A DNA stretch of 64,000 nucleotides, from the NCBI GenBank assembly GCA_017541375.1, contig JAFXZE010000005.1:448153-512152 (forward strand), in the 5' to 3' direction. Positions within the stretch are counted from its first letter, which is position 1; the number at the start of each line of letters is the position of its first letter. Positions 1 to 64,000 of this stretch are shown here, in pieces. The DNA is from Clostridia bacterium (GTDB lineage: Bacteria > Bacillota > Clostridia > Christensenellales > UBA1242). The position numbers were made by a program, and so were the translations under genes. Below the pieces are notes generated by a model. The model was not told the origin of the DNA. It worked only from the letters and a program-made list of their open reading frames with translations, and searched no databases.

Positions 1-2
1 TT

Positions 3-620
3 GATGACATGTTCGATGATGATAAATTTGAGGAATTGTTTGCAGAGGTGCAAGCTGAGCAAAAGAGTAAGAAAGGTCCTGTCGTAAAACCAAAAGTAGT
101 TATGGAGCCTGATTCGGGTGAAGAGGAACCCGCTCCAATTGTACCAACTGGTCCTATTGTAAATGTGTATGGCTTGTTCCCTGAGGATGCGCTAAATCAG
201 CGTCTTGAGAAACTCAAAGAGCGTTTGAGAGTAAATGAGAGAGACTTGCGTGGAAACCGCAAAGAGTATGCGCCACTTGCTAGGGTAAAACGAAGTTTGT
301 TGCGTGATCAAGAAAAACTTCGCCGTAAAGAGGCGACTGTCGCTAGAAAGAAAGTACTTTTGTATGGCGTAAATAACTATGCTGATGTAGATGAGGGAAA
401 AGCAAAGCAACTAAGTGAAGATCTAGAACTTTTGGATGCACTCAGACTTTCTGTAAAACAATGCGAAGAAGTTATGGAGCAAAACAAAGACCGCTTCCCA
501 ATTTTGGAAAAAGCAAACAAAATACTAAAAGAGCAAAATCAACAAATTAAAGATGATATTGCCGAAGTTATGTATGCTCTTGAAAAGTACAAAAATGGAA
601 ATGCTAGTGATAATGAATAA
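3..620 (+). CDS. hypothetical Lys/Glu-rich coiled-coil protein; 5' end lies outside the window
   Basis: The frame is open from the window edge to TAA 618-620. A hairpin terminator follows. No catalytic motif was recognised. Confidence 0.6.
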   Translation, partial: DDMFDDDKFEELFAEVQAEQKSKKGPVVKPKVVMEPDSGEEEPAPIVPTGPIVNVYGLFPEDALNQRLEKLKERLRVNERDLRGNRKEYAPLARVKRSLLRDQEKLRRKEATVARKKVLLYGVNNYADVDEGKAKQLSEDLELLDALRLSVKQCEEVMEQNKDRFPILEKANKILKEQNQQIKDDIAEVMYALEKYKNGNASDNE

Positions 621-623
621 CAA

Positions 624-655
624 AATAAATCCGACTAAGTTCGGATTTATTTTGT
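624..655 (+). terminator. intrinsic terminator
   Basis: Stem aaatccga/tcggattt (627-634 / 641-648) followed by a T-run. Confidence 0.7.
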
Positions 656-743
656 TAATTAGAAATTATTGGCCAAATTAGTTGCAAAATTTGTGGTTTT
701 AGCGTTATAATACTATACTAAATAAAAATCGAAGGAGAATATT

Positions 744-1511
744 ATGAAAAAAATTGGAAAAGGTTTGGTTACTGGTGCACTAGCGCTTAGTTTTGTGTGT
801 GGACTACCTTTTATTGGAGGTTGTAACGAAGAACAAATAAAAGATTTAGAAAAGCAAGTAGCCACTCTTACAAGTGAAAAGTCAGCTCTAGAAACAGAAA
901 ACGCTGGATTAAAAACTAGTAAATCAGAATTGGAAACGCAAGTCGCTACTCTTACAGGTGAAAAGAATAGTTTAGTCAGTCAAAATGGAATGTTAAATAC
1001 TCAAAATACATCATTAAATGAAGCTATTAACGGTTTGTTTAAAATGGCGTTTTATGAACTAAATAATAAAATCAATATGCTTGATGATTGTAAATTCAAG
1101 TCGAAAGCTATAGAATATAACGACTTGATTTTGACACTATTTAGTAATAAAGTAATTAAGTTAGACGAAGTTTATGAAGTTACTCAAAATTCAAATGATT
1201 TAACAAATGTTTATAGAGTTAAATTTAGATATAGTAAGGAAGGTTCATTTTGGATATATATAAAAGATTCTACCGAGGTTGGAATGACTGCATTTAATAT
1301 AAAATGGTTGAATGCAGAATTTAATGAAGCTGTTTATTACGAATATACAATTACAGGTGAATCTGAATCTAATATTTACATTAAATATAAAACAGAAATA
1401 CAGGAAGGAGTGATGGATGAACCTGCTACATTAGGTTTTGGGGAGATCTCTAATACAATAAAAAGAGCAACAATATCCAATGAAAACAGAATTGTACTAG
1501 AGCAAGAGTAA
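744..1511 (+). CDS. putative lipoprotein with an N-terminal coiled-coil repeat region
   Basis: RBS ggagaa upstream. Signal peptide with lipobox FIGGC. Repeated LE.QVATLT.EK heptad-like segment. Terminator aagagt-gaa-actctt at 1512-1532. Confidence 0.75.
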   Translation: MKKIGKGLVTGALALSFVCGLPFIGGCNEEQIKDLEKQVATLTSEKSALETENAGLKTSKSELETQVATLTGEKNSLVSQNGMLNTQNTSLNEAINGLFKMAFYELNNKINMLDDCKFKSKAIEYNDLILTLFSNKVIKLDEVYEVTQNSNDLTNVYRVKFRYSKEGSFWIYIKDSTEVGMTAFNIKWLNAEFNEAVYYEYTITGESESNIYIKYKTEIQEGVMDEPATLGFGEISNTIKRATISNENRIVLEQE

Positions 1512-1572
1512 AAGAGTGAAACTCTTTTTTGTGTAAGGTTTTGAATAAGCATTTAAAAAATTGGAGAAAGTT

Positions 1573-2523
1573 ATGTCATTTACAGGTTCTATAAAAAACA
1601 TATTTAAAAATCCAACAGTACGAAAAATTGAAAAAGCTAAAGATAGTGATGTGCTACATTCTCTTAAACTTGGTCTAGCTCTTAGTGGCGGTGGAACACA
1701 CGGCGTAGCTTACATTGGTGTATTCAAGGCCTTTGAAGAGGCGGGGATAAAGTTTGACTACATTGCGGGCACATCAATTGGTTCACTTATGGGGGCACTA
1801 TATAGCGCAGGCATACCTTTATCAGATATAGAGTATCGTGCTCTAAATCTAAAATCTAAAGATATAATGACAAATAAAATTCCATTTATGCCTAGTAAGC
1901 CCGATAAGATGATAGAGCAAACAAGGCAAGCATTGGAAGGAAAAGGGTTTAAAGATTTAAAAATTCCTCTGACAATAGTAGCGGTTGACATTATCTCTGG
2001 TGAGGAAGTACATATTACTAGTGGCGACTTAGCCACTGCCATTACCGCATCTTGTGCGGTGCCTGCAATATTCAATCCTGTTACTTTTGGAAAATATCGA
2101 CTATATGATGGTGGGTTAAGAAATAATATTCCAGCTGATGTTGTGCGTGAAATGGGGGCGGATATTGTGATAACTGTGGATGTAAACCCAACTAGAGGAT
2201 ATGGAACGGAAAGTGAGAAATATATCGACCTTATGAAAGCGGCGTTTAGAATTTTGATGAAATCCAACTCGGTAAATGGCTATATTCAGTCAGATTATGT
2301 GCTTAAAATTGACCTATCTAAATATGCTTCGACAAAGCTTAAAGATGTGGACGAAATGATGAATATTGGTTACAATGTGACCAAAACTCAGATGCCGGAA
2401 ATCTTAAAAGCTTTGGGAATGAGAGTGCCTAATGAAGATGTAAAAGAGACGGTAAAGCGTTTGAAGATGATGAAGAAACGAGCTAAGATGCTTGAACGCG
2501 AGAAAAAGCATGTGGATGAGTAG
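1573..2523 (+). CDS. patatin-like phospholipase
   Basis: Oxyanion GGGTHG, nucleophile elbow GTSIG (GxSxG) and catalytic DGG are present. ATG 1573 follows RBS ggagaaag; the ORF track start at 1561 is TTG. Confidence 0.85.
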   Translation: MSFTGSIKNIFKNPTVRKIEKAKDSDVLHSLKLGLALSGGGTHGVAYIGVFKAFEEAGIKFDYIAGTSIGSLMGALYSAGIPLSDIEYRALNLKSKDIMTNKIPFMPSKPDKMIEQTRQALEGKGFKDLKIPLTIVAVDIISGEEVHITSGDLATAITASCAVPAIFNPVTFGKYRLYDGGLRNNIPADVVREMGADIVITVDVNPTRGYGTESEKYIDLMKAAFRILMKSNSVNGYIQSDYVLKIDLSKYASTKLKDVDEMMNIGYNVTKTQMPEILKALGMRVPNEDVKETVKRLKMMKKRAKMLEREKKHVDE

Positions 2524-2596
2524 TAAAATACTTTGAAAAAGTTGACTAAAAAATGACTAAATGATATACTTTTGTCGAAGAAAGGAGGTAGTGATA

Positions 2597-3358
2597 ATGT
2601 CAGAAAAGGGTTCGATTACCAGAGAGACAAAGACTGCAAGAATTAATTTTCCTTCAGGGAAAAGTGGCGGTAATCTGGGAAATAATTCTAAAAAGCAATT
2701 TAAAAATGCATGGTCAACTTTTGGGATAATAGGCATTATTTTATTGGTATGCGTTTTGGCTGGTGGAATCTTGGTGGGCAGTGTGGCTTGTTATTTTGCT
2801 TGTCAAAATGACTGTTTCAAGCTAAACGGAGATAAAGAAGTAGAACTTTACGTAGGACAGACATATAATGATCCTGGCTGTACCGTCATTGAGTTTGGGC
2901 AAGACATTAGTGATAAGGTGGTGCGCTCAGGCTCATTTATGGAGCTGACTGATGGCACATCACAAACCGAAGGGTCATTTTACATAAAATATACTGTAGA
3001 TACATTTAAATATGGCAAGCTTTTTACCATATATATGGGAAGAATTATTACTTTTGTAGCACCAAGTGAAAGTGATGATGTAGTAGAGTTTTATTTAGAG
3101 GCTGGAGATAAAATAGCGACTAGTGTTGGGGAGAGTTATTCGGAAAGTGTTGTAAAACATTGTGTTTACAACGAGGATACTGAAGAATGGTCAAAAGAGG
3201 ATATTACTACTGTGGAGATAATTTATCCAGAAAACTTTTTGGATGAAGGAAATAAAATAAAATCAGCTGGGACTTTTGAAATAATTTATAAGTTTACTCT
3301 AAACGGGGTAGAGCAACAACTAGTACAAACAGTCCAAGTTGCTGAGGGAGGTGCATAA
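2597..3358 (+). CDS. membrane-anchored protein with an Ig-like (DUF5011-like) extracellular domain
   Basis: Strong RBS aaaggagg before ATG 2597. One TM helix. The pattern GDKEVELYVGQTYNDPGCTV resembles the DUF5011 Ig-like fold (from memory). The stop overlaps the next start (TAATG). Confidence 0.6.
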   Translation: MSEKGSITRETKTARINFPSGKSGGNLGNNSKKQFKNAWSTFGIIGIILLVCVLAGGILVGSVACYFACQNDCFKLNGDKEVELYVGQTYNDPGCTVIEFGQDISDKVVRSGSFMELTDGTSQTEGSFYIKYTVDTFKYGKLFTIYMGRIITFVAPSESDDVVEFYLEAGDKIATSVGESYSESVVKHCVYNEDTEEWSKEDITTVEIIYPENFLDEGNKIKSAGTFEIIYKFTLNGVEQQLVQTVQVAEGGA

Positions 3359-4704
3359 TGGCTAAGAAAAAAAGTAAAGGGAAATTTATAGCTTTTTTGG
3401 TGGCTGGATTGGGTGTATTTGTATTGGGATTTGTGTTGGGATTTGGCGGATTAATTTATCTAAATGCTCCCCAATATGATGAACTAAAAGTAAATGGCGT
3501 ACCAATAGAAGAAGTAAATGATACTTTTTATAGAGACAATGATAAATCGCTTGATGTGAAAACAGCTGATGTAGGATATCAACCAGAAACTGAAACAAAT
3601 ACGGCTGAAACTACAGATCATGGAGATGAAACTCAATCAGAAACAGTTCACAATAATCTGGCAGTAGAAAATGCAGGGATTTCAATTCACTTTTTAGAAC
3701 TTGGCAATAAATATACTGGAGATTGCACATATATAAAGACAGACACTTGCGATATCCTTATTGATTGTGGTTCAAAAGCTACTAGTGTGCCATATGTATC
3801 GGCTTACCTAAATCAGTATGTGTCAGATGGAAAACTTGAGTATGTGATTATTACTCATGCTCATGAAGATCACTATGCGGGTTTTGCTACATCAAAGTTT
3901 GAAGAAAGCATTTTTGGTTTGTATGAATGTCAAACAATTATTACATTTAGCCAAACTAACCAGAAACCAACCTCTACAAAATATAAAAATTATGTTACCA
4001 ACCTAAATCAAGAAATAGCGTCAGGAGCCCATCACTACACCGCATTAGAATGTGTAAATGGCGCTATGGAGGAAGGAACTGCAGTTGATGGAGATAATCC
4101 TCAGGCAGTATTTAATGTGGGTAGTCATGTGACTATGACTATAGTAAATAGTTTGTTCTACACTAAGAAAGCATCTACAGAAAATGACTATTCGGTATGT
4201 ACATTATTTACTTATGATGAAGGGGTTCATTCACACAACTATTTCTTCTCTGGTGATCTTGAAAAAGAAGGTGAAGACTGGCTGGCAGCAAATGCTGGAC
4301 TTCCTACTAAAGTAGATTTGTACAAAGCTGGACACCATGGCTCTAAGACATCATCAAATGAAAATTTGATGGCTGTTCTTCAGCCAAAAACCATTTGTGT
4401 GTGTTGCTGCGCAGGTAGCCCAGAATATACAAAAACTAATGAAAATCAATTCCCAACTCAAGCCTTTATTGATCGTGTGGCTCAATATACAACTGATGTT
4501 TATGTGACAACTTTGTGCCTTGATTATAAAGCAACAGACCCAGAAAAGCAATTTACTTCGATGAATGGAAATATTGTTTTCTTAGCAAAGCTTGACACAA
4601 TTGACCTAAAGTTTTCTAATAATTCAGTGCGACTGAAAGATACTGAGTGGTTTAAAACAACTAGAACTATACCAAATGCATGGAGACAAGAAACTGGAGT
4701 GTAG
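3358..4704 (+). CDS. MBL-fold metallo-hydrolase, ComEC C-terminal-domain type, membrane anchored
   Basis: HAHEDH (HxHxDH) motif and a late AGHHGS motif. N-terminal TM helix. Translationally coupled to the upstream gene. Confidence 0.8.
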   Translation: MAKKKSKGKFIAFLVAGLGVFVLGFVLGFGGLIYLNAPQYDELKVNGVPIEEVNDTFYRDNDKSLDVKTADVGYQPETETNTAETTDHGDETQSETVHNNLAVENAGISIHFLELGNKYTGDCTYIKTDTCDILIDCGSKATSVPYVSAYLNQYVSDGKLEYVIITHAHEDHYAGFATSKFEESIFGLYECQTIITFSQTNQKPTSTKYKNYVTNLNQEIASGAHHYTALECVNGAMEEGTAVDGDNPQAVFNVGSHVTMTIVNSLFYTKKASTENDYSVCTLFTYDEGVHSHNYFFSGDLEKEGEDWLAANAGLPTKVDLYKAGHHGSKTSSNENLMAVLQPKTICVCCCAGSPEYTKTNENQFPTQAFIDRVAQYTTDVYVTTLCLDYKATDPEKQFTSMNGNIVFLAKLDTIDLKFSNNSVRLKDTEWFKTTRTIPNAWRQETGV

Positions 4705-4935
4705 AGAAAAAAGAGTCTATTAGATAGGCTTTTTTTGTTTTGTCAATAGAACAATGTAGAAAAAATCAAAATTAAAAATGTGGAAAACTCAAAATTTTTT
4801 TTACTCAAAAATTGGGATAAAGTGAAAATTTAATATTATGTGAAAATTCTCGTAATATAAAAAAAGAAATAGAAATTTTTTTGAAAAATTGGTAAACAAA
4901 TCCAATTTTAATTTGTGCATTTTGCACAAAAAATA

Positions 4936-4984
4936 ATACTATATATTGTGTTTTTAGTTATGGTATTGACACAACATATTGTGT
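4936..4984. promoter_or_regulatory. two NrdR-box operators upstream of nrdD
   Basis: atactatatattgtgt (4936-4951) and acacaacatattgtgt (4969-4984) both fit the 16-nt NrdR palindrome acaCwAtATaTwGtgt. They are spaced about 33 bp apart. Box 2 overlaps the -35 element and the spacer. Confidence 0.7.
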
Positions 4985-4994
4985 TTTGTATAAT
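4966..4994 (+). promoter_or_regulatory. sigma-A type promoter of nrdDG
   Basis: TTGACA (4966-4971), 17-nt spacer, TATAAT (4989-4994). Confidence 0.65.
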
Positions 4995-5024
4995 TAAACT
5001 AAAATATGAGACAAGGAGTACAAA

Positions 5025-7178
5025 ATGATAAATCAAGTATTAAAAAGAGATGGAACCTATCAAGATTTTGACTTAAAAAAGATTGCAGATGCGATATATA
5101 AGGCTGCTGTTGCATGCAATGGAAGTGACTATGGTGTGGCTGAAGATTTAGCAAAGAAAGCATACGCTCTAATCGAGATAAGAGTGGGCGACAGAGTGCC
5201 TACTGTGGAGGAAATTCAAGACGCTGTAGAATATACCCTTGTAGATAATAGACACTCGCAAACTGCTAAAGCATATATATTATATAGAGAGAAGCGGAAA
5301 ACAGCGCGCGAAAAAAATGCGTTGGTAGGGGCAACTATCGATTTGTTTGATAAATATATCGATGATACTGATTGGTCTACTAAGGAAAATGCAAATATGA
5401 GTAGGTCGGTAGCGGGGTTAAATAACTTTGTTCGTGAAGAGTTTACAAAGAGCTATTGGCTCAATGAGGTGTATCCAGTAAATGTACGAGAGGCACATCT
5501 TAGCGGAGATATTCACTTGCACGATTTGGGCTTTTTTGGTAGCTATTGTGTTGGTTGGGACTTGGCTCAAATTCTCACTTTAGGTTTTACTGGAGTACCA
5601 GGGAAAATTGCATCTGACCCACCAAAACACTTACGTAGTTTCTTGGGGCAAGTTGTTAATGCTACATTTACTCTTCAAGGAGAAAGTGCGGGTGCGCAAG
5701 CATGGAGTAGTTTCGATACATATTGTGCTCCGTTTATTGCTTATGACAACCTTAGTTACGACGAAGTAAAGCAAATTTTGCAAGGTTTTGTATTCAATAT
5801 GAATGTGGCTACTCGTGTAGGATTTCAATGTCCTTTTAGTAACATCACACTTGATATAAAGGTTCACTCATTACTAAAAGACAGACCTGTTATTATCGGA
5901 GGGGAATATAAAGACAAGACTTATGGTGATTTTCAAGCAGAGATGGACATGTTTAACCTTGCACTTTGTGAAGTAATGATGCAAGGTGATGCTAATGGCA
6001 GAATTTTCACTTTCCCAATACCTACTATCAATATCACCAAAGAGCTCGACTGGGATAGTCCTGTATTCAATGCGATTATGGATATGACTTGTAAATATGG
6101 TATTCCATATTTTGCAAATTATCTAAACTCAACTCTTAGCCCAGAAGATGCTCTGAGTATGTGTTGTAGATTGCGTCTAGACCTCAAGGAACTACGCAAA
6201 CGTGGTGGTGGATTGTTTGGTTCTAACCCTCTCACTGGCTCTATAGGAGTGGTTACTATCAACCTCCCGCGAATAGGTTATTTGAGTAAGGACAAGGCAG
6301 AATTTCTTGAGCGCGTAGAGAAAATGGCAGAAATTGCTCGCACAAGTCTAGAAATTAAGCGCAAGGTCATTGAAAAACAAACAGACAATGGATTATATCC
6401 GTATTCAGCATTTTATCTTCGTCCTGTAAAAGAGCGCAGTGGTCAATATTGGGCAAATCATTTCGCCACCATTGGGGTGAATGGTATGAATGAAGCATTG
6501 CTAAACCTTATGGGTAAAGATATTACTACACCTGAAGGGCAAGAGTTTGCTATCGAGGTTATGGAATTGTTACGTAAGAAAATGGTGCAATTCCAAGAAG
6601 AAACTGGCAACCAATACAACCTCGAAGCGACTCCAGCAGAGGGTGTGTCAGCTAGACTTGCAAGACTCGATAAGGCAAGATTCCCAGAAATCATCACAGC
6701 TGGAGGCTCTGAGCCATATTACACAAATTCTACTCAAATACCAGTAGGTTATACAGACGATATTTTTGAAGTGGTAAGATTACAAGATAAGCTCCAATCT
6801 ATGTATACAGGCGGAACTGTGCTTCACCTATATTTAGGTGAGAGAATAACTGATCGAGAAACTTGTAAAAATCTTATAAAGAAAATATTTACCAACAATA
6901 GTATGCCATACATTAGCATTACTCCTACATTTAGTGTGTGCCCAGAGCATGGCTACATTGCTGGAGAACATTTCTCTTGTCCACATTGCGGAGCTCCAAG
7001 TGAAGTTTGGTCGCGTGTGGTAGGATACTTTAGATGTGTAAAAGACTTCAACAAATCTAAACAAGCAGAATATTTTGAGCGTAAAAAATTCGTGTTAAAA
7101 CCAGAACAACTCCTTGATAGTGATGAATTAGAGCAACTTCAACGAGAACAAAAAGGATATAGTTCGGCATCGGTATAA
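5025..7178 (+). CDS. nrdD: anaerobic ribonucleoside-triphosphate reductase (class III)
   Basis: N-terminal ATP-cone. C-terminal Zn site CPEHG...CPHCG. Glycyl-radical motif RVVGYF. Length 717 aa. Followed by nrdG. Confidence 0.95.
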   Translation: MINQVLKRDGTYQDFDLKKIADAIYKAAVACNGSDYGVAEDLAKKAYALIEIRVGDRVPTVEEIQDAVEYTLVDNRHSQTAKAYILYREKRKTAREKNALVGATIDLFDKYIDDTDWSTKENANMSRSVAGLNNFVREEFTKSYWLNEVYPVNVREAHLSGDIHLHDLGFFGSYCVGWDLAQILTLGFTGVPGKIASDPPKHLRSFLGQVVNATFTLQGESAGAQAWSSFDTYCAPFIAYDNLSYDEVKQILQGFVFNMNVATRVGFQCPFSNITLDIKVHSLLKDRPVIIGGEYKDKTYGDFQAEMDMFNLALCEVMMQGDANGRIFTFPIPTINITKELDWDSPVFNAIMDMTCKYGIPYFANYLNSTLSPEDALSMCCRLRLDLKELRKRGGGLFGSNPLTGSIGVVTINLPRIGYLSKDKAEFLERVEKMAEIARTSLEIKRKVIEKQTDNGLYPYSAFYLRPVKERSGQYWANHFATIGVNGMNEALLNLMGKDITTPEGQEFAIEVMELLRKKMVQFQEETGNQYNLEATPAEGVSARLARLDKARFPEIITAGGSEPYYTNSTQIPVGYTDDIFEVVRLQDKLQSMYTGGTVLHLYLGERITDRETCKNLIKKIFTNNSMPYISITPTFSVCPEHGYIAGEHFSCPHCGAPSEVWSRVVGYFRCVKDFNKSKQAEYFERKKFVLKPEQLLDSDELEQLQREQKGYSSASV

Positions 7179-7843
7179 TGAGAATTGTAAAATATATCAA
7201 AAATAGCCTGCTAGATTTTCCGGCTCATATCGCGACAATTGCCTTCACTCCAGGGTGTAACTTCCACTGTTGGTATTGCTACAATGAAAGTTTAATCAAT
7301 CAAAAAACGGATGTTACCCAAGAATTTTTAAATTATCTAGATTCGCGTAAAGGCTGGATTGATGGGGTAGTGCTTTGCGGAGGGGAACCCACACTGCAAA
7401 GTGATATAGTAAATTTTATTGATACTATTAAAACCAAAGGATTTGATGTAAAACTTGATACGAATGGCACCAGTCCCGAGGTTTTATCCTCTCTTATAGA
7501 GAAAAAATTGCTCGATTACATCGCAATGGATGTAAAAGCACCATTTGAAAAATTAAATGCTATGGTTGGTGTTGAGGTGGATACGAAAAAGCTATCTCGC
7601 AGTATGGAAATAATAAAAACAAGCGGAGTAAAACACGAATTCCGCACGACGGTTACACCAGATCTTACTGTGGATGATATCATAGTTTTAGCTAGTCTAG
7701 TGGGGAATGAGTCTACTTACTTTCTCCAACCTTATCAAAAACCTGTTTTGTCGCTCAATTATCCAGAACCGCTCAAAATTGAAACACTTCAAAAATATGA
7801 GCAAATTGCAAAAAACTATGCGCAAAATGTAAAATTGCGGTAA
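7178..7843 (+). CDS. nrdG: anaerobic ribonucleotide reductase activating protein (radical SAM)
   Basis: CNFHCWYC (CxxxCxxC) cluster and GGEPTL motif. The start overlaps the nrdD stop (TAATG). Confidence 0.9.
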   Translation: MRIVKYIKNSLLDFPAHIATIAFTPGCNFHCWYCYNESLINQKTDVTQEFLNYLDSRKGWIDGVVLCGGEPTLQSDIVNFIDTIKTKGFDVKLDTNGTSPEVLSSLIEKKLLDYIAMDVKAPFEKLNAMVGVEVDTKKLSRSMEIIKTSGVKHEFRTTVTPDLTVDDIIVLASLVGNESTYFLQPYQKPVLSLNYPEPLKIETLQKYEQIAKNYAQNVKLR

Positions 7844-7929
7844 AAAATGTCGTATTTTGTAAAAAAGGTTAAAATTAATTGCAAAAAAATTAATTCTTTG
7901 GTAAAATTGTCTTCACAATGGAGATAACT

Positions 7930-8460
7930 ATGAAAACAAATTTTATTTTTGTGGGGATGTTACCAAATTATATTAGTCAAGTAGCAGAGATTGTGGCAAA
8001 CAAGCTAGATATGTTTATGATAAACTTTGAAGACATGATTCAAGAGGAAATTGGGACTGCCACTACTTTAAATAATATGTTAAATAGTACTGATGGACAG
8101 GAAAAGTTGTTGAATATTGAGAAAAAGGTAACCAAAAAGATAGTAGACTTTGAAAATTCTATTGTTTGCATCAGTATTAATGCTATGGTAGAGGAAGACA
8201 ACTTAAAAAAGATTTTGCAAAATGCAAACGCGGTTTATTTGCAGATTTCTCCCCATTTTTTTGAAAAACGCAGTAAAGAAACAGGTGATTTCTTCGAGGC
8301 GGAAATAAGTGATTTGACATTTGGCGAAAAAGATAAAAAGTGGGTGGACACGAGTAAAATTGTTTTAGATTGTTGTAAACTAAAAGTGAAAAAAGCTGCT
8401 AAAAAGCTAACTAAGCTTTGTACGCAATATCTACAAGAAAATAACAAAGAAGAAGCGTAG
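7930..8460 (+). CDS. shikimate-kinase-like protein with degenerate catalytic motifs
   Basis: Has AroK-like length and layout. However, the Walker A position reads GMLPNYIS and the GGG motif position reads CISINA. RBS ggaga lies before ATG 7930. Confidence 0.5.
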   Translation: MKTNFIFVGMLPNYISQVAEIVANKLDMFMINFEDMIQEEIGTATTLNNMLNSTDGQEKLLNIEKKVTKKIVDFENSIVCISINAMVEEDNLKKILQNANAVYLQISPHFFEKRSKETGDFFEAEISDLTFGEKDKKWVDTSKIVLDCCKLKVKKAAKKLTKLCTQYLQENNKEEA

Positions 8461-8525
8461 GGCTTCTTTTTTGTTTGGTTATTTTTTAAATTATTTTTGC
8501 ATAAAATTTTGCTTAAGGGGGTTTT

Positions 8526-8765
8526 ATGCGAAAAATATCGACCGACCTTACAGCAGTGAAAAACCAAATTCTCGAATTGAAAGGGAAATATGTATTTATG
8601 GAGGTAAATCACGGCAGAAAAAAAATACGCCATTATGAGGGCGTAGTGGAGGATATTTATAGTAGCGTTTTTGTGGTGCGCTTAAGTAACGCTACCACTA
8701 ATGAAAAGATGAGTTATAGTTTTAGTGATGTGCTCTGTGGAGATGTAAAAATTGCGGTAAAGTAG
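8526..8765 (+). CDS. veg: Veg family protein
   Basis: 79 aa, alignable by eye to B. subtilis Veg (L.G..v.......GR.K......G.......SVFVV.L.........SYS..D.L). Confidence 0.85.
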   Translation: MRKISTDLTAVKNQILELKGKYVFMEVNHGRKKIRHYEGVVEDIYSSVFVVRLSNATTNEKMSYSFSDVLCGDVKIAVK

Positions 8766-8806
8766 CAATTTTTTGCGGGTTAACTATCAAATTTTAGGGG
8801 GTAAGT

Positions 8807-10327
8807 ATGAGTTTTGAACCAAAATGCGAAGAAATTGTGATAAAATCACTTAAGCAAATATCTAGTGATGAAAATGCAAATGTTATTATAACTTTAGGTG
8901 AAGATTCTAAGGTGAAACTTGTTTCCACTTCAGTTTTTAGCACTGTAGAAAAAGTTGTTCCCAGCACAAAAAGCGCCCAAATTGAGCTGAGAATCAAAGC
9001 TGAAGCAATAGTAAAAAATCAAAATGGCGAATATGAGTGTCTTAAAAATGAAAATGTGATGAGTGTGTTGGTGGTAAATAATTATTTAGATATAAATAGC
9101 CCTGTATTTGCGGTAAGTAAAGTAAAAAGAATAAATTCACAGACGAGCGGAAACAACATTAACGTGGAAACAGTGATTGGACTGAGTATTTATTCTGTGT
9201 TTGAGGAAAAACAAGCCTGCGTAGTAGATGTTGGGGTGGAAAATCAGAAAATCATCACAGCAACGCTAAGTGATATTGTGGCAAACAGCACTCAAGAATT
9301 TAATCTAGAATCTGAGTTAGAACAACCACAAGGGGTGAAAAAGATATTGACCTATGAAAGTGATGTAATTTTGCAAAATGTAGAAGCCGGTAATGATTTG
9401 ATTACGCTGGTTGGTAGTTTAAATACAAATTTGGTATATTTAACTGACGATGAAGTTCCTAAATTGAAAAATCAGTTTTTTTCACAATCATTTTCACATG
9501 AATTGTTGTATTCGAATTTGACTGTAAATGATAAAGTTTGGACAATTTTAGAGTTGAATCAGACCAAACTTGAGCTAGAAGGGGAATTAAATAGTGCAAA
9601 AGGCACAATTTTGCTCTCTGCAAACTTAATGGCAAATGTTTTGGTGCAAAAAGATGAATTAAAACCAATTGTAATAGATGCTTTTTGTCCAGATTATTAT
9701 CTTAATATGACTAGTTGTGCTATAGAAAATCCACAATTGCCAAGTATATTGATTTTATCAGATAGAATTGACGGCAGTGTATCACTTAGCGATGATTCGC
9801 CTCGCATAGATAGGATTTTGTGTGTGACAGAAAGTAATGTGGATGTAGAATCTACAGAAGCGATTGAGCAAGGTGTGATTGTAAAAGGGAAACTATCTTG
9901 TAATATCGTGTTTACCCTAGATGATGAAGAGTGCTCGGTTAATTCTTGCTTTGCAGTGATTCCTTTTGAAAATAGGATAAAATGTGACATTGAGCACAAT
10001 GTGACGGTAGTGGGGAAAGTAAAGGGGGTAGATGCACGCAACAAACGAGCTAAGGAGATTGATATCATCGCTGATGTGGAGTTTTGTATAAGTTCATCAT
10101 CTAGTTCTACAGTCAATATGATATCAAACATTTCGCTTGGGGAAAAACGAAAAAATACGGATTGTGCATTTAAGATTTATTTTGTAGATAGCGCAGAGGA
10201 TTTGTGGGCGCTCAGTAAAAAGTTGGGGGTGTCTTCTCAAGTTCTTTCCGAGCAAAATCCCGAGCTAGAGTTTCCTATTATTGAGCCAAAACAGATTGTA
10301 GTATATCAAGAACGGGTTATATCTTAA
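8807..10327 (+). CDS. SpoVID/SipL-like protein with a C-terminal LysM domain
   Basis: RBS aggggg. C-terminal YFVDSAEDLWALSKKLGVSSQVLSEQNP is LysM-like. The long N-terminal beta-rich region is as in DUF3794 proteins (from memory). Confidence 0.55.
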   Translation: MSFEPKCEEIVIKSLKQISSDENANVIITLGEDSKVKLVSTSVFSTVEKVVPSTKSAQIELRIKAEAIVKNQNGEYECLKNENVMSVLVVNNYLDINSPVFAVSKVKRINSQTSGNNINVETVIGLSIYSVFEEKQACVVDVGVENQKIITATLSDIVANSTQEFNLESELEQPQGVKKILTYESDVILQNVEAGNDLITLVGSLNTNLVYLTDDEVPKLKNQFFSQSFSHELLYSNLTVNDKVWTILELNQTKLELEGELNSAKGTILLSANLMANVLVQKDELKPIVIDAFCPDYYLNMTSCAIENPQLPSILILSDRIDGSVSLSDDSPRIDRILCVTESNVDVESTEAIEQGVIVKGKLSCNIVFTLDDEECSVNSCFAVIPFENRIKCDIEHNVTVVGKVKGVDARNKRAKEIDIIADVEFCISSSSSSTVNMISNISLGEKRKNTDCAFKIYFVDSAEDLWALSKKLGVSSQVLSEQNPELEFPIIEPKQIVVYQERVIS

Positions 10328-10405
10328 ATTTTCTTATTGCCAAAATTGCTTTACAAATGAAAAATATTATGCTATAGTAAAAGAATACTAAAAGGAGAAG
10401 ATAAT

Positions 10406-10648
10406 ATGGTTTTTGATGAAATTTCTTCAATGCTAGCAGAACAACTCAATATTGAGCAGAGTTCTATAAAGCCTGAATCTCGCATAATTGAGGACTTACA
10501 CACAGATTCACTCGACCTTGTGGAAATGCTCATTACATTAGAGGACAAATATAGTATTTCAGTACCTGATGAGGACGCTAAGAATCTAACTACAGTTGGG
10601 AAGTTAGTAGAATATGTAGAGAAGAAAATTGCCGAAAAAGGCGAATAA
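10406..10648 (+). CDS. acpP: acyl carrier protein
   Basis: 80 aa with the phosphopantetheine attachment motif DSLDLVEM. Confidence 0.9.
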   Translation: MVFDEISSMLAEQLNIEQSSIKPESRIIEDLHTDSLDLVEMLITLEDKYSISVPDEDAKNLTTVGKLVEYVEKKIAEKGE

Positions 10649-10649
10649 A

Positions 10650-10677
10650 ATACACGCTATCTAGCGTGTTTTTTTTA
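10650..10677 (+). terminator. intrinsic terminator of acpP
   Basis: Stem acacgcta/tagcgtgt followed by a T-run. Confidence 0.8.
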
Positions 10678-10761
10678 TTAAGATCGAACACCTAGCGTTC
10701 GCGGAGTGCAGCAGCGGTGATGCAAGTAAAAAACACAAGTTAAAAAATTCGAAATTCCCTA

Positions 10762-10790
10762 TTGAAATTTTCTATTTTTTATGGTATAAT
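10762..10790 (+). promoter_or_regulatory. sigma-A promoter, copy A of a duplicated promoter and 5'UTR
   Basis: TTGAAA, 17-nt spacer, TGgTATAAT. About 100 nt around it are near-identical to 12621-12726. Confidence 0.7.
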
Positions 10791-10838
10791 AGCGTTTGTT
10801 ATGATATGAATCATAAAAAATTTTAGAGGAGATATATT

Positions 10839-11918
10839 ATGGGGTTATTTAGGAAGGAAAAACCAGAAGACGTAAGAAAAATGAGAGAGGAGGCGGAGCG
10901 TAGGAGTGCTGCGGCGCAACCCAAGAATGCCACACCTCAGCCAAGAGGTACTACACCTAGGACAATATCACCACAGTCTATAAAGATGCCTGCTAGCACC
11001 ACACAAGTGGAACAGACTAAGCAAGAAGTGCAGGCCACTCCATTTGTCAAAACTGGAGGAAGTGATTTTGATAGGGTAGTAAAAGTGCTTTTAAATTCAG
11101 GAGACAAAAAAAGACAAGCACTTGGTTACTTATTGGTAGATGCATACAATGCCGGAAAAGAAGCTACAGAGAGGTCTTTAGATTCAATTGATGTTCAACG
11201 AATTTTTATGGATGCTGCTGGGTTAAAAGCTGGTAGTGATAAAGCCTTGGATAGTTATGTTTTAAAAGATGCCGGGAAGAATCCTAAAGATGGTTATGAC
11301 AGACTTAGAGTTGTGGCTCAAGATTTATATGATATAGACAAATTCAGTCGTGATGTTATAGCTAAAGTTGCTCAAGATATGAAACTAGGTATTGCTCAGA
11401 CTGTTATAAATGCTGTTGCTATCATTAAGCAAGAAGATGTAAAGGATGAATTAAAAGCAATGCTAGGCGTATCTTCAGATAAAGGTACATCAGCTCCAGC
11501 AAAAGTGGAGACAAAACTTCAATCAGTAAGTGATGAGGAGCTTTATGAAGAAATACAAAGACGAATTGATAAAAGTTCTGAAGGGTATAATCCAACGCCA
11601 GTGAATAATGCCATCGTTGATTTGGGTAAGAAGTCAATAAATTTATTAATGTCTTTGACTGCTCCAGAAGAAAGTGATGAAGAATACGAAGATGACCAGG
11701 ACGAGTTAGAAGAAGATGATGAATTCGATAATTATAATGAAGATCCATTAAAGGGAACATGGAAGAGTCATTTAAAACTGTGGGAAGAGGCTATAAAACA
11801 TCTGCCTAATGATGAATATACAATTGAAGTCGTTGGTGATGCAGTAAAAGATGCAATAAAATTTGTTAGGGAAACTAAGCCTTTAATTAAGTCTGATATA
11901 TCTGATGAAAAAATATAA
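10839..11918 (+). CDS. hypothetical protein, paralogue of 12727-13869
   Basis: RBS gaggag. The N-terminus MGLFRKEK, a low-complexity P/T/Q linker and the domain DFDRVVKVLLNSGDKKRQALGYLL are all shared with the 12727 product. Acidic C-terminus. Confidence 0.75.
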   Translation: MGLFRKEKPEDVRKMREEAERRSAAAQPKNATPQPRGTTPRTISPQSIKMPASTTQVEQTKQEVQATPFVKTGGSDFDRVVKVLLNSGDKKRQALGYLLVDAYNAGKEATERSLDSIDVQRIFMDAAGLKAGSDKALDSYVLKDAGKNPKDGYDRLRVVAQDLYDIDKFSRDVIAKVAQDMKLGIAQTVINAVAIIKQEDVKDELKAMLGVSSDKGTSAPAKVETKLQSVSDEELYEEIQRRIDKSSEGYNPTPVNNAIVDLGKKSINLLMSLTAPEESDEEYEDDQDELEEDDEFDNYNEDPLKGTWKSHLKLWEEAIKHLPNDEYTIEVVGDAVKDAIKFVRETKPLIKSDISDEKI

Positions 11919-11929
11919 GAGGTGAAATT

Positions 11930-12490
11930 ATGAGTAAAAAAGAATATGATGAGAGTAATATGGCAGTGCCAGTTTTTGAGGAGAAAAAGCCTAAGATAAA
12001 TAATATGCGCATTTATGGGGCAGATAATCCGCCATACGACCCATATAAAGTGATAAGTTTTAGAATATCTGGAAATAAATATCACAATTTGTGCGACATA
12101 GGTTTAGGTTTTATAAAAAGCTTTACTAGTGGTGGGTACATATCCCGCAATGAGAGAGAAAGTCGGATGAAAGAATTGAAAATCGAACTAGATATGTATG
12201 AAGATGAGGAAATGAATAAGATTGCCAATCCTAATGATAAGCCACGCAGAGCGCCACTAAGACAACCTTATGATCCATACAAAGTATTGCGTAACAATAT
12301 AGCAAAGTGTGTAACAGGGAAAGAAGATAGAGCTTTGTGTGAAACAATACTCGACTTTATTGAAGGTGCAACTCGTGGTAATAAATATGATGAAGCATGG
12401 CAAAACCGCCTTATACTCAATATGAAAAACAATTATGAGCAGGCTGAAGAAGCAAAAAGTAGGGTTTTTGCTGACGAAATGGCAATGTAG
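11930..12490 (+). CDS. hypothetical protein with an internal two-fold repeat (PYDPYKV modules)
   Basis: RBS agaggtg. PPYDPYKV appears at 12032 and QPYDPYKV at 12266, 78 codons apart. Confidence 0.7.
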   Translation: MSKKEYDESNMAVPVFEEKKPKINNMRIYGADNPPYDPYKVISFRISGNKYHNLCDIGLGFIKSFTSGGYISRNERESRMKELKIELDMYEDEEMNKIANPNDKPRRAPLRQPYDPYKVLRNNIAKCVTGKEDRALCETILDFIEGATRGNKYDEAWQNRLILNMKNNYEQAEEAKSRVFADEMAM

Positions 12491-12647
12491 AAAATAAAGC
12501 AGGGATGACCTGTTTTATTTTATTTCATATCATTTGAGTATTCTTTGTGATGCATTTTTTAAGTATTAAGGTCAAACTGTTGCGACTTTCGCAGTGCAGT
12601 AGAGTCGCTGTAAAAGCGTACAAGCTAAAAAAATTCGAATTTCCCTA

Positions 12648-12676
12648 TTGAAATTTTCTATTTTTTATGATATAAT
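12648..12676 (+). promoter_or_regulatory. sigma-A promoter, copy B of the duplicated promoter and 5'UTR
   Basis: TTGAAA, 17-nt spacer, TGaTATAAT. Flanks are homologous to 10735-10838. Confidence 0.7.
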
Positions 12677-12726
12677 GGTGAGCGTTATGATGATTTCATA
12701 CAAAATATTTTAAGGAGAATAGCAAA

Positions 12727-13869
12727 ATGGGATTTTTTGGGCCTAAAAATTTGAGAGAAGAGTATGAGAGGAATAAGGAAAAAGAGGCAAGGCGCAACGC
12801 TAAGAAGCAAGCTAAAAAAGATAAGATAGAAAAGACTTCTGTAGTGGAGCCAGAGAAAGGAAACGAACCTAATATAGATAAGAAGCAAACAGTAAAACCT
12901 GTTGAACCAGTAAAGCCAGTTGAGCCAGCAAAGCCAGTTGAGCCAAAGGAAGAAACTCCGGTAAAACCTGTAGAACAACCTAAGAAAGACGAGACACATG
13001 TTGATACACCAACAAAGCCAACTGAGGATAAACCAGTAGAGCTAACTGAGAATAAGCCAGCCCAACCAGCAGAGCAACCTAAACAAGAGATGCCGGTTGT
13101 TAGCACTATGGATAGTGAATTGGATAGAGTCGTAAAGAAATTGATAAACTCAGATGACAAGAATAAACAAGCTTTGGGTGAATTATTAAGCAAAGTATAT
13201 AATTGCGCTAAGTTTAGTGCTGATGAAAAATTAAATGCTGGATTTGATAAAGAAGTATTTAGTAGTGTCAAAGTGGCTGCTGGAATAGTTAGTCTAGAAT
13301 CAGGTTTAGCAAAGTCAGTTTTGAGTAGCGTTGTGTATGCAAAGGACGATGCGAAGATTATGGAGAACTTGCGTCACATAGTAGGAGAAGAGGCAAAACC
13401 TGAGGTTAAGATAGTAGAAAAGCCAGTGATAAAGGTGGAGAATGCGGACCCTGTAGAAACTATAAAGACAGGACTAGCGGAAGGCACTCTTTCTGATGAG
13501 GAGAGAAGAGGTTTGTTTGTATTGGGAGCTGAAGCTATGCAAGGCTTAATGAATCAAGATAAAATCGATGCAGCACTAAACCAAGCTATAGTAAGTTTGG
13601 CAAAGGCGGTGGATGATAAGAATTCTGATAGAAAACAAGCTATAAAGCAGGCATTTGCTGAGATGGCGGGCGCGCGTTGGATAGTTGAGGGACACGGATT
13701 GATTGGTTCTGCTAAAGGACAAGAAAAGAACCCCGCAAAAGAAGTTTTTGCTGAGATAGACAGAGCATTTGATGATATGATAGCAGAGCGTTATCCTGAA
13801 GCTATAGAAAATAAGAGTATGAGAGAGCGAGCTAGCAAGACAGAGGAATCTGAAGAAAAAACAGCATAA
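12727..13869 (+). CDS. hypothetical protein, paralogue of 10839-11918, with a VKPVEP repeat linker
   Basis: RBS aaggag. N-terminus MGFFGPKN. The domain ELDRVVKKLINSDDKNKQALGELL matches the 10839 product. Confidence 0.75.
   Translation: MGFFGPKNLREEYERNKEKEARRNAKKQAKKDKIEKTSVVEPEKGNEPNIDKKQTVKPVEPVKPVEPAKPVEPKEETPVKPVEQPKKDETHVDTPTKPTEDKPVELTENKPAQPAEQPKQEMPVVSTMDSELDRVVKKLINSDDKNKQALGELLSKVYNCAKFSADEKLNAGFDKEVFSSVKVAAGIVSLESGLAKSVLSSVVYAKDDAKIMENLRHIVGEEAKPEVKIVEKPVIKVENADPVETIKTGLAEGTLSDEERRGLFVLGAEAMQGLMNQDKIDAALNQAIVSLAKAVDDKNSDRKQAIKQAFAEMAGARWIVEGHGLIGSAKGQEKNPAKEVFAEIDRAFDDMIAERYPEAIENKSMRERASKTEESEEKTA
12892..12945 (+). repeat. 3 x 18-bp in-frame tandem repeat encoding (V/A)KPVEP
   Basis: gtaaaacctgttgaacca / gtaaagccagttgagcca / gcaaagccagttgagcca. 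Confidence 0.85.
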
Positions 13870-13895
13870 AAAGACAGAGTAATCTGTCTTTTTTA
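13869..13895 (+). terminator. intrinsic terminator
   Basis: Stem aagacag/ctgtctt followed by a T-run. Confidence 0.8.
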
Positions 13896-14113
13896 TATGC
13901 CAAGCGGAAGAGATAATCTGCAACCAAAATAGTTTTATCTAGTATATTTAGCCATTTGATAATATTTTTACTAAAAACAAATCGCTACCAATGAAAGTTT
14001 GGGTGTAGTTTGTTGAGGTGCCTATTTTACGTATGCTGCAACGCAGTCGTTGTGAAAGAGTGAAAATATTTGGTTTTTTGGAGAGTTTATGATATAATTG
14101 GGTAGAGGTGGGT

Positions 14114-14386
14114 ATGGAGAACAAAAGAAAACCTGTTTGGTTGATAGTTTTGGCAGTGATATTTTTTCCGATAACTCTGATTTATTTATTAGCTAGACCA
14201 AAACAAAAGGATAAAACAATCACAGAAAACGACGAAAATAAAGCCTTTCCACATGTGATGACCAATAAAAATGATGGAAATGAAGCAAAGGAAATTGACG
14301 ACTACATGTTTATGGATTTGATGGATGAAGATGATGAATTAGAAGAAGAACTTGAGGACGAATTAAAGGGTGACGAGGAGTTTTAA
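14114..14386 (+). CDS. small membrane protein with an acidic C-terminal tail
   Basis: Promoter TGaTATAAT at about 14088 and RBS gaggtggg. One TM helix, then a D/E-rich tail. Confidence 0.6.
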   Translation: MENKRKPVWLIVLAVIFFPITLIYLLARPKQKDKTITENDENKAFPHVMTNKNDGNEAKEIDDYMFMDLMDEDDELEEELEDELKGDEEF

Positions 14387-14387
14387 G

Positions 14388-14627
14388 GTGACTGAAAAAG
14401 TAATAAAAAAAGTAAAGAAATTCGACCCAACCTATTCGTATTTAGATTCTTCTCTGACAGAAAATGAAGCTGCTGTAAGAGAGGCAATAATTAGGGCGAT
14501 AATCACGACGAGAGAATTACAAGAGCGTGTAAAGTTTCATGAAAAATTGAGAGAAGAGTTAAAAAAAGCTGGCGTTATTAAGCATGACCAAAATAGTGAT
14601 GCTAAAGAGGAGGAAAAAATCAAATAA
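14388..14627 (+). CDS. small hypothetical protein
   Basis: GTG 14388 lies 7 nt after RBS gaggag and 1 nt after the upstream stop. The ORF track start at 14370 is an unlikely start. Confidence 0.5.
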   Translation: MTEKVIKKVKKFDPTYSYLDSSLTENEAAVREAIIRAIITTRELQERVKFHEKLREELKKAGVIKHDQNSDAKEEEKIK

Positions 14628-14736
14628 CATAGTCATAATATATACAAGATTTGGGATTAGGTAAGTAAAAAATTCTCAATCAGTTGACAGAAAATGTGAA
14701 TTGTGTTATTTATATCGCTGGAGGCGAGGACGAACA

Positions 14737-15522
14737 ATGAGTGTTTATAGAGAGTTAAATTCAATTTGGCAAAAAGAGTGGAGTAGTATTTCATCCAGAG
14801 CAAGTGGAAATGGTGATTATACGACTAGAAAACTAGAGTTTTTCAACGCAAAACTAGAAGAATTGAGTGTAAACGACCCAAGTAAGTTTAGTCAATATTG
14901 TAGTGATTTTTTTAGTGTGAATAATTCAAAAAGAAAATATTGGGGTGTTTTAGATGCGGCTATGCTTGGAGTAGGAGTGGGGATAATTGTGCCTGCAATT
15001 TTAGGGGCTATAGCTATAACTCCTGTGTTTTTGGGGGCTGTTGCAACTGTTGCAGTGGCTAAAGCAATTACTCATGTAAAACAAAAACGGTATAAAATTG
15101 CCACCAGAGTGATCGAGATTTTACGCGCAAATACGAATAAGATAAAGTTTTTTAGATTTTTTAAAAAGGATAAAAAAGATAAGCATTTCTATACCTTTAC
15201 TAGAGCTGAGTTTTTAGAAAATGAAGATTATAGTAAGGTGTTGCATAAATCTCAAATTCCAGCAGCTGTTGAGAAGCATTTTAGAGAAATTGGAGATAAT
15301 TTGAGTTCTTTTCCTGAGTGGAAAGAAAGTGTAGATAAGAAAAATACCAAAAAACAAGCTAAGAATACTTCGGATGACAGTGAAAGTACGAAAAAAGCTT
15401 GGTACAATAAGTATTTTCCTGCTTTGAGTACAAATGAGCAAATTTTGGATGATGAAAGCATTCCAATGTATTATCCCAAAGTATTTAGTGATGCTGAGCC
15501 AGAAATGATAAAAAGAGCCTAG
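14737..15522 (+). CDS. hypothetical membrane protein
   Basis: RBS ggaggcgagg precedes ATG 14737. Glycine-rich double TM segment, followed by KFFRFFKKDKKDK. Confidence 0.65.
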   Translation: MSVYRELNSIWQKEWSSISSRASGNGDYTTRKLEFFNAKLEELSVNDPSKFSQYCSDFFSVNNSKRKYWGVLDAAMLGVGVGIIVPAILGAIAITPVFLGAVATVAVAKAITHVKQKRYKIATRVIEILRANTNKIKFFRFFKKDKKDKHFYTFTRAEFLENEDYSKVLHKSQIPAAVEKHFREIGDNLSSFPEWKESVDKKNTKKQAKNTSDDSESTKKAWYNKYFPALSTNEQILDDESIPMYYPKVFSDAEPEMIKRA

Positions 15523-15594
15523 AGCTCTTTATTTATTTAGTAGAAATCAAATTACTGGTTTTTAGATATGGGTATTGTGATTTACGTTATGATG

Positions 15595-16032
15595 TTAAAT
15601 ATTAGACTTTAAGAATTCTTTGAGGGAATTAAAATGTTTTTCTTCTAGTGCAAGGAGTTCTTCACACAATCCAATATATTTTGCATCAGCCTCTTTGTAA
15701 TCTGCCAAATCTTTATAGCACTGCAGAGTACCCATTACTGAACCTAGTAACATCATTTCTGCAATGTGTCGAGTGGATTTGTTCGTTAGTGTTGTCATTT
15801 TTATAGATGTCCAAAGTTTGGCCTTTTCAAAAAAATTGTTGTCAGGTAGCTTTTTGTCCTCAGTGTTGTTGGCTATGCATTTGTTAGCAAAATCTTGATA
15901 GCGGGCTTTTTCTTCACGAAGTTCGGTGCGCAATTCTTCACTTTCTGTCGCGCTTTCAATATTTTCAATGCTTTGAATGGCTGTTTGACAGTTTTGATAA
16001 ATGCTAGTAAGTAATTCGAAATTTGTATCCAT
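15595..16032 (-). CDS. hypothetical helical protein
   Basis: RBS aaggag. 145 aa, predicted all-helical. No motif recognised. Confidence 0.6.
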   Translation of the reverse strand: MDTNFELLTSIYQNCQTAIQSIENIESATESEELRTELREEKARYQDFANKCIANNTEDKKLPDNNFFEKAKLWTSIKMTTLTNKSTRHIAEMMLLGSVMGTLQCYKDLADYKEADAKYIGLCEELLALEEKHFNSLKEFLKSNI

Positions 16033-16153
16033 GTTTTACTCCTTTGGCTATATTATAGACTTAGTATTAAAAATTAAACATTTTGTGCGAAATTATTTGC
16101 CAAAGTGAAGAATTTTTGTAATAATTAAAGGGTAAATTAAAAAGAGGTGTAAT

Positions 16154-17086
16154 ATGCAAGAATATGATGTAATCATAATAGGTGGAGGCCCTGCGGGAAT
16201 GACTGCTGGAATATATGCTGCGCGCGCTGGGGCGAAAGTTTTGATGCTGGAAAAAGAGTGCGTTGGGGGGCAAATGGCAGCTACAGCCAAAATAGACAAC
16301 TATCCAGGATTTAAAAGTGTGAATGGTTTTGACCTCAGTCAAACAATGCTTGATCAAGTGACTAATCTTGGAGTGGAAGTAAAATATGTGTCAGTTGATG
16401 TTTTGAACTTGAAAGGAAAAATCAAAAAAGTTCAGGCCGGTGGAGAAACTTATACTGCGCCGAGTGTGATACTCGCAATGGGAGCAAGTGCAAGAGGTAT
16501 AGGGGCAAAAGGTGAAAAAGAGTTTACCGGTAAAGGTGTTAGCTATTGTGCTGTTTGTGACGGGGCATTTTTTAGAGGAAAGACAGTGGCTGTAGTGGGC
16601 GGAGGTAATACCGCAGTGGGAGATGCGATATATTTGGCTCCAATTGTGAAAAAGTTGTACATAATACACAGGCGTGATGTTTTTACTGCTCAAGAGGTGG
16701 AAAAGGCTCAACTTGATAAATTAATCAAAGCAAAGAATAGCAATATTGAATTAAAGCTCAATAACATCATTGAGAGTGTGTCTGGAAGTGGTGTGCTATC
16801 ATCTGTGACATTGCGTAATGTAAAAGACAATACTACAGAAAATTTGGCGTTGGACGGAGTATTTGTTGCGGTAGGGCGAAATCCAAATACTGAGATGATT
16901 GAAGATGTGATTGAACTCAATGGTGGATATATTGTAACAAATGAAAAAATGGAAACTAATGTGGCAGGGGTGTATGCTGCTGGTGATGTGGTGGTAAAAC
17001 AACTTAGACAAATTGCTACAGCTGTGTCAGATGGGGCAATAGCAGGGACCAATGCGGCAGTTTTTGCCAAAAAAAGTAAACAATAA
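16154..17086 (+). CDS. trxB: thioredoxin-disulfide reductase
   Basis: GGGPAG FAD motif, redox CAVCDG, NADPH motif GGGNTA and C-terminal GD motif. Confidence 0.92.
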   Translation: MQEYDVIIIGGGPAGMTAGIYAARAGAKVLMLEKECVGGQMAATAKIDNYPGFKSVNGFDLSQTMLDQVTNLGVEVKYVSVDVLNLKGKIKKVQAGGETYTAPSVILAMGASARGIGAKGEKEFTGKGVSYCAVCDGAFFRGKTVAVVGGGNTAVGDAIYLAPIVKKLYIIHRRDVFTAQEVEKAQLDKLIKAKNSNIELKLNNIIESVSGSGVLSSVTLRNVKDNTTENLALDGVFVAVGRNPNTEMIEDVIELNGGYIVTNEKMETNVAGVYAAGDVVVKQLRQIATAVSDGAIAGTNAAVFAKKSKQ

Positions 17087-17195
17087 TGCAATATTTTGCA
17101 ATTTTTTGATATTTTTTCACTTTTTTTGTTAATTTTATGTCGAAAGTAAATATTTTTTAAATTTTTTCATAAAATAGACAAAGGAGGTGGGCAGT

Positions 17196-17417
17196 ATGAA
17201 TTTTATCGTACCCAATTGGATTGCTTTTATAATTTTGGCAATAGGTGGAATCAACTGGGGATTAGTTGGGATTTTCAATTTTAACTTAGTTGATTGGATT
17301 TTTGGAGGATATAATTTTGGATCAATTTTAATCTATATTTTAGTCCTTTTATCCACGATTTGGTTGTTGTTCGTTGCCTTTAGTCAAGGAAGAATACTAC
17401 TTCGTGATAGAGAATAA
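17196..17417 (+). CDS. DUF378-family small membrane protein
   Basis: RBS aaggaggtg precedes ATG 17196. GGINWGLVG motif and two TM helices. Confidence 0.7.
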   Translation: MNFIVPNWIAFIILAIGGINWGLVGIFNFNLVDWIFGGYNFGSILIYILVLLSTIWLLFVAFSQGRILLRDRE

Positions 17418-17512
17418 ACAAAAACAAGGTCGTTTGACCCTGTTTTTTCTTTTAAAAATTTTATCCAAAACCCTTGCTATTGGATTTTTTTTATGCTATA
17501 CTATAAACACTT

Positions 17513-17599
17513 GCCGAGATGGCGAAATTGGCAGACGCAGTAGACTCAAAATCTGCCGGGAGCAATCCCATGAGGGTTCGAGTCCCTCTCTCGGCACCA
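17513..17599 (+). tRNA. tRNA-Leu (anticodon CAA) with encoded CCA
   Basis: Acceptor gccgaga/tctcggc. Anticodon stem gtaga/tctgc with loop CUCAAAA. Long variable arm. T-arm gaggg-ttcgagt-ccctc. CCA at 17597-17599. Confidence 0.9.
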
Positions 17600-17648
17600 T
17601 TACAAATCTAAGTCGAATACTTAAAATTAAGCTTTTGATTTGGTTTTG

Positions 17649-19139
17649 CTAGATATAAAATTTAACTATCATATCTTTTAGTATAGTTCTATTTTGTATT
17701 AAACTTTTCATTTTAGTTTTGAGAGTTAAAAAAGAGCCCTGATTTGTGTCAGGACTCTTTATTGTTGGAGTATTAAAAGTTATCTCTAATCTGTCATTAA
17801 AACACGTAATTTGATGTATAACTGTATCTATTAATAATTGGGGTTCTAGAAGTAATGCTTCTTTGTAAAACTCACGAATAGTTTTTTCTGAAATTTTAAT
17901 TTCAGATTTACATTTTTCAATTAATAGTTGTTTGTCAATTTCTTCTAGTTGCTTTTCTAGTTCATGCATTCGATTATTAGTTGTATTATTAATTATGCCT
18001 TGCTCAACAGCTTTCAGGATATTGCTTAGCGCCACTTCTGCTTGATGTTTACTTTTTTCTAGCATAGTTATTGTTGAATTGTGATTAGGTGATTTTTGTA
18101 TATCTAGTAGTTGTTTTACAATTTTATTCATTATTGGCGGTTTGGATAATTCTGTTATAATTACATTAAGTACAAACTCTTCTAATACTTCTTGCCTTAT
18201 TGTTTCCTTTATACAACCATTTCTATACTTTTTAATTCCAAGGCATTTGTAATAGTGTATCGTTTTACCAAGTTTTGTAGTTCCTGATTCAGCGCTTATC
18301 GGTTTGCCACAGTAACCACATACTAATTTATTTTTAAGTAGGTAAACAGTCTTTACACTATTTTTGCCATAGTGGTTAATTTTTCTTTTTGATTTTACTT
18401 TTTCGAAAGTATCTTTGTCAATTATTTGCGGATACGTATTTTCATACTTTAATCCGTCTTTTTCATAAGTTCCAGTATATCGCTCATTTCTTAACATGTT
18501 GTATATAGTATTCTTTGCAAATGGTTTACCATTATTATAAATGTTCTTAGAGTTAAGGTCTTCAATTATGTTTCTTACAAATTTTCCCTTAGCATATTGA
18601 TTAAACATGTATTGCACAATTTCAATTTTAGTTTCGTCAATAACAATTTTTCTTCCGTCAAGTTTATATCCATAAGGTAATGAGCCACCAGTAAAATGAC
18701 CTTTTAGTCTAGTTTCGTGCATACCACGTTTTACCTTTTGAGATAATTCTGCAGAGTAGTATTCAGCCATTCCTTCGAGCAAGGATTCTAGTATTATACC
18801 CTCAGGAGTGTCTGGAATATTTTCCATAGCTGACAGTAGTTTAACTCCATTATCTTTTAGTATCTTTTTGTATTTTGCATTTTCATATTTATTTCGACTA
18901 AAGCGGTCTATTTTATATACAATAACATATTGCCAATTGTTACTTGCACTATCTTTTATCATTTGTTGAAAATCAGGACGATTGTCATTTGTTCCAGTCA
19001 TTGCTCTATCAATATAGGTATTTAAAACTGCAATACCATTTCGGTTTGCATATTCATTACAAACACGAAGTTGCCCTTCAATGCTTTGCTCAGTTTGTGA
19101 ATCTGAACTATATCTTGCATAGATTACAGCTGTTTTCAT
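17649..19139 (-). CDS. large serine recombinase (integrase)
   Basis: N-terminal resolvase domain AVIYARYSSDSQ with the catalytic Ser. Recombinase domain, a Zn-ribbon CGYCGK...YYKC and a coiled-coil C-terminus. RBS aaggag. Confidence 0.9.
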   Translation of the reverse strand: MKTAVIYARYSSDSQTEQSIEGQLRVCNEYANRNGIAVLNTYIDRAMTGTNDNRPDFQQMIKDSASNNWQYVIVYKIDRFSRNKYENAKYKKILKDNGVKLLSAMENIPDTPEGIILESLLEGMAEYYSAELSQKVKRGMHETRLKGHFTGGSLPYGYKLDGRKIVIDETKIEIVQYMFNQYAKGKFVRNIIEDLNSKNIYNNGKPFAKNTIYNMLRNERYTGTYEKDGLKYENTYPQIIDKDTFEKVKSKRKINHYGKNSVKTVYLLKNKLVCGYCGKPISAESGTTKLGKTIHYYKCLGIKKYRNGCIKETIRQEVLEEFVLNVIITELSKPPIMNKIVKQLLDIQKSPNHNSTITMLEKSKHQAEVALSNILKAVEQGIINNTTNNRMHELEKQLEEIDKQLLIEKCKSEIKISEKTIREFYKEALLLEPQLLIDTVIHQITCFNDRLEITFNTPTIKSPDTNQGSFLTLKTKMKSLIQNRTILKDMIVKFYI

Positions 19140-19164
19140 TTTTATTCTCCTTTTGATTTTATTC

Positions 19165-19310
19165 TGTCTTTCGACATAAGCGATGAAAACGAAAATGGAT
19201 TTAATTTTTGTATCCTATTAGTTAGTTTATTAGTAGTCAAAGGTTGCTTAGCAATTAACTTTACCTTTGACAACTAAGAGTTTTCGTTTAAACTTCGCTT
19301 TAGAAAGACA
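19165..19310. repeat. nested inverted repeats between the rep and recombinase genes
   Basis: The outer imperfect arms 19165-19195 and 19281-19310 pair in three runs (tgtctttc..aagcga..aaacgaaaa). An inner perfect 9-bp hairpin gtcaaaggt/acctttgac lies at 19236-19271. Confidence 0.75.
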
Positions 19311-20171
19311 TTAAAAAGCTTTAGGTAGCTTATCAATCAGCTCTTTATTGACATTTCCAAATATTTCTCCAGTACTCAAATCAGTACATCTAAAGTTATC
19401 AAACAAAAGTATTTTCCTGTCTTCTTGACCTATAGTGCACACAACATCATCTTCTAAAATATCGGTTACAAAATAAGTTTGTAAGTGTCTAGAGAAAATG
19501 ACTTTTTCTCCAGTCTTACGAATGTATTTTAAAATGTATCTTACAGCTTCTTGAGTCATAATTGGATTCAATTCTTTAAAATCATTTCTTCCAAATCGCT
19601 CTAAGAAGAAAGTGTTTTGATGAGTAACTTGCATATTGTGGATTCTAGTTGAATAGTCCTTGACTTCTTCTATTTGACCAACCATTTCTTTGATAACAAA
19701 AATACCATGAAAGTGTAATCGTTTTAACTTTGGGCTTCTTTCAAAAACCCCAATGTATTTCCAGCCTTTGCGATTAGAAAGGTGCCTTATACAATTTAAA
19801 AACTTAACTCTAAATTCATCTTCGGAAAGTTTACTTGAGTCATAAGTAAAGGTACAAAAATGTGTCCATTGTTGAAGTCCTATTTTTCGACTCAATCTCG
19901 TTTGTCTAACAATCCTATTTCTCTTATCTTTTTCAATTACATTATTTACAATATCCTTTGTTCTCTCAATATCATTTACCTGTTTATTGAGTTCTTTTAT
20001 AATCTGTTCTTTGGTGCTTTTATTTGCACACACATTTAGCAGTTTCTTTACTTTCTCTTCTAGTTCATTAGGTATAATTTTACCTTTCCGCTTTTTCCAA
20101 CTTTGTTCTACATGAGGAATCCCTATGTAATGGCTACCATCAAAATAAACTTTTGTTTTTAAATAACTCAT
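19311..20171 (-). CDS. HUH-superfamily rolling-circle replication initiator (Rep)
   Basis: Motif I FCTFTYD, motif II HFHGIFVI (HUH) and motif III YILKYIRK (catalytic Tyr). RBS aaggag precedes the ATG at 20171. Confidence 0.75.
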   Translation of the reverse strand: MSYLKTKVYFDGSHYIGIPHVEQSWKKRKGKIIPNELEEKVKKLLNVCANKSTKEQIIKELNKQVNDIERTKDIVNNVIEKDKRNRIVRQTRLSRKIGLQQWTHFCTFTYDSSKLSEDEFRVKFLNCIRHLSNRKGWKYIGVFERSPKLKRLHFHGIFVIKEMVGQIEEVKDYSTRIHNMQVTHQNTFFLERFGRNDFKELNPIMTQEAVRYILKYIRKTGEKVIFSRHLQTYFVTDILEDDVVCTIGQEDRKILLFDNFRCTDLSTGEIFGNVNKELIDKLPKAF

Positions 20172-20572
20172 TTTTAACTCCTTAATTTTTTTTGAATTAA
20201 AAAAGGACATAGAAAAAATACTAAATTTTTCCTACGCCTTAAATGTTAACTCTGCCGTACATTGTGCTTACGGATGCCCAGTTGTAAAACAACTCACATA
20301 TCTATCTCATCTTTTTCATTTTGCGTTTCCTAATTTAATTCAATAATCATTTTATCACAAAAATTTTCAAAAGCCAATGATTCTACTTGATTTCACTTGA
20401 CCAATTAGAGAAGAAAATAACTTTTCTTTATGGGCTTAAGGAAATCAATGATTTTTACAATAAAAAATACTATGCGAAAGGCATAGTATAAATGGCAAAG
20501 ACTTTTGCAAAAACAATACAATAAAGCGAAGAAGATGAATAGAAAGTAATAGATATTCATAGACAGAGCATG

Positions 20573-20712
20573 CGCCGAGTGAAGAAAAAAGAGTGTTGTG
20601 GTAAGCCTGCGCACAAACTCTTTTTCACTCGGCGTTTTGTTAGGGAAACAGAAGTTAGTGTGCTTGTCTTCGGTGGAGCGAAGCGACACCGACTTGTATA
20701 AGACAAGCACAC
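20573..20712. other. two long GC-rich hairpins in the rep-methylase intergenic region; candidate origin or structured RNA
   Basis: Hairpin 1 spans 20573-20634 (cgccgagtgaa..aaaagagt / actctttttcactcggcg). Hairpin 2 spans 20658-20712, with a 13-bp perfect stem gtgtgcttgtctt/aagacaagcacac and an inner stem cggtg/caccg. Confidence 0.6.
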
Positions 20713-20823
20713 GTTTAAAATCCAAATAAATTTTTATAATAAAATATCGAAATACCCATAAATGTTATACAAATATAAATTTTTATGATATAATATATAA
20801 AACAAAACAAGAGGAGTCTTACT

Positions 20824-22995
20824 ATGGATGTTGCTGAAACAATATTAAACATAATAAATGACAATAATTTAACACAGCAAACTTTTGCCAAAAGAATTAA
20901 TGTGAATCAATCCCAAATTAGTGATTGGACTTCTGGCAAAAGCAAACCTAGTTTTGATGCAATTAAAGATATATGTTTAGCATTTAATTTATCTGCTGAT
21001 TATGTAATAGGATTAAAAGATATAAAAACCAGCAAAACAAAATTCAAACTTTCAAACAGAAGATATACTGGAAGTAAATTGAGAATAAAAGATTGGATAA
21101 AAGATTTAATAACTAAAAATTGTCCAAATGCAAAATCATTTTGTGATATTTTTGCAGGAACAGCTGTTGTTTCTGATGAACTATTAAACGAATATGATAC
21201 ATTTATCTTAAATGATTTACTTTATTCAAATGAAATTATTTATAAAGCTTTTTATAAAAATGAAGAATTTGATTTAAACAAATTATTTGAATATCAAACG
21301 AAATATCAATTATTGAATAAAGACAATTTAATCGAAAACTATGTATCAATAAATTTTGGTGATAAATATTTTGAAATGGGTGATGCAAGAGCTATTGGAT
21401 ATATTAGACAAGATATTGAGGATAATAAAAAATTCTTAAATGAAAGAGAATATGCAATTCTGCTTGCTTCATTATTATATTCTTTTGATAGATGTGCAAA
21501 TACTGTAGGTCATTATGAAGCTTATTTTAAAAACAAAATAATAGACAGAACTTTTAAATTTGAGTTAATTACACCTTATGACACTTTGGAGATGAATAAA
21601 AAGTTTTGTATTTATAGAAGAGATGCTAATGAACTTGCCACTGAAATTAGTTCGGACATAGTTTACATTGATCCACCATACTCTTCTCGACAATATAGTA
21701 GATTCTATCATGTTTTAGAGAATATAACTAAGTGGGAAAAACCCAAATTATTTGGTTCAGCACTGAAACCAGCTCCAGAAAACATGAGTGAATATTGTTC
21801 TTCTTCAGCAAAAAACGCTTTTAGAGATTTAGTAAATAAATTAAATTGTAAATATATAGTTGTATCTTACAACAATACATACAATTCTAAAAGTAAATCA
21901 TCAGAAAATAAAATGTTGCTCGAAGATATAGTGGAGATTTTGTCAGAAAAAGGTCAAACAAAAAAATATGAAATGCCTTTAAAGGCTTTTAATGCAGGAA
22001 AAACTAATATTGATAATCATAAAGAATTAATCTTTATAACAGAAGTTGGTAAATTTGCTGAAAGCAAAAAAGATTTAAATCGTTCTCCATTTTTTTATGT
22101 TGGCGATAAATATAAACTAATGCCTCAATTATTAAAAATCTTCCCTAAAAACATAGATACTTATTTTGAGCCTTTTTGTGGTGGTGGTAGCCCATTTTTA
22201 AACATTGTTGCAAATAAATATGTTTTAAATGATATTGACGAATATATGATTAAATTACATAAAATGCTCATAAATTACTCCGTAATGCCGGATATGTTCT
22301 ACTCTATTATAAAAAACATAGAAACAGAATATAATTTAAGTGCGTCAAGATATCAAGACATTATTCCTCAAAATTTAAAAGATTTGAATCCTAAAACTTA
22401 TTTTGCAAAGTTTAATAAAGATGCTTATTCTAGGATGAGAAATGCTTTTAACAAAGATAAGTCAAATGATGTGTTATTGTATTTACTTCTTATATATGGA
22501 TTTAATAGAATGTTAAGATTTAATTCAAAAGGCGATTTTAATCTTCCTGTTGGAAATGTTGACTTTAATCAAAATGTTGAAGATGCAATAAATTCATATT
22601 TTTCATTTGTACAAAACAAGGACATATCACTTTCTTCATTAGATTTCAGAGAATATATAAAAGTTCAAAGATTTAATAAGAATGATTTTATATATCTAGA
22701 TCCACCATATTTGATTACGAATTCTGAATATAACAAATTGTGGACAGAAAAAGATGAAATAGATTTATTAACACTACTGGATGAGTTAAATGAGAAAGAA
22801 ATTAGGTTTGCGATTTCAAATATGATTACCACTAAAGAAAAAACAAACGAAATCTTTTTAAAATGGGCTCAGAAGTATAATATATATAATATTAATAGTA
22901 ATTATATTAGTTATCATGATAATACAAATAAAATAAGTAAGGAGGTTTTAGTCACAAATTATGACAAAAGAAAAAAATCAGGAAAGAAAGATTAG
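20824..22995 (+). CDS. HTH(XRE)-fused tandem N6-adenine DNA methyltransferase (two Dam/D12-class modules)
   Basis: N-terminal HTH (QQTFAKRINVNQSQISDWTSGK). Module 1 has RYTGSK...FCDIFAGTA...IDPPY. Module 2 has YVGDKYKL...FEPFCGGGS...LDPPY. Promoter TGaTATAAT lies at about 20787. Confidence 0.85.
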   Translation: MDVAETILNIINDNNLTQQTFAKRINVNQSQISDWTSGKSKPSFDAIKDICLAFNLSADYVIGLKDIKTSKTKFKLSNRRYTGSKLRIKDWIKDLITKNCPNAKSFCDIFAGTAVVSDELLNEYDTFILNDLLYSNEIIYKAFYKNEEFDLNKLFEYQTKYQLLNKDNLIENYVSINFGDKYFEMGDARAIGYIRQDIEDNKKFLNEREYAILLASLLYSFDRCANTVGHYEAYFKNKIIDRTFKFELITPYDTLEMNKKFCIYRRDANELATEISSDIVYIDPPYSSRQYSRFYHVLENITKWEKPKLFGSALKPAPENMSEYCSSSAKNAFRDLVNKLNCKYIVVSYNNTYNSKSKSSENKMLLEDIVEILSEKGQTKKYEMPLKAFNAGKTNIDNHKELIFITEVGKFAESKKDLNRSPFFYVGDKYKLMPQLLKIFPKNIDTYFEPFCGGGSPFLNIVANKYVLNDIDEYMIKLHKMLINYSVMPDMFYSIIKNIETEYNLSASRYQDIIPQNLKDLNPKTYFAKFNKDAYSRMRNAFNKDKSNDVLLYLLLIYGFNRMLRFNSKGDFNLPVGNVDFNQNVEDAINSYFSFVQNKDISLSSLDFREYIKVQRFNKNDFIYLDPPYLITNSEYNKLWTEKDEIDLLTLLDELNEKEIRFAISNMITTKEKTNEIFLKWAQKYNIYNINSNYISYHDNTNKISKEVLVTNYDKRKKSGKKD

Positions 22996-24556
22996 TGAAA
23001 GAAAAGCAGAAAGAAAACCATTATCTTTTTCAACAACAATGAGAAATCCAGAAAGAATAGCGGGTTTTTTAAATTGTGTTTTACCATTTGAAGGACAATT
23101 TCTAACGAATGATATTATTAATGAAATAATTATTAAAGTTATATCAGAAAAACTTTATCATACTATGTATGAATTCAGAGTACCGAAATATAAAGATATA
23201 TATGTTAATCCAGATTTATCGTTTACAAGAAAGCAAGTTGAAGATATTATTAAAAATAGCCCTCAAATACATAAAGAAGCAGGATTTGATAAAGGATGGT
23301 CATCAAGGTTTGATACTTGGTATGAATTTCCCCAGGAATTGGGATTTATTAGATATGAAATTGGTAAACCTATTATTATCTCTCAAACTGGACATATGTT
23401 GATCGATGCTTTCAATGAAGCACAACCTAATAATGAAAAGATTCAAGCAGTTTTCTTAAATGCATTGATAAAATATCAAACAGATAATCCTTTTAAGAAG
23501 AATTTAAATAGCAATTGTCCTTTAATGCTTACTTTAAAAACAATACAAGAATTAAAAAAAGTAGATAAGAATAGTGCCGGTATTCATAGACAAGAATTAT
23601 CTCTTATAATATGTTGGCCTGACTATAATTATAAACAACTTACTAAAAAGATAATTGAATTAAGGAAAAAGTATGGTTATAACATTTCAAATGAAATTAT
23701 ATATGCTGAATGTATGAATTTATTAGAAGCTGGCGTTGATAAAGAAAAACAATTCAAAATGTCTAAAATCATCAGTGAAGCTGTTGATGAGTTTATTAGG
23801 AAAATGCGTATTACTGGAATATTTTCTTTAAGAGGAAATGGGAGATTTTTAGATATTAATAACTTTGAAAAACAAATAATTAGTTACATTATAAACAATT
23901 ATCCAACACACCAAAAATTTTCAGATAAAGAATTATATTTTAATCACATTTCTAATATTGACCCTAAAATTATTGAGAATGTAAAATCAATTGAGATTGA
24001 CAAAGTAGAAGTTAAAGAACAAGCTTTAGTTAAATGGGCAAATTATTTTAGTAAAAAAGATATTGAAAAGGAATTGATGCTATTAAGTAAATCAGGAAAA
24101 TCATCTAATGAAATATTAAAAGTTATAGATACACCGACTAGATTAGAGTTTTTAATAAGTATTTCGCTAAAACAACATTTTTGTGATGCAAAAATAATAC
24201 CCAATTATAAAATTGATGATGAAGGATTGCCAACATCAACTGCAACAGGAGGAAAAGCAGATATAGAGTGTTTTGATAAAGATTGTACCCCTATTGTTGA
24301 AGTAACATTAATGACTTCAAAAGCGCAGTCTATAAATGAAATTCCAGGAATAACTAGGCACTTACAGGAAAGACAAATGAAATATAAGGATTCAAAGGTT
24401 TTTTCGTTATTTATTGCTCCACATATTCACTCAGAAACAATGTATATGATAGAATTTAGTAAATTTCGGTCAAATATAGATATTATACCATATACAATAA
24501 TTGAGTATATAAAGCACTTAACAATAAAAAAGTCACTTTTATCATTTTTGAAATAA
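22961..24556 (+). CDS. AlwI/BstNBI-family type IIS restriction (or nicking) endonuclease
   Basis: Blocks alignable from memory to N.BstNBI: STTMRNPERI..L.FEG, RITGIFSLRGNGRFL, GGKADIEC...IVEVTLMTSK and FSLFIAPHI. Overlaps the methylase gene by 35 nt. Confidence 0.75.
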   Translation: MTKEKNQERKISERKAERKPLSFSTTMRNPERIAGFLNCVLPFEGQFLTNDIINEIIIKVISEKLYHTMYEFRVPKYKDIYVNPDLSFTRKQVEDIIKNSPQIHKEAGFDKGWSSRFDTWYEFPQELGFIRYEIGKPIIISQTGHMLIDAFNEAQPNNEKIQAVFLNALIKYQTDNPFKKNLNSNCPLMLTLKTIQELKKVDKNSAGIHRQELSLIICWPDYNYKQLTKKIIELRKKYGYNISNEIIYAECMNLLEAGVDKEKQFKMSKIISEAVDEFIRKMRITGIFSLRGNGRFLDINNFEKQIISYIINNYPTHQKFSDKELYFNHISNIDPKIIENVKSIEIDKVEVKEQALVKWANYFSKKDIEKELMLLSKSGKSSNEILKVIDTPTRLEFLISISLKQHFCDAKIIPNYKIDDEGLPTSTATGGKADIECFDKDCTPIVEVTLMTSKAQSINEIPGITRHLQERQMKYKDSKVFSLFIAPHIHSETMYMIEFSKFRSNIDIIPYTIIEYIKHLTIKKSLLSFLK

Positions 24557-24593
24557 AAGTTAGTATAGCTTTATTAAGCTTATCACTAATCAT

Positions 24594-24627
24594 AAAAAAC
24601 AGTCATGAATAATAGTGACTGTTTTTA
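24594..24627. terminator. bidirectional terminator between the convergent REase and KAP genes
   Basis: Stem acagtca/tgactgt, flanked by an A-run and a T-run. Confidence 0.75.
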
Positions 24628-24642
24628 AAATTAATTTCTAAC

Positions 24643-25926
24643 CTATCTTAAGTCGTTCGTCAGTTTAATAATTCTATTGACATTGTGAGGATAATCCCAG
24701 TCTATAGGTGTGTTAGAATTAAGTATTTTTTCCGTATTATCTTCAGGTCTATTTATAAAATTTGCTAAACTAGAAATATTAATATTTCTAACATTTTCAA
24801 ATAAACCAATTATATTTAGCAAAGCTGCTTGACCAATTGTATACATTTTCAATGTGTCAATAACTCTGGTAAAATGAGTTGGGGCTATATCATTTAAAAA
24901 GTTTTGGAATCTTGATTCACTCAAAACTATCGTTTCTGGGGTATAAGTGTATTGTAATTCCTTACCAAAATAGGTTTTAAAAATTGAATTTTGAAATTTT
25001 CTTAACAACAGCAAAAAAGCTATTTGTATTGGATAAAAGTAATAATAGCGCATAACTTGATTGAATCCATCCCTTTGTTCTTTACAAATCATATTTAGTT
25101 GTTGAATGAGTTTTTTTATATCCCTTGCAGCAATATTTTGAGATTCAATCATTTCTGCGATAAGTTCTTTCACTTCATAGTCAGGATCTGTATGAAAACT
25201 CATTAAAGAAATCGCGAATTTTTTGTTGGTGTCATATGGTAAATCAATTTCATATTGAACAAGCTTAGATAAATACCCATGTACATCTGTATACTCACCA
25301 AATTCATTTTTTATTGCATTTTCAAGTTGTTCATGATCAATGGCTATAACTATAATAAGATTAGGAATATTCAGAAAGTGGTATAGTGATTCTAGAACCT
25401 TAATTTGATATGCTGGTAAGCAACGATCTAATTCATCAACCAGTAATATAGTTTTTTTATTAGAGCAAAACTCTTCCAAGGTTTTTTTACAATTTACAAC
25501 GGCCTTTTTAAATGCATCATACTCTTCAAAAAAATCTGTATTTTCAGCAAATGCTGTCAAATCTATTTTGTGAGCATTTGCAAGGGTTTTTAAAACTGAA
25601 TTTAATATACATTTTACAACTTTACCGGCAGTTTTTTTGATTGCGCCACCTTTGCTAGGAATTTTACTGATACAATGCATTATTGGCACTATTGGTGCAT
25701 CAAAGAATTTGTTTTCCCATGCATCATAAGTTAAAATTTTAAACTTTTTTTCTGTTTCATTTTTTTCATGAATAAAATTGAATAAAGTACTTTTACCTGA
25801 TCCATACTTTCCATTTATAGTTATAGTTAAACCTTGTCCATCTTGATTACCATAACTATCAAAAATATCGAATAACGTATTAAGGAAATTAGTTCTCTCC
25901 AATTTGTCATCTTTAATTTGAATCAT
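24643..25926 (-). CDS. KAP-family P-loop NTPase
   Basis: Walker A GKYGSGKST, YDAWEN motif and Walker B LLVDELDRC, which is typical of KAP. RBS ggagg. Confidence 0.85.
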   Translation of the reverse strand: MIQIKDDKLERTNFLNTLFDIFDSYGNQDGQGLTITINGKYGSGKSTLFNFIHEKNETEKKFKILTYDAWENKFFDAPIVPIMHCISKIPSKGGAIKKTAGKVVKCILNSVLKTLANAHKIDLTAFAENTDFFEEYDAFKKAVVNCKKTLEEFCSNKKTILLVDELDRCLPAYQIKVLESLYHFLNIPNLIIVIAIDHEQLENAIKNEFGEYTDVHGYLSKLVQYEIDLPYDTNKKFAISLMSFHTDPDYEVKELIAEMIESQNIAARDIKKLIQQLNMICKEQRDGFNQVMRYYYFYPIQIAFLLLLRKFQNSIFKTYFGKELQYTYTPETIVLSESRFQNFLNDIAPTHFTRVIDTLKMYTIGQAALLNIIGLFENVRNINISSLANFINRPEDNTEKILNSNTPIDWDYPHNVNRIIKLTNDLR

Positions 25927-26208
25927 ATTTTTTCCTCCATTATATTAATAATTTTTTCATAAATCCAAAAATTAACTCGTTTGGATTAGTAATTAATCTT
26001 TTTCGTCATGTGCGTTTTGTTTTTTCAACTCCCCTAAACATGACTCGCAATAAACACTACATGTTAACTATGCCTCCTTTGTGTATAATTAAAACTATTT
26101 GAAAAACAAAAAAACATCGCCAAACTAGAAGTATTAAAAATTCAAAAAAGTTTGAAAATTGTTAAAAATCTATTGACAATGATAACTTGAATATATTATA
26201 CTTAATAT

Positions 26209-26345
26209 ATAATGATATACTTGTATCAAGTCATTCATTATCAACCCATTGTTCCTGTATTTCGAATTCTGTTTGATTTCCAGTCTGAGAATTCGCTTTT
26301 CAAACATTGGATAAGCAGTATCAAGTTTTTGATGCTGTTTTTTAT
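26209..26345 (+). ncRNA. candidate small RNA, defined by a promoter and a terminator
   Basis: TTGACA 26173-26178, 18-nt spacer, TATACT. Internal 8-bp hairpin cgaattct/agaattcg (26263-26295). Terminator hairpin 26316-26337 plus a T-run. There is no RBS for the embedded 49-codon ORF. Confidence 0.35.
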
Positions 26346-26479
26346 TGGCTTAGCATCATGAACCAAAACTTCTTATCTACTTGCAATTTAACATATGAGC
26401 CTATATCTGTCAAGCAAAATTTCCAATTATTTAAAATTTTTATAAAAAATAGTAAAAGCTTTAATTTTTAGGATAAAAT

Positions 26480-26512
26480 AAAAGACCAAATCGAAATTCG
26501 ATTTAGTCTTTT
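26480..26512. terminator. bidirectional terminator hairpin in the gene-poor region
   Basis: 14-bp stem aaaagaccaaatcg/cgatttagtctttt with one mismatch. An A-run lies upstream and a T-run downstream. Confidence 0.65.
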
Positions 26513-26733
26513 ATTTTCACCTAAAACCTGATGCAATCAAATAACAGAAAGCTAAATAATTAGAATACATTAACTCTTAAATTTAATCCTCATTTTTATC
26601 TCTTAATTTAACATGTGTGTAAAGTTTAGCAAAATTCTCAGATTGTCAATTTTTAATTTCGATGTTTGCTAAAACTTATCAAAATACCTTATGTTGACAA
26701 TAGGGAAAAGCTAGTGAAAAAATTGAGGGAGTC

Positions 26734-26762
26734 TTGACAATTTGGGCGTTTTATGGTATAAT
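26734..26762 (+). promoter_or_regulatory. consensus sigma-A promoter for the small ORF
   Basis: TTGACA, 17-nt spacer, TGgTATAAT. Confidence 0.7.
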
Positions 26763-26791
26763 AAAATAGTCAGAAGAAGGGGGATTGGAAA

Positions 26792-26962
26792 ATGAGAATG
26801 AGTTCTGTGCTAAAGCTCGGCGTCCTTGCTGTATTAGTTGGAGGAGTAACATATGAAACTGTTAAAACAGGGCAATATCTTGAATGTGGTGTTGGCTTAG
26901 CTGCTGGTACAATTATCGGTCTTGCAATTAGACATTTAGAACGCAAAGAAGGTTATAGATAA
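26792..26962 (+). CDS. 56-aa glycine-zipper-like small membrane peptide
   Basis: Not in the ORF track. RBS aaggggga lies about 8 nt upstream. Sequence MRMSSVLKLGVLAVLVGGVTYETVKTGQYLECGVGLAAGTIIGLAIRHLERKEGYR. Followed by hairpin ggttat/ataacc and a T-run. Confidence 0.55.
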   Translation: MRMSSVLKLGVLAVLVGGVTYETVKTGQYLECGVGLAAGTIIGLAIRHLERKEGYR

Positions 26963-27299
26963 TAACCCTCTTTTTTCTTATTTCAAAATCAATTCGAACT
27001 AAAGAAAAGATAAAATAAAAATGAAAAAATGGAAAGTACAAACCAAACAATCCTTACTATTGTTCGGATTGCTTTTGCTTGGAGCACCAGTAAAAGTCAA
27101 TTAGATCTGGGGATATGAACAAAGTGAGTAGCGGTTCAAAAAGGTGCTTCTAGCACAATGTTCTAAGGGGGTATTGCTAACTCTTCAGGGGGATAACGTT
27201 ACACAAGAGAAGTGGAGGTGAATCCCTTTCTCAACCCCAGTAGATAAGCACTGCTCGTTTAATTTGACTTTTAAAAGTTGTTGTAATATAATATCCAAT

Positions 27300-27860
27300 A
27301 TGAATTTAAAACCTTGGGTAAGATATTATATACTAATTTTGTTTGTTATTACATTGACATTTTTTGTGTTATCTTTTGTAATTGATAATAATGCAATTGA
27401 AATTATAGCTGTAACTATGGTTACGCTTTTTTATCATTCGTGTATTAGGCCGATGACAGGCACTTTAATTGATATGAAATATCATAACAACATGAATTTC
27501 AATTTGTGGTGGTTTCGGGAAAGGAAATTTGAAAAACATCTATTTAAGATGCTTAAAGTGAAGCGCTGGAAAAACATTATTCCCACTTATGACAAAGTAG
27601 CGTTTGACATTAGAAATAAAAATATAGAACAAGTTTTAGGAGCAACTTGCCAAGCTGAAATTGTTCATGAGATAATGTTTATCCTTGCGTTTGTGCCACT
27701 ATTATTAATTATACCATATGGGCAAGCAGCCATTTTTATAATTTCATCAATACTTTGTGCTATCATTGATTTGATTTGTATTATAGTACAAAGATTTAAC
27801 CGTCCAAGATTGATAAAATTCTATAGCAAATACTTAAAAAACAATATCAAAAAAGATTAA
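27300..27860 (+). CDS. polytopic membrane protein resembling the glycosyl-4,4'-diaponeurosporenoate acyltransferase family
   Basis: VKRWKNIIP...QAEIVHE...IVQRFNRPRL resembles that family's conserved blocks (recalled, not searched). There is no clear RBS. A TATAAT lies just upstream of ATG 27300, so a leaderless mRNA is possible. Confidence 0.5.
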   Translation: MNLKPWVRYYILILFVITLTFFVLSFVIDNNAIEIIAVTMVTLFYHSCIRPMTGTLIDMKYHNNMNFNLWWFRERKFEKHLFKMLKVKRWKNIIPTYDKVAFDIRNKNIEQVLGATCQAEIVHEIMFILAFVPLLLIIPYGQAAIFIISSILCAIIDLICIIVQRFNRPRLIKFYSKYLKNNIKKD

Positions 27861-27891
27861 GTCCGAATGACTTAATCTTTTTTGATGGTAA

Positions 27892-28758
27892 TTATTTTTC
27901 TGTATCGATTTTGTATACTTTTTCGCCATCAAATTTGTACCCGAGGAGTTTTCCATTTGCTATCCAATTTTCAATCTTTTGTTTAATTTTATTATGTTCT
28001 TCTACACTTTCGTATTTTTTGTTGTATAAAATCATTATATCTTTTAATGATATTTCGTTATGTTTTTTTATTGTTTTTATTACAAATAATTTTGAAATTA
28101 TAAAAAATATTACAGAACTAATAATACAAGCTGCTCCAAAAATAATCATTAATATTTTTTCACTATTTTCCATGCTATAATCGTTTAATGTTCCCCAAAA
28201 ACTAACTAAGCCAACTATAATGAATACAATACTAACAATAGATAGCCCTTTTTTAGTTTTGGCTTTTTGATAAATGTCATATTCATCAGGGCTATAACCA
28301 TTTATTAATTGATACCAATCTTCTTCAATTCTTTTTAGATCGGATGTAGGACAAACCTTTTTTGCGTTATTAAAATCTTTTTCATAGTCAGAGTAGGCAT
28401 ATTTTTCGAGGAATTCAGAGCTTCTTTGGGCTAGTAGTTTGGCTTTTGCGCGTAACCACCATGCCTTGTAATTGGTAGGATCAGAATCAATACATTTAGA
28501 AAATACTTGGATAGCTTTGGCAAAATCACCTAAATTGATGAATGCTATTCCGTTTTTTATTAATTCTTCATAGTCAAGCCCATCATTTCCATAAATGTTT
28601 TTAGTTATATTCTGTGTTGTATTATTATTAATGTTATGTATTTCTGGTTTTACTACTACTTTGTTTCCACAATATAAGCATATATACGTATTATCATCCG
28701 ATTGCGTTTTTGTTAGTTCGCCACCACATTCATCGCACTTTAGTTTTTCTAGAGGCAT
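27892..28758 (-). CDS. Zn-ribbon / TPR-like / 2-TM hypothetical protein
   Basis: RBS aaggagag precedes the ATG at 28758. N-terminal CDECG...CLYCG. TPR-like segment AKAIQVFSKCIDSDPTNYKAWWLRAKA. Two TM helices and a small C-terminal domain. Confidence 0.65.
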   Translation of the reverse strand: MPLEKLKCDECGGELTKTQSDDNTYICLYCGNKVVVKPEIHNINNNTTQNITKNIYGNDGLDYEELIKNGIAFINLGDFAKAIQVFSKCIDSDPTNYKAWWLRAKAKLLAQRSSEFLEKYAYSDYEKDFNNAKKVCPTSDLKRIEEDWYQLINGYSPDEYDIYQKAKTKKGLSIVSIVFIIVGLVSFWGTLNDYSMENSEKILMIIFGAACIISSVIFFIISKLFVIKTIKKHNEISLKDIMILYNKKYESVEEHNKIKQKIENWIANGKLLGYKFDGEKVYKIDTEK

Positions 28759-28904
28759 AAATATTCTCTCCTTTTTGTTTTTCATAATTATTTTATCAAA
28801 TATAATTTTTTAAGTCAATTTTTTGTAAGTATTTTCTGTGATATATTTAAATAAATTGTTTGCCTATTGTTAGGCTTTATGATAAACTAACAATGAGGTG
28901 CATT

Positions 28905-29546
28905 ATGCAAGAAGAAAATGTGATCAGATTTTATTTGATGTGTAATAAACTAAAGACTTTGATACGAAGTGGGTGGCAAACTTGGCATGTAAAGGCTGAA
29001 AGAGTCGAGAGTGTGGCAGAGCATATTTATGGGGTGCAGATGCTAGCTATAGCTATGTGTAGTGAATTTAATTACAAAATTAACCTTGAAAAAGTGATAT
29101 TCATGTTGGCGGTACATGAGTTAGAAGAGATAGTAATAGGGGATTTGACACCCTTTGATAAGGCTTACAATGAGAAAGAAAGATTGGGGCATGAAGCAAT
29201 CAAGACTGTGTTAAAAGAGCTAAATTGTGCGCAAAAACTCGAAGATTTAATCCTAGAATTTGACGCTAGAAAAACAAAAGAGGCTCACTTTGCTTATCAA
29301 TGCGATAAATTGGAATCTGACATTCAATGTAAACTATATGACGAGAATAATTGTGTAGATCTAAGTGCTCAAGAAAATAATGAGGCAATAAAAAATGAAG
29401 ATGTCAAAAATGTGTTGACGAGTGAAAAGTCATGGTCTAAAGCATGGATTGAATATAGGCAAAGAGAAGCAAATTATGATGATAATTTTTTAAAAATTTC
29501 AAATTATATAAAAAATACTAAAATATCAAAAAATAATAAAAATTAG
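28905..29546 (+). CDS. HD-domain (YfbR-like) phosphohydrolase with HE in place of HD
   Basis: RSGW...ESVAEH...AVHELEEIVIGDLTP. RBS gaggtg precedes ATG 28905. Confidence 0.7.
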   Translation: MQEENVIRFYLMCNKLKTLIRSGWQTWHVKAERVESVAEHIYGVQMLAIAMCSEFNYKINLEKVIFMLAVHELEEIVIGDLTPFDKAYNEKERLGHEAIKTVLKELNCAQKLEDLILEFDARKTKEAHFAYQCDKLESDIQCKLYDENNCVDLSAQENNEAIKNEDVKNVLTSEKSWSKAWIEYRQREANYDDNFLKISNYIKNTKISKNNKN

Positions 29547-29626
29547 GAAAAAATATAAAATTTCCTTATTTTTTTGTTTTAAATACCTCAAAATAAGGAA
29601 AAAACTAAAAAAATTTCAGAAAAAAC

Positions 29627-29655
29627 TTGACAATTTTCAATATTAATAGTATAAG
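29627..29655 (+). promoter_or_regulatory. sigma-A promoter
   Basis: TTGACA, 17-nt spacer, TATAAG. Confidence 0.6.
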
Positions 29656-29681
29656 AGTAGTATTGAAAAGGAGAATGAAGA

Positions 29682-30557
29682 ATGGCGTTTTTTAGGAAAA
29701 AGTATGACCCTGCAATGATTAGAGAAATGTATATCGATGACATGGAGCGAAAAGCAAAGAAAGAGGCTGAGCAGAAAGCAAAACTAGAGGCAAAGAAATT
29801 AGCAGCACTTGAGGCTGAGAAACAAGTTGAAATAGAAGCAAAGAAAAAGCAAGAGAAACCGGAAACAAATACGGAAAAAGAGCAAGAACCCGCAGTAGTT
29901 GAAGAAAAAGTTGTAGATAAAACCGAAATCGTTGAAAATAATGGAGTACAACAAGAACAACTAGATGATAGCAAGACGGAACATGTTGAAGAAATTGCGA
30001 AAATTTCTGGAAACAAAGAGATAGATGAAAAAAAGTCGAGTGAAGATGTTGTTGATGAGTTTGAAGATGGCGATGATGAGTATGAATTGGAAGAAGAGGA
30101 ACATGAAGACACAATCGATGAGTTTGAAGATGAATTTGTGGATGAAGATGTAGCAGAATTTGACAATGATGACGTAAAGGAATGGCAATTTTTCCCTGAA
30201 GAAAAATCTGAGCAACAAGAAATATATGAGGAAATTAACGGCTATATTAGTAATAAATACAGTGACCAATCCATAAAAAAGGTAAAGATAACAGAGTGTG
30301 ATATACAAGAAAAAGATGATGGCAAGAAGTATGAAAAATATAGCGTAACGGTGTCTCCTGATGTGAAAGAGAATGCTGAAAATAGCGATGACTTCCACTT
30401 TATCTATGAAAAAATTACAGCAAGGAAAAAGGAAGGCAAGACTGTAAAGAAAGAAAAAACCACAGTTACGAGAAAGTTTACTGTAGTGGAAGGTGATAAA
30501 CAGATTAAAGACTTGGCAACATTCGAAGTAAAAAAGGATTATGAGTTAGAAAAATAA
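29682..30557 (+). CDS. hypothetical highly acidic protein with N-terminus MAFFRKKY
   Basis: RBS aaggag. K/E coiled coil, then a D/E-rich region, then a small C-terminal domain. Confidence 0.7.
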   Translation: MAFFRKKYDPAMIREMYIDDMERKAKKEAEQKAKLEAKKLAALEAEKQVEIEAKKKQEKPETNTEKEQEPAVVEEKVVDKTEIVENNGVQQEQLDDSKTEHVEEIAKISGNKEIDEKKSSEDVVDEFEDGDDEYELEEEEHEDTIDEFEDEFVDEDVAEFDNDDVKEWQFFPEEKSEQQEIYEEINGYISNKYSDQSIKKVKITECDIQEKDDGKKYEKYSVTVSPDVKENAENSDDFHFIYEKITARKKEGKTVKKEKTTVTRKFTVVEGDKQIKDLATFEVKKDYELEK

Positions 30558-30560
30558 TGT

Positions 30561-30590
30561 AAAAAAGTGCAATACAGTGGCACTTTTTTT
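30561..30590 (+). terminator. intrinsic terminator, repeat family aaaagtgc..gcactttt
   Basis: Stem 30563-30570 / 30580-30587 plus a T-run. A near-identical copy lies at 31621-31650. Confidence 0.8.
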
Positions 30591-30594
30591 ACTA

Positions 30595-30623
30595 TTGACA
30601 TTTTTGATGCTTTTTGATATAAT
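30595..30623 (+). promoter_or_regulatory. sigma-A promoter
   Basis: TTGACA, 17-nt spacer, TGaTATAAT. Confidence 0.7.
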
Positions 30624-30663
30624 ATCGCAGTAGATGGGGGGAAAATAGAATAGGGAGAAGAAA

Positions 30664-31578
30664 ATGTTGGAAGATTACGACCCAAACTATGTGGAGAGAA
30701 AAAAGCAGTTAATTAGGGAATTAAACGCTAATATATTAGGGTGTCACGAAATTGTGCATAAACATGACGAAAAAAATGTCAGATGGAGCAAGAATGGAGT
30801 GGACACATTGTTGGGAGTAATTAAGAGAGTAAGTAATCTTGGTTATGAAGACAGAGCAAATGTTGACGATAGTTTGAATAGCTTGTTACTTGGAATGTAC
30901 AATAGTAAAACTTTGGCAGATTATTTTGGACATGCTCCACGGGAAATTTGGTATGGAGATGTGGATGAAGGTAGTTATGAATTAATACAAAAGTTACCTA
31001 CTATTCCTCAAATCATCAAAGGAAACTGCTTGTTAGATTTTTACTATCCAAAGCGTATTGCCAATTTTGATGATAGGGGCATAAAAATTGAGGGAGATGC
31101 TTTTTATCATAGAAAAAACGGCATTTATGTAGTAAAACGAAATGATAAAACTTTTTTGTTTGATGGAAATGATAAGTTTGTAAAGTGTATAAACTATCCT
31201 GCTGGGGCGCATGAGGAAATGTTGGACTGGCGATACACAATCAAGTCAGATATGTTTAGGCGAAAATTTAACGATGCTATGAGAGAAGATGGGGAAGATG
31301 CTATAAAAGAAGCAATGTATCTTTTGACTGAGCCATATAATATGCTAGCTCTCACAAAGCCTGATTCACCAGATGATTATGATTTGTATAAAGCTGATTT
31401 TTTGATGAAGTTAAATGGTTTAGCTGATTTTAATGATATCATAAAGAATACTACAGAGCGCCTTGTTGAAGCACAAAAAGTAGTATCAAAGGTTAAGGAA
31501 AAATTTGATAATGCTGAGTGGAGTGTACCAGGATCTGAAAATGAAGTTTCTTCTTATGCTTATAAAAATAACCAATAA
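30664..31578 (+). CDS. hypothetical protein
   Basis: RBS gggagaag. 304 aa. No motif recognised. Confidence 0.7.
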   Translation: MLEDYDPNYVERKKQLIRELNANILGCHEIVHKHDEKNVRWSKNGVDTLLGVIKRVSNLGYEDRANVDDSLNSLLLGMYNSKTLADYFGHAPREIWYGDVDEGSYELIQKLPTIPQIIKGNCLLDFYYPKRIANFDDRGIKIEGDAFYHRKNGIYVVKRNDKTFLFDGNDKFVKCINYPAGAHEEMLDWRYTIKSDMFRRKFNDAMREDGEDAIKEAMYLLTEPYNMLALTKPDSPDDYDLYKADFLMKLNGLADFNDIIKNTTERLVEAQKVVSKVKEKFDNAEWSVPGSENEVSSYAYKNNQ

Positions 31579-31620
31579 AATTTTAACTCTAAATAATATT
31601 GATATACAGCAAAATGATAT

Positions 31621-31650
31621 GGAAAAGTGCAATATAGTGGCACTTTTTTT
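31621..31650 (+). terminator. intrinsic terminator, second copy of the aaaagtgc..gcactttt family
   Basis: aaaagtgcaatatagtggcacttttttt. Confidence 0.8.
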
Positions 31651-31659
31651 GTTATTTGT

Positions 31660-31688
31660 TTGACTTATTAATTGAGTTTTGTTAAAAT
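31660..31688 (+). promoter_or_regulatory. sigma-A promoter
   Basis: TTGACT, 17-nt spacer, TGtTAAAAT. Confidence 0.65.
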
Positions 31689-31715
31689 GGATAAAAAAGG
31701 AAAAAGGAGAAAAAA

Positions 31716-33005
31716 ATGGAATTTGCCAAAGGTAAAGAAGAATTTAGCATAGTAATGGGAGTTGGTGAAAAAGGGGTTGAAGTTCATACATTTACTCTAA
31801 ATGGGAATGTATATGACAAGAAAGTAGATTTTTATCCAAATACGGAACAAAGAAAATTTTTACTTGGTCAGGAAGTGAAGTGGGGAGATGTTATGTTACC
31901 CGCTGTTTCAAATAAAGGAGAACCTGGATATAGAGAAGAGTGGGGAATATCCCCTGTAGGAATGGAAAAATTATCTGATGAAGAAAGTCAAATTAAGCGC
32001 ATACGAAACATTGCCGTTGCTTTGGGATTTAATTATAATCCTCAAAAGATTTCAGAATCTATGGCTAATGATATGTTTAGGGTATTTAAGGAAAAAAGGG
32101 GATTTGCAGACTCAGATAGGCTTGCGTATGAGTGCTTTTATGAACAATTAAAAAATACTTGCATACCATATTGTGATGCTATGTTAGAGGTTGCGCGGGA
32201 GAATTGCTATGATCCTAAAAGCAAGCGCTATATCAATGCGAACCATGCTGATGTTGTAAATTACGTACATGAGGCAAGAGAGAATGTAATCAACGGACTA
32301 ATTGATAACCCTGCGTTTATTTTTATGGATCACTATAATGTTATAGCAAAAAGTAAAATTGAGGAATTTAAGAAAGCTAATAATATTGATGAGAAACAAG
32401 AGTTTCCTATTGACGAAAAAAAGAAAATCTATGCAGGTATCTGTTCTTCAGTAGTGGTTGATATGAATACAGGTTATACTGCCAAGCAAATATCTGAGTA
32501 TACTGCCGCTATGTGTGGAGTCGTAAAATCTCAGTTTGCAACACAAGAGCAGATTGATGAATATTTTTCGGGTGAAGAAAAAGGAGTAAAAGTTGTTGCA
32601 AATAACATATTTGAAGAATTGAGTGGATTACCAGAAAAAATGAATGATGCAGTAGAATATGCAAAAGATGAATATGAAGAAAATCTTAAGTATTATCGCT
32701 CTCCCGAAGCTTTTGCTTATACTATTGCTAATCTAGGTCAAAAGTCGATTGAGGTGGGACTTGAAGGTGCTGCAAACGTGCTTGAATCTATTTATTATAA
32801 GACGGATAGCATAGCAGATGGAGTAATCTCTAGTATATATGCAGCTGAAAAAGCAGGAAAAAGAGCAAAAAAATTTATCAGAAGAGCAGGGGAATCAGCT
32901 CGTGATATAGGGAAAAAAGTAGGGGATGACATTAAAAAGGGAGCTGAGACAGTTAAAGATTGGTTAGCTCCAAGAAGGGATGATGAAGGAAGAAATAAGT
33001 CATAG
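31716..33005 (+). CDS. hypothetical protein
   Basis: RBS aaaggag. 429 aa. Basic amphipathic C-terminus. Confidence 0.7.
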   Translation: MEFAKGKEEFSIVMGVGEKGVEVHTFTLNGNVYDKKVDFYPNTEQRKFLLGQEVKWGDVMLPAVSNKGEPGYREEWGISPVGMEKLSDEESQIKRIRNIAVALGFNYNPQKISESMANDMFRVFKEKRGFADSDRLAYECFYEQLKNTCIPYCDAMLEVARENCYDPKSKRYINANHADVVNYVHEARENVINGLIDNPAFIFMDHYNVIAKSKIEEFKKANNIDEKQEFPIDEKKKIYAGICSSVVVDMNTGYTAKQISEYTAAMCGVVKSQFATQEQIDEYFSGEEKGVKVVANNIFEELSGLPEKMNDAVEYAKDEYEENLKYYRSPEAFAYTIANLGQKSIEVGLEGAANVLESIYYKTDSIADGVISSIYAAEKAGKRAKKFIRRAGESARDIGKKVGDDIKKGAETVKDWLAPRRDDEGRNKS

Positions 33006-33144
33006 ATAGTAATATTAAAAGTGATAAAATGAGAAATAAGTACAAAATCAAAAATAACAAATAAAGTTCAAACTCTACTATGAGTAGAGTTTCTTTTTAT
33101 CAAATTTTGGTGTATTATGATATAATAAGATGAAGGAGGAAAAA

Positions 33145-33750
33145 ATGGATTTACAAAAAATTGGCGCATTTATAAAAGAACAACGCAAAGAAAAAAACTT
33201 GACTCAAGCACAACTTGGTGAAAAACTAAAAGTAAGTGAAAAAGCAATATCTAAGTGGGAGTGTGGTAATGGATTTCCTGACGCTGGATTGTTGTTGTCA
33301 CTTTGTGAAGTTTTAGGAGTATCAGCTAATGAACTTTTGTCAGGGCAAAAACTAAACAAAATAGAATATAAAGAGCAAGCTGAGAGTAATCTTGTAGATA
33401 TGCAATCAGCTTTAGAAAAAAGCACAAAGTTTGCGCTTACGCTTGAGATAGTGCTGGGATATATGACCTCAATCACATTTTTTATTTTGATTTTTGTAAG
33501 TAGTTTTGTTGAAATGGCGGATTGGTTGCGCATTGTATTGATAGTGGTTGGTCTGATTCATTTTATGATCGGTGTAGGTTTTTGTATACTTATTGAGAAA
33601 GATGCTGGTTTTTACGAATGTAAGCATTGCCATAATAAACATATACCTACCTACAGACAAGTGCTTTGGTCTATGCATGTAAATAGAACAAGATATATGA
33701 AGTGTCCTAAATGTGGCAAAAAAAGCTGGCAACATAAAGTAATAAAATAG
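33145..33750 (+). CDS. XRE-family HTH regulator with a 2-TM segment and a C-terminal Zn-ribbon
   Basis: RBS aaggagg precedes ATG 33145. HTH LTQAQLGEKLKVSEKAISKWECG. TM helices. CKHCHNK...CPKCGKK. Confidence 0.8.
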   Translation: MDLQKIGAFIKEQRKEKNLTQAQLGEKLKVSEKAISKWECGNGFPDAGLLLSLCEVLGVSANELLSGQKLNKIEYKEQAESNLVDMQSALEKSTKFALTLEIVLGYMTSITFFILIFVSSFVEMADWLRIVLIVVGLIHFMIGVGFCILIEKDAGFYECKHCHNKHIPTYRQVLWSMHVNRTRYMKCPKCGKKSWQHKVIK

Positions 33751-33833
33751 AGTTGGACTCTATTTTTTTCTATATATAAGAATTAATTTTTTGGAAGAAA
33801 TATGATATAATAGTCAAGCTTTATGGAGGAATT

Positions 33834-33968
33834 ATGCCGAATAGTAAAAAATGTGATGCTGAAAAGATATTTGAGATATTAAGAGCTAGCTATCATAACG
33901 GGATAAAAGCTATTGATGCAGTAATTAACACGATAAATAAAGATTCAAATCATTTTGAAAAGGCGTAA
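33834..33968 (+). CDS. 44-aa hypothetical small protein
   Basis: Not in the ORF track. Own TGaTATAAT promoter at about 33803. RBS ggagg lies 5 nt before the ATG. Sequence MPNSKKCDAEKIFEILRASYHNGIKAIDAVINTINKDSNHFEKA. Confidence 0.45.
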   Translation: MPNSKKCDAEKIFEILRASYHNGIKAIDAVINTINKDSNHFEKA

Positions 33969-34032
33969 GTTTTGAGTCTGTAAATTCCTATCCAGGTTTT
34001 CACCTTTAAGGGGTGGAATCCTTTTTTATAAT

Positions 34033-34980
34033 TTATTCGTGCAATAACTTATTGGTTTCTCCAACAGGTAATATTGGCTTATATACATTGTCTCTCCAAT
34101 TTTGTGTGAGAATTTCACAAAAGTGGTTGAGCATAATTTGGTTTGTTTTACCGTTTTCAACAAGACCGTCAGCATCTATTGTGGTGGTGGCTAGAGCGTG
34201 ATATTGCTTACTTTGTGAGTAAACTTGATCTAAGGAAAAGAATTTATCAGTAGGTAGATTGTCTAGCTTTGGAGAGCGTAAAAAGACTATATTTTCATAT
34301 GGTCGCACTGCTTTACGAATAGGATAAAAGCTGGTATATTTCATATCTACATAGTCTCGAATAAAAGAATTTTTTAGCAGTTTTTCTGTAGATTCAGTTT
34401 TTATATCAGCAAGAGCTATAGTGGCCGTAGGAGTCAAGTCTAGTATAATGGGAACTTTTATGGTGGAAAGTAGTGTTCGTAGAATTTGGGCTTCATACTG
34501 TGTTTCATATAAATGAGCGCCCATATAACCAAATTTGTGCATAATGCTGGCTATATTTGCGTTATAACCTAAGTCTTCATAGCAGGGGAGTTTGGGGAGA
34601 ATTTTTCTAGCGAGTAGTTGTTTGTCGCACTCTGCTCGTTCTCGTTTATATTTTTCAAGATGCATGTTCATCCAAGTTTTATCATATATACCTGCAAATG
34701 GAATTTTCTGCTCCAATTCCTCTATGTATCTATCGAGCATTTGAGCTTTACAATGAATTATACTTGTTTCTTGTGGACAATGGTGAAGAGCCTCAAAAGA
34801 AATAACAGGAAGACCGGTTGTAATGCTTAACCGCTCAGCCACAGCGCTTTTACCAATGCCAGTAGGCCCTTCTATAATAATACTTTTTTTGTATATGTCA
34901 TCTTTGTCAAATTTTTCTTTTTGAGTTTGTTTTTCTTTAACAATTTCAACTTTGTAATGTTTTCTTTTGTAAAAATTCAT
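34033..34980 (-). CDS. P-loop kinase-like protein, paralogue of 35117-36181
   Basis: Walker A GPTGIGKSAVAERL. The same architecture and several blocks are shared with the divergent neighbour. RBS aaggaag. Confidence 0.75.
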   Translation of the reverse strand: MNFYKRKHYKVEIVKEKQTQKEKFDKDDIYKKSIIIEGPTGIGKSAVAERLSITTGLPVISFEALHHCPQETSIIHCKAQMLDRYIEELEQKIPFAGIYDKTWMNMHLEKYKRERAECDKQLLARKILPKLPCYEDLGYNANIASIMHKFGYMGAHLYETQYEAQILRTLLSTIKVPIILDLTPTATIALADIKTESTEKLLKNSFIRDYVDMKYTSFYPIRKAVRPYENIVFLRSPKLDNLPTDKFFSLDQVYSQSKQYHALATTTIDADGLVENGKTNQIMLNHFCEILTQNWRDNVYKPILPVGETNKLLHE

Positions 34981-35116
34981 ATTGCTCTTCCTTTTGTTTG
35001 TCCCTTGAGTATATCACAAAAAAATGGTTTTGTATACCCTAAAGTTAATTTTTATATTATAATTTATCACAAATTAAAGCGATTGTGGTATACTAATTTT
35101 TAGTTAGGAGAAAAAT

Positions 35117-36181
35117 ATGGGGATAAAAAAATCTATTTTATCAGAAAAACAAGACGATTTACAAAGACAAGAAGAGCGCGATTATGAGAAGATAAGAAAG
35201 AATCAAGAAGCATTAGAACATTCGATAGTACTAATAGGTCCGCCTGGGGTAGGGAAATCGACAATAGCGGAAAGATTGCAAAAATGTAGCAGAACTAATT
35301 TGCCTATAATAACATTGGATATTTTGCGTTTTTGCCCTGTTAGTATTAATGAAATTGATAAAGAGGAAAAAATTATTCAAAATCAACTTGATGATTTGCG
35401 TAAAGATATGCGTGAGAACATCAAAGTTTGTGGAAAAATAACTCCAGAACAAAGAGATGATGAGTGGTGTCTAAAAAACGAACTTTATGAATGTGAAATG
35501 GAAAAAATTGCGCGCAAATATTTTCCTAATGTGCAAAATTATTACCAAATGGGATATGATGTGAGTAGCAGAATACTAAATTATCCTAAAGTAAAAGAAA
35601 GAATTCCACCAATTGTTCGAAGTTTGTTGCAGGATATGTATATAAAGCAGTATGATAAAAAGCTATTGGAGCAAGTGGTAGAGCAGATTGATACTCCGTG
35701 TATAATTGATACAGGAGGCGGAATGCCGATAACTCTTGAGAAAGAATATGAAAAATGTTTATCAATACTTTATCAACCTCAAAATATGGAGATTATCAAA
35801 AATTTGACACACCAAGATCCAGATATGGTAATAAAGACATATTTTGATAGAGAACAAGTGAGGGGTGCTCCAATTCAAAACATTATGCGTAATTTTAAGA
35901 ATATCGTTTATCTAAAAATGCCAGAAAAAAATGAAATAATACGCGAAAGTAGATTAGATTTAGGATATATGTTGAGTAATATGTTTGTTTCCTCTGGGCA
36001 ATATGATGAGATTGCAACCAAGATTATAGAAACAAAGGATCTATACATAAAAAATCGTCCTTACAATACCAGAGAAATAAGGAATGGTGATATTGATGAA
36101 AATGTGGCTTCTTCGATAGCAAAAGAAATTCTAAATAGTACAAACACACCGATAAAACAAGAAGAACGCTCATTATCATAA
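35117..36181 (+). CDS. shikimate-kinase-like P-loop protein with a large insertion
   Basis: Walker A GPPGVGKSTIAERL. IIDTGGG resembles the AroK GGG motif. RBS aggag. Confidence 0.75.
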   Translation: MGIKKSILSEKQDDLQRQEERDYEKIRKNQEALEHSIVLIGPPGVGKSTIAERLQKCSRTNLPIITLDILRFCPVSINEIDKEEKIIQNQLDDLRKDMRENIKVCGKITPEQRDDEWCLKNELYECEMEKIARKYFPNVQNYYQMGYDVSSRILNYPKVKERIPPIVRSLLQDMYIKQYDKKLLEQVVEQIDTPCIIDTGGGMPITLEKEYEKCLSILYQPQNMEIIKNLTHQDPDMVIKTYFDREQVRGAPIQNIMRNFKNIVYLKMPEKNEIIRESRLDLGYMLSNMFVSSGQYDEIATKIIETKDLYIKNRPYNTREIRNGDIDENVASSIAKEILNSTNTPIKQEERSLS

Positions 36182-36289
36182 AATTATCGACAATAAAAAA
36201 TTGTCGTTTTTTAACTCGTTATTTGATAAAGTGGAGTGGATTTTCTACGTGATTTTACTTTTTAATCCAATTAATTTAAAAAAAAACTA

Positions 36290-36318
36290 TTGACAACACA
36301 ACTTTGTTGTGTTAAAAT
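36290..36318 (+). promoter_or_regulatory. sigma-A promoter whose whole spacer is a perfect palindrome
   Basis: TTGACA, then the spacer acacaac-ttt-gttgtgt (36296-36312), then TAAAAT. Confidence 0.65.
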
Positions 36319-36339
36319 TTTATGAAAAAAAATTTGTAG

Positions 36340-38103
36340 GTGGCATGGTTGATGATTAAGAATAATAACTCAGGGGCAATAATCGATGCTGACTTGGTGG
36401 GGGCGCATAGGGAATCGATTATTGAGAATGAAGGGGAAGATGTAAATATGCAAATAGAAAAAGAAAATATAGTTGACATTTTACCTGTTGGTGAAAGTGG
36501 AGTCAATTCTGATATAGTTAAAGATGACGTTGCTTTGCAAGAGGATTTTAACTTGGGTTTGGGGAAAGAGCAATATGCTGGTGTAAAGTCAAAGGATGTA
36601 AATGAAGTGATCTCTGATGGGGAAAAGGTAAATGCTAGTAATAATAGTGCTGTAGTAGCTGAAATACAACCTAAAAAACATATTGAGTTAGATCCTTACA
36701 TTCCACTAGACCTTGAAAGTGTTTGGTTTGTAAAAGTGTTGGATAAGAATGGTGATATTCAAATACATCCATGTATGTTTGGTTTTGGAGAGCAATGCAA
36801 GTCTGATGAGCAAGTTTTAAAAACGTTTATAGATTTTAGCACGGGTGATGTTTACGATTCTGCAGAACATGAACCATTTTCTGCATTAGGTAATTTCGTT
36901 TCAGCTCATCGTTGGGAAAAGTTGGACATAGAGACAATGATAGTAAAAGAGAGTATGTTTGATGGTGATAGCGATGAGGCAATAAAATATTCATCAACTA
37001 GGGATGACATGGGTAATGTAAAGCGTCAGCATCAGTATGTTATAGACATTAGTTGCGTTGTTTCTGGAAATACAGGAAAGCCTATTAAGGCAGATACAGC
37101 TAAAAAGTCGTTGGCCTCATTGCAAAAAGAAAATTACAAAAAATATTTGGGTAATGCTATACACAATATCTACAATCTAGAATTTAATAGCGAAACAAAT
37201 GTGGAAAAGGTTGTGCAATACGCGAAAGACTATACTACAAGATATAAACAAATGCATATTACCAAAATGAAAAATGTTACTCAAGCCAAAGAAGGCGAAA
37301 ATGCTATTAATGCACTAGAAAAACGAGAAGTAAATCCATTTACAAGAGTAAATTTTGATAATATATGGTTTGTTACTCATAAGAATGAAGAGGGTAAATT
37401 GATTGTTTCTCCTTGTGCGCCATTTGTACTGGATAGTGGTCAGAAAGCTTTTGTAGATTATAGCACAGGATATGTATATAAAGCGACTAGATATGTGCCA
37501 TTTGCAATGATGGAAGGGTATGTTGGAGCATATAGATGGCAGCAAATTGAGCTGATGACACTAAACATTTTGGAGCGTGAAGTTAGCAAAGATATACAGG
37601 CGGACAAATGGTTGAATGCTCCATTACTAGGTGGACATGAAATTGAGAGACCGTGGAATGAATATGCAATATCGATAACTGGTGTTGTGACTGAAAAAAA
37701 TAAACAAATGGCCTTTTTTGTAGATAGTCCATTTGATCGTAAATTTAGAGATTTTAGAGTAAAAAATTATAAAGATAGATTAGAAAAAGCGTCAGTAAAC
37801 ATATTTAAATTTGATGACCATAATGAGATGAAAGTAAAGGATGTATGTGAGTATGCAAAGGCATTTGCTGAAAGGTTGAATCCTGAAGTAAAAGAAGTGG
37901 TGCCACATATATCGACTGAAGAATTAGAAAAGCAGATTAAAAAAGATAATAAAATTCAGAAAAAACAGAATAGAAAAGCAGAGAAGTCACGAAAAGAAAA
38001 AGATGGAGATGAAGGATTATTTGCTTCTATCATAGGATTTTTTACGAATAGGAAATATAAGAAAAACAAACGAGAAATTGAGGATGCTTTAGGCAAAGAA
38101 TAA
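36340..38103 (+). CDS. hypothetical protein made of two tandem modules of about 214 aa; the start codon is uncertain
   Basis: The modules begin at about 36691 and about 37333 (W-F-V...PC...D(F/Y)STG.VY...PF...A.RW...). The C-terminus carries GFFTNRKYKKNKRE. Terminator at 38108-38137. Confidence 0.7.
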   Translation: MAWLMIKNNNSGAIIDADLVGAHRESIIENEGEDVNMQIEKENIVDILPVGESGVNSDIVKDDVALQEDFNLGLGKEQYAGVKSKDVNEVISDGEKVNASNNSAVVAEIQPKKHIELDPYIPLDLESVWFVKVLDKNGDIQIHPCMFGFGEQCKSDEQVLKTFIDFSTGDVYDSAEHEPFSALGNFVSAHRWEKLDIETMIVKESMFDGDSDEAIKYSSTRDDMGNVKRQHQYVIDISCVVSGNTGKPIKADTAKKSLASLQKENYKKYLGNAIHNIYNLEFNSETNVEKVVQYAKDYTTRYKQMHITKMKNVTQAKEGENAINALEKREVNPFTRVNFDNIWFVTHKNEEGKLIVSPCAPFVLDSGQKAFVDYSTGYVYKATRYVPFAMMEGYVGAYRWQQIELMTLNILEREVSKDIQADKWLNAPLLGGHEIERPWNEYAISITGVVTEKNKQMAFFVDSPFDRKFRDFRVKNYKDRLEKASVNIFKFDDHNEMKVKDVCEYAKAFAERLNPEVKEVVPHISTEELEKQIKKDNKIQKKQNRKAEKSRKEKDGDEGLFASIIGFFTNRKYKKNKREIEDALGKE

Positions 38104-38136
38104 AAGAGTTTATCACAGGAGTGATAAATTTTTTTG

Positions 38137-38340
38137 TTAGAATAGGGTTTGAGTAATTCCAGTGTTGGAGATAATTCTATTTTGACACTGGTAAGAATTG
38201 AGCGAAGTTATTCCAGCAAGAGCAATAAGAGCTATGAGTAATATAATAATAATATTTGAATTGGTGGCAAGATTTGTGTTTGTGGCGCCAGCAAAAATAG
38301 AAACAGCTAGAGCAGTGAGTAAAGCTATGGATACGGTCAT
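38137..38340 (-). CDS. 67-aa small membrane protein
   Basis: RBS gaggt lies 9 nt upstream. Two hydrophobic helices. Confidence 0.5.
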   Translation of the reverse strand: MTVSIALLTALAVSIFAGATNTNLATNSNIIIILLIALIALAGITSLNSYQCQNRIISNTGITQTLF

Positions 38341-38435
38341 ATTGTGTTACCTCAATATTATTTATGCTAAAAAAATTTAAATTGTGTTTGATTGACAATT
38401 AATGGACTTTTTTATAAAATAAAAAGGGAGGATTT

Positions 38436-39086
38436 ATGAATAATAATTTAGACAAAATTGTTAGAGGAATAAAAGATAAAAAATTGTTAATATTTGATTT
38501 CGATGGAACAATTGCTGACACTATTGATATTGAATATGATGTATATAAAAAGCTGTTATCTCATCTTGGGAAAAAAATGACTAAACCACAGTGGAAAAAA
38601 TTACTTGCTTCCCACACTGCAGAGGGATATTTAAATCTAACAAATGAGATGTTTGGGCTAAAAATAGGTTATGATGAATTTGTAGATATGTATGCCAATG
38701 CATGTAGAGAGGTTGAGAAGATATATCCCCCAAGGCTATTTGAGTGGGTAAAACCATTTTTTAAAAAGGTAGCTAACAAGCAAAAGATGATGCTAACCAA
38801 CAAAGATGGCAATCTCATTAGGGAAAATCTCGCCATGTTGGGAATGAATGAAGAATTTCCTTGTGTGTTGTCCTGTACCACACTACATACCACAAAAGAA
38901 GAGTGTTATCCAAATATTTTGATTCAATTTGGAGTAAAACCCAGTGAATGTGTGATTTTTGAGGATACACAACGCTATATCGATGTAGGAAAAAGTATGG
39001 AGTTTACAATGGTGGGGGTGGCGCATAAGGGCAACTATGGGCATATTAGTAACGTGGATTATTTGGTAGATACAACAAAAGAGTAG
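38436..39086 (+). CDS. HAD-superfamily hydrolase
   Basis: Motif I FDFDGTIADT. Promoter TTGACA-17-TATAAA lies upstream. Confidence 0.8.
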   Translation: MNNNLDKIVRGIKDKKLLIFDFDGTIADTIDIEYDVYKKLLSHLGKKMTKPQWKKLLASHTAEGYLNLTNEMFGLKIGYDEFVDMYANACREVEKIYPPRLFEWVKPFFKKVANKQKMMLTNKDGNLIRENLAMLGMNEEFPCVLSCTTLHTTKEECYPNILIQFGVKPSECVIFEDTQRYIDVGKSMEFTMVGVAHKGNYGHISNVDYLVDTTKE

Positions 39087-40904
39087 GTGATTATGGATTT
39101 AACAACAAAGATAAAGGAATTACCCACAAATAGTGGAGTGTATATAATGAAAAATGCGGATGGCGAAGTCATCTATGTGGGAAAGGCAAAAAATCTCAAA
39201 AACCGTGTTACGCAGTATTTTCAACAAAATAAAGCACACACCATCAAAGTAAAAAGTATGGTGAAAAATATAGCAGATTTTCATTATATTATTACTCCCA
39301 ACGAAGCGGAAGCACTAGCGCTCGAAAACAATCTGATAAAACGCTATCAGCCATATTATAACATTTTGCTAAAGGATGGAAAATCATATCCTTATATTAA
39401 AATAAACACCAAACAAGATTTTCCGCGTTTAGAAATTGTGCGTAAATTAAAGCGTGATGGTTCAAAATATTTTGGCCCGTATTTTGCAGGTGTTCGACCA
39501 ACTGAACTAATTAAGATGGTGCAAAATTCAATTCCTCTTAGAATGTGCGCTACACTTCACAAGCAAAAGCGTCCCTGCATAAACTATGATTTAGGGCTAT
39601 GTTCGGCGCCTTGTTGTGGGAATATAACCAAGCAAGAATATAACGCATTACTCGATAAGGCAATAGATTTTTTGAATGGCAAATTTAGCGATGTGCAGGC
39701 TATTTTACAGCAAAGGATGACCAAATTTGCTGATAATGAGCAATTTGAATTAGCTCTAACTGTGAGAGATCAGCTAAATATGCTCGACCATATCAAGACG
39801 AAAACACTCACTTTTTTACCCAGCCTGGATAATATAGATGCTTTCGCTTGGGCTAGTAATGGAAGTGTGGCTAGTGTGGCTGTGTTGGTTGTGCGTGGAG
39901 GGCGAAGTGTGGGGGTAGATTGTTTTCATCTAGTCGATCCAGAGCTTGATGTGGAGAGCAGTCTTACACAGTTTTTGATGCAATACTACACTATTTCAGC
40001 TCTTCCACCAGAGCAGATTTTACTTCCATTTGAACCTCCGCAAGATCTTGTGGAGTGGTTAAATATTCAACGAAAATCAACTTCATTTGGTAGAGTGAGT
40101 GGAGTGAGTGTAACATGTCCTCAAAAAAGCGACAAAAAACATCTACTCGACATTGCTAAAGAAAATGCTGAGATGTATCTAGAAAAAGCTGTAGAGCAAG
40201 AAAAGAGACAACAGGATTACACTACTGGGGCTTGTGAGAAATTGGCTACAATTTTAGGTTTAGAGAAGATAAGGCGTATGGAGTGCTATGACATATCTAA
40301 CATCGGTGGTGTATTGAGTGTTGCATCTATGGTGGTATTTTTAGATGGTAGGCCAGCGACGAGTCACTATCGCAAGTTTAGAATAAAAACTGTGGTGGGA
40401 GCTGATGACTTTGCTAGTATGAAAGAAGTGATTAGTAGAAGACTAAATCGATTAGGAAGTGATGATCCAAGTTTTGGAGTTAAGCCCGATCTAATTGTGG
40501 TGGATGGTGGAAAAGGACAATTATCTAGCGTGGTAGAGGCTATTAAAAATGCTGGGCAAAACATTGCAGTAGTGTCATTAGCCAAGCAAGAAGAAGAGGT
40601 ATTTGTTCCCAATCAATCGGCTCCAATTATCATTCCGCGAACCCATAATGCCCTAAAACTTTTGCAACGAATTCGTGATGAATCGCACCGTACAGCAATC
40701 ACGTATCATAGGAGTCTGAGAAACAAAGTGACTAGCATCTTAGAGGATATAGACGGAATCGGTGAAGTAAAACGAAAAAATTTAATCAAGCATTTTAAGT
40801 CGCTTGATGCTATAAAAGCAGCAACAATTGAAGAACTAGAACAAGTGCCTAGCATTACTCGAAAAGATGCAGAGGCGATAAAGAAATTTTTCGATGTAGA
40901 ATAA
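39087..40904 (+). CDS. uvrC: excinuclease ABC subunit C
   Basis: GIY-YIG domain (GVYIMKN...VIYVGKAKNLKNRV), UVR domain, and endonuclease plus HhH C-terminus. The start is either GTG 39087 or ATG 39093. Confidence 0.93.
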   Translation: MIMDLTTKIKELPTNSGVYIMKNADGEVIYVGKAKNLKNRVTQYFQQNKAHTIKVKSMVKNIADFHYIITPNEAEALALENNLIKRYQPYYNILLKDGKSYPYIKINTKQDFPRLEIVRKLKRDGSKYFGPYFAGVRPTELIKMVQNSIPLRMCATLHKQKRPCINYDLGLCSAPCCGNITKQEYNALLDKAIDFLNGKFSDVQAILQQRMTKFADNEQFELALTVRDQLNMLDHIKTKTLTFLPSLDNIDAFAWASNGSVASVAVLVVRGGRSVGVDCFHLVDPELDVESSLTQFLMQYYTISALPPEQILLPFEPPQDLVEWLNIQRKSTSFGRVSGVSVTCPQKSDKKHLLDIAKENAEMYLEKAVEQEKRQQDYTTGACEKLATILGLEKIRRMECYDISNIGGVLSVASMVVFLDGRPATSHYRKFRIKTVVGADDFASMKEVISRRLNRLGSDDPSFGVKPDLIVVDGGKGQLSSVVEAIKNAGQNIAVVSLAKQEEEVFVPNQSAPIIIPRTHNALKLLQRIRDESHRTAITYHRSLRNKVTSILEDIDGIGEVKRKNLIKHFKSLDAIKAATIEELEQVPSITRKDAEAIKKFFDVE

Positions 40905-40914
40905 ACTAAAAACT

Positions 40915-40947
40915 CCCTCGCATAAAATTTATGCGGGGGTGTTTTTT
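40915..40947 (+). terminator. intrinsic terminator of uvrC
   Basis: 9-bp stem ccctcgcat/atgcggggg followed by a T-run. Confidence 0.8.
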
Positions 40948-41971
40948 GTCTAAAAAAGAAAAGAGAATTTTTTCGGCATTTTTAGCTATAATAGCTCTAT
41001 TTTTGCTTATTTCTCCATATTTTATTTTGCCTAGAGTGTATGAAGGAAGCGAAAATTGGATTCATACAGCTCCGCCCAATAGCACAATTTTAGAGCTTTG
41101 GGAAGTTGATACTTTTGAGGGGGGAAGCGCTAGTCGGGCAAAGTTTTTGGAGAGAAAAGCATATTCATACCAAAAAGAAACACTCAGCACCTATATTTTG
41201 GTGCGCTCACTATCTCTATCTCAAGTCAGCATAATGCTGCGCCAAGGTGAAAAACCTGATTTAGTTAGCTTTGGAGTAGGGGCGGGAGAAGTATTGTTGC
41301 CCTTTTGTAAAGCATTTTCAGCAGTTCCTGCGATTAGGTCTGATTTGCTCCTTTGTGGACTTTTTGAAGGAGCGCAATTTGCTGTGCCGTGGTGTGTGGG
41401 AGGATATTGTTTGTGTATGGATAGTGATTTGGGAGAGATAGATGAAGATAACTTAATTAGTCTTGAAGAAAAAAGTGAAAAAGAATTGATTGGTACAGGA
41501 ATGGGATATAATGTCTCAACATATGCACTAAATGATAGTTTAAAAAAACGAGTTAGTAAAACATCATACACCCAATATGAGGCATATGAAGAGTACCTTT
41601 CACGAAATTCTTTTTTGGTTTTACTCGGCACCCAAAGAGATTTTTATCGCCTAAATAACAAGGTAGATAGAGGAGTGCTTGGACCAATAAAATATAGCTA
41701 CCTTGACGGTTATACCGACTTAGAGCAATGCTTTAGTGTGTGTTGTGATGGAGAAGCAAAGACAAAAGCGGAAGGATTTATCAATTTTGTTTGTAGTGAA
41801 ACTAACCAAGCAACATTAGTTGATATTGGAATGTTTTCTGTTTTGGATAAACCAATTTACTCCAACATCTATCAATCCTTCGAAAGCTCTATTCTCAAGA
41901 CTAAAAAAACACTCAATATCTTCACTCCTAATGTGAATTTAAAACAAATGCAAGGAAGGGAAAATGTATAA
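40931..41971 (+). CDS. hypothetical N-terminally anchored extracytoplasmic protein; the start is uncertain (TTG 40946 is possible)
   Basis: One N-terminal TM helix. The ORF overlaps the murB start. ATG 40931 lies inside the uvrC terminator stem. Confidence 0.6.
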   Translation: MRGCFLSKKEKRIFSAFLAIIALFLLISPYFILPRVYEGSENWIHTAPPNSTILELWEVDTFEGGSASRAKFLERKAYSYQKETLSTYILVRSLSLSQVSIMLRQGEKPDLVSFGVGAGEVLLPFCKAFSAVPAIRSDLLLCGLFEGAQFAVPWCVGGYCLCMDSDLGEIDEDNLISLEEKSEKELIGTGMGYNVSTYALNDSLKKRVSKTSYTQYEAYEEYLSRNSFLVLLGTQRDFYRLNNKVDRGVLGPIKYSYLDGYTDLEQCFSVCCDGEAKTKAEGFINFVCSETNQATLVDIGMFSVLDKPIYSNIYQSFESSILKTKKTLNIFTPNVNLKQMQGRENV

Positions 41972-42848
41972 TCAACTTATTAAAATTTGTCCGAATACAC
42001 TAGAAAAAGTGTCATTTAGGAGTTTGACTACATTCAAAATTGGTGGTATTGCGCGATATGTTTGTTATCCGAGTTCTGTAGATGAATTGACTAATTTGGT
42101 TATGTTTTGCAAAGAGCAAAAGATAGATACTTTTGTTTTGGGTGGGGGCTCTAATATTTTGGCTGATGACACTGGCTTTTTGGGAGTGGTGATTTGTACC
42201 AAGCGGCTGAATGAAATCGCTCTTTTGTCTCCTTGTAGAGTGAGGGCGCAAGCTGGGGCGATGATGAGTGCATTGGCTCATTTTTGTAAGACTCATGGAC
42301 TATCTGGAGCCGAAAATTTGTGTGGTATCCCTGGGACAATCGGAGGAGCTATCGTTATGAATGCGGGAGCTTTTGGTGGTGAAATAGCTAAAATTGTGGA
42401 AAGTGTAACTTATTTCGAGAACGGAAAAGTGGAGACTAAAAAAAAATCGCAACTTTTTTTCGATTATCGCAAAAGTATTTTTACAAATCGACCAAACTGT
42501 GTTATACTAAGTGTAGTGTTGCGCTTGAAAAAATCTACTCCAGAGTTTGTACAAGAAAACTTGTTACGATTTATCACCCAAAGGCAAGCTTCTCAAAATG
42601 TGGGAATGCCTAGTGCAGGGAGCATTTTCAAAAAAGTAAATCACGAGTCGGCTGCAGTATATATACAAAATTGTGGGTTAAAAGGAGCAAAACTTGGAGA
42701 TGCGATGGTATCTAATGAACATGCGGGATTTATCATAAACACGGGCAGAGCGACAAGCAAGCAGGTTTTATCGCTGATAGAAAAGATAAAACAAGAAGTC
42801 AAACTAAAATATGGGGTAGAACTTGAAGTGGAAATAGTAGTACTATAA
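41964..42848 (+). CDS. murB: UDP-N-acetylenolpyruvoylglucosamine reductase
   Basis: FAD-binding domain with GGGSNIL. C-terminal PSAGSIFK. Confidence 0.92.
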   Translation: MYNQLIKICPNTLEKVSFRSLTTFKIGGIARYVCYPSSVDELTNLVMFCKEQKIDTFVLGGGSNILADDTGFLGVVICTKRLNEIALLSPCRVRAQAGAMMSALAHFCKTHGLSGAENLCGIPGTIGGAIVMNAGAFGGEIAKIVESVTYFENGKVETKKKSQLFFDYRKSIFTNRPNCVILSVVLRLKKSTPEFVQENLLRFITQRQASQNVGMPSAGSIFKKVNHESAAVYIQNCGLKGAKLGDAMVSNEHAGFIINTGRATSKQVLSLIEKIKQEVKLKYGVELEVEIVVL

Positions 42849-42858
42849 GGAGAAAATA

Positions 42859-43587
42859 ATGAAAATATTACCCAAATGGGATTATCATGTGCATTCGGTA
42901 TTTAGTGATGGAAAGTCAACAATTGAGCAAGATATTGAGAGGGCTGTGGCTATTGGATTGGAAGAAATTGGTATAAGCGACCATTCTTTTGCTCATTGTC
43001 TTGGTGGAATAAAAAGGGGAGACATAGAGCGAGAGCGAGAAGAGATAGAGCGGCTACAAACTAGCTATCCTAATATCAAAATAAAGCTTGGGATTGAGGC
43101 AAACCTTGTGAATATGGATGGAGATATAGATTTAACGGAAGATGATATCAAGATGCTAGATTACATCATTTTGGGGATTCATAATTTCACTTTTAAAGGA
43201 AAAGTTAAAAAGGGTTTTGGTTTTAATGTGGGTAACTGGCTAAACCATTCTGCTCGCCACGCAGAAAGGATCACAGATAGTTATGCTCTAGCTTTTGAGC
43301 GCTATCCCATTTCGATAGTAGCTCATCCAAATTATGCAGCAAGGTGTAATATAGAGCGCTTGTTAGCACTATGCGAAGAACATGGTGTGATGTTTGAATT
43401 GAATCGCAAGCATCTCAAAGACATACAAGAATATGGGGATAAAATCGCCAAAAGCAAGGCAAAACTCGTGTTTAGCAGTGATGCGCATCAGTGTGAGTAT
43501 ATAGGCGAGATTAGTAACCAAATAGACTTTGTAGAAAAATTTAATATCGATAAAAGTCGAATTATGAATATAAAAATCGAAAAATGA
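42859..43587 (+). CDS. PHP-domain phosphoesterase (histidinol-phosphatase family)
   Basis: N-terminal DYHVHSVFSDG, with later conserved His and Asp residues. Confidence 0.8.
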   Translation: MKILPKWDYHVHSVFSDGKSTIEQDIERAVAIGLEEIGISDHSFAHCLGGIKRGDIEREREEIERLQTSYPNIKIKLGIEANLVNMDGDIDLTEDDIKMLDYIILGIHNFTFKGKVKKGFGFNVGNWLNHSARHAERITDSYALAFERYPISIVAHPNYAARCNIERLLALCEEHGVMFELNRKHLKDIQEYGDKIAKSKAKLVFSSDAHQCEYIGEISNQIDFVEKFNIDKSRIMNIKIEK

Positions 43588-43639
43588 CTTTTCAAAAAGG
43601 AAAAATTAAGATATAATAGATATAATTAAGGAGGAACAA

Positions 43640-44638
43640 ATGTCGTTTAGTTATGATGCAAAAGCAGAAGTAGCAAATGCGGATTTACCGAGCAGTAAAT
43701 GTTGTAACCTAGCAGAGCTGGCAGGCATTGTGCGTGCGTGCGGGAAAATTTCGGACAATTACGCAATAACATTAGTAACAGAACATGATTGCTTGTATAA
43801 ACGAGTGTTGGGGCTAGTAAAAAACTATTATGAAAGTTCTACAGGGGTAAAACTTACTACTCTCACGCGTCCTAATTTGCCCAATAAATATTATATAGAA
43901 ATAAACAATGAGTTGGGCGAAAAGATACTGACTGATGCTTTTATACTAAGAGTAAATTATGCAGGGCAAAAAGAAATTAGTAACGGGATTTCGGCAAGAC
44001 TAATCGAGAACGAGTGTTGCCAACGAGAATTTGTAAAAGGTGTATTTTTAGGTTGTGCTAGCGCGAATATAGTGATAAAAGATATAAATGACCTAAAAAA
44101 ACATACTGGTGGCTACCACTTAGAGTTTTCGTTTACAAATTCGACTCTAGCAGGTGATTTTTCGCATGTACTTAGCCAGTATGGTGTGTATAGTAAAATG
44201 ATTCAGCGCAAAAAAATGTTTGTGGTGTATATTAAGGAAGCTGAACTTGTGAGTGATACACTGGCTATAGTGGGGGCAAATAATGCAGTATTAACCTTAC
44301 AAAATGAATTTGCTGTACGTGAAGTGCGTAATCAACTAAATCGACAGATAAATTGCTTAAATAGCAACATTGAAAAAATGGTTGATGCTAGTCTTAAGCA
44401 GATAGCAGCTATTGAGTATATTGAGGAAGCGGTTGGATTAAACACCCTACCAGACAATTTGTATGAATTGTGTCTATTGCGTTTAGCAAATCCTAATGAA
44501 ACATTAGAAAATTTGGCAAAACTAATGAATCCACCACTAACCAAAAGTGGAATCAATCATAGATTGCGTAAAATTGTAAAAATTGCACAAGATTTGCAAG
44601 ATGAATTAGAGGTTGAAGAAGAAAACCAAACTGACTAG
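43640..44638 (+). CDS. whiA: DNA-binding protein WhiA
   Basis: Degenerate LAGLIDADG-like core plus a C-terminal HTH (LTKSGINHRLRKI). Size and synteny fit. Confidence 0.88.
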   Translation: MSFSYDAKAEVANADLPSSKCCNLAELAGIVRACGKISDNYAITLVTEHDCLYKRVLGLVKNYYESSTGVKLTTLTRPNLPNKYYIEINNELGEKILTDAFILRVNYAGQKEISNGISARLIENECCQREFVKGVFLGCASANIVIKDINDLKKHTGGYHLEFSFTNSTLAGDFSHVLSQYGVYSKMIQRKKMFVVYIKEAELVSDTLAIVGANNAVLTLQNEFAVREVRNQLNRQINCLNSNIEKMVDASLKQIAAIEYIEEAVGLNTLPDNLYELCLLRLANPNETLENLAKLMNPPLTKSGINHRLRKIVKIAQDLQDELEVEEENQTD

Positions 44639-44656
44639 TCACACAATACGGGAGGA

Positions 44657-47600
44657 ATGATGGAAAATTTTGTTCATTTACATTTGCATACGGAATATAG
44701 TTTACTAGATGGTGCTGCTCGAATAAAAAAACTAGCCAAAATGCTAAAGGAGCGTGGAGCACCAGCTTGCGCCATAACTGACCATGGGAATATGTACGGA
44801 GCTGTAAAGTTTTATGAAGCGTGCAAAGAAAATGGAATCAAAGCAATAATTGGTACTGAGTTTTATGTAGCAGAAGATTATAAACACAAACAAGGCAAAC
44901 AGAGTCCAGCACACCTTATAATATTAGCAAAAAATGACAAGGGGTATCACAATCTATGTAAGCTAAATAGCATAGCATGGGTAAAGGGTTTTTATTATAA
45001 ACCAAGGATAGATTATGATACGCTAGCGGAATATGCTGAAGGGCTGATTTGTAGCTCAGCGTGTCTATCAGGGGATATCCCTAGATTATTGCTCGCTGGT
45101 CGATTTGATGATGCTGTCAAATTGGGCTCGCGCCTAAGAGATATGTTTGCACCGGGGGATTTTTACATAGAGGTACAGGATCATGGAATAGAAGACCAGC
45201 GAAAGATTTTGCCCGATCTTTATAGGCTGGCTGAAGTATTGGGAGTAAAGACAATTGCCACCAACGATGTGCATTATCTATATCCTGAAGATGCCGAAAC
45301 TCAAGATATTCTCCTTTGTATTCAGACAGGGAAGACTATAGATGACCCCACTCGAATGAGGATGGATGGCAATCAGTTTTATCTCAAGACTGAAGAAGAG
45401 ATGAGACAAGTTTTTGCTGCTCATCCAGAAAGCATAGACAATACTCTCGAAGTGGCAGAGAAGTGTAATGTGGATTTTGATTTTAAGAGTCAGTTTTATC
45501 CTAAATTTACAGCACCTAATGGCGAAGATAATGTAGAATATCTATGGAAGATTGTAAACGAAGGGCTGGTAAAGCGATATGGGGAAATTACTCCTCGGAT
45601 AAGAGAGCGCGCAGAATTTGAGATGGAAACCCTTAAAAAATCTGGCTATGTAGATTATTACCTTGTCGTGTGGGACTTTATCAACTGGAGTAGGGAGCAC
45701 GATGTGCCGATAGGACCGGGGCGTGGTAGTGGAGCGGCTAGTATACTTGCATATGCTATAGGCATCACTCTTATTGATCCGTTAAAGTATGATTTGTGGT
45801 TTGAGCGTTTTTTAAATCCAGAGCGTATTAGTCCGCCCGATTTTGATATAGACTTTTGCCCTGTAAAACGAGAGAAAACGATAGATTATGTTATCGAAAA
45901 ATATGGTGAGCCAAATGTGAGCCAGATCATCACATTCGGTACAATGGCGGCAAAGGCCGCAATAAAAGATGTGGCAAGAGTGCTAAAAATGCCATATTCT
46001 GAGGTGGATAAGATAACCAAGCTTTTCCCTAGCAAAATGCCTAAAGCGCCCGCTATACAAAAGTTGTTTGGTTTAAGTGATAAGCCTGAAGATGCTGAGC
46101 ATAAGGTGGCAGAGCTAAGAGCAATGTATGATAGTGACTTATTAGTGCAAAAAATTGTGGATACAGCGATAAAGCTTGAGAATATGCCACGAAACACAAG
46201 TATCCATGCTGCTGGAGTGGTAATATGTTGTGATGATATATCCGATCATGTGCCTATGGCAAAAAATGGTGATATGGTAACAACTCAATTTGATAAAAAT
46301 GAAACAGAGCATTTGGGGCTACTAAAGATGGACTTTTTGGGACTGATTACTCTAACGGATCTTGACCTTATGGTAAAGACTATCAAAAAGAGAACTGGAG
46401 AGGTAATCGACTTTTATTCGCGTGATTTTCCATATGATGACCCCAATGTGTATAAGCTCATTAGTTCGGGAGATAATGATGGGGTGTTTCAGCTAGAAAG
46501 TGGCGGAATATCAAACTTTGCCAAAGAAATGAAGCCAGAGAATATCGAGGACTTGACGGTAATATCGGCGATGTATCGACCTGGACCCATGGATGAAATT
46601 CCTACATATGTACACAACCGTAAAAATCCTGAAACAATTGTTTATCCTGACCCGAGAATGAAAGATGTGTTGGGAGTAACATTTGGCGTTATGGTATATC
46701 AAGAGCAGGTTATGAAGCTCTGTCAGGTGCTCGCTGGATATACTATGGGACAGGCGGACGGAGTGCGTAAAATCATGGGGAAAAAGCTAGCTGATAAATT
46801 GCCTATTGAAAAGCAGCGCTTTATATATGGTTGGGAAGACCCTGAAGGGAAAAAGAGCATAGAGGGTGTGCTAAAACGCGGAATGAACCTTGAGGACGCG
46901 GAGAAACTGTGGAGTCAAATGGAGAAGTTTGGTAGTTACGCATTTAACAAAGCACACGCATGTGCATATTCATTTGTTACATATCAAACAGCCTATATGA
47001 AGACCTATCACATTACAGAATTTTATACAGCCATAATTAACAATCGGATAACAAAGAGTGATGAGCTTACTCACTATATGGGGTTAGCTCGTCAGCATGA
47101 CATCACTATTCTTCCTCCCGACATAAATAAAAGTCATGCGTACTTTACCGTAGAGGATGACCATATAGTGCGTTATGGCCTTGGAGGACTAAAAGGCGTG
47201 GGGGTAGGCTTGGTAGAGGAATTAGTCGCTGAACGAGAAAAAAATGGTGAATTTAAAAGTCTGTACGATTTTATCAACCGGATGGGACATGAGGCTCATA
47301 ACAAGCGTTTCTTAGAGTCTATGATTTGGTCAGGGGCATTCGATTGCTTTGGGGTGCATCGTAGCCAAATGATTGCTGTGTATGACAAAATCGTAGAGCG
47401 TGTCACCGCTGATAGAAAATCGCAGAGCCAAGGACAGATTTCGTTATTTGATAATCTACTCAAAAATGATGAAGTATCTAACGTAATTAATTACCCCAAC
47501 ATTCCAGAATACGATTATCAGCAAAAACTGCGATATGAAAAGGAAGTAATGGGAGTGTATGTCAGTGGACATATTCTCGATGAATATCGCGATAAATATA

Positions 47601-48214
47601 GAGAGTATAATCTCAATAGCTCAATGTTTGTGCCTACTACCATCATTAGTGAAGATGGAGAAAGTGAAGAGGTGGTGTATGAAGGGCTAGAGGATGGCAA
47701 ACAAGTTTCGTGTGGTGGAGTAATTACAAATATCAAACGAACCAACACAAAAATGGGAAATAAGGAAATGGCAATTGTTACTATAGAAGATTTATTTGGG
47801 ACAATTGAGATAGTATTTTTCCCGATGATTTATGAAAAGTTTAAATCTCTCCTAAAAATGGATGCGATGATTACTATTAAGGGGCGAATAAGTATCAGAG
47901 AAGGGGACAGACCATCAGTTATCCCAGATGATGTTTTACCATGGGAACTGAAAAAAGCTAATATAGTTACACAAGAGCCTGAAAAAGAGCCTGTAAAACA
48001 GAAAAAATTATACTTGCGTTTTGATCTTACTAATGATGAGTTAAAGCAGAATGTAATCGAAATTTTGAGTAGATATGCAGGAAAAATGAAAGTAGTTGTG
48101 AAATGTACAACACAAAATAAAGCGTTTATCTTACCAATGACAGTAGATGGAAGTGTCGCCCTTCAAAATGAATTATTTGGCTATCTAGAACCCGATAATG
48201 TCATCATAAATTAA
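44657..48214 (+). CDS. dnaE: DNA polymerase III alpha subunit
   Basis: PHP domain FVHLHLHTEYSLLDG, polymerase core, HhH and an OB fold. 1185 aa. Confidence 0.95.
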   Translation: MMENFVHLHLHTEYSLLDGAARIKKLAKMLKERGAPACAITDHGNMYGAVKFYEACKENGIKAIIGTEFYVAEDYKHKQGKQSPAHLIILAKNDKGYHNLCKLNSIAWVKGFYYKPRIDYDTLAEYAEGLICSSACLSGDIPRLLLAGRFDDAVKLGSRLRDMFAPGDFYIEVQDHGIEDQRKILPDLYRLAEVLGVKTIATNDVHYLYPEDAETQDILLCIQTGKTIDDPTRMRMDGNQFYLKTEEEMRQVFAAHPESIDNTLEVAEKCNVDFDFKSQFYPKFTAPNGEDNVEYLWKIVNEGLVKRYGEITPRIRERAEFEMETLKKSGYVDYYLVVWDFINWSREHDVPIGPGRGSGAASILAYAIGITLIDPLKYDLWFERFLNPERISPPDFDIDFCPVKREKTIDYVIEKYGEPNVSQIITFGTMAAKAAIKDVARVLKMPYSEVDKITKLFPSKMPKAPAIQKLFGLSDKPEDAEHKVAELRAMYDSDLLVQKIVDTAIKLENMPRNTSIHAAGVVICCDDISDHVPMAKNGDMVTTQFDKNETEHLGLLKMDFLGLITLTDLDLMVKTIKKRTGEVIDFYSRDFPYDDPNVYKLISSGDNDGVFQLESGGISNFAKEMKPENIEDLTVISAMYRPGPMDEIPTYVHNRKNPETIVYPDPRMKDVLGVTFGVMVYQEQVMKLCQVLAGYTMGQADGVRKIMGKKLADKLPIEKQRFIYGWEDPEGKKSIEGVLKRGMNLEDAEKLWSQMEKFGSYAFNKAHACAYSFVTYQTAYMKTYHITEFYTAIINNRITKSDELTHYMGLARQHDITILPPDINKSHAYFTVEDDHIVRYGLGGLKGVGVGLVEELVAEREKNGEFKSLYDFINRMGHEAHNKRFLESMIWSGAFDCFGVHRSQMIAVYDKIVERVTADRKSQSQGQISLFDNLLKNDEVSNVINYPNIPEYDYQQKLRYEKEVMGVYVSGHILDEYRDKYREYNLNSSMFVPTTIISEDGESEEVVYEGLEDGKQVSCGGVITNIKRTNTKMGNKEMAIVTIEDLFGTIEIVFFPMIYEKFKSLLKMDAMITIKGRISIREGDRPSVIPDDVLPWELKKANIVTQEPEKEPVKQKKLYLRFDLTNDELKQNVIEILSRYAGKMKVVVKCTTQNKAFILPMTVDGSVALQNELFGYLEPDNVIIN

Positions 48215-48336
48215 TATTGTTTTTAAAAATGTCAAAAAATATCAAAAAATGTGAAAAAATTTTTAAAAATTTAGTTAAAATCGTTTGGAGTTTTTAAAAT
48301 TTTTTGATACAATATTTAAAACTGGGGGTAGTTTTT

Positions 48337-48450
48337 ATGTCATTTGATATAATTTGTTTTAAAAACAAAAAATTTTGGAACAAACTCGTGACTGTTGCTA
48401 GTGCTTTTGGTTTCGTTGTAGCGGTTATTGCGTTGGTGTTTCCTATCTAG
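48337..48450 (+). CDS. 37-aa small membrane peptide
   Basis: Not in the ORF track. RBS ggggg lies about 9 nt upstream. Sequence MSFDIICFKNKKFWNKLVTVASAFGFVVAVIALVFPI. TGaTACAAT-like -10 element upstream. Confidence 0.4.
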   Translation: MSFDIICFKNKKFWNKLVTVASAFGFVVAVIALVFPI

Positions 48451-48474
48451 TGACATGGGGGAATAATGAAACAA

Positions 48475-48508
48475 TAAAAAAACAAGAGTTGGGCACTCTT
48501 GTTTTTTT
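48475..48508. terminator. bidirectional terminator
   Basis: Stem aacaagagt/actcttgtt, flanked by an A-run and a T-run. Confidence 0.75.
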
Positions 48509-49679
48509 ACATAACTCCCCAAATAAATGTAATTATTGTGATAAGGCTCATCAAAAATATAGCGATGTACAAGAAGATGTTATCTAATTGGTTTGGTGGC
48601 TCATAATCATCAATTTCATTATGGATTATAGAGGCGATATTACTCCGTTTAAATTCATTTTCAAGGTGAGCCAAATCTAATTTTCCTTGTTGAAGCTTTT
48701 GTTGAATATCTTTTTCTGTTGCGCTATTAAATAGTGCTATCATTTGTTTTTGATCATTAAAATCAAACATGTTTTCCATATCAGTCCCTTGGACTGATTT
48801 TTTCAAATTTTCTTTGAATTGGGTTAGTTTATCAATCTTGTTTTCGATAAAGAGTTTTTGGAGTAGATATACAATTCCTACAAGGGTCAGAATCAATACT
48901 ATGGTAGACATCAAAATACCTACAAATGGTGTTTCTAAAAGTGAGTAAAAGAATGAGATAGTTTTGCTACCAACCCAACCATAGTCCGTAGCATAGTCAC
49001 AATACATTGAGGTAAAGTTGGAGGTGGCATGAATAATAATAGCAGGGAAGATGCTGCGAGTAGTGAGAGTGACAGTTCCTAAAATTATTCCCACTACAAA
49101 GGCATAACCAAATTGTGGCACATTCAGATGCGCCAATCCAAACATCAAAGCTGAGAGCATTATTGCACGTGTTAGGCCATTATCACGCAAATTGCCTAGT
49201 AACAATCCTCTATGGGCTGTTTCTTCTCCAATGCCGGGGAAAATTGCTGTAGAAAATATTCCTATTAAAAAGGCAATCCAAACAGGCACATTACTAGAAC
49301 TAGCTCCAGAAGAATGTGTATAGCCAAACATAGATAGAATCATAGACCAAATCGTGGCTGAGTAAATCACTACTATATAGGTTAAAATTCCTAACAAAAT
49401 AGAATATAATACTGCTTTTAGAGATATTTTACGGAAGAAAAATCGTTTCATAGTAGAAGAAAGTTTTTCTCTGCAAAATAACATATATAGTAGTATTGGT
49501 ACACAAAATAATATGCCTTGAACTAACACAGTAAAGAGCAAATCGCTCCATACAGAATCCAAATTGCTACTTACACTAAAAATCTGCCAGAGCAAGCGTA
49601 CCCCGATATAACAAAGTACACTGATTAGATAAATTAGCCCCGCATAAAATACTTTTTTATTTTGAATTAATTTTTTCAT
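48507..49679 (-). CDS. CPBP-family intramembrane glutamic endopeptidase with a C-terminal extension
   Basis: EETAHRG, FGLAHL and HATSNF motifs. Start and stop overlap (ATGA) with the upstream paralogue. Confidence 0.85.
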   Translation of the reverse strand: MKKLIQNKKVFYAGLIYLISVLCYIGVRLLWQIFSVSSNLDSVWSDLLFTVLVQGILFCVPILLYMLFCREKLSSTMKRFFFRKISLKAVLYSILLGILTYIVVIYSATIWSMILSMFGYTHSSGASSSNVPVWIAFLIGIFSTAIFPGIGEETAHRGLLLGNLRDNGLTRAIMLSALMFGLAHLNVPQFGYAFVVGIILGTVTLTTRSIFPAIIIHATSNFTSMYCDYATDYGWVGSKTISFFYSLLETPFVGILMSTIVLILTLVGIVYLLQKLFIENKIDKLTQFKENLKKSVQGTDMENMFDFNDQKQMIALFNSATEKDIQQKLQQGKLDLAHLENEFKRSNIASIIHNEIDDYEPPNQLDNIFLYIAIFLMSLITIITFIWGVM

Positions 49680-50605
49680 AATGCTCCAAATCTCGATATT
49701 GATAATATTATTACTAACACAGCTCCTACTATGAGAGGAATATACAACTTTTTGTCTTTGGGAGAGGTTGATTTAGTTTCTTGTTTGTCTGTAGGAGGGG
49801 CATTGTTTATGTGTGTGAATACAAATCTAATAACAAAGTATGCAACCACCACTAGAACTAGTGCAATAAGTATTGCAGCCCATATAGGCAATGCCGACCA
49901 CCAACCAAATAGCGCATTTTGTAGTGCGGGTACGCACATCAACAGCAAAACAAACGAATTATTTATAAAGTGAAATATTACACTAGGCCAAAGGGAATGT
50001 GTGTGATAGCAAAATAACCCACAGATTATGCCCAATATAAAAGTGTAGGGAAGTTGTTGAATATTTAGATGCATCAAGCTAAAGCACAAAGCGCTGTATA
50101 GTACACAAAATTTTATCCCCAAGGAGCGAGTACCATTTAGCACAACTCCTCTAAATAGTGTTTCCTCACAAATCGCTGGAAGTAACGCTACAGCAAAGAT
50201 TGAATAAATAATCCACATGGGGTTAGTCAGGTCATAAACAAGACCATCTTGGATCTTATATCCTATAGTGCTTAGCAGATTTTCCCACAATGATATGATG
50301 GGAAGAAAAAGGAAAATACAAGCTATGCTTAGTCCAATTGCCAAATAAATATGTTTGGATTTTGGTTTTATATTTGCTTTTGTCATGACCCAAAAGTTGG
50401 TGCCGTTTTGTTTGCTTAGATAAAAAGCTATCAGTACAAACGCTATTTCAGTAAAAAGACTAGACAGCACATTCACAATCACGCCATCATTATCGGGAGT
50501 AAATACTAGAAATATCATTCCTATGAGTAGGGCAACTGCTATGGGAACAAGTATTCCAAGTAGGGCGCCTCTACTAGATGTATTTGGTGTAATATCTTTT
50601 TCCAT
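49676..50605 (-). CDS. CPBP-family intramembrane glutamic endopeptidase
   Basis: EETLFRG, FSLMHL and FHFINN motifs. Confidence 0.85.
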   Translation of the reverse strand: MEKDITPNTSSRGALLGILVPIAVALLIGMIFLVFTPDNDGVIVNVLSSLFTEIAFVLIAFYLSKQNGTNFWVMTKANIKPKSKHIYLAIGLSIACIFLFLPIISLWENLLSTIGYKIQDGLVYDLTNPMWIIYSIFAVALLPAICEETLFRGVVLNGTRSLGIKFCVLYSALCFSLMHLNIQQLPYTFILGIICGLFCYHTHSLWPSVIFHFINNSFVLLLMCVPALQNALFGWWSALPIWAAILIALVLVVVAYFVIRFVFTHINNAPPTDKQETKSTSPKDKKLYIPLIVGAVLVIILSISRFGAL

Positions 50606-50651
50606 AAAAATTCTCGCTTTTTATCTAGTATATCAAAAATGCTTTTCTTTA

Positions 50652-51260
50652 TCAATCATTTTTGGCTATTTTAGTTAATTTTGTTTTATGATAGAAAAAT
50701 TCTATTGTTTTTAGGAAAATTTGTAAAATTGTAATGATAATAAATACGCAAATGATTAGGTCGATATATTCAGCAAAGAGAAAACAAAATGCTGTTAAAA
50801 CTACTGCGCTAAAAATATTAGCTAGTGTCAAAGTGAGGACACTTTGGCGGTAGTTTAATTGGAGTATGGCGCACAAGGCCCCTGCAGTCCAAACTCCAGT
50901 AAAGGGTAGTGGCAATGCACAAAAAACAAATACCCACCAGCATTTTTTTATACTTTTGTGTTTATCATTTAGATTTCGTTTGTTAGATAACCATCTCGTA
51001 ACCATGCTGTCGATGCATTTGAAGACTTTACTAAATACTTTGTTTTTTTCTAGGTGTTTTTTTAAATATAGAAATATTATGGGAATAATTAGGCAACAAC
51101 ATACACCCCCAATTGAACAAGATATCCAAGCTAGCAAAGGCGAAAGTGCATTTTCACCCCAAATAGATGGGCTCATAGCAAGAGGAATAGCTCCCTTTAG
51201 CTCTATAATGGGGATAAAGCTAATCAGTCCACATAAAATACAAACTAATAAAACACTCAT
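50652..51260 (-). CDS. small multidrug-export-like membrane protein (COG2426-like)
   Basis: N-terminal IELKGAIPLA motif recalled from that family. Polytopic. Confidence 0.55.
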   Translation of the reverse strand: MSVLLVCILCGLISFIPIIELKGAIPLAMSPSIWGENALSPLLAWISCSIGGVCCCLIIPIIFLYLKKHLEKNKVFSKVFKCIDSMVTRWLSNKRNLNDKHKSIKKCWWVFVFCALPLPFTGVWTAGALCAILQLNYRQSVLTLTLANIFSAVVLTAFCFLFAEYIDLIICVFIIITILQIFLKTIEFFYHKTKLTKIAKND

Positions 51261-51375
51261 ATTTTATTATATTACATCTTAGTATTTCTAAATACAAAAA
51301 TTATCATTTAAATTGTTTGATAAATGCTAAGTTTTGTGTTAAACTAAGTTAAAGTACAATAAAGAGGTATTGATA

Positions 51376-53694
51376 ATGGATAAATTTTCAACAAAAGAAT
51401 ATTTTGAATTACTTGACAAATATTTTAGAGCGGCAAATTATCTGAGCTGTGCACAACTCTATCTCAAACAAAACCCACTGCTACGCACACCGCTCGAGCC
51501 TGAAGATGTAAAGCCACGCATCGTAGGACACTGGGGAACAGTACCAGGGCAAAACTTTATATATGCTCACTGCTTGCGAATTATCAAAAAGTACAACCAA
51601 GATATGTTGCTCATTTCAGGTCCTGGACATGGCGGCAACTTTTTTATAGCGAACTCTTATTTAGAGGGCGTATATAGCGAGGTTTATCCCAAGATTACCC
51701 AAGATGAGGCTGGATTAGCAAAGTTGGTCAAACAGTTTTCTTTCCCAGAAGGTGTGTCTAGTCATGTTAGTCCCGAAGTGCCGGGGAGCATTCACGAAGG
51801 AGGAGAGCTGGGGTATAGTCTCGCACACGCATTTGGGGCAGTGCTTGATAACCCAAAACTGATTGCTGTTACTATAGTGGGTGATGGAGAAGCTGAGACT
51901 GGTCCATTAGCCACCTCATGGCACGGAAACAAATTTCTCTCTCCAAAAAATGATGGTGTGGTTTTGCCAATTCTCCATCTAAATGGGTATAAAATTAGCA
52001 ATCCTACCATATTGTCTAGGCTTGATGATAAGGAACTAGTAAGTCTGTTTGTGGGATATGGATACAAACCTTATATTGTGTCTGGCTCAGATCCTAAAAT
52101 CATGCACAAATTGATGGCAGAGGTTATGGATAGCTGTATAAATGATATTGCTAATATCAAACAGAGTAACGAGCGCCCAATTTACCCAATGATTATTTTG
52201 CGTACGCCCAAGGGGTGGACATGCCCTAGTTTTGTTGATAACAAGCAAATTGAAGGCACATTTAGGGCACATCAAGTGCCGATTCCTATGAACAAATCTG
52301 AGCATTTTGAATTATTAAAACAGTGGTTAATGAGTTATCATCCTGAGGAATTGTTTGATAAATACGGCAGGTTGAATGCTGATATTGCTGCCATTTTACC
52401 CAAAGGCGACAAGCGCCTGAGTGCAACTTTATATGCTAATGGAGGGTTATTAAAGAAAAAACTAAAGACTCCGAGTCCTGATGAATATTGTGTGCCCGTG
52501 AAAACTCCAGGTAGTATTATGGCGCAGGATATGCAAATATTGGGACAATACATTAGAGATTTGTTTGTACTCAATAAGGCAAATCGCAATTATCGCATAT
52601 TTAGCCCAGACGAAGCTATGAGTAATAGACTATCGGCTGTTTTTGAGGTGGAAAAGCGTCCGCTCAATTTGCCAATAGCACCCCAAGATGAATTTGTAGC
52701 GCCAACGGGTAGAGTGATGGATGGATTCCTTAGTGAACACCTTTGTGAAGGGATGCTTGAGGGATATCTGCTTACGGGGCGACATGGAATGTTTGATAGT
52801 TATGAGGCATTTATTCGTATTGTCGGCAGTATGATTAGTCAGCACGCAAAATGGCTCAAAATTTGCTCTAGTTTAAAGTGGCGCAAACCGATATCTTCTC
52901 TAAATCTAGTGCTAACTAGTCATTGTTGGCAACAAGACCACAATGGATTTACTCACCAGGACCCAGGGCTACTTGATTTGTTAGTATCGAAGTCTCCTGA
53001 AAATGTAAATCTATATTTGCCAGCCGATGCAAACACGCTGCTGCATTGTTTTGACAAATGTACCCAAAGTGAAAATCAAATTAATGTAATTGTTGCTAGT
53101 AAGCACCCCACAAAGCAATGGCTCAACAAAACTCAAGCAAAAACTATGATCAAAAAAGGAATCGCCATATGGGATTTTGCATGTATCAATGATAAGGGAG
53201 AGCCTGATGTAGTGCTGGTAAGTTGCGGAGATACTCCGACTAGGGAAGCTATGGAATGTGTAGAGTTGTTGCGTCAATTTGCGCCAGATATCAAGCTTCG
53301 CTTTGTAAATGTAGTAGATCTACTCAAGCTAATGAGTCCTATCCACAACCCTCATGCTATGAGTGATGAGGAATATGACAGCATATTCACAACTAACAAG
53401 CATGTTGTATTTAATTTCCATGGTTACCCCAAACTTATCCACTTGCTCACATACAAGCGTGCTAATCAAAATATGCACGTATCGGGCTATATGGAGGAGG
53501 GAACTATTACCACTCCATTTGATATGCGTGTGAGAAACAAAATCGACAGATATCACCTTATGGTAAAAGTAGCTAAATACGCTCACCTCGAGCCTAATGT
53601 GAAAAAACGCATTACAGAATTTTGTGCAGAAATGCTCAAGCGTCACAAAGTCTATATCGCCGACACTGGTCTAGATATGCCTGAGGTCAGATAA
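51376..53694 (+). CDS. xfp: phosphoketolase (xylulose-5-P / fructose-6-P)
   Basis: GHWGT.PG, EGGELGYSL and the TPP-binding region GDGEAETG are present. Length is about 790 aa. Confidence 0.93.
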   Translation: MDKFSTKEYFELLDKYFRAANYLSCAQLYLKQNPLLRTPLEPEDVKPRIVGHWGTVPGQNFIYAHCLRIIKKYNQDMLLISGPGHGGNFFIANSYLEGVYSEVYPKITQDEAGLAKLVKQFSFPEGVSSHVSPEVPGSIHEGGELGYSLAHAFGAVLDNPKLIAVTIVGDGEAETGPLATSWHGNKFLSPKNDGVVLPILHLNGYKISNPTILSRLDDKELVSLFVGYGYKPYIVSGSDPKIMHKLMAEVMDSCINDIANIKQSNERPIYPMIILRTPKGWTCPSFVDNKQIEGTFRAHQVPIPMNKSEHFELLKQWLMSYHPEELFDKYGRLNADIAAILPKGDKRLSATLYANGGLLKKKLKTPSPDEYCVPVKTPGSIMAQDMQILGQYIRDLFVLNKANRNYRIFSPDEAMSNRLSAVFEVEKRPLNLPIAPQDEFVAPTGRVMDGFLSEHLCEGMLEGYLLTGRHGMFDSYEAFIRIVGSMISQHAKWLKICSSLKWRKPISSLNLVLTSHCWQQDHNGFTHQDPGLLDLLVSKSPENVNLYLPADANTLLHCFDKCTQSENQINVIVASKHPTKQWLNKTQAKTMIKKGIAIWDFACINDKGEPDVVLVSCGDTPTREAMECVELLRQFAPDIKLRFVNVVDLLKLMSPIHNPHAMSDEEYDSIFTTNKHVVFNFHGYPKLIHLLTYKRANQNMHVSGYMEEGTITTPFDMRVRNKIDRYHLMVKVAKYAHLEPNVKKRITEFCAEMLKRHKVYIADTGLDMPEVR

Positions 53695-53721
53695 TAAATG
53701 TGTTGAAAATGTAATTTACAA

Positions 53722-53752
53722 AAAAAGAGCCAAAAGATAAAGGCTCTTTTTA
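53722..53752. terminator. bidirectional terminator between xfp and uppP
   Basis: Stem agagcc/ggctct, flanked by an A-run and a T-run. Confidence 0.7.
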
Positions 53753-54499
53753 TATTAATACAAAACTTAGTATGCCTAATAAAATTAAATAGGGCACAAA
53801 ATACAAAAGTGCCTTATTTTTTATTATCTTTTTCATAAGTTTGATAGTGAGAAATGCGGTGATAAATGCAGTCACAAAGGAAATAATAGCAGATACTGGT
53901 TCGATTGAATCGACAGGAGAAGAAAAAACTTCATAGATTAGACTAGCTAATATTATGGGAATGCTCATCAAGAAACTAAAGTCAAGAGCAGACTGCCGTT
54001 CCACTCCTGCTAAAAGTCCAAAACAAAGTGTAGTCCCACTACGACTTAGCCCAGGGAATATAGCAAAAGCCTGCGATATGCCCATAATGAGGACATTGGA
54101 GTATTTTAGGGACTGGGGAGAAGTGTTGCGGGGAATCGATACTCCCAAATAGATAAATATGGCAGACAGAATAAACCCTATTCCTAAAAAAATGCTTGAC
54201 GATAAATAGTTGTCGATAAAGGAGTGAAACAGTAGCACAAATATCACAGCAGGCAGTGTTGCGATAAGCAAAAACTTATTCATTTTGCAAAATGGGTGGC
54301 AAATGAGATAAAGTATCACTTTGCGATAGTATAAGATAACAGCAAATAGAGTGGCAAGGTGGAGGATTACATTGAGAAGCGTGAAATCGCACTCAATCCC
54401 AAACAACTTTTCGACAAGCACTAAGTGTCCGCTACTCGATATGGGTAAAAATTCTGTGATGCCTTGTATCAACCCCAAGATTATCGCTATAAAAATCAT
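53750..54499 (-). CDS. uppP: undecaprenyl-diphosphate phosphatase
   Basis: EFLPISSSGHL and PGLSRSG motifs. Polytopic. Confidence 0.92.
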   Translation of the reverse strand: MIFIAIILGLIQGITEFLPISSSGHLVLVEKLFGIECDFTLLNVILHLATLFAVILYYRKVILYLICHPFCKMNKFLLIATLPAVIFVLLFHSFIDNYLSSSIFLGIGFILSAIFIYLGVSIPRNTSPQSLKYSNVLIMGISQAFAIFPGLSRSGTTLCFGLLAGVERQSALDFSFLMSIPIILASLIYEVFSSPVDSIEPVSAIISFVTAFITAFLTIKLMKKIIKNKALLYFVPYLILLGILSFVLI

Positions 54500-54755
54500 A
54501 AAATCCTCCTTTTGTGCTACGTGAGCGGCAACCGCTCGACCTTAGTAGGCTTCTCCCAAAGATGTAGTGTCTACTCTTCATATAGATGATACGGCTATAA
54601 ATTTTCTCGCAATGTAACTCGCTACGTATATGCTGTACATAATCAAATAGCTCCCAATGCTCGTGGCGAAGCTATTCGGTTCGAACTGGCAGTAACATGC
54701 GTTACTGAAACGAGCACGCGTTCGTTGGATGGAGTGTGGTCGCTCCCAAATCATT
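54500..54755 (-). promoter_or_regulatory. long structured, GC-enriched 5' leader of uppP; candidate cis-regulatory RNA
   Basis: There are about 255 nt between a TTGATT-17-(TGc)ATAAAC promoter and the uppP RBS. Several hairpins are present, for example aacga..tcgtt, agtaac-gcat-gttact, aatagct..agctatt and gagcgg-ttgc-cgctc. UUGGGAG occurs three times. Confidence 0.35.
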
Positions 54756-54867
54756 AGTAGTTTATGCAATCGACCAAATAATTAATCAAAAAGCATAAAA
54801 TAAACTATATATTTGCTTGCAAAAATGCTGAAAATTTGATATAATCACAGTTGGGAGGTGCGTAAAA

Positions 54868-55728
54868 ATGGCATTTAAATCAGGATTTGTGGCAATCGTT
54901 GGGCAAGCAAATGTAGGAAAATCTACTCTAATCAACCATTTAATAGGGAAAAAAGTAAGTATTGTAAGTCCCAAGCCACAAACCACACGAGACCAGATTT
55001 TGGGAGTTGATAATGGGGAAGATTATCAAATCATTTTTATAGACACTCCAGGGATTCATAAAACGAAGAATAAGTTGGATAAGCACATGCAAGAGACAAT
55101 CGATGAGGCGGCAGCTGATGTGGATGTGCTACTATATATAATTGATGGACACAAAGAGATAAGTCATGAGGACCTAAAAAGATTGGGGCAATACACCGAT
55201 AAAGGATATCCTGTATTTGTAGTGATAAATAAAGCTGATTTAGAAAATTATCAGACGATTTATCCAAAATTAGATAGAATAAAGGACTTAGCTGGTGTGG
55301 ATGAGTTTTTTGTGGTGAGCGCAAAGACTGGTAAAAACTTGGACGAATTAAAAAAAGCAATAATCAGTAAACTTAGCGATACTGTGGTGTATTTCCCTCG
55401 AGATGCTTACTCAGCCCAGAGTTTGGGGTTTGATTTAGCTGAACTCATTAGAGAGAAAATATTGTGGCTACTCGATGATGAAATACCGCATGGAGTAGGG
55501 GTGGAAATTACGGATTTAGTAAAGGGGGAAACCACTCATGTTAGCGCAACGATATACTGCGAAAAGGAAAACCACAAGGCAATAATAATAGGGGCAAAGG
55601 GAGCGATGCTAAGTAAAATAGGCACAGAGTGTAGGCTGGCTATGGAAAAAATGTTAGGGACCAAAGTTTTTTTAGAGCTATTTGTGAAAGTCAAATTAAA
55701 CTGGCGAGATAAGGTGAAATTTGAATAA
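54868..55728 (+). CDS. era: GTPase Era
   Basis: G1 GQANVGKST, G3 DTPG, G4 NKAD and a C-terminal KH domain. Promoter TTGCAA-17-TGaTATAAT at 54817-54845. Confidence 0.93.
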   Translation: MAFKSGFVAIVGQANVGKSTLINHLIGKKVSIVSPKPQTTRDQILGVDNGEDYQIIFIDTPGIHKTKNKLDKHMQETIDEAAADVDVLLYIIDGHKEISHEDLKRLGQYTDKGYPVFVVINKADLENYQTIYPKLDRIKDLAGVDEFFVVSAKTGKNLDELKKAIISKLSDTVVYFPRDAYSAQSLGFDLAELIREKILWLLDDEIPHGVGVEITDLVKGETTHVSATIYCEKENHKAIIIGAKGAMLSKIGTECRLAMEKMLGTKVFLELFVKVKLNWRDKVKFE

Positions 55729-55771
55729 AATAAAGCATAAAGTAAAGAATAAAAAGATAGAGGTCGAATAT

Positions 55772-56083
55772 ATGAAAAATAAAGGAAGTTTAGAAGAATG
55801 CAAAAGAATGCTATGGGATTTGTTTAAGGCAACAGGTCTATTAGAAGTATATAATGCATATAGAACATTTTGTGAAATTGTAAAATCGCGTGTAGTGAAA
55901 GATGAAAAAGTAGAAACTGAAAATGATAAAAAGACATTCTTAGGCTCAATGGCTAAGAGTGTGGCTGACGGTGCTGGCAATGTGAAAGTCAAAGTAATAA
56001 AAACGGTTGCTCGAGTTAGAAAAACGGTTGCTCAAGTTAGTAAAAAGGATAATAAAGACCGAGGTATAGGCAGTGGGAGTTAG
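55772..56083 (+). CDS. YqzL-like protein with a Lys-rich C-terminal extension
   Basis: MLWDLFKATGLLEVY resembles YqzL. The position between era and recO matches Bacillus. RBS gaggt precedes ATG 55772. Confidence 0.5.
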   Translation: MKNKGSLEECKRMLWDLFKATGLLEVYNAYRTFCEIVKSRVVKDEKVETENDKKTFLGSMAKSVADGAGNVKVKVIKTVARVRKTVAQVSKKDNKDRGIGSGS

Positions 56084-56810
56084 TGCAAAAAGTGTCGTTA
56101 CACAAGGAGTAGTGCTGTCAGCAGTTGACTACCTCGATAATGACAAAATTGTTTCGATTTTTACTCAGGACTTTGGGGTGATTTCAGCCAAAATAAAAGG
56201 CGTAAAGAAGGGGAATGCCAAACTTAAATTTGCGGCGTTGCCCTTTTGTTATGCACAGTTTAACTTAGCCACTCGAGAAGAGATGAGTGTCATTACAAAT
56301 GCTGTAGAAGTAGAGAGCTATTTTAAATTGACTCAAAACTATGATGCTTTGATAATTGGAAGTGCAATTTTAGAACTGGTGAGTATGGTTGGTCCCTCGT
56401 GTGAAACGGAAGTGCTATTTTACGCACTAATAAAGGCCTTGCATACATTAGCAGAATTTACTACACACCATAGCATTGTGTTGTTGCGCTTTATGCTGGG
56501 TATACTTAAGGTGAGTGGATATCAACTCAATTTGCAGGCGTGCGCAAAATGTAACAAGCATATGAAAGAAGCTTTTGTTGAACCGAAGAATGGTGCACTA
56601 GTATGTGCAGCATGTGCGCCTTTTGGTGCGGTGGAGGTTTCTAGCGAATTATTTGATATGCTAAGAGGAATGATAAAAGTTGATTTTGATAATCTGGGGC
56701 AGTTTGCAATTACTAAATTGCAGGAAAAAGAAGCGTTTTTGTTTGTGCAAAAACTCTGTGATATCCACTATGGGCGGCTTCTTAATAGTCTCAAACAAGT
56801 CATGTTTTAG
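56073..56810 (+). CDS. recO: DNA repair protein RecO
   Basis: OB-fold N-terminus (GVVLSAVDYLDNDKIVSIFT). Zn motif CAKCNK...CAAC. Synteny after era. Confidence 0.88.
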   Translation: MGVSAKSVVTQGVVLSAVDYLDNDKIVSIFTQDFGVISAKIKGVKKGNAKLKFAALPFCYAQFNLATREEMSVITNAVEVESYFKLTQNYDALIIGSAILELVSMVGPSCETEVLFYALIKALHTLAEFTTHHSIVLLRFMLGILKVSGYQLNLQACAKCNKHMKEAFVEPKNGALVCAACAPFGAVEVSSELFDMLRGMIKVDFDNLGQFAITKLQEKEAFLFVQKLCDIHYGRLLNSLKQVMF

Positions 56811-56929
56811 CAGCCTTATGTTATTTAAAGATATTTTTTGAAAAGTGCTAAAATTATTTGGCACTTTTTTAAGTTTATGGTAAACTAACAGCAATCGATA
56901 TTTTCGATAAAAAAGAAAGGAGAATGATT

Positions 56930-57373
56930 ATGAACAAAGATAATTACATTCCAAAAGATGTTAATCCTGATGACCTAAATAAACATAAAGGTGCTAGTCT
57001 AGTGTATCCACAATTGGTGCAAGAGTGGGATAAGTATGCTGATGGGCAGCGTAATAAGGATGGGACATTAAACGAGTATAGGTATGATTCTGTAGGACGT
57101 GTGGTATCTACAATGGTAATTCTAAGTGCCAAGGGAAGAGAAAAAGAATTGTTTGACTATTTTTCTAAAGAGAATGAGTTACCCACAGAACAAAAAGAGG
57201 AAATTTTGGCTAATGTTGCTTATTACACTAAAGGTAAAGCTGGAGTAGATTTATACCGTAAAGTATATGGTAAGTCTATTAGTCCAGAAATCGAAGGTTG
57301 GTTGAGTAATATAGAAGGGAGAAATAATAAATTTGAAGCAGAGCTTAGCCAACAAGGTATGCAAAAAAATTGA
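56930..57373 (+). CDS. hypothetical protein
   Basis: RBS ggaga lies 6 nt before ATG 56930. The nearest terminator is at 57517-57540, about 145 nt after the stop. Confidence 0.6.
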   Translation: MNKDNYIPKDVNPDDLNKHKGASLVYPQLVQEWDKYADGQRNKDGTLNEYRYDSVGRVVSTMVILSAKGREKELFDYFSKENELPTEQKEEILANVAYYTKGKAGVDLYRKVYGKSISPEIEGWLSNIEGRNNKFEAELSQQGMQKN

Positions 57374-57516
57374 TATGGATATGAATCAAAAATCTGTAAC
57401 TAGTGGGGTGCTTTTGAAGATTTGCAAAAGTATGTAGAAAATTTGCATAATGGAGTGGTGGCTGCTGGAAAAGTTACTCAAGACTCAAATAAAGAAGAAG
57501 GATTAGCAAAGCAGTA

Positions 57517-57540
57517 AAAGTAGGCAATGCCTACTTTTTC
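57517..57540 (+). terminator. intrinsic terminator
   Basis: Stem gtaggc-aat-gcctac followed by a T-run. Confidence 0.75.
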
Positions 57541-57680
57541 TATTTAAGTGTAGAAAACTTGCCTTTGGGCGAAGCTATTGAGATCAAGCGCTTGGCGCTT
57601 GCATGGTGCAGCGATGTCGCTGCAAAAAGAGAATAAATTTGCTTGCAAATTGGGAAAAAATAATATATAATTGAGTTGTT

Positions 57681-58145
57681 ATGGAAGAATATTTACAAAA
57701 ATTCATGATAGAAGCCATAAAAGAAGCGAAAAAGGCTGAGGTAGAGGGCGAGGTGCCGATTGGGGCCGTGATAGTGAAAAATGGCAAAATTATAGCAAGG
57801 GCAAGAAACACTAAAAATAAAACCTCAAATAGCATCAATCACGCAGAAATTTTAGTGCTCAATCGTGCAATGAAAAAATTAAATGATTGGCACCTAAATG
57901 ACTGTGATTTGTTTGTTACACTCGAACCATGTCCAATGTGCGCTGGAGCATGTATCAACGCTCGAGTTGGTAGAGTGATATTTGGTGCCTTAGACCCTAA
58001 AGCGGGTTGTTGCGGTACACTATATAATTTATGTCAGGATAAAAGATTTAATCACAATCTAGAAGTTATAGGTGGAGTATGTGAAGAAGAATGTGGCAAA
58101 ATGCTAAGCGACTTTTTTAAAAATATTCGGGAGGGTAAGCGATGA
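57681..58145 (+). CDS. tadA: tRNA adenosine(34) deaminase
   Basis: HAEILVL and PCPMCAGA zinc motifs. Confidence 0.92.
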   Translation: MEEYLQKFMIEAIKEAKKAEVEGEVPIGAVIVKNGKIIARARNTKNKTSNSINHAEILVLNRAMKKLNDWHLNDCDLFVTLEPCPMCAGACINARVGRVIFGALDPKAGCCGTLYNLCQDKRFNHNLEVIGGVCEEECGKMLSDFFKNIREGKR

Positions 58146-58972
58146 TAGAATTAAAGGAAGTAAATACAGAAAAAGAAATCAATATTGATATAGCGTCAGT
58201 GCTAGGAGAACCCAAAGAAGAGAAAGTAGAAATTGATGACGATATTGAGATAATCTTGATAAAATTACCCAATAAAATATTGGGGCAAAAGTCGAGCGAG
58301 ATAAAACTCTGTGGCAAATCGATGGCTGACTGGGTGAAGTTAGCATTTAATACTACTCCAACTGAGGTAGAACTCACTGAAAAAACAACGGTATTGCAGA
58401 TTGCTAAAGCGTATGCTAAAAAAACTTATACTGCGGTATTCTTCTCGGATACGCCATTACTTAGTAAAAAAGTCTTCGCCGCGTGTTTAAACTATGTAAA
58501 AAATAGGGGACTAAATGTAGCGTGCTTTGATAGAGGATATATTTTTATTACTTCAGCATTACAGACGCTAAAGGTATTGCCTTCTATTCCACTATCGAGT
58601 TTTGCAAAACTGCAAGAGTTTTTTGTAGTAGATGACGTAAACAAACTAATGCTAGCGGAGAAATTTTTGCGCAAGCGCATAATTGATTATCATATTAAAA
58701 ATGGAGTGCATTTCCTAGATGAAAGCACATGTATAATAGAATGTGATGTTGTGCTGGGGCAAAATGTGGAGATTTGGGGAGGAAATGTGTTGCGTGGAAA
58801 GACTAAAATTGGCAATGACACAATATTATTTCCCAACAACTATATAGAGGATAGTAGCATTGGTAGTAAATGCAAAATACTAAATAGCATAGTGCGAGCT
58901 AGTAAAATCAAAGATAATAGTGAATTACCCCCACAAACATGCGTGGAAAAGGGAATAATAAATAAGAGGTAA
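58142..58972 (+). CDS. short GlmU-like protein (nucleotidyltransferase-like N-terminus plus hexapeptide-repeat C-terminus)
   Basis: LCGKSMADWV resembles the GlmU L.GKPM motif. The C-terminus has left-handed beta-helix repeats. Only 276 aa. ATGA overlap with tadA. Confidence 0.55.
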   Translation: MIELKEVNTEKEINIDIASVLGEPKEEKVEIDDDIEIILIKLPNKILGQKSSEIKLCGKSMADWVKLAFNTTPTEVELTEKTTVLQIAKAYAKKTYTAVFFSDTPLLSKKVFAACLNYVKNRGLNVACFDRGYIFITSALQTLKVLPSIPLSSFAKLQEFFVVDDVNKLMLAEKFLRKRIIDYHIKNGVHFLDESTCIIECDVVLGQNVEIWGGNVLRGKTKIGNDTILFPNNYIEDSSIGSKCKILNSIVRASKIKDNSELPPQTCVEKGIINKR

Positions 58973-58977
58973 AAATT

Positions 58978-59526
58978 ATGAAAATGGTAGTTGGATTAGG
59001 AAATATTGGAGCTCAGTACGACAACACACCACACAATGTGGGATTTGCTGTGGTAGATAAGTTTGTAAGTAGCTTAGGATTATTTTTTAAGAAAAAGCGT
59101 AAGAATGGGTTAGTCATTGAGACAAAAGTAGATGGGGTGGATGTGTTGTTTGTAAAACCTCTCACTTTTATGAATAATAGCGGAGATTGTGTATATGCGT
59201 TGATGCGTAAATATAGAATTTCTCCAGATGATCTTTGTGTGGTATTAGATGATGTGGAACTATCAGCTGGGCTAGTGAGGGCAAGACCAGAAGGGTCGGC
59301 AGGCACACACAATGGGCTCAAATCAGTGACTGCTAGCGTCGGCACAACAGATTTTTTTAGAGTGCGAGTAGGGATTGATTCAGTTACTAGAGGCTCAGAT
59401 TTAGCAGAGTATGTATTGCGTAAAATGGACCCTAAGACCAAGGCAAATGTCGACATTGGGTTAGACAAAGCTGTAGATGTAGTAAAGACATTTATTACTT
59501 CAGGGCCTATATCAGAAACACTTTAG
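58978..59526 (+). CDS. pth: peptidyl-tRNA hydrolase
   Basis: VGLGNIG..Y..TPHNVGF and MNNSG motifs. Confidence 0.93.
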   Translation: MKMVVGLGNIGAQYDNTPHNVGFAVVDKFVSSLGLFFKKKRKNGLVIETKVDGVDVLFVKPLTFMNNSGDCVYALMRKYRISPDDLCVVLDDVELSAGLVRARPEGSAGTHNGLKSVTASVGTTDFFRVRVGIDSVTRGSDLAEYVLRKMDPKTKANVDIGLDKAVDVVKTFITSGPISETL

Positions 59527-59534
59527 GGGAAGAT

Positions 59535-62500
59535 ATGCAAAAGTTTTTATTGAGAAATGATTTGATAGCAGAAGTTGTCGATAGCGCAAAAAGGGAACAT
59601 GTAACTATAGTCGGGGGAGGTAGAGGCGAAAACACTCTGCTTTCTTCTCTTATAGATAAAATTTGCTATGTGGTCGATAGCGAACCAGATGCAGTAGCTA
59701 AGCAATTTACCGACCTTGGCAAAAGGGTGGGAGTACTCGACTATTTTAGTGATGATTTTTGTCTACACACTTTGGAGTTTGGTAGTAAATGTATCGAATC
59801 TCAAAGAGTGCTCTTTTCCGCACTAAGTGGAGATCTTGATGTGGTGGTGACTACGCCTCAAGTTTTGGGAATGCGTTTTGCTCCTAAAGAAGTGTGGAAA
59901 CAAAACTCTTTTGAAATAACTAGAGGGAATAATCTCAACCTTGATGATTTGGCTTTGCGACTTACTCAGGTAGGTTATACTCGGTTAGAGCGTGTGGAAG
60001 AGCGAGGACAATGGGCAAGGCGTGGTGATGTAATAGATATTTTCCCAATAAACTCCGATGTGCCATATCGAGTGCATTTTTGGGATACGGAAGTAGAAAA
60101 GATTACCAAATTTAATGTCTTAACTCAGTTTTCTACAGAGAATACTACTTGCGTTAGGATTGCACCTAATGGTTTTATGCTAGATAAAAAAGCGCAAAAT
60201 GAGGCTGTGGAGATAATCGATAGTCAAATAGTGCAATTAAAAAAACTGGCACAAAAATCTGACGATCCAGCGACATTTGAGGCCAATATGGAGGCTTTTT
60301 ATCGAGCTCGGGATATGCTAAAGGCCACAATTAGCCACACAGCATGGCAGTTTTGCGCATGTTTTGTCCCCAATGTAGGGTTGCCGACTCTATTGAGTGA
60401 TTTTACCTTTGTATTTGATCAGCCTCGAAACATTGTTTCAACCTTAAATTCGTTTGCTGAGGTTTGTGAAGAAAATCTACTTCTAAATATCAAGTCAGGA
60501 CAACTGTGTGCTCTTCATCATGATGTGATGCCAAATATCGAAATATTGAAGACTGAAATTGGTAAAAATAGTCTGAGTTTTATGTCTATACTTACTCAAA
60601 ACAATTTGGCTGAGCCAAAAGTGTTGAAAAATGTAAAATCTGCTGTTTGTCCACATTTGGGAAGAGATTACGCTAGTTTTGGTAAGGCTCTAGGTGATTT
60701 TGTAAGACAAGGGTATAAAGTCATCTTGTCTTTTGCTGATTTTACTAGTCTCAATGAAGTAAAAGAAAGGCTAAATAAACTCGGCGTGAAAGGGATAAAT
60801 ATATCTACATATAGCGAAGCCAAAGCAGAAATGATAAGCTACATTGTGAGTCCTCTAAATTTGAGTGCTTGTTTTGTTGACTTTAAAACGCTAATACTAG
60901 GGGCACAAGATCTGCGTTTTGAGCGAATAAAACCTAAGTGGGATAAAAAGATAGTGTCAGCTACTGAGGAATATGTGCTACCAAAGGCAGGAGACTATGT
61001 GGTGCATGCTTTTCATGGGATAGGAGTATGTGAAGGCGTGAAACAACTAACTGTAGGGCAAGTAAAACGAGACTATGTAGTGGTAAGTTACAAAAATAAT
61101 GATAAGGTTTATGTGCCAACTGAGCAAATGGACTTACTCGGGCGATATGTAGGAGGAGAAAAACCACAACTATCTACTGTTGGAGGGAAATCCTTTGAAA
61201 AGGTAAAGCAACAAGTCCGTAACAGTGTAAAAGAACTTGCCTTTGATTTACTTAGTCTATATCGTAAGCGTGAGCAGAGTAAGGGACTAGTGATGCAAGT
61301 AGATGATGATTTACTGCGTGAGTTTGAAGAAAGCTTTCCCTACACTCCTACGCCCGATCAGGAAAAGGCTTTTGTAGATGTGTATAGAGATCTTGCTAGT
61401 GGCAAAGTCATGGATAGACTGATAGTAGGTGATGTTGGTTTTGGTAAAACAGAAGTGGCACTGCGAGCTACATTTGTGGCCGTGATGAGTGGATATCAGG
61501 TAGTGCTTATCGCTCCGACTACCATTTTAGCGGAGCAACACTACAACACCTTTTTTACAAGGCTCGAAAAGTATGGGGTAAATGTCAAAAGTCTGACACG
61601 ATTTAAGACAGGCAAAGAGCAAGAAGCAATCCTAAGTGATATGCAAAAAGGCAAAGTAAATGTGCTAATAGGCACTCATAGAGTACTTAGTGATGATGTA
61701 AAATTTGACAATTTAGGATTATTGATATTGGATGAGGAGCAGCGCTTTGGTGTAGGGCATAAGGACAAACTTAAAACCACTCGCACTGATGTGCATGTGC
61801 TTACTCTTTCAGCTACTCCTATTCCTCGTACACTTCATATGTCGCTAGTGGGCATAAGGGATATATCTACTATCGAAACGCCTCCACTATCTCGACAGCC
61901 TGTGCAAACGGTGGTTTCAGCATTTAGTTTTCCATTATTGTCTTCTGCAATCAAGCGTGAGAAATCTCGTGGTGGGCAGAGTTTTGTAGTGTATCCTAGA
62001 GTAGAAACAATTGAGGTTTTTTCACATAGCTTAAGAGAGCAGTTGGGGGAAGGTTATACTATAGGCATTGTACACGGGCAAATGGATAAAAAAGTGATAG
62101 AGAGCGTGATGAGACGGGTGTATGATGGAGAAATTGATGTGTTGGTGGCGACAACTCTTATCGAAAATGGTATAGATTTACCTAATGCAAATACGCTTTT
62201 TGTGGTGGCAGCAGATAAGTTGGGGCTATCTCAGCTATATCAATTGCGTGGTCGTGTGGGGCGTAGTGACAAACTTGCATGGGCGTACTTTACATATGAA
62301 AGTGATCAAAAACTCAGTGTGGAGGCATATCAGAGATTGTCAGTGCTTATGCAATTTACTTCCCTTGGAAGTGGAATGAAGATAGCAATGCGAGACCTGG
62401 AGATAAGAGGAGCGGGAGACATCTTGGGGGCTAAGCAACATGGACAGATGGAAAAAGTAGGATATGATATGTATTGTAAATTGCTCAACTCCAGTATCGC

Positions 62501-62981
62501 TAGTCTAAGAGGGGAAGAAGTAAAGGAGAAGAAACCTGTCAAAATCGAAGTGGATATCAATGCTTTTATCCCAAAAGAATTTATTTCTGACGATGTTGAG
62601 CGGATGGAGGTGTATAGCGCAATAGCTAACATTCGATCTAGTGCTGATTATGATAGAGTGAAGCGAAATATTGATGATAAGTTTGGTAAAGTACCCACCT
62701 CTGTCGAAGGCTTGTTAGCAGTTGCTTTAGTAAAGAGCAAGTGTCAGTCCGTTGGGGCTGTGAGGGCAATTATAAACAAGACTCAGTCAGCTGTATACTT
62801 TGATTTTGATGTGGATGTAGATAATAAGTTGCGTTCATTAGCCTCGAGAAATTGGTCATATTTTCATAAGGATGGACTAATTTTACTCAAAAGTGACAAT
62901 ACTCTTATACAAAAATCACAAATATGGCCTTCGATTTTTGAACTTTTAGATAAATTACAAGCAAAATTTGTTGCTAAATAA
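59535..62981 (+). CDS. mfd: transcription-repair coupling factor
   Basis: UvrB-homology N-terminus, CarD-like domain, SF2 helicase motifs (GDVGFGKTEVA, DEEQRFG, TATPIPRT) and a TRCF C-terminus. Confidence 0.95.
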   Translation: MQKFLLRNDLIAEVVDSAKREHVTIVGGGRGENTLLSSLIDKICYVVDSEPDAVAKQFTDLGKRVGVLDYFSDDFCLHTLEFGSKCIESQRVLFSALSGDLDVVVTTPQVLGMRFAPKEVWKQNSFEITRGNNLNLDDLALRLTQVGYTRLERVEERGQWARRGDVIDIFPINSDVPYRVHFWDTEVEKITKFNVLTQFSTENTTCVRIAPNGFMLDKKAQNEAVEIIDSQIVQLKKLAQKSDDPATFEANMEAFYRARDMLKATISHTAWQFCACFVPNVGLPTLLSDFTFVFDQPRNIVSTLNSFAEVCEENLLLNIKSGQLCALHHDVMPNIEILKTEIGKNSLSFMSILTQNNLAEPKVLKNVKSAVCPHLGRDYASFGKALGDFVRQGYKVILSFADFTSLNEVKERLNKLGVKGINISTYSEAKAEMISYIVSPLNLSACFVDFKTLILGAQDLRFERIKPKWDKKIVSATEEYVLPKAGDYVVHAFHGIGVCEGVKQLTVGQVKRDYVVVSYKNNDKVYVPTEQMDLLGRYVGGEKPQLSTVGGKSFEKVKQQVRNSVKELAFDLLSLYRKREQSKGLVMQVDDDLLREFEESFPYTPTPDQEKAFVDVYRDLASGKVMDRLIVGDVGFGKTEVALRATFVAVMSGYQVVLIAPTTILAEQHYNTFFTRLEKYGVNVKSLTRFKTGKEQEAILSDMQKGKVNVLIGTHRVLSDDVKFDNLGLLILDEEQRFGVGHKDKLKTTRTDVHVLTLSATPIPRTLHMSLVGIRDISTIETPPLSRQPVQTVVSAFSFPLLSSAIKREKSRGGQSFVVYPRVETIEVFSHSLREQLGEGYTIGIVHGQMDKKVIESVMRRVYDGEIDVLVATTLIENGIDLPNANTLFVVAADKLGLSQLYQLRGRVGRSDKLAWAYFTYESDQKLSVEAYQRLSVLMQFTSLGSGMKIAMRDLEIRGAGDILGAKQHGQMEKVGYDMYCKLLNSSIASLRGEEVKEKKPVKIEVDINAFIPKEFISDDVERMEVYSAIANIRSSADYDRVKRNIDDKFGKVPTSVEGLLAVALVKSKCQSVGAVRAIINKTQSAVYFDFDVDVDNKLRSLASRNWSYFHKDGLILLKSDNTLIQKSQIWPSIFELLDKLQAKFVAK

Positions 62982-63042
62982 TTGCATAAATTTTAGTTTT
63001 GTGTTATAGTAAATTTACATTTAGAAAATTTGGAGATGAATT

Positions 63043-64000
63043 GTGGCTAAGAAATTAGGTTTATTTAAGATTTTATCTTTGGCGCTTTGTATTATGGTTG
63101 CGCCAGTAATGGCAGCTTGTGAGTTAGTTACTATCAACTATGATAAGCAACTAAATCAGGCAGTTTCTAGTTTTGATAATGGCAGAGTAGAACTAAGTCG
63201 TGAAGAGTTGATTATTTTATACAACACTACGGGTAGATCAAGATTTGATTCATCAGGGGCGGCTACTCAGGAAGGAATAGAATCTACCATCGAACTTGGA
63301 TTAGATAGAAAAATACTTGTGGATATGCTCACAGCAAAGGACCAAGCTGAGTTGCGTGAAGCTTTGGGAGTAGAACAAGTAGTACTAAATAGTACTGAGA
63401 TACATGAAATTTGGTGGGGAATATATGACTATATCAATTCTTCTGTACTCGAGTATGAAAACCAGTTTAGGAAAGAGGATGGGCTAGAGATATGGAAAGA
63501 CGAAGAGGAAGAGAGTGATACATCAGATTCTACAGCCTATACACCATATTCAAAGACATATGAAATTACTAGTGTAGCAAAAGATGGCATCGTGCAGTAC
63601 AACTTAGTAAAACTACCAGAAAAACAAGATGCTCTCAAAGAAGAAGATGCTCTTTTTGATGTAAATGATAAAAACTTATCTTTTGGTGAAAAGGCAGAGC
63701 AAGCATATAAAAACTTTAGAGAAAAGTACTGGAACCAACACGACAGTATGGATATTACTGGCGAAGTGGACAAGACTAAAAAGAGCTATAGCGATAAGGC
63801 ATGGAACAAGTTTATTCAAAACTTGCTCGTAAATGAGTCGAAGAGAAACTTGAGTAAGGATGTAGAAGAAGTTTTTTTGCGCGAAGTACAACGAATCTAC
63901 AATATTTACTATCAAAATGCGATACTTACCCAATTTCAAAATAACTATACCAAGACTTTAGCAGTAACCGAAGATGATGTAGTAAACAAATTTTTAGAAT
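63043..64000 (+). CDS. putative lipoprotein, possibly a SurA-N/PrsA-like foldase; 3' end lies outside the window
   Basis: Not in the ORF track. GTG 63043 follows RBS ggaga. Signal peptide with lipobox VMAAC. I read the frame as open through to position 64000. The position after mfd is typical for a foldase gene in Clostridia (from memory). Confidence 0.6.
   Translation, partial: MAKKLGLFKILSLALCIMVAPVMAACELVTINYDKQLNQAVSSFDNGRVELSREELIILYNTTGRSRFDSSGAATQEGIESTIELGLDRKILVDMLTAKDQAELREALGVEQVVLNSTEIHEIWWGIYDYINSSVLEYENQFRKEDGLEIWKDEEEESDTSDSTAYTPYSKTYEITSVAKDGIVQYNLVKLPEKQDALKEEDALFDVNDKNLSFGEKAEQAYKNFREKYWNQHDSMDITGEVDKTKKSYSDKAWNKFIQNLLVNESKRNLSKDVEEVFLREVQRIYNIYYQNAILTQFQNNYTKTLAVTEDDVVNKFLE

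Follow-up and report, generated by a model that had tools for sequence, protein, structure and literature searches.

We interpret the KAP gene at 24643-25926 of the window (the whole 64-kb stretch of DNA that was analysed) as a stand-alone gene for a P-loop NTPase like PDC-S20, carried as cargo on an integrative element beside an AlwI-type restriction-modification (R-M) system. It would be preceded by a cassette through which a small antisense RNA (sRNA) controls it, then by a terminator, and then by a separate passenger gene. This is the reading we favour, with confidence a little better than even. From the sequence alone it had been suggested that the 1.3 kb upstream of the gene might supply small RNAs or small membrane peptides acting together with the NTPase. 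A scan of 25927-27263 agrees that there is no ORF of at least 60 codons, the longest being 58 aa on the minus strand and 56 aa on the plus strand. On the sequence evidence set out below, this ORF-poor stretch is made up of several independent units and is not one module. The element and its genes are as follows.

17513-17599, plus strand: tRNA-Leu(CAA), chromosomal flank at the insertion site (ARAGORN; Rfam 54.5 bits)
17600-27890 (ends approximate): integrative element of ~10.3 kb (sister-taxon empty sites, GC content, repeat)
17649-19139, minus strand: large serine recombinase, 496 aa (Pfam Resolvase, Recombinase and Zn_ribbon_recom; PHROG integrase, E = 1.9e-108)
19311-20210, minus strand: HUH rolling-circle Rep, ORF2/G2P family (Pfam PF23343, E = 1.1e-9)
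20824-24556, plus strand: Type II R-M system (Pfam; PADLOC)
20824-22995, plus strand: HTH-fused double D12 N6A methyltransferase (PADLOC MTase_II, E = 3.9e-129)
22961-24556, plus strand: AlwI-family endonuclease (PADLOC REase_II, E = 6.9e-169)
24643-25926, minus strand: KAP P-loop NTPase, 427 aa, PDC-S20-like (Pfam; PADLOC; AF2)
27264-27860, plus strand: CrtO-like membrane acyltransferase gene (Pfam PF18927, E = 1.2e-24)

Two contigs of a sister taxon, L072 (83% nucleotide identity) and L073 (80%), carry the empty site. Their homology to the window stops at the tRNA-Leu gene and restarts at 27921 in L072 and at 28739 in L073, so that the KAP gene and the entire ORF-poor stretch lie within the insertion, and the gene is on a mobile element as had been proposed. 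The ends of the element are approximate (17600-17650 on the left and 27814-27891 on the right); GC content is 25-31% within it vs 33-40% in the flanks. The crossover core may be AATACTTAAAA, an 11-nt direct repeat found at 17616-17626 and again at 27829-27839. The last gene, encoding the CrtO-like protein, has its ATG at 27300 behind a promoter at 27264-27292 and is missing from both empty sites; its length of 186 aa is also that in public-contig gene calls. The KAP gene is convergent with the AlwI-family endonuclease gene, and these gene positions, with the R-M system on the element, bear out the defence context assigned to it earlier.

The KAP protein matches Pfam KAP_NTPase (PF07693) at 105 bits (cut-off 20) over residues 30-279. 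Direct reading finds the three motifs noted previously, GSGKST (aa 42-47), YDAWEN (aa 67-72) and LLVDELDRC (aa 161-169), the first and last of which provide the Walker A (GxxxxGK[ST]) and the acidic Walker B motifs. There are about 100 homologues, each of ~427 aa, among which the Walker A and Walker B/LDELDRCLP motifs are unchanged; across 31 of them G42, G44, K45, T47, L162 and D164-P171 are invariant, and S43 and S46 are variable. The AF2 model (pLDDT 84.5) has RdrA and ORC/Cdc6 as its best fold matches in the PDB. No transmembrane helix was found in the NTPase (Kyte-Doolittle maximum 1.53 in a 19-residue window, located on a core beta-strand), and the insert of residues 79-156 is modelled as amphipathic helices. 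The protein is thus predicted to be soluble and to lack a transmembrane insert; such inserts are described as frequent, not universal, in KAP NTPase domains (Aravind et al. 2004, as cited in PMC13552941).

Four PADLOC profiles of PDC-S20 match the protein (E = 1e-48 to 3e-30, the best over residues 5-332). PDC-S20 is a single-gene 'phage defence candidate' obtained from guilt-by-embedding (10.1101/2024.01.29.577857), and the KAP gene is therefore already covered by PADLOC and is not the uncharacterised architecture that it had seemed. The two share a stand-alone gene, defence and mobile contexts and the lack of a constant partner. The PDC-S20 profile (464 positions) stops short of the last ~95 residues of KAP, its definition includes no antisense RNA, and PDC families are candidates only. 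The neighbours of the KAP homologues differ across ~13 distinct contexts (a membrane/Zn-ribbon protein, ASCH with R-M, HipA, PDC-S02, an M14 peptidase, Rep, or nothing). No constant protein partner was found among these, which fits a single-gene system and agrees with the sequence-only reading, where no effector partner had been recognised. Recurrence of the flanking block beside KAP homologues, which that reading had set as a check, did not hold for the block as a whole.

KAP is a candidate for single-protein anti-phage defence. E. faecalis is protected against phages by KAP NTPases that act as single proteins, taken from Enterococcus and from gut metagenomes; these depend on Walker B, as shown for EF_KAP (PMC13552941). 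EF_KAP and the three gut-metagenome KAPs of that study resemble the protein here in being one protein with a KAP P-loop domain and a C-terminal region of unknown function, in their Bacillota or gut origin and in their link to serine recombinases on mobile DNA. EF_KAP differs in that it contains transmembrane helices and its C-terminal region is 322 aa long; here there are no such helices and only ~150 aa follow the NTPase core. The recombinase here is moreover of the large serine type and those beside the tested KAPs are small. From these tested cases we infer that KAP may act as an NTP-hydrolysing oligomeric ATPase. The NTPase core is also shared, as partial PADLOC matches, with QatA (E = 9e-21) and with PifA of the F plasmid (E = 3.5e-14), a protein of 720 aa. 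The Qat system itself was rejected: the NCBIfam QatA score is 73.6 bits where the cut-off is 600, there are no QatB, QatC or QatD genes, and PADLOC finds no Qat match among the methyltransferase, endonuclease, 56-aa, CrtO-like, TPR and HD proteins on or beside the element. Of the solved structures, RdrA of RADAR, a ring-forming defence ATPase (PDB entry titles), fits the AF2 model best (E = 4e-6), at a TM-score of just 0.33-0.39 and a length of ~800 aa; with fold similarity alone and no RdrB deaminase gene on the element, RADAR was rejected too.

Between the KAP gene and the CrtO-like gene we distinguish the following features, where promoters and terminators are consensus predictions.

25927-26413: proposed KAP control cassette (facing promoters, sRNA, start-stop slot)
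25927-26378, minus strand: predicted KAP mRNA 5′ leader, ~450 nt (promoter scan)
26057-26079, minus strand: SD AAGGAGG (26079-26073), 10-nt spacer, ATG (26062-26060) and TAG (26059-26057) (direct reading)
26173-26202, plus strand: sRNA promoter TTGACA-18-TATACT (promoter scan); its -35 box with extension, TTGACAATGAT, is identical in the related KAP locus L033
26209-26346, plus strand: candidate cis-antisense sRNA, ~138 nt, two stem-loops and an intrinsic terminator (fold, covariance)
26385-26413, minus strand: candidate KAP promoter TTGACA-17-TAAATT with TG, facing the sRNA promoter (promoter scan)
26466-26526, both strands: bidirectional terminator, hairpin with 30-nt arms (fold z = -5.76)
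26716-26982, plus strand: small-gene unit (homology to contig L152, own promoter and terminator)
26983-27263: spacer with no supported feature

The strong promoter matches are at 26734-26762 (12/12), 26173-26202 (11/12), 27264-27292 (11/12) and, on the minus strand, 26413-26385 (10/12 plus TG). Good sigma-A promoter matches, of which at least three had been claimed for the stretch, are present, but the total of promoter-like sites is not above that in shuffles (24 vs 19.9 ± 4.5). Terminator-like sites number 4 (vs 1.0 ± 1.1 in shuffles), and the three hairpins listed earlier were recovered at 26313-26340, 26466-26526 and ~26947-26975, the last being weaker. All four copies of TTGACAAT are present, at 26173(+), 26694(+), 26734(+) and 26642-26649(-), the last one base off from the position first given. 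They are half of the 8 copies in the 64-kb window and fall within 570 nt; it is this clustering that is unusual and not the window count (5.5 ± 2.7 in shuffles). A good -10 element lies behind only two of the four boxes.

The sole good KAP-strand promoter (26413-26385) lies ~450 nt upstream of the gene, and the promoter scan found none of at least 9/12 on that strand between 25927 and 26172. Because of this placement each KAP transcript would cross the sRNA gene and carry its full complement in the 5′ part of the leader. The sRNA, which would end at an intrinsic terminator (26313-26340 and a U-run; terminator scan), folds with -36.8 kcal/mol and z = -5.08 on the plus strand vs z = -3.47 on the minus strand. 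The leader beyond the overlap has no special structure (z = +0.49). No Rfam match was found for 26207-26348 even at E <= 10. Since all public copies of the locus are 99.9-100% identical, they provide no within-species covariation for the sRNA. A perfect TATAAT is present at 25948-25943, 17 nt before the KAP start, and could provide a -35-less promoter right beside the gene.

Comparative evidence for the RNA comes from other KAP loci. The clear homologue is in L033, at 4456-4597 on the minus strand (z = -6.07); its position and orientation match those in the window, and it precedes a DUF2188-KAP operon (DUF2188, E = 2.3e-20) whose KAP is 45% identical to that of the window. All 27 base pairs are kept between the two RNAs, 4 with compensatory and 3 with one-sided changes; slid controls gave 31-59% pairing and 0-1 compensatory changes. 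The upstream homology is limited to the sRNA (about 75% mean column identity) and its promoter, the surrounding non-coding DNA being unalignable. Both copies score 156 bits with a covariance model. Its best match across 689 kb of TrxB-baited control loci reached only 26.6 bits (E = 0.23); 195 kb of viral KAP loci yielded none at E <= 1, and other KAP loci gave only terminator-like partial matches of at most 25.6 bits. A third locus, L159, is a weaker case. It has two perfect 12/12 face-to-face promoters and a ~115-nt RNA with three hairpins (z = -5.73), followed by a 50-aa ORF (506-658) and KAP; all seven pairs of SL1 are kept, including a U-A to C-G swap. As its covariance score (17.3 bits) is at background level, the homology of this RNA rests on architecture and short motifs. 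The RNAs of L033, L159 and L156 have no Rfam match at E <= 0.1.

The facing KAP-strand promoter is at 4341-4369 in L033 (11/12) and 164-192 in L159 (12/12), and in each of the three loci the interval from the sRNA promoter to the beginning of the small-ORF slot is free of promoters of at least 9/12. Predicted transcription start pairs are ~26209(+)/26378(-) in the window, ~4595(-)/4376(+) in L033 and ~356(-)/199(+) in L159. The strong ribosome-binding site (RBS) followed by ATG-TAG in the KAP leader, which had been remarked on before, was found on direct reading; it occupies the position of the DUF2188 gene in L033 and of the 50-aa ORF in L159, and no DUF2188 remnant is detectable at this slot. 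It may be either a relic or a functional site. AGGAGG sites that no long ORF follows are common in the window (8 of 15).

The RNA is lacking in 10 of about 13 distinct KAP contexts. The KAPs most similar to that of the window (55% identical) are among these and carry a short proximal promoter. KAP function therefore does not require the RNA. Nor does likeness of the RNAs follow likeness of the proteins: the L033 and L159 KAPs are 66% alike and their RNAs have diverged. We consider on these comparisons that the link between KAP and the RNA is real in a subset of the family and that the sRNA probably controls KAP expression. Thus one of the short transcripts predicted in the sequence-only reading, 26209-26346 (+), corresponds to a conserved structured RNA; its idea that KAP works with small RNAs stands as far as a regulator in this subset, and nothing shows an effector or antitoxin role.

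The layout recalls countertranscript cassettes such as hok/sok, copy control in pT181 and pIP501, and prgQ/prgX of pCF10. These share two promoters that face each other across 160-220 bp, a short and highly structured antisense transcript that ends at an intrinsic terminator of its own and is complementary to the target's 5′ leader, and a small leader ORF ahead of the main gene. Convergent predicted promoters, a candidate RNA lying fully inside the target leader and a predicted terminator of its own are found in the window, L033 and L159 (z = -5.1, -6.1 and -5.7), with compensatory change between the window and L033. The KAP sRNA has no sequence or Rfam relationship to the known cassettes, and its target is an ATPase, whereas theirs is a small toxin or Rep. 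Its overlap is confined to the far 5′ leader and excludes the RBS of both KAP and the small-ORF slot, and no attenuator was recognised.

A stronger version of such control is that KAP is harmful if over-made and is restrained by the unstable antisense RNA in a toxin-antitoxin-like abortive-infection pair, phage shut-off leading to RNA decay and KAP release. Exclusion of T4 by hok/sok is a model for this. The face-to-face antisense layout in up to three KAP loci, an sRNA promoter at least as good as that of KAP (11/12 vs 10/12 here, 12/12 vs 12/12 in L159), insulation by the bidirectional terminator and the defence-island context on a mobile element would all suit it. We nevertheless regard it as unlikely: toxicity of KAP is an assumption, most homologues including the closest lack the RNA, the RBSs lie outside the overlap, and predicted pairing of cognate sRNAs and targets is no better than in shuffles. 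Moreover, the tested Enterococcus KAP did not protect by abortive infection (PMC13552941). Established toxin-antitoxin types were also rejected. Type I would need a small hydrophobic toxin ORF whose mRNA the antisense RNA overlaps, and none of the three loci (window, L033 and L159) has a conserved ORF across from the sRNA, the one there in the window having no RBS; for Type III (ToxIN-like) there is no tandem array in 24500-27400, and KAP is an NTPase and not an endoribonuclease.

The element encodes an HUH Rep, and the origins of rolling-circle plasmids and the intergenic origin of Ff phage are ORF-free and hairpin-rich. The long hairpin at 26466-26526, with its extreme z of -5.8, and the stem-loops could in that light be single- or double-strand origins or an oriT and not RNA genes. 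The sRNA unit recurs, however, in L033, where there is no Rep within ±5 kb, and its conserved promoter and terminator stem with compensatory substitutions are as expected for a transcript. Rolling-circle origins usually adjoin rep, and a separate 613-nt intergenic region (20211-20823) does so here, beside a Rep whose translation contains HFHGIF and YILKYIRK. There is also no match to the Rep-KAP locus L035, and we give this explanation little credence.

Equally improbable in our estimate is that the stretch is evolutionary debris, with relics of lost genes (e.g. a small ORF before KAP), fortuitous promoter-like sites in AT-rich DNA, and KAP expressed from an unrecognised proximal promoter. The unexceptional promoter count, the ATG-TAG where relatives have real ORFs, the frequency of orphan AGGAGG, the TATAAT beside KAP and a spacer (26983-27263) devoid of structural, coding or homology signal are what debris would give. 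Against it, an RNA conserved to the extent described beside a 45%-identical KAP, in DNA otherwise unalignable, has helices upheld by compensatory changes, and the 56-aa gene is under purifying selection.

In the hairpin at 26466-26526 the two arms are 90% complementary, and each strand has a T-run; the terminator scan missed this hairpin, its GC content being too low. Logan contigs of one sample break at this hairpin, overlapping by 30 nt. It is predicted to insulate the KAP cassette from the 56-aa gene. The latter has a 12/12 promoter with extended -10 (26734-26762), the SD GGGGGA, an ORF at 26792-26962 and the terminator at ~26947-26975, where a weaker hairpin followed by a T-run is kept in L152. 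The homology to L152 (81.5% nucleotide, 78% amino acid identity) covers exactly 26716-26982. It ends at the promoter and the terminator of this gene, beyond which the flanks in L152 are unrelated, and L152 contains no KAP; the gene is therefore an independent passenger unrelated to KAP. Differences by codon position (6/4/18) and a dN/dS of 0.275 indicate purifying selection. The protein has two hydrophobic helices (hydropathy 2.15 and 2.06 in 15-residue windows) and no family match in Pfam, NCBIfam, PADLOC or PHROGs. The gene is probably portable and strongly expressed; an antisense promoter-like site behind it is not conserved in L152. The spacer beyond folds no better than shuffles on its two strands (z = -0.30 and -0.58) and has no Rfam match. 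It contains a GC-richer stretch (27100-27260) and a signal-peptide-like 27-aa ORF (27021-27104) that has neither an RBS nor a homologue, so that of the two small membrane or signal-like peptides proposed earlier both ORFs exist but only the 56-aa gene is supported.

That these peptides serve KAP as membrane effectors is very improbable. In favour of it, the 56-aa gene is genuine, has strong expression signals and encodes a membrane-like product; each of the 23 contigs that carry this gene has it 866 nt from KAP, within the same element, and some KAP homologues do have a membrane/Zn-ribbon protein directly upstream. That partner, however, has no similarity in the window, no KAP homologue locus carries the peptide, its only homologue is the KAP-free L152, and the gene is divergent from KAP with the bidirectional terminator between. 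The proposal of small membrane peptides as partners is thus not supported.

In the antisense-controlled cassette that we favour, the KAP-strand promoter would face the strong sRNA promoter. Convergent transcription and/or RNA-RNA pairing (by duplex cleavage or attenuation) would keep KAP output low or switchable. The complement of the sRNA would be followed by a slot for a small upstream ORF, reduced here to SD-ATG-TAG, and then by KAP; the bidirectional terminator would shield this cassette, the 56-aa membrane-protein gene being a separate passenger. A more far-reaching possibility, to which we attach only a low probability, is that a dedicated and previously undescribed cis-antisense sRNA gates a subset of stand-alone KAPs as an RNA-antitoxin/ATPase-effector pair. 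If true, a short-lived RNA would be lost at phage takeover and the ATPase released. Gut Clostridia would then have an immune switch of a new class, controlled by RNA and possibly acting through abortive infection.

The 427-aa ORF at 24643-25926 (minus strand) contains the motifs GSGKST, YDAWEN and LLVDELDRC, in keeping with its initial reading as a KAP P-loop NTPase, and the protein is matched by the Pfam KAP_NTPase profile at 105 bits. As had been described, the gene is convergent with the restriction-modification (R-M) system, the AlwI-family endonuclease gene ending at 24556. In the AF2 model (pLDDT 84.5) the P-loop core bears an insert made of helices, and the C-terminal third is helical too; the best match among solved structures is RdrA of RADAR (E = 4e-6, TM 0.33-0.39), followed by ORC/Cdc6 AAA+ proteins. 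Hydropathy indicates no transmembrane segment. About 100 homologues of ~427 aa have 33-57% identity; the motifs Walker A, Walker B and LDELDRCLP do not vary. Four PADLOC PDC-S20 profiles match the protein (best E = 1e-48); the QatA and PifA profiles match only in part, and the QatA equivalog is not reached (NCBIfam 73.6 bits vs a cut-off of 600). The PDC systems are 145 "phage defence candidates" in PADLOC that originate from a guilt-by-embedding screen (10.1101/2024.01.29.577857). In a 2026 study, single-protein KAP NTPases with uncharacterised C-terminal regions, derived from Enterococcus and gut metagenomes, protected E. faecalis against phages; for EF_KAP of Enterococcus protection required Walker B, and its mode was not abortive infection (PMC13552941). 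The locus had been proposed as an uncharacterised module, but its architecture is already classified in PADLOC as the single-gene candidate PDC-S20. The KAP gene thus adds one more member to a family of candidate single-gene defences that is already catalogued, and it is carried by a defined mobile element.

The mobile-element setting is confirmed by empty sites in two sister-taxon contigs, obtained by a scan baited with the flanking protein TrxB. Homology to L072 (83% nt identity) extends through the tRNA up to 17599 and is found again from 27921, while that to L073 (80%) extends up to 17623 and is found again from 28739. This places the insertion at about 17600-27890 (10.3 kb), with the order tRNA-Leu(CAA) (17513-17599), large serine recombinase, HUH Rep, HTH-fused double D12 methyltransferase, restriction endonuclease (REase) and KAP. 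The right border lies at about 27814-27891, past a CrtO-like acyltransferase gene, and the insertion includes that gene, the whole of the ORF-poor stretch upstream of KAP and a 56-aa ORF within it. That the stretch might be a junction between island and chromosome is ruled out by the empty sites and by the position of this border. Exact-protein look-ups with KAP, the 56-aa protein, the CrtO-like protein and DUF378 met no island-free context. An 11-nt direct repeat AATACTTAAAA is present at both ends (17616-17626 and 27829-27839), and is a candidate for the crossover core. At 99.9-100% identity among all 25 public copies, the locus offers no scope for within-species covariation.

We note some further features of the element. 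The empty sites lie at L072 2737-2800 and L073 2690-2745, and the insertion breaks the terminator hairpin of tRNA-Leu(CAA) itself. L073 also lacks the TPR/Zn-ribbon membrane gene at 27892-28785. In contigs from one sample (L007 5195-7419, equal to L018 1-2204, and L027) the methyltransferase gene is truncated to 112 aa, and a 624-aa ORF without a Pfam family lies before it; the REase, KAP and everything rightward are identical, i.e. the left half of the R-M module is a variant. Just upstream of the HTH-fused methyltransferase gene there are two 27-nt direct repeats (20726-20801; 85% identical, 49 nt apart), possibly an operator for autoregulation by the N-terminal HTH.

The sequence-only reading of the stretch upstream of KAP is confirmed as an observation, and its interpretation is partly supported. 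No ORF of at least 60 codons lies between 25927 and 27263, and the four copies of TTGACAAT are present at 26173 (+), 26642-26649 (-), 26694 (+) and 26734 (+), so that 4/8 of the copies in the window fall within 570 nt. Two of the four boxes (26642-26649 and 26694) have no convincing -10 element. The reported abundance of terminators holds (4 terminator-like sites vs 1.0 +/- 1.1 in shuffled sequences). That of promoters holds for the strong consensus matches listed below, but not for the promoter-like total (24 vs 19.9 +/- 4.5 in shuffles).

Promoters predicted in the ORF-poor stretch by consensus scan
26734-26762, plus strand: promoter, 12/12
26173-26202, plus strand: promoter, 11/12
27264-27292, plus strand: promoter, 11/12
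26413-26385, minus strand: promoter, 10/12 plus TG

The start-stop mini-ORF is also present, as AAGGAGG-N10-ATG-TAG at 26079-26057 (minus strand). Rfam has no family match within 25800-27400, even at E <= 10. The segment 27095-27262 was considered as a riboswitch-like RNA because helices could be seen by eye, but its fold does not exceed that of shuffles on either strand. The ATG of the CrtO-like gene (27300) lies 8 nt past the -10 box of the 11/12 promoter (27264-27302 region) and has no Shine-Dalgarno sequence; the mRNA is probably leaderless. Logan contigs L010 and L022, and also L003 and L005, end or start at 26480-26509, inside the hairpin 26466-26526. This was rejected as an element border, since L010 and L022, from one sample, overlap by exactly 30 nt (k-1), indicating an assembly-graph break at a near-palindrome.

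The gene had been described as having no recognisable effector partner, and comparison of upstream or adjacent genes in about 13 distinct KAP homologue contexts agrees with this, as the neighbours are heterogeneous.

Neighbours of KAP in homologue contexts (L-numbers are public contigs)
L012, L013, L030: 268-277-aa membrane protein with a Top1-type zinc ribbon
L032, L034: ASCH and type II R-M
L036: HipA
L037: PDC-S02/YhcG nuclease
L038: M14 peptidase
L035: Rep ORF2/G2P and a 69-aa ORF
L011, L031, L156-158: nothing

Neither BLASTN nor TBLASTX found the intergenic block of the window beside any KAP homologue, and it is therefore not conserved as a whole in the manner that had been envisaged; BLAST of the whole block gave nothing significant in phage or plasmid collections. 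Varied neighbours and the lack of a shared block fit the single-gene classification in PADLOC. Two forms of decay were considered for the stretch, that of the membrane/Zn-ribbon protein and that of a DUF2188 gene; neither gave a tblastn signal.

The membrane/Zn-ribbon protein (L012 5172-5978, L013 5146-5979, L030 4146-4979) combines four hydrophobic helices with a Top1-type C4 zinc ribbon at the C-terminus. It occurs in two versions (53% mutual identity), ends 22 nt before KAP in the three loci, and is a candidate clade-specific partner of KAP. A conserved ~80-aa helical protein (…FSKDKWKEYFNLDIEKGQLH…), with no Pfam family, lies directly downstream of and convergent with several KAP homologues (L011 7285-7524, L033 6315-6554, L034 3731-3985 and L156 3033-3272, all minus strand). 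It is also found at L032 28-264, with a paralogue nearby in L011; it was rejected as a hidden partner since the window lacks it. The closest KAP homologues are preceded by an 11/12 promoter leading into a ~110-nt segment (L156 1450-1575, L158 1510-1635 and L011 5700-5828, all minus strand) whose end looks like the T-arm, acceptor and CCA of a tRNA (…GGAGGTTCGAATCCTCTCTGGAACACCA); in L156 and L158 a terminator comes next. The segment receives no call from ARAGORN or Rfam, and may be either a tRNA-like RNA or the 3′ part of a tRNA that integration left behind.

Small membrane peptides had been suggested as effectors acting with KAP, a role that we reject. In an exhaustive HMMER search the 56-aa protein (26792-26962, plus strand) has one true relative, P0123 (78% identity), the two other weak matches being to short stretches of proteins of >1000 aa. 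The contig of P0123 (L152) has no KAP, and aligns with the window over 26716-26982 only (81.5% nt identity), i.e. the -35 box, extended -10, Shine-Dalgarno sequence GGGGGA, ORF and terminator, with unrelated flanks. Substitutions between the two genes number 6/4/18 by codon position (dN/dS 0.275). On this comparison the gene is to be regarded as real but independent of KAP. The protein has two short hydrophobic helices and no family assignment; it is a small membrane protein, portable and with probable high expression. A type I toxin-antitoxin (TA) arrangement here was discounted, since the promoter-like site antisense to the 3′ end is not conserved in L152. The second proposed peptide, the 27-aa ORF (27021-27104), lies in a spacer (26983-27263) with no structure, coding or homology signal, and is likewise dismissed as a partner.

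An RNA partner for KAP had also been suggested, and this idea survives in sharper form. The promoter at 26173-26202 leads to a terminator at 26313-26346, predicting a small RNA (sRNA) of two stem-loops plus terminator that is antisense to the predicted KAP leader. The fold has a free energy of -36.8 kcal/mol (z = -5.08), and the opposite strand is poorer (z = -3.47). A counterpart was met in L033, a Clostridia MAG from sheep colon whose KAP is 45% identical to that of the window, by a promoter/terminator scan of the gaps upstream of KAP genes followed by alignment, the homology being too patchy for BLAST. There, ~370 nt upstream of KAP and on the other strand, a promoter (TTGACA-17-TAATAT) leads into an RNA of ~140 nt with three hairpins (z = -6.07). 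The two RNAs align, sharing the -35 box with its extension TTGACAATGAT, ATACTTGTAT, TCATTATCAAC and GAATTCT/AGAATTC arms, and collinear 9-mers common to the two upstream regions are confined to the sRNA unit. RNAalifold gives 27 pairs of which 27/27 are kept in both, four by two-sided and three by one-sided changes; when the 3′ partners are slid as a control, pairing falls to 31-59% with 0-1 compensatory changes. With a covariance model each of the two copies scores 156 bits. In 689 kb of TrxB-baited control loci the model's best match reaches 26.6 bits (E = 0.23), and elsewhere in the window and in the other KAP loci the top non-self matches are terminator-like and partial (<= 25.6 bits, E >= 0.2). 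The model finds nothing at E <= 1 in 195 kb of viral KAP loci and exact-pattern scans of viral contigs give 0 matches; the KAP relatives in viral contigs are only 22-33% identical and have no such RNA.

A third, probable homologue lies in L159, whose KAP is 66% identical to that of L033. Two 12/12 promoters face each other (164-192, plus strand, and 391-363, minus strand), with a ~115-nt three-hairpin RNA and its terminator between them (z = -5.73). The covariance model gives it 17.3 bits, no more than background. At its 5′ end (AUACAAUGAUAUCUUUGU) it resembles the window sRNA, stem-loop SL1 retains 7/7 pairs, including a U-A to C-G swap, and SL2 has outer UGAA/UUCA pairs in common with L033.

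The order of parts is identical in the window, L033 and L159. A terminator-like hairpin (clear in the window at 26466-26526, read by eye in L159) is followed by a KAP-strand promoter (window 26413-26385, L033 4341-4369 (11/12), L159 164-192), the antisense sRNA gene with its terminator adjoining that promoter, the sRNA promoter, a small-ORF slot and KAP. The slot holds the Shine-Dalgarno-ATG-TAG in the window, a 73-aa DUF2188 gene in L033 (4770-4991, E = 2.3e-20) and a 50-aa ORF in L159; in the latter two KAP starts ~10 nt past the small-ORF stop (4991 and 5001 in L033). A connection of DUF2188 with defence loci has been drawn by Burroughs & Aravind 2020 (as cited in 10.1101/2022.04.27.489752).

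In none of the three loci does a promoter of at least 9/12 lie in the interval from the sRNA promoter to where the small-ORF slot begins, so that KAP transcripts should begin beyond the sRNA gene and carry the sRNA complement in their leader. The predicted convergently transcribed interval is about 170 nt in the window, 220 nt in L033 and 158 nt in L159. The sRNA might then act on KAP by transcriptional interference, duplex cleavage or attenuation. Countertranscript control is exemplified by hok/sok, pT181 and pIP501 copy control and prgQ/prgX, and the predicted KAP cassette would follow the same logic. A type I TA reading of the sRNA was rejected, as no conserved ORF lies opposite it in the window, L033 or L159, as was type III, there being no tandem RNA repeat array in 24500-27400 and KAP being an NTPase. 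RNAduplex predictions of trans or extra targets were no better for cognate pairs than for shuffles, and a single 11-mer match across loci does not exceed chance.

The RNA is absent from 10 of about 13 KAP contexts, which argues for an optional regulator and not a part of the effector. The closest KAPs (55% identical) lack it and have a short proximal promoter instead; RNA similarity does not track KAP similarity, suggesting that the cassette moves or evolves independently. The proposed RNA partner is thus partly supported, in the form of a conserved cassette, predicted to regulate by cis-antisense RNA, that part of the KAP family carries.

An "ORF-free" kilobase on a mobile element can therefore be a mosaic of independent small transcription units, which is relevant to the annotation of defence islands. 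That single-protein KAP NTPases can defend Bacillota against phages is a very recent finding. Should the RNA have no effect on KAP, nothing would set the locus apart from the other members of its catalogued candidate family. The cassette would add a small, so far uncatalogued RNA family (two clear members, one probable) from uncultured gut Clostridia, and its presence before some KAPs would offer a concrete way to test how an immune ATPase that may be costly is restrained.
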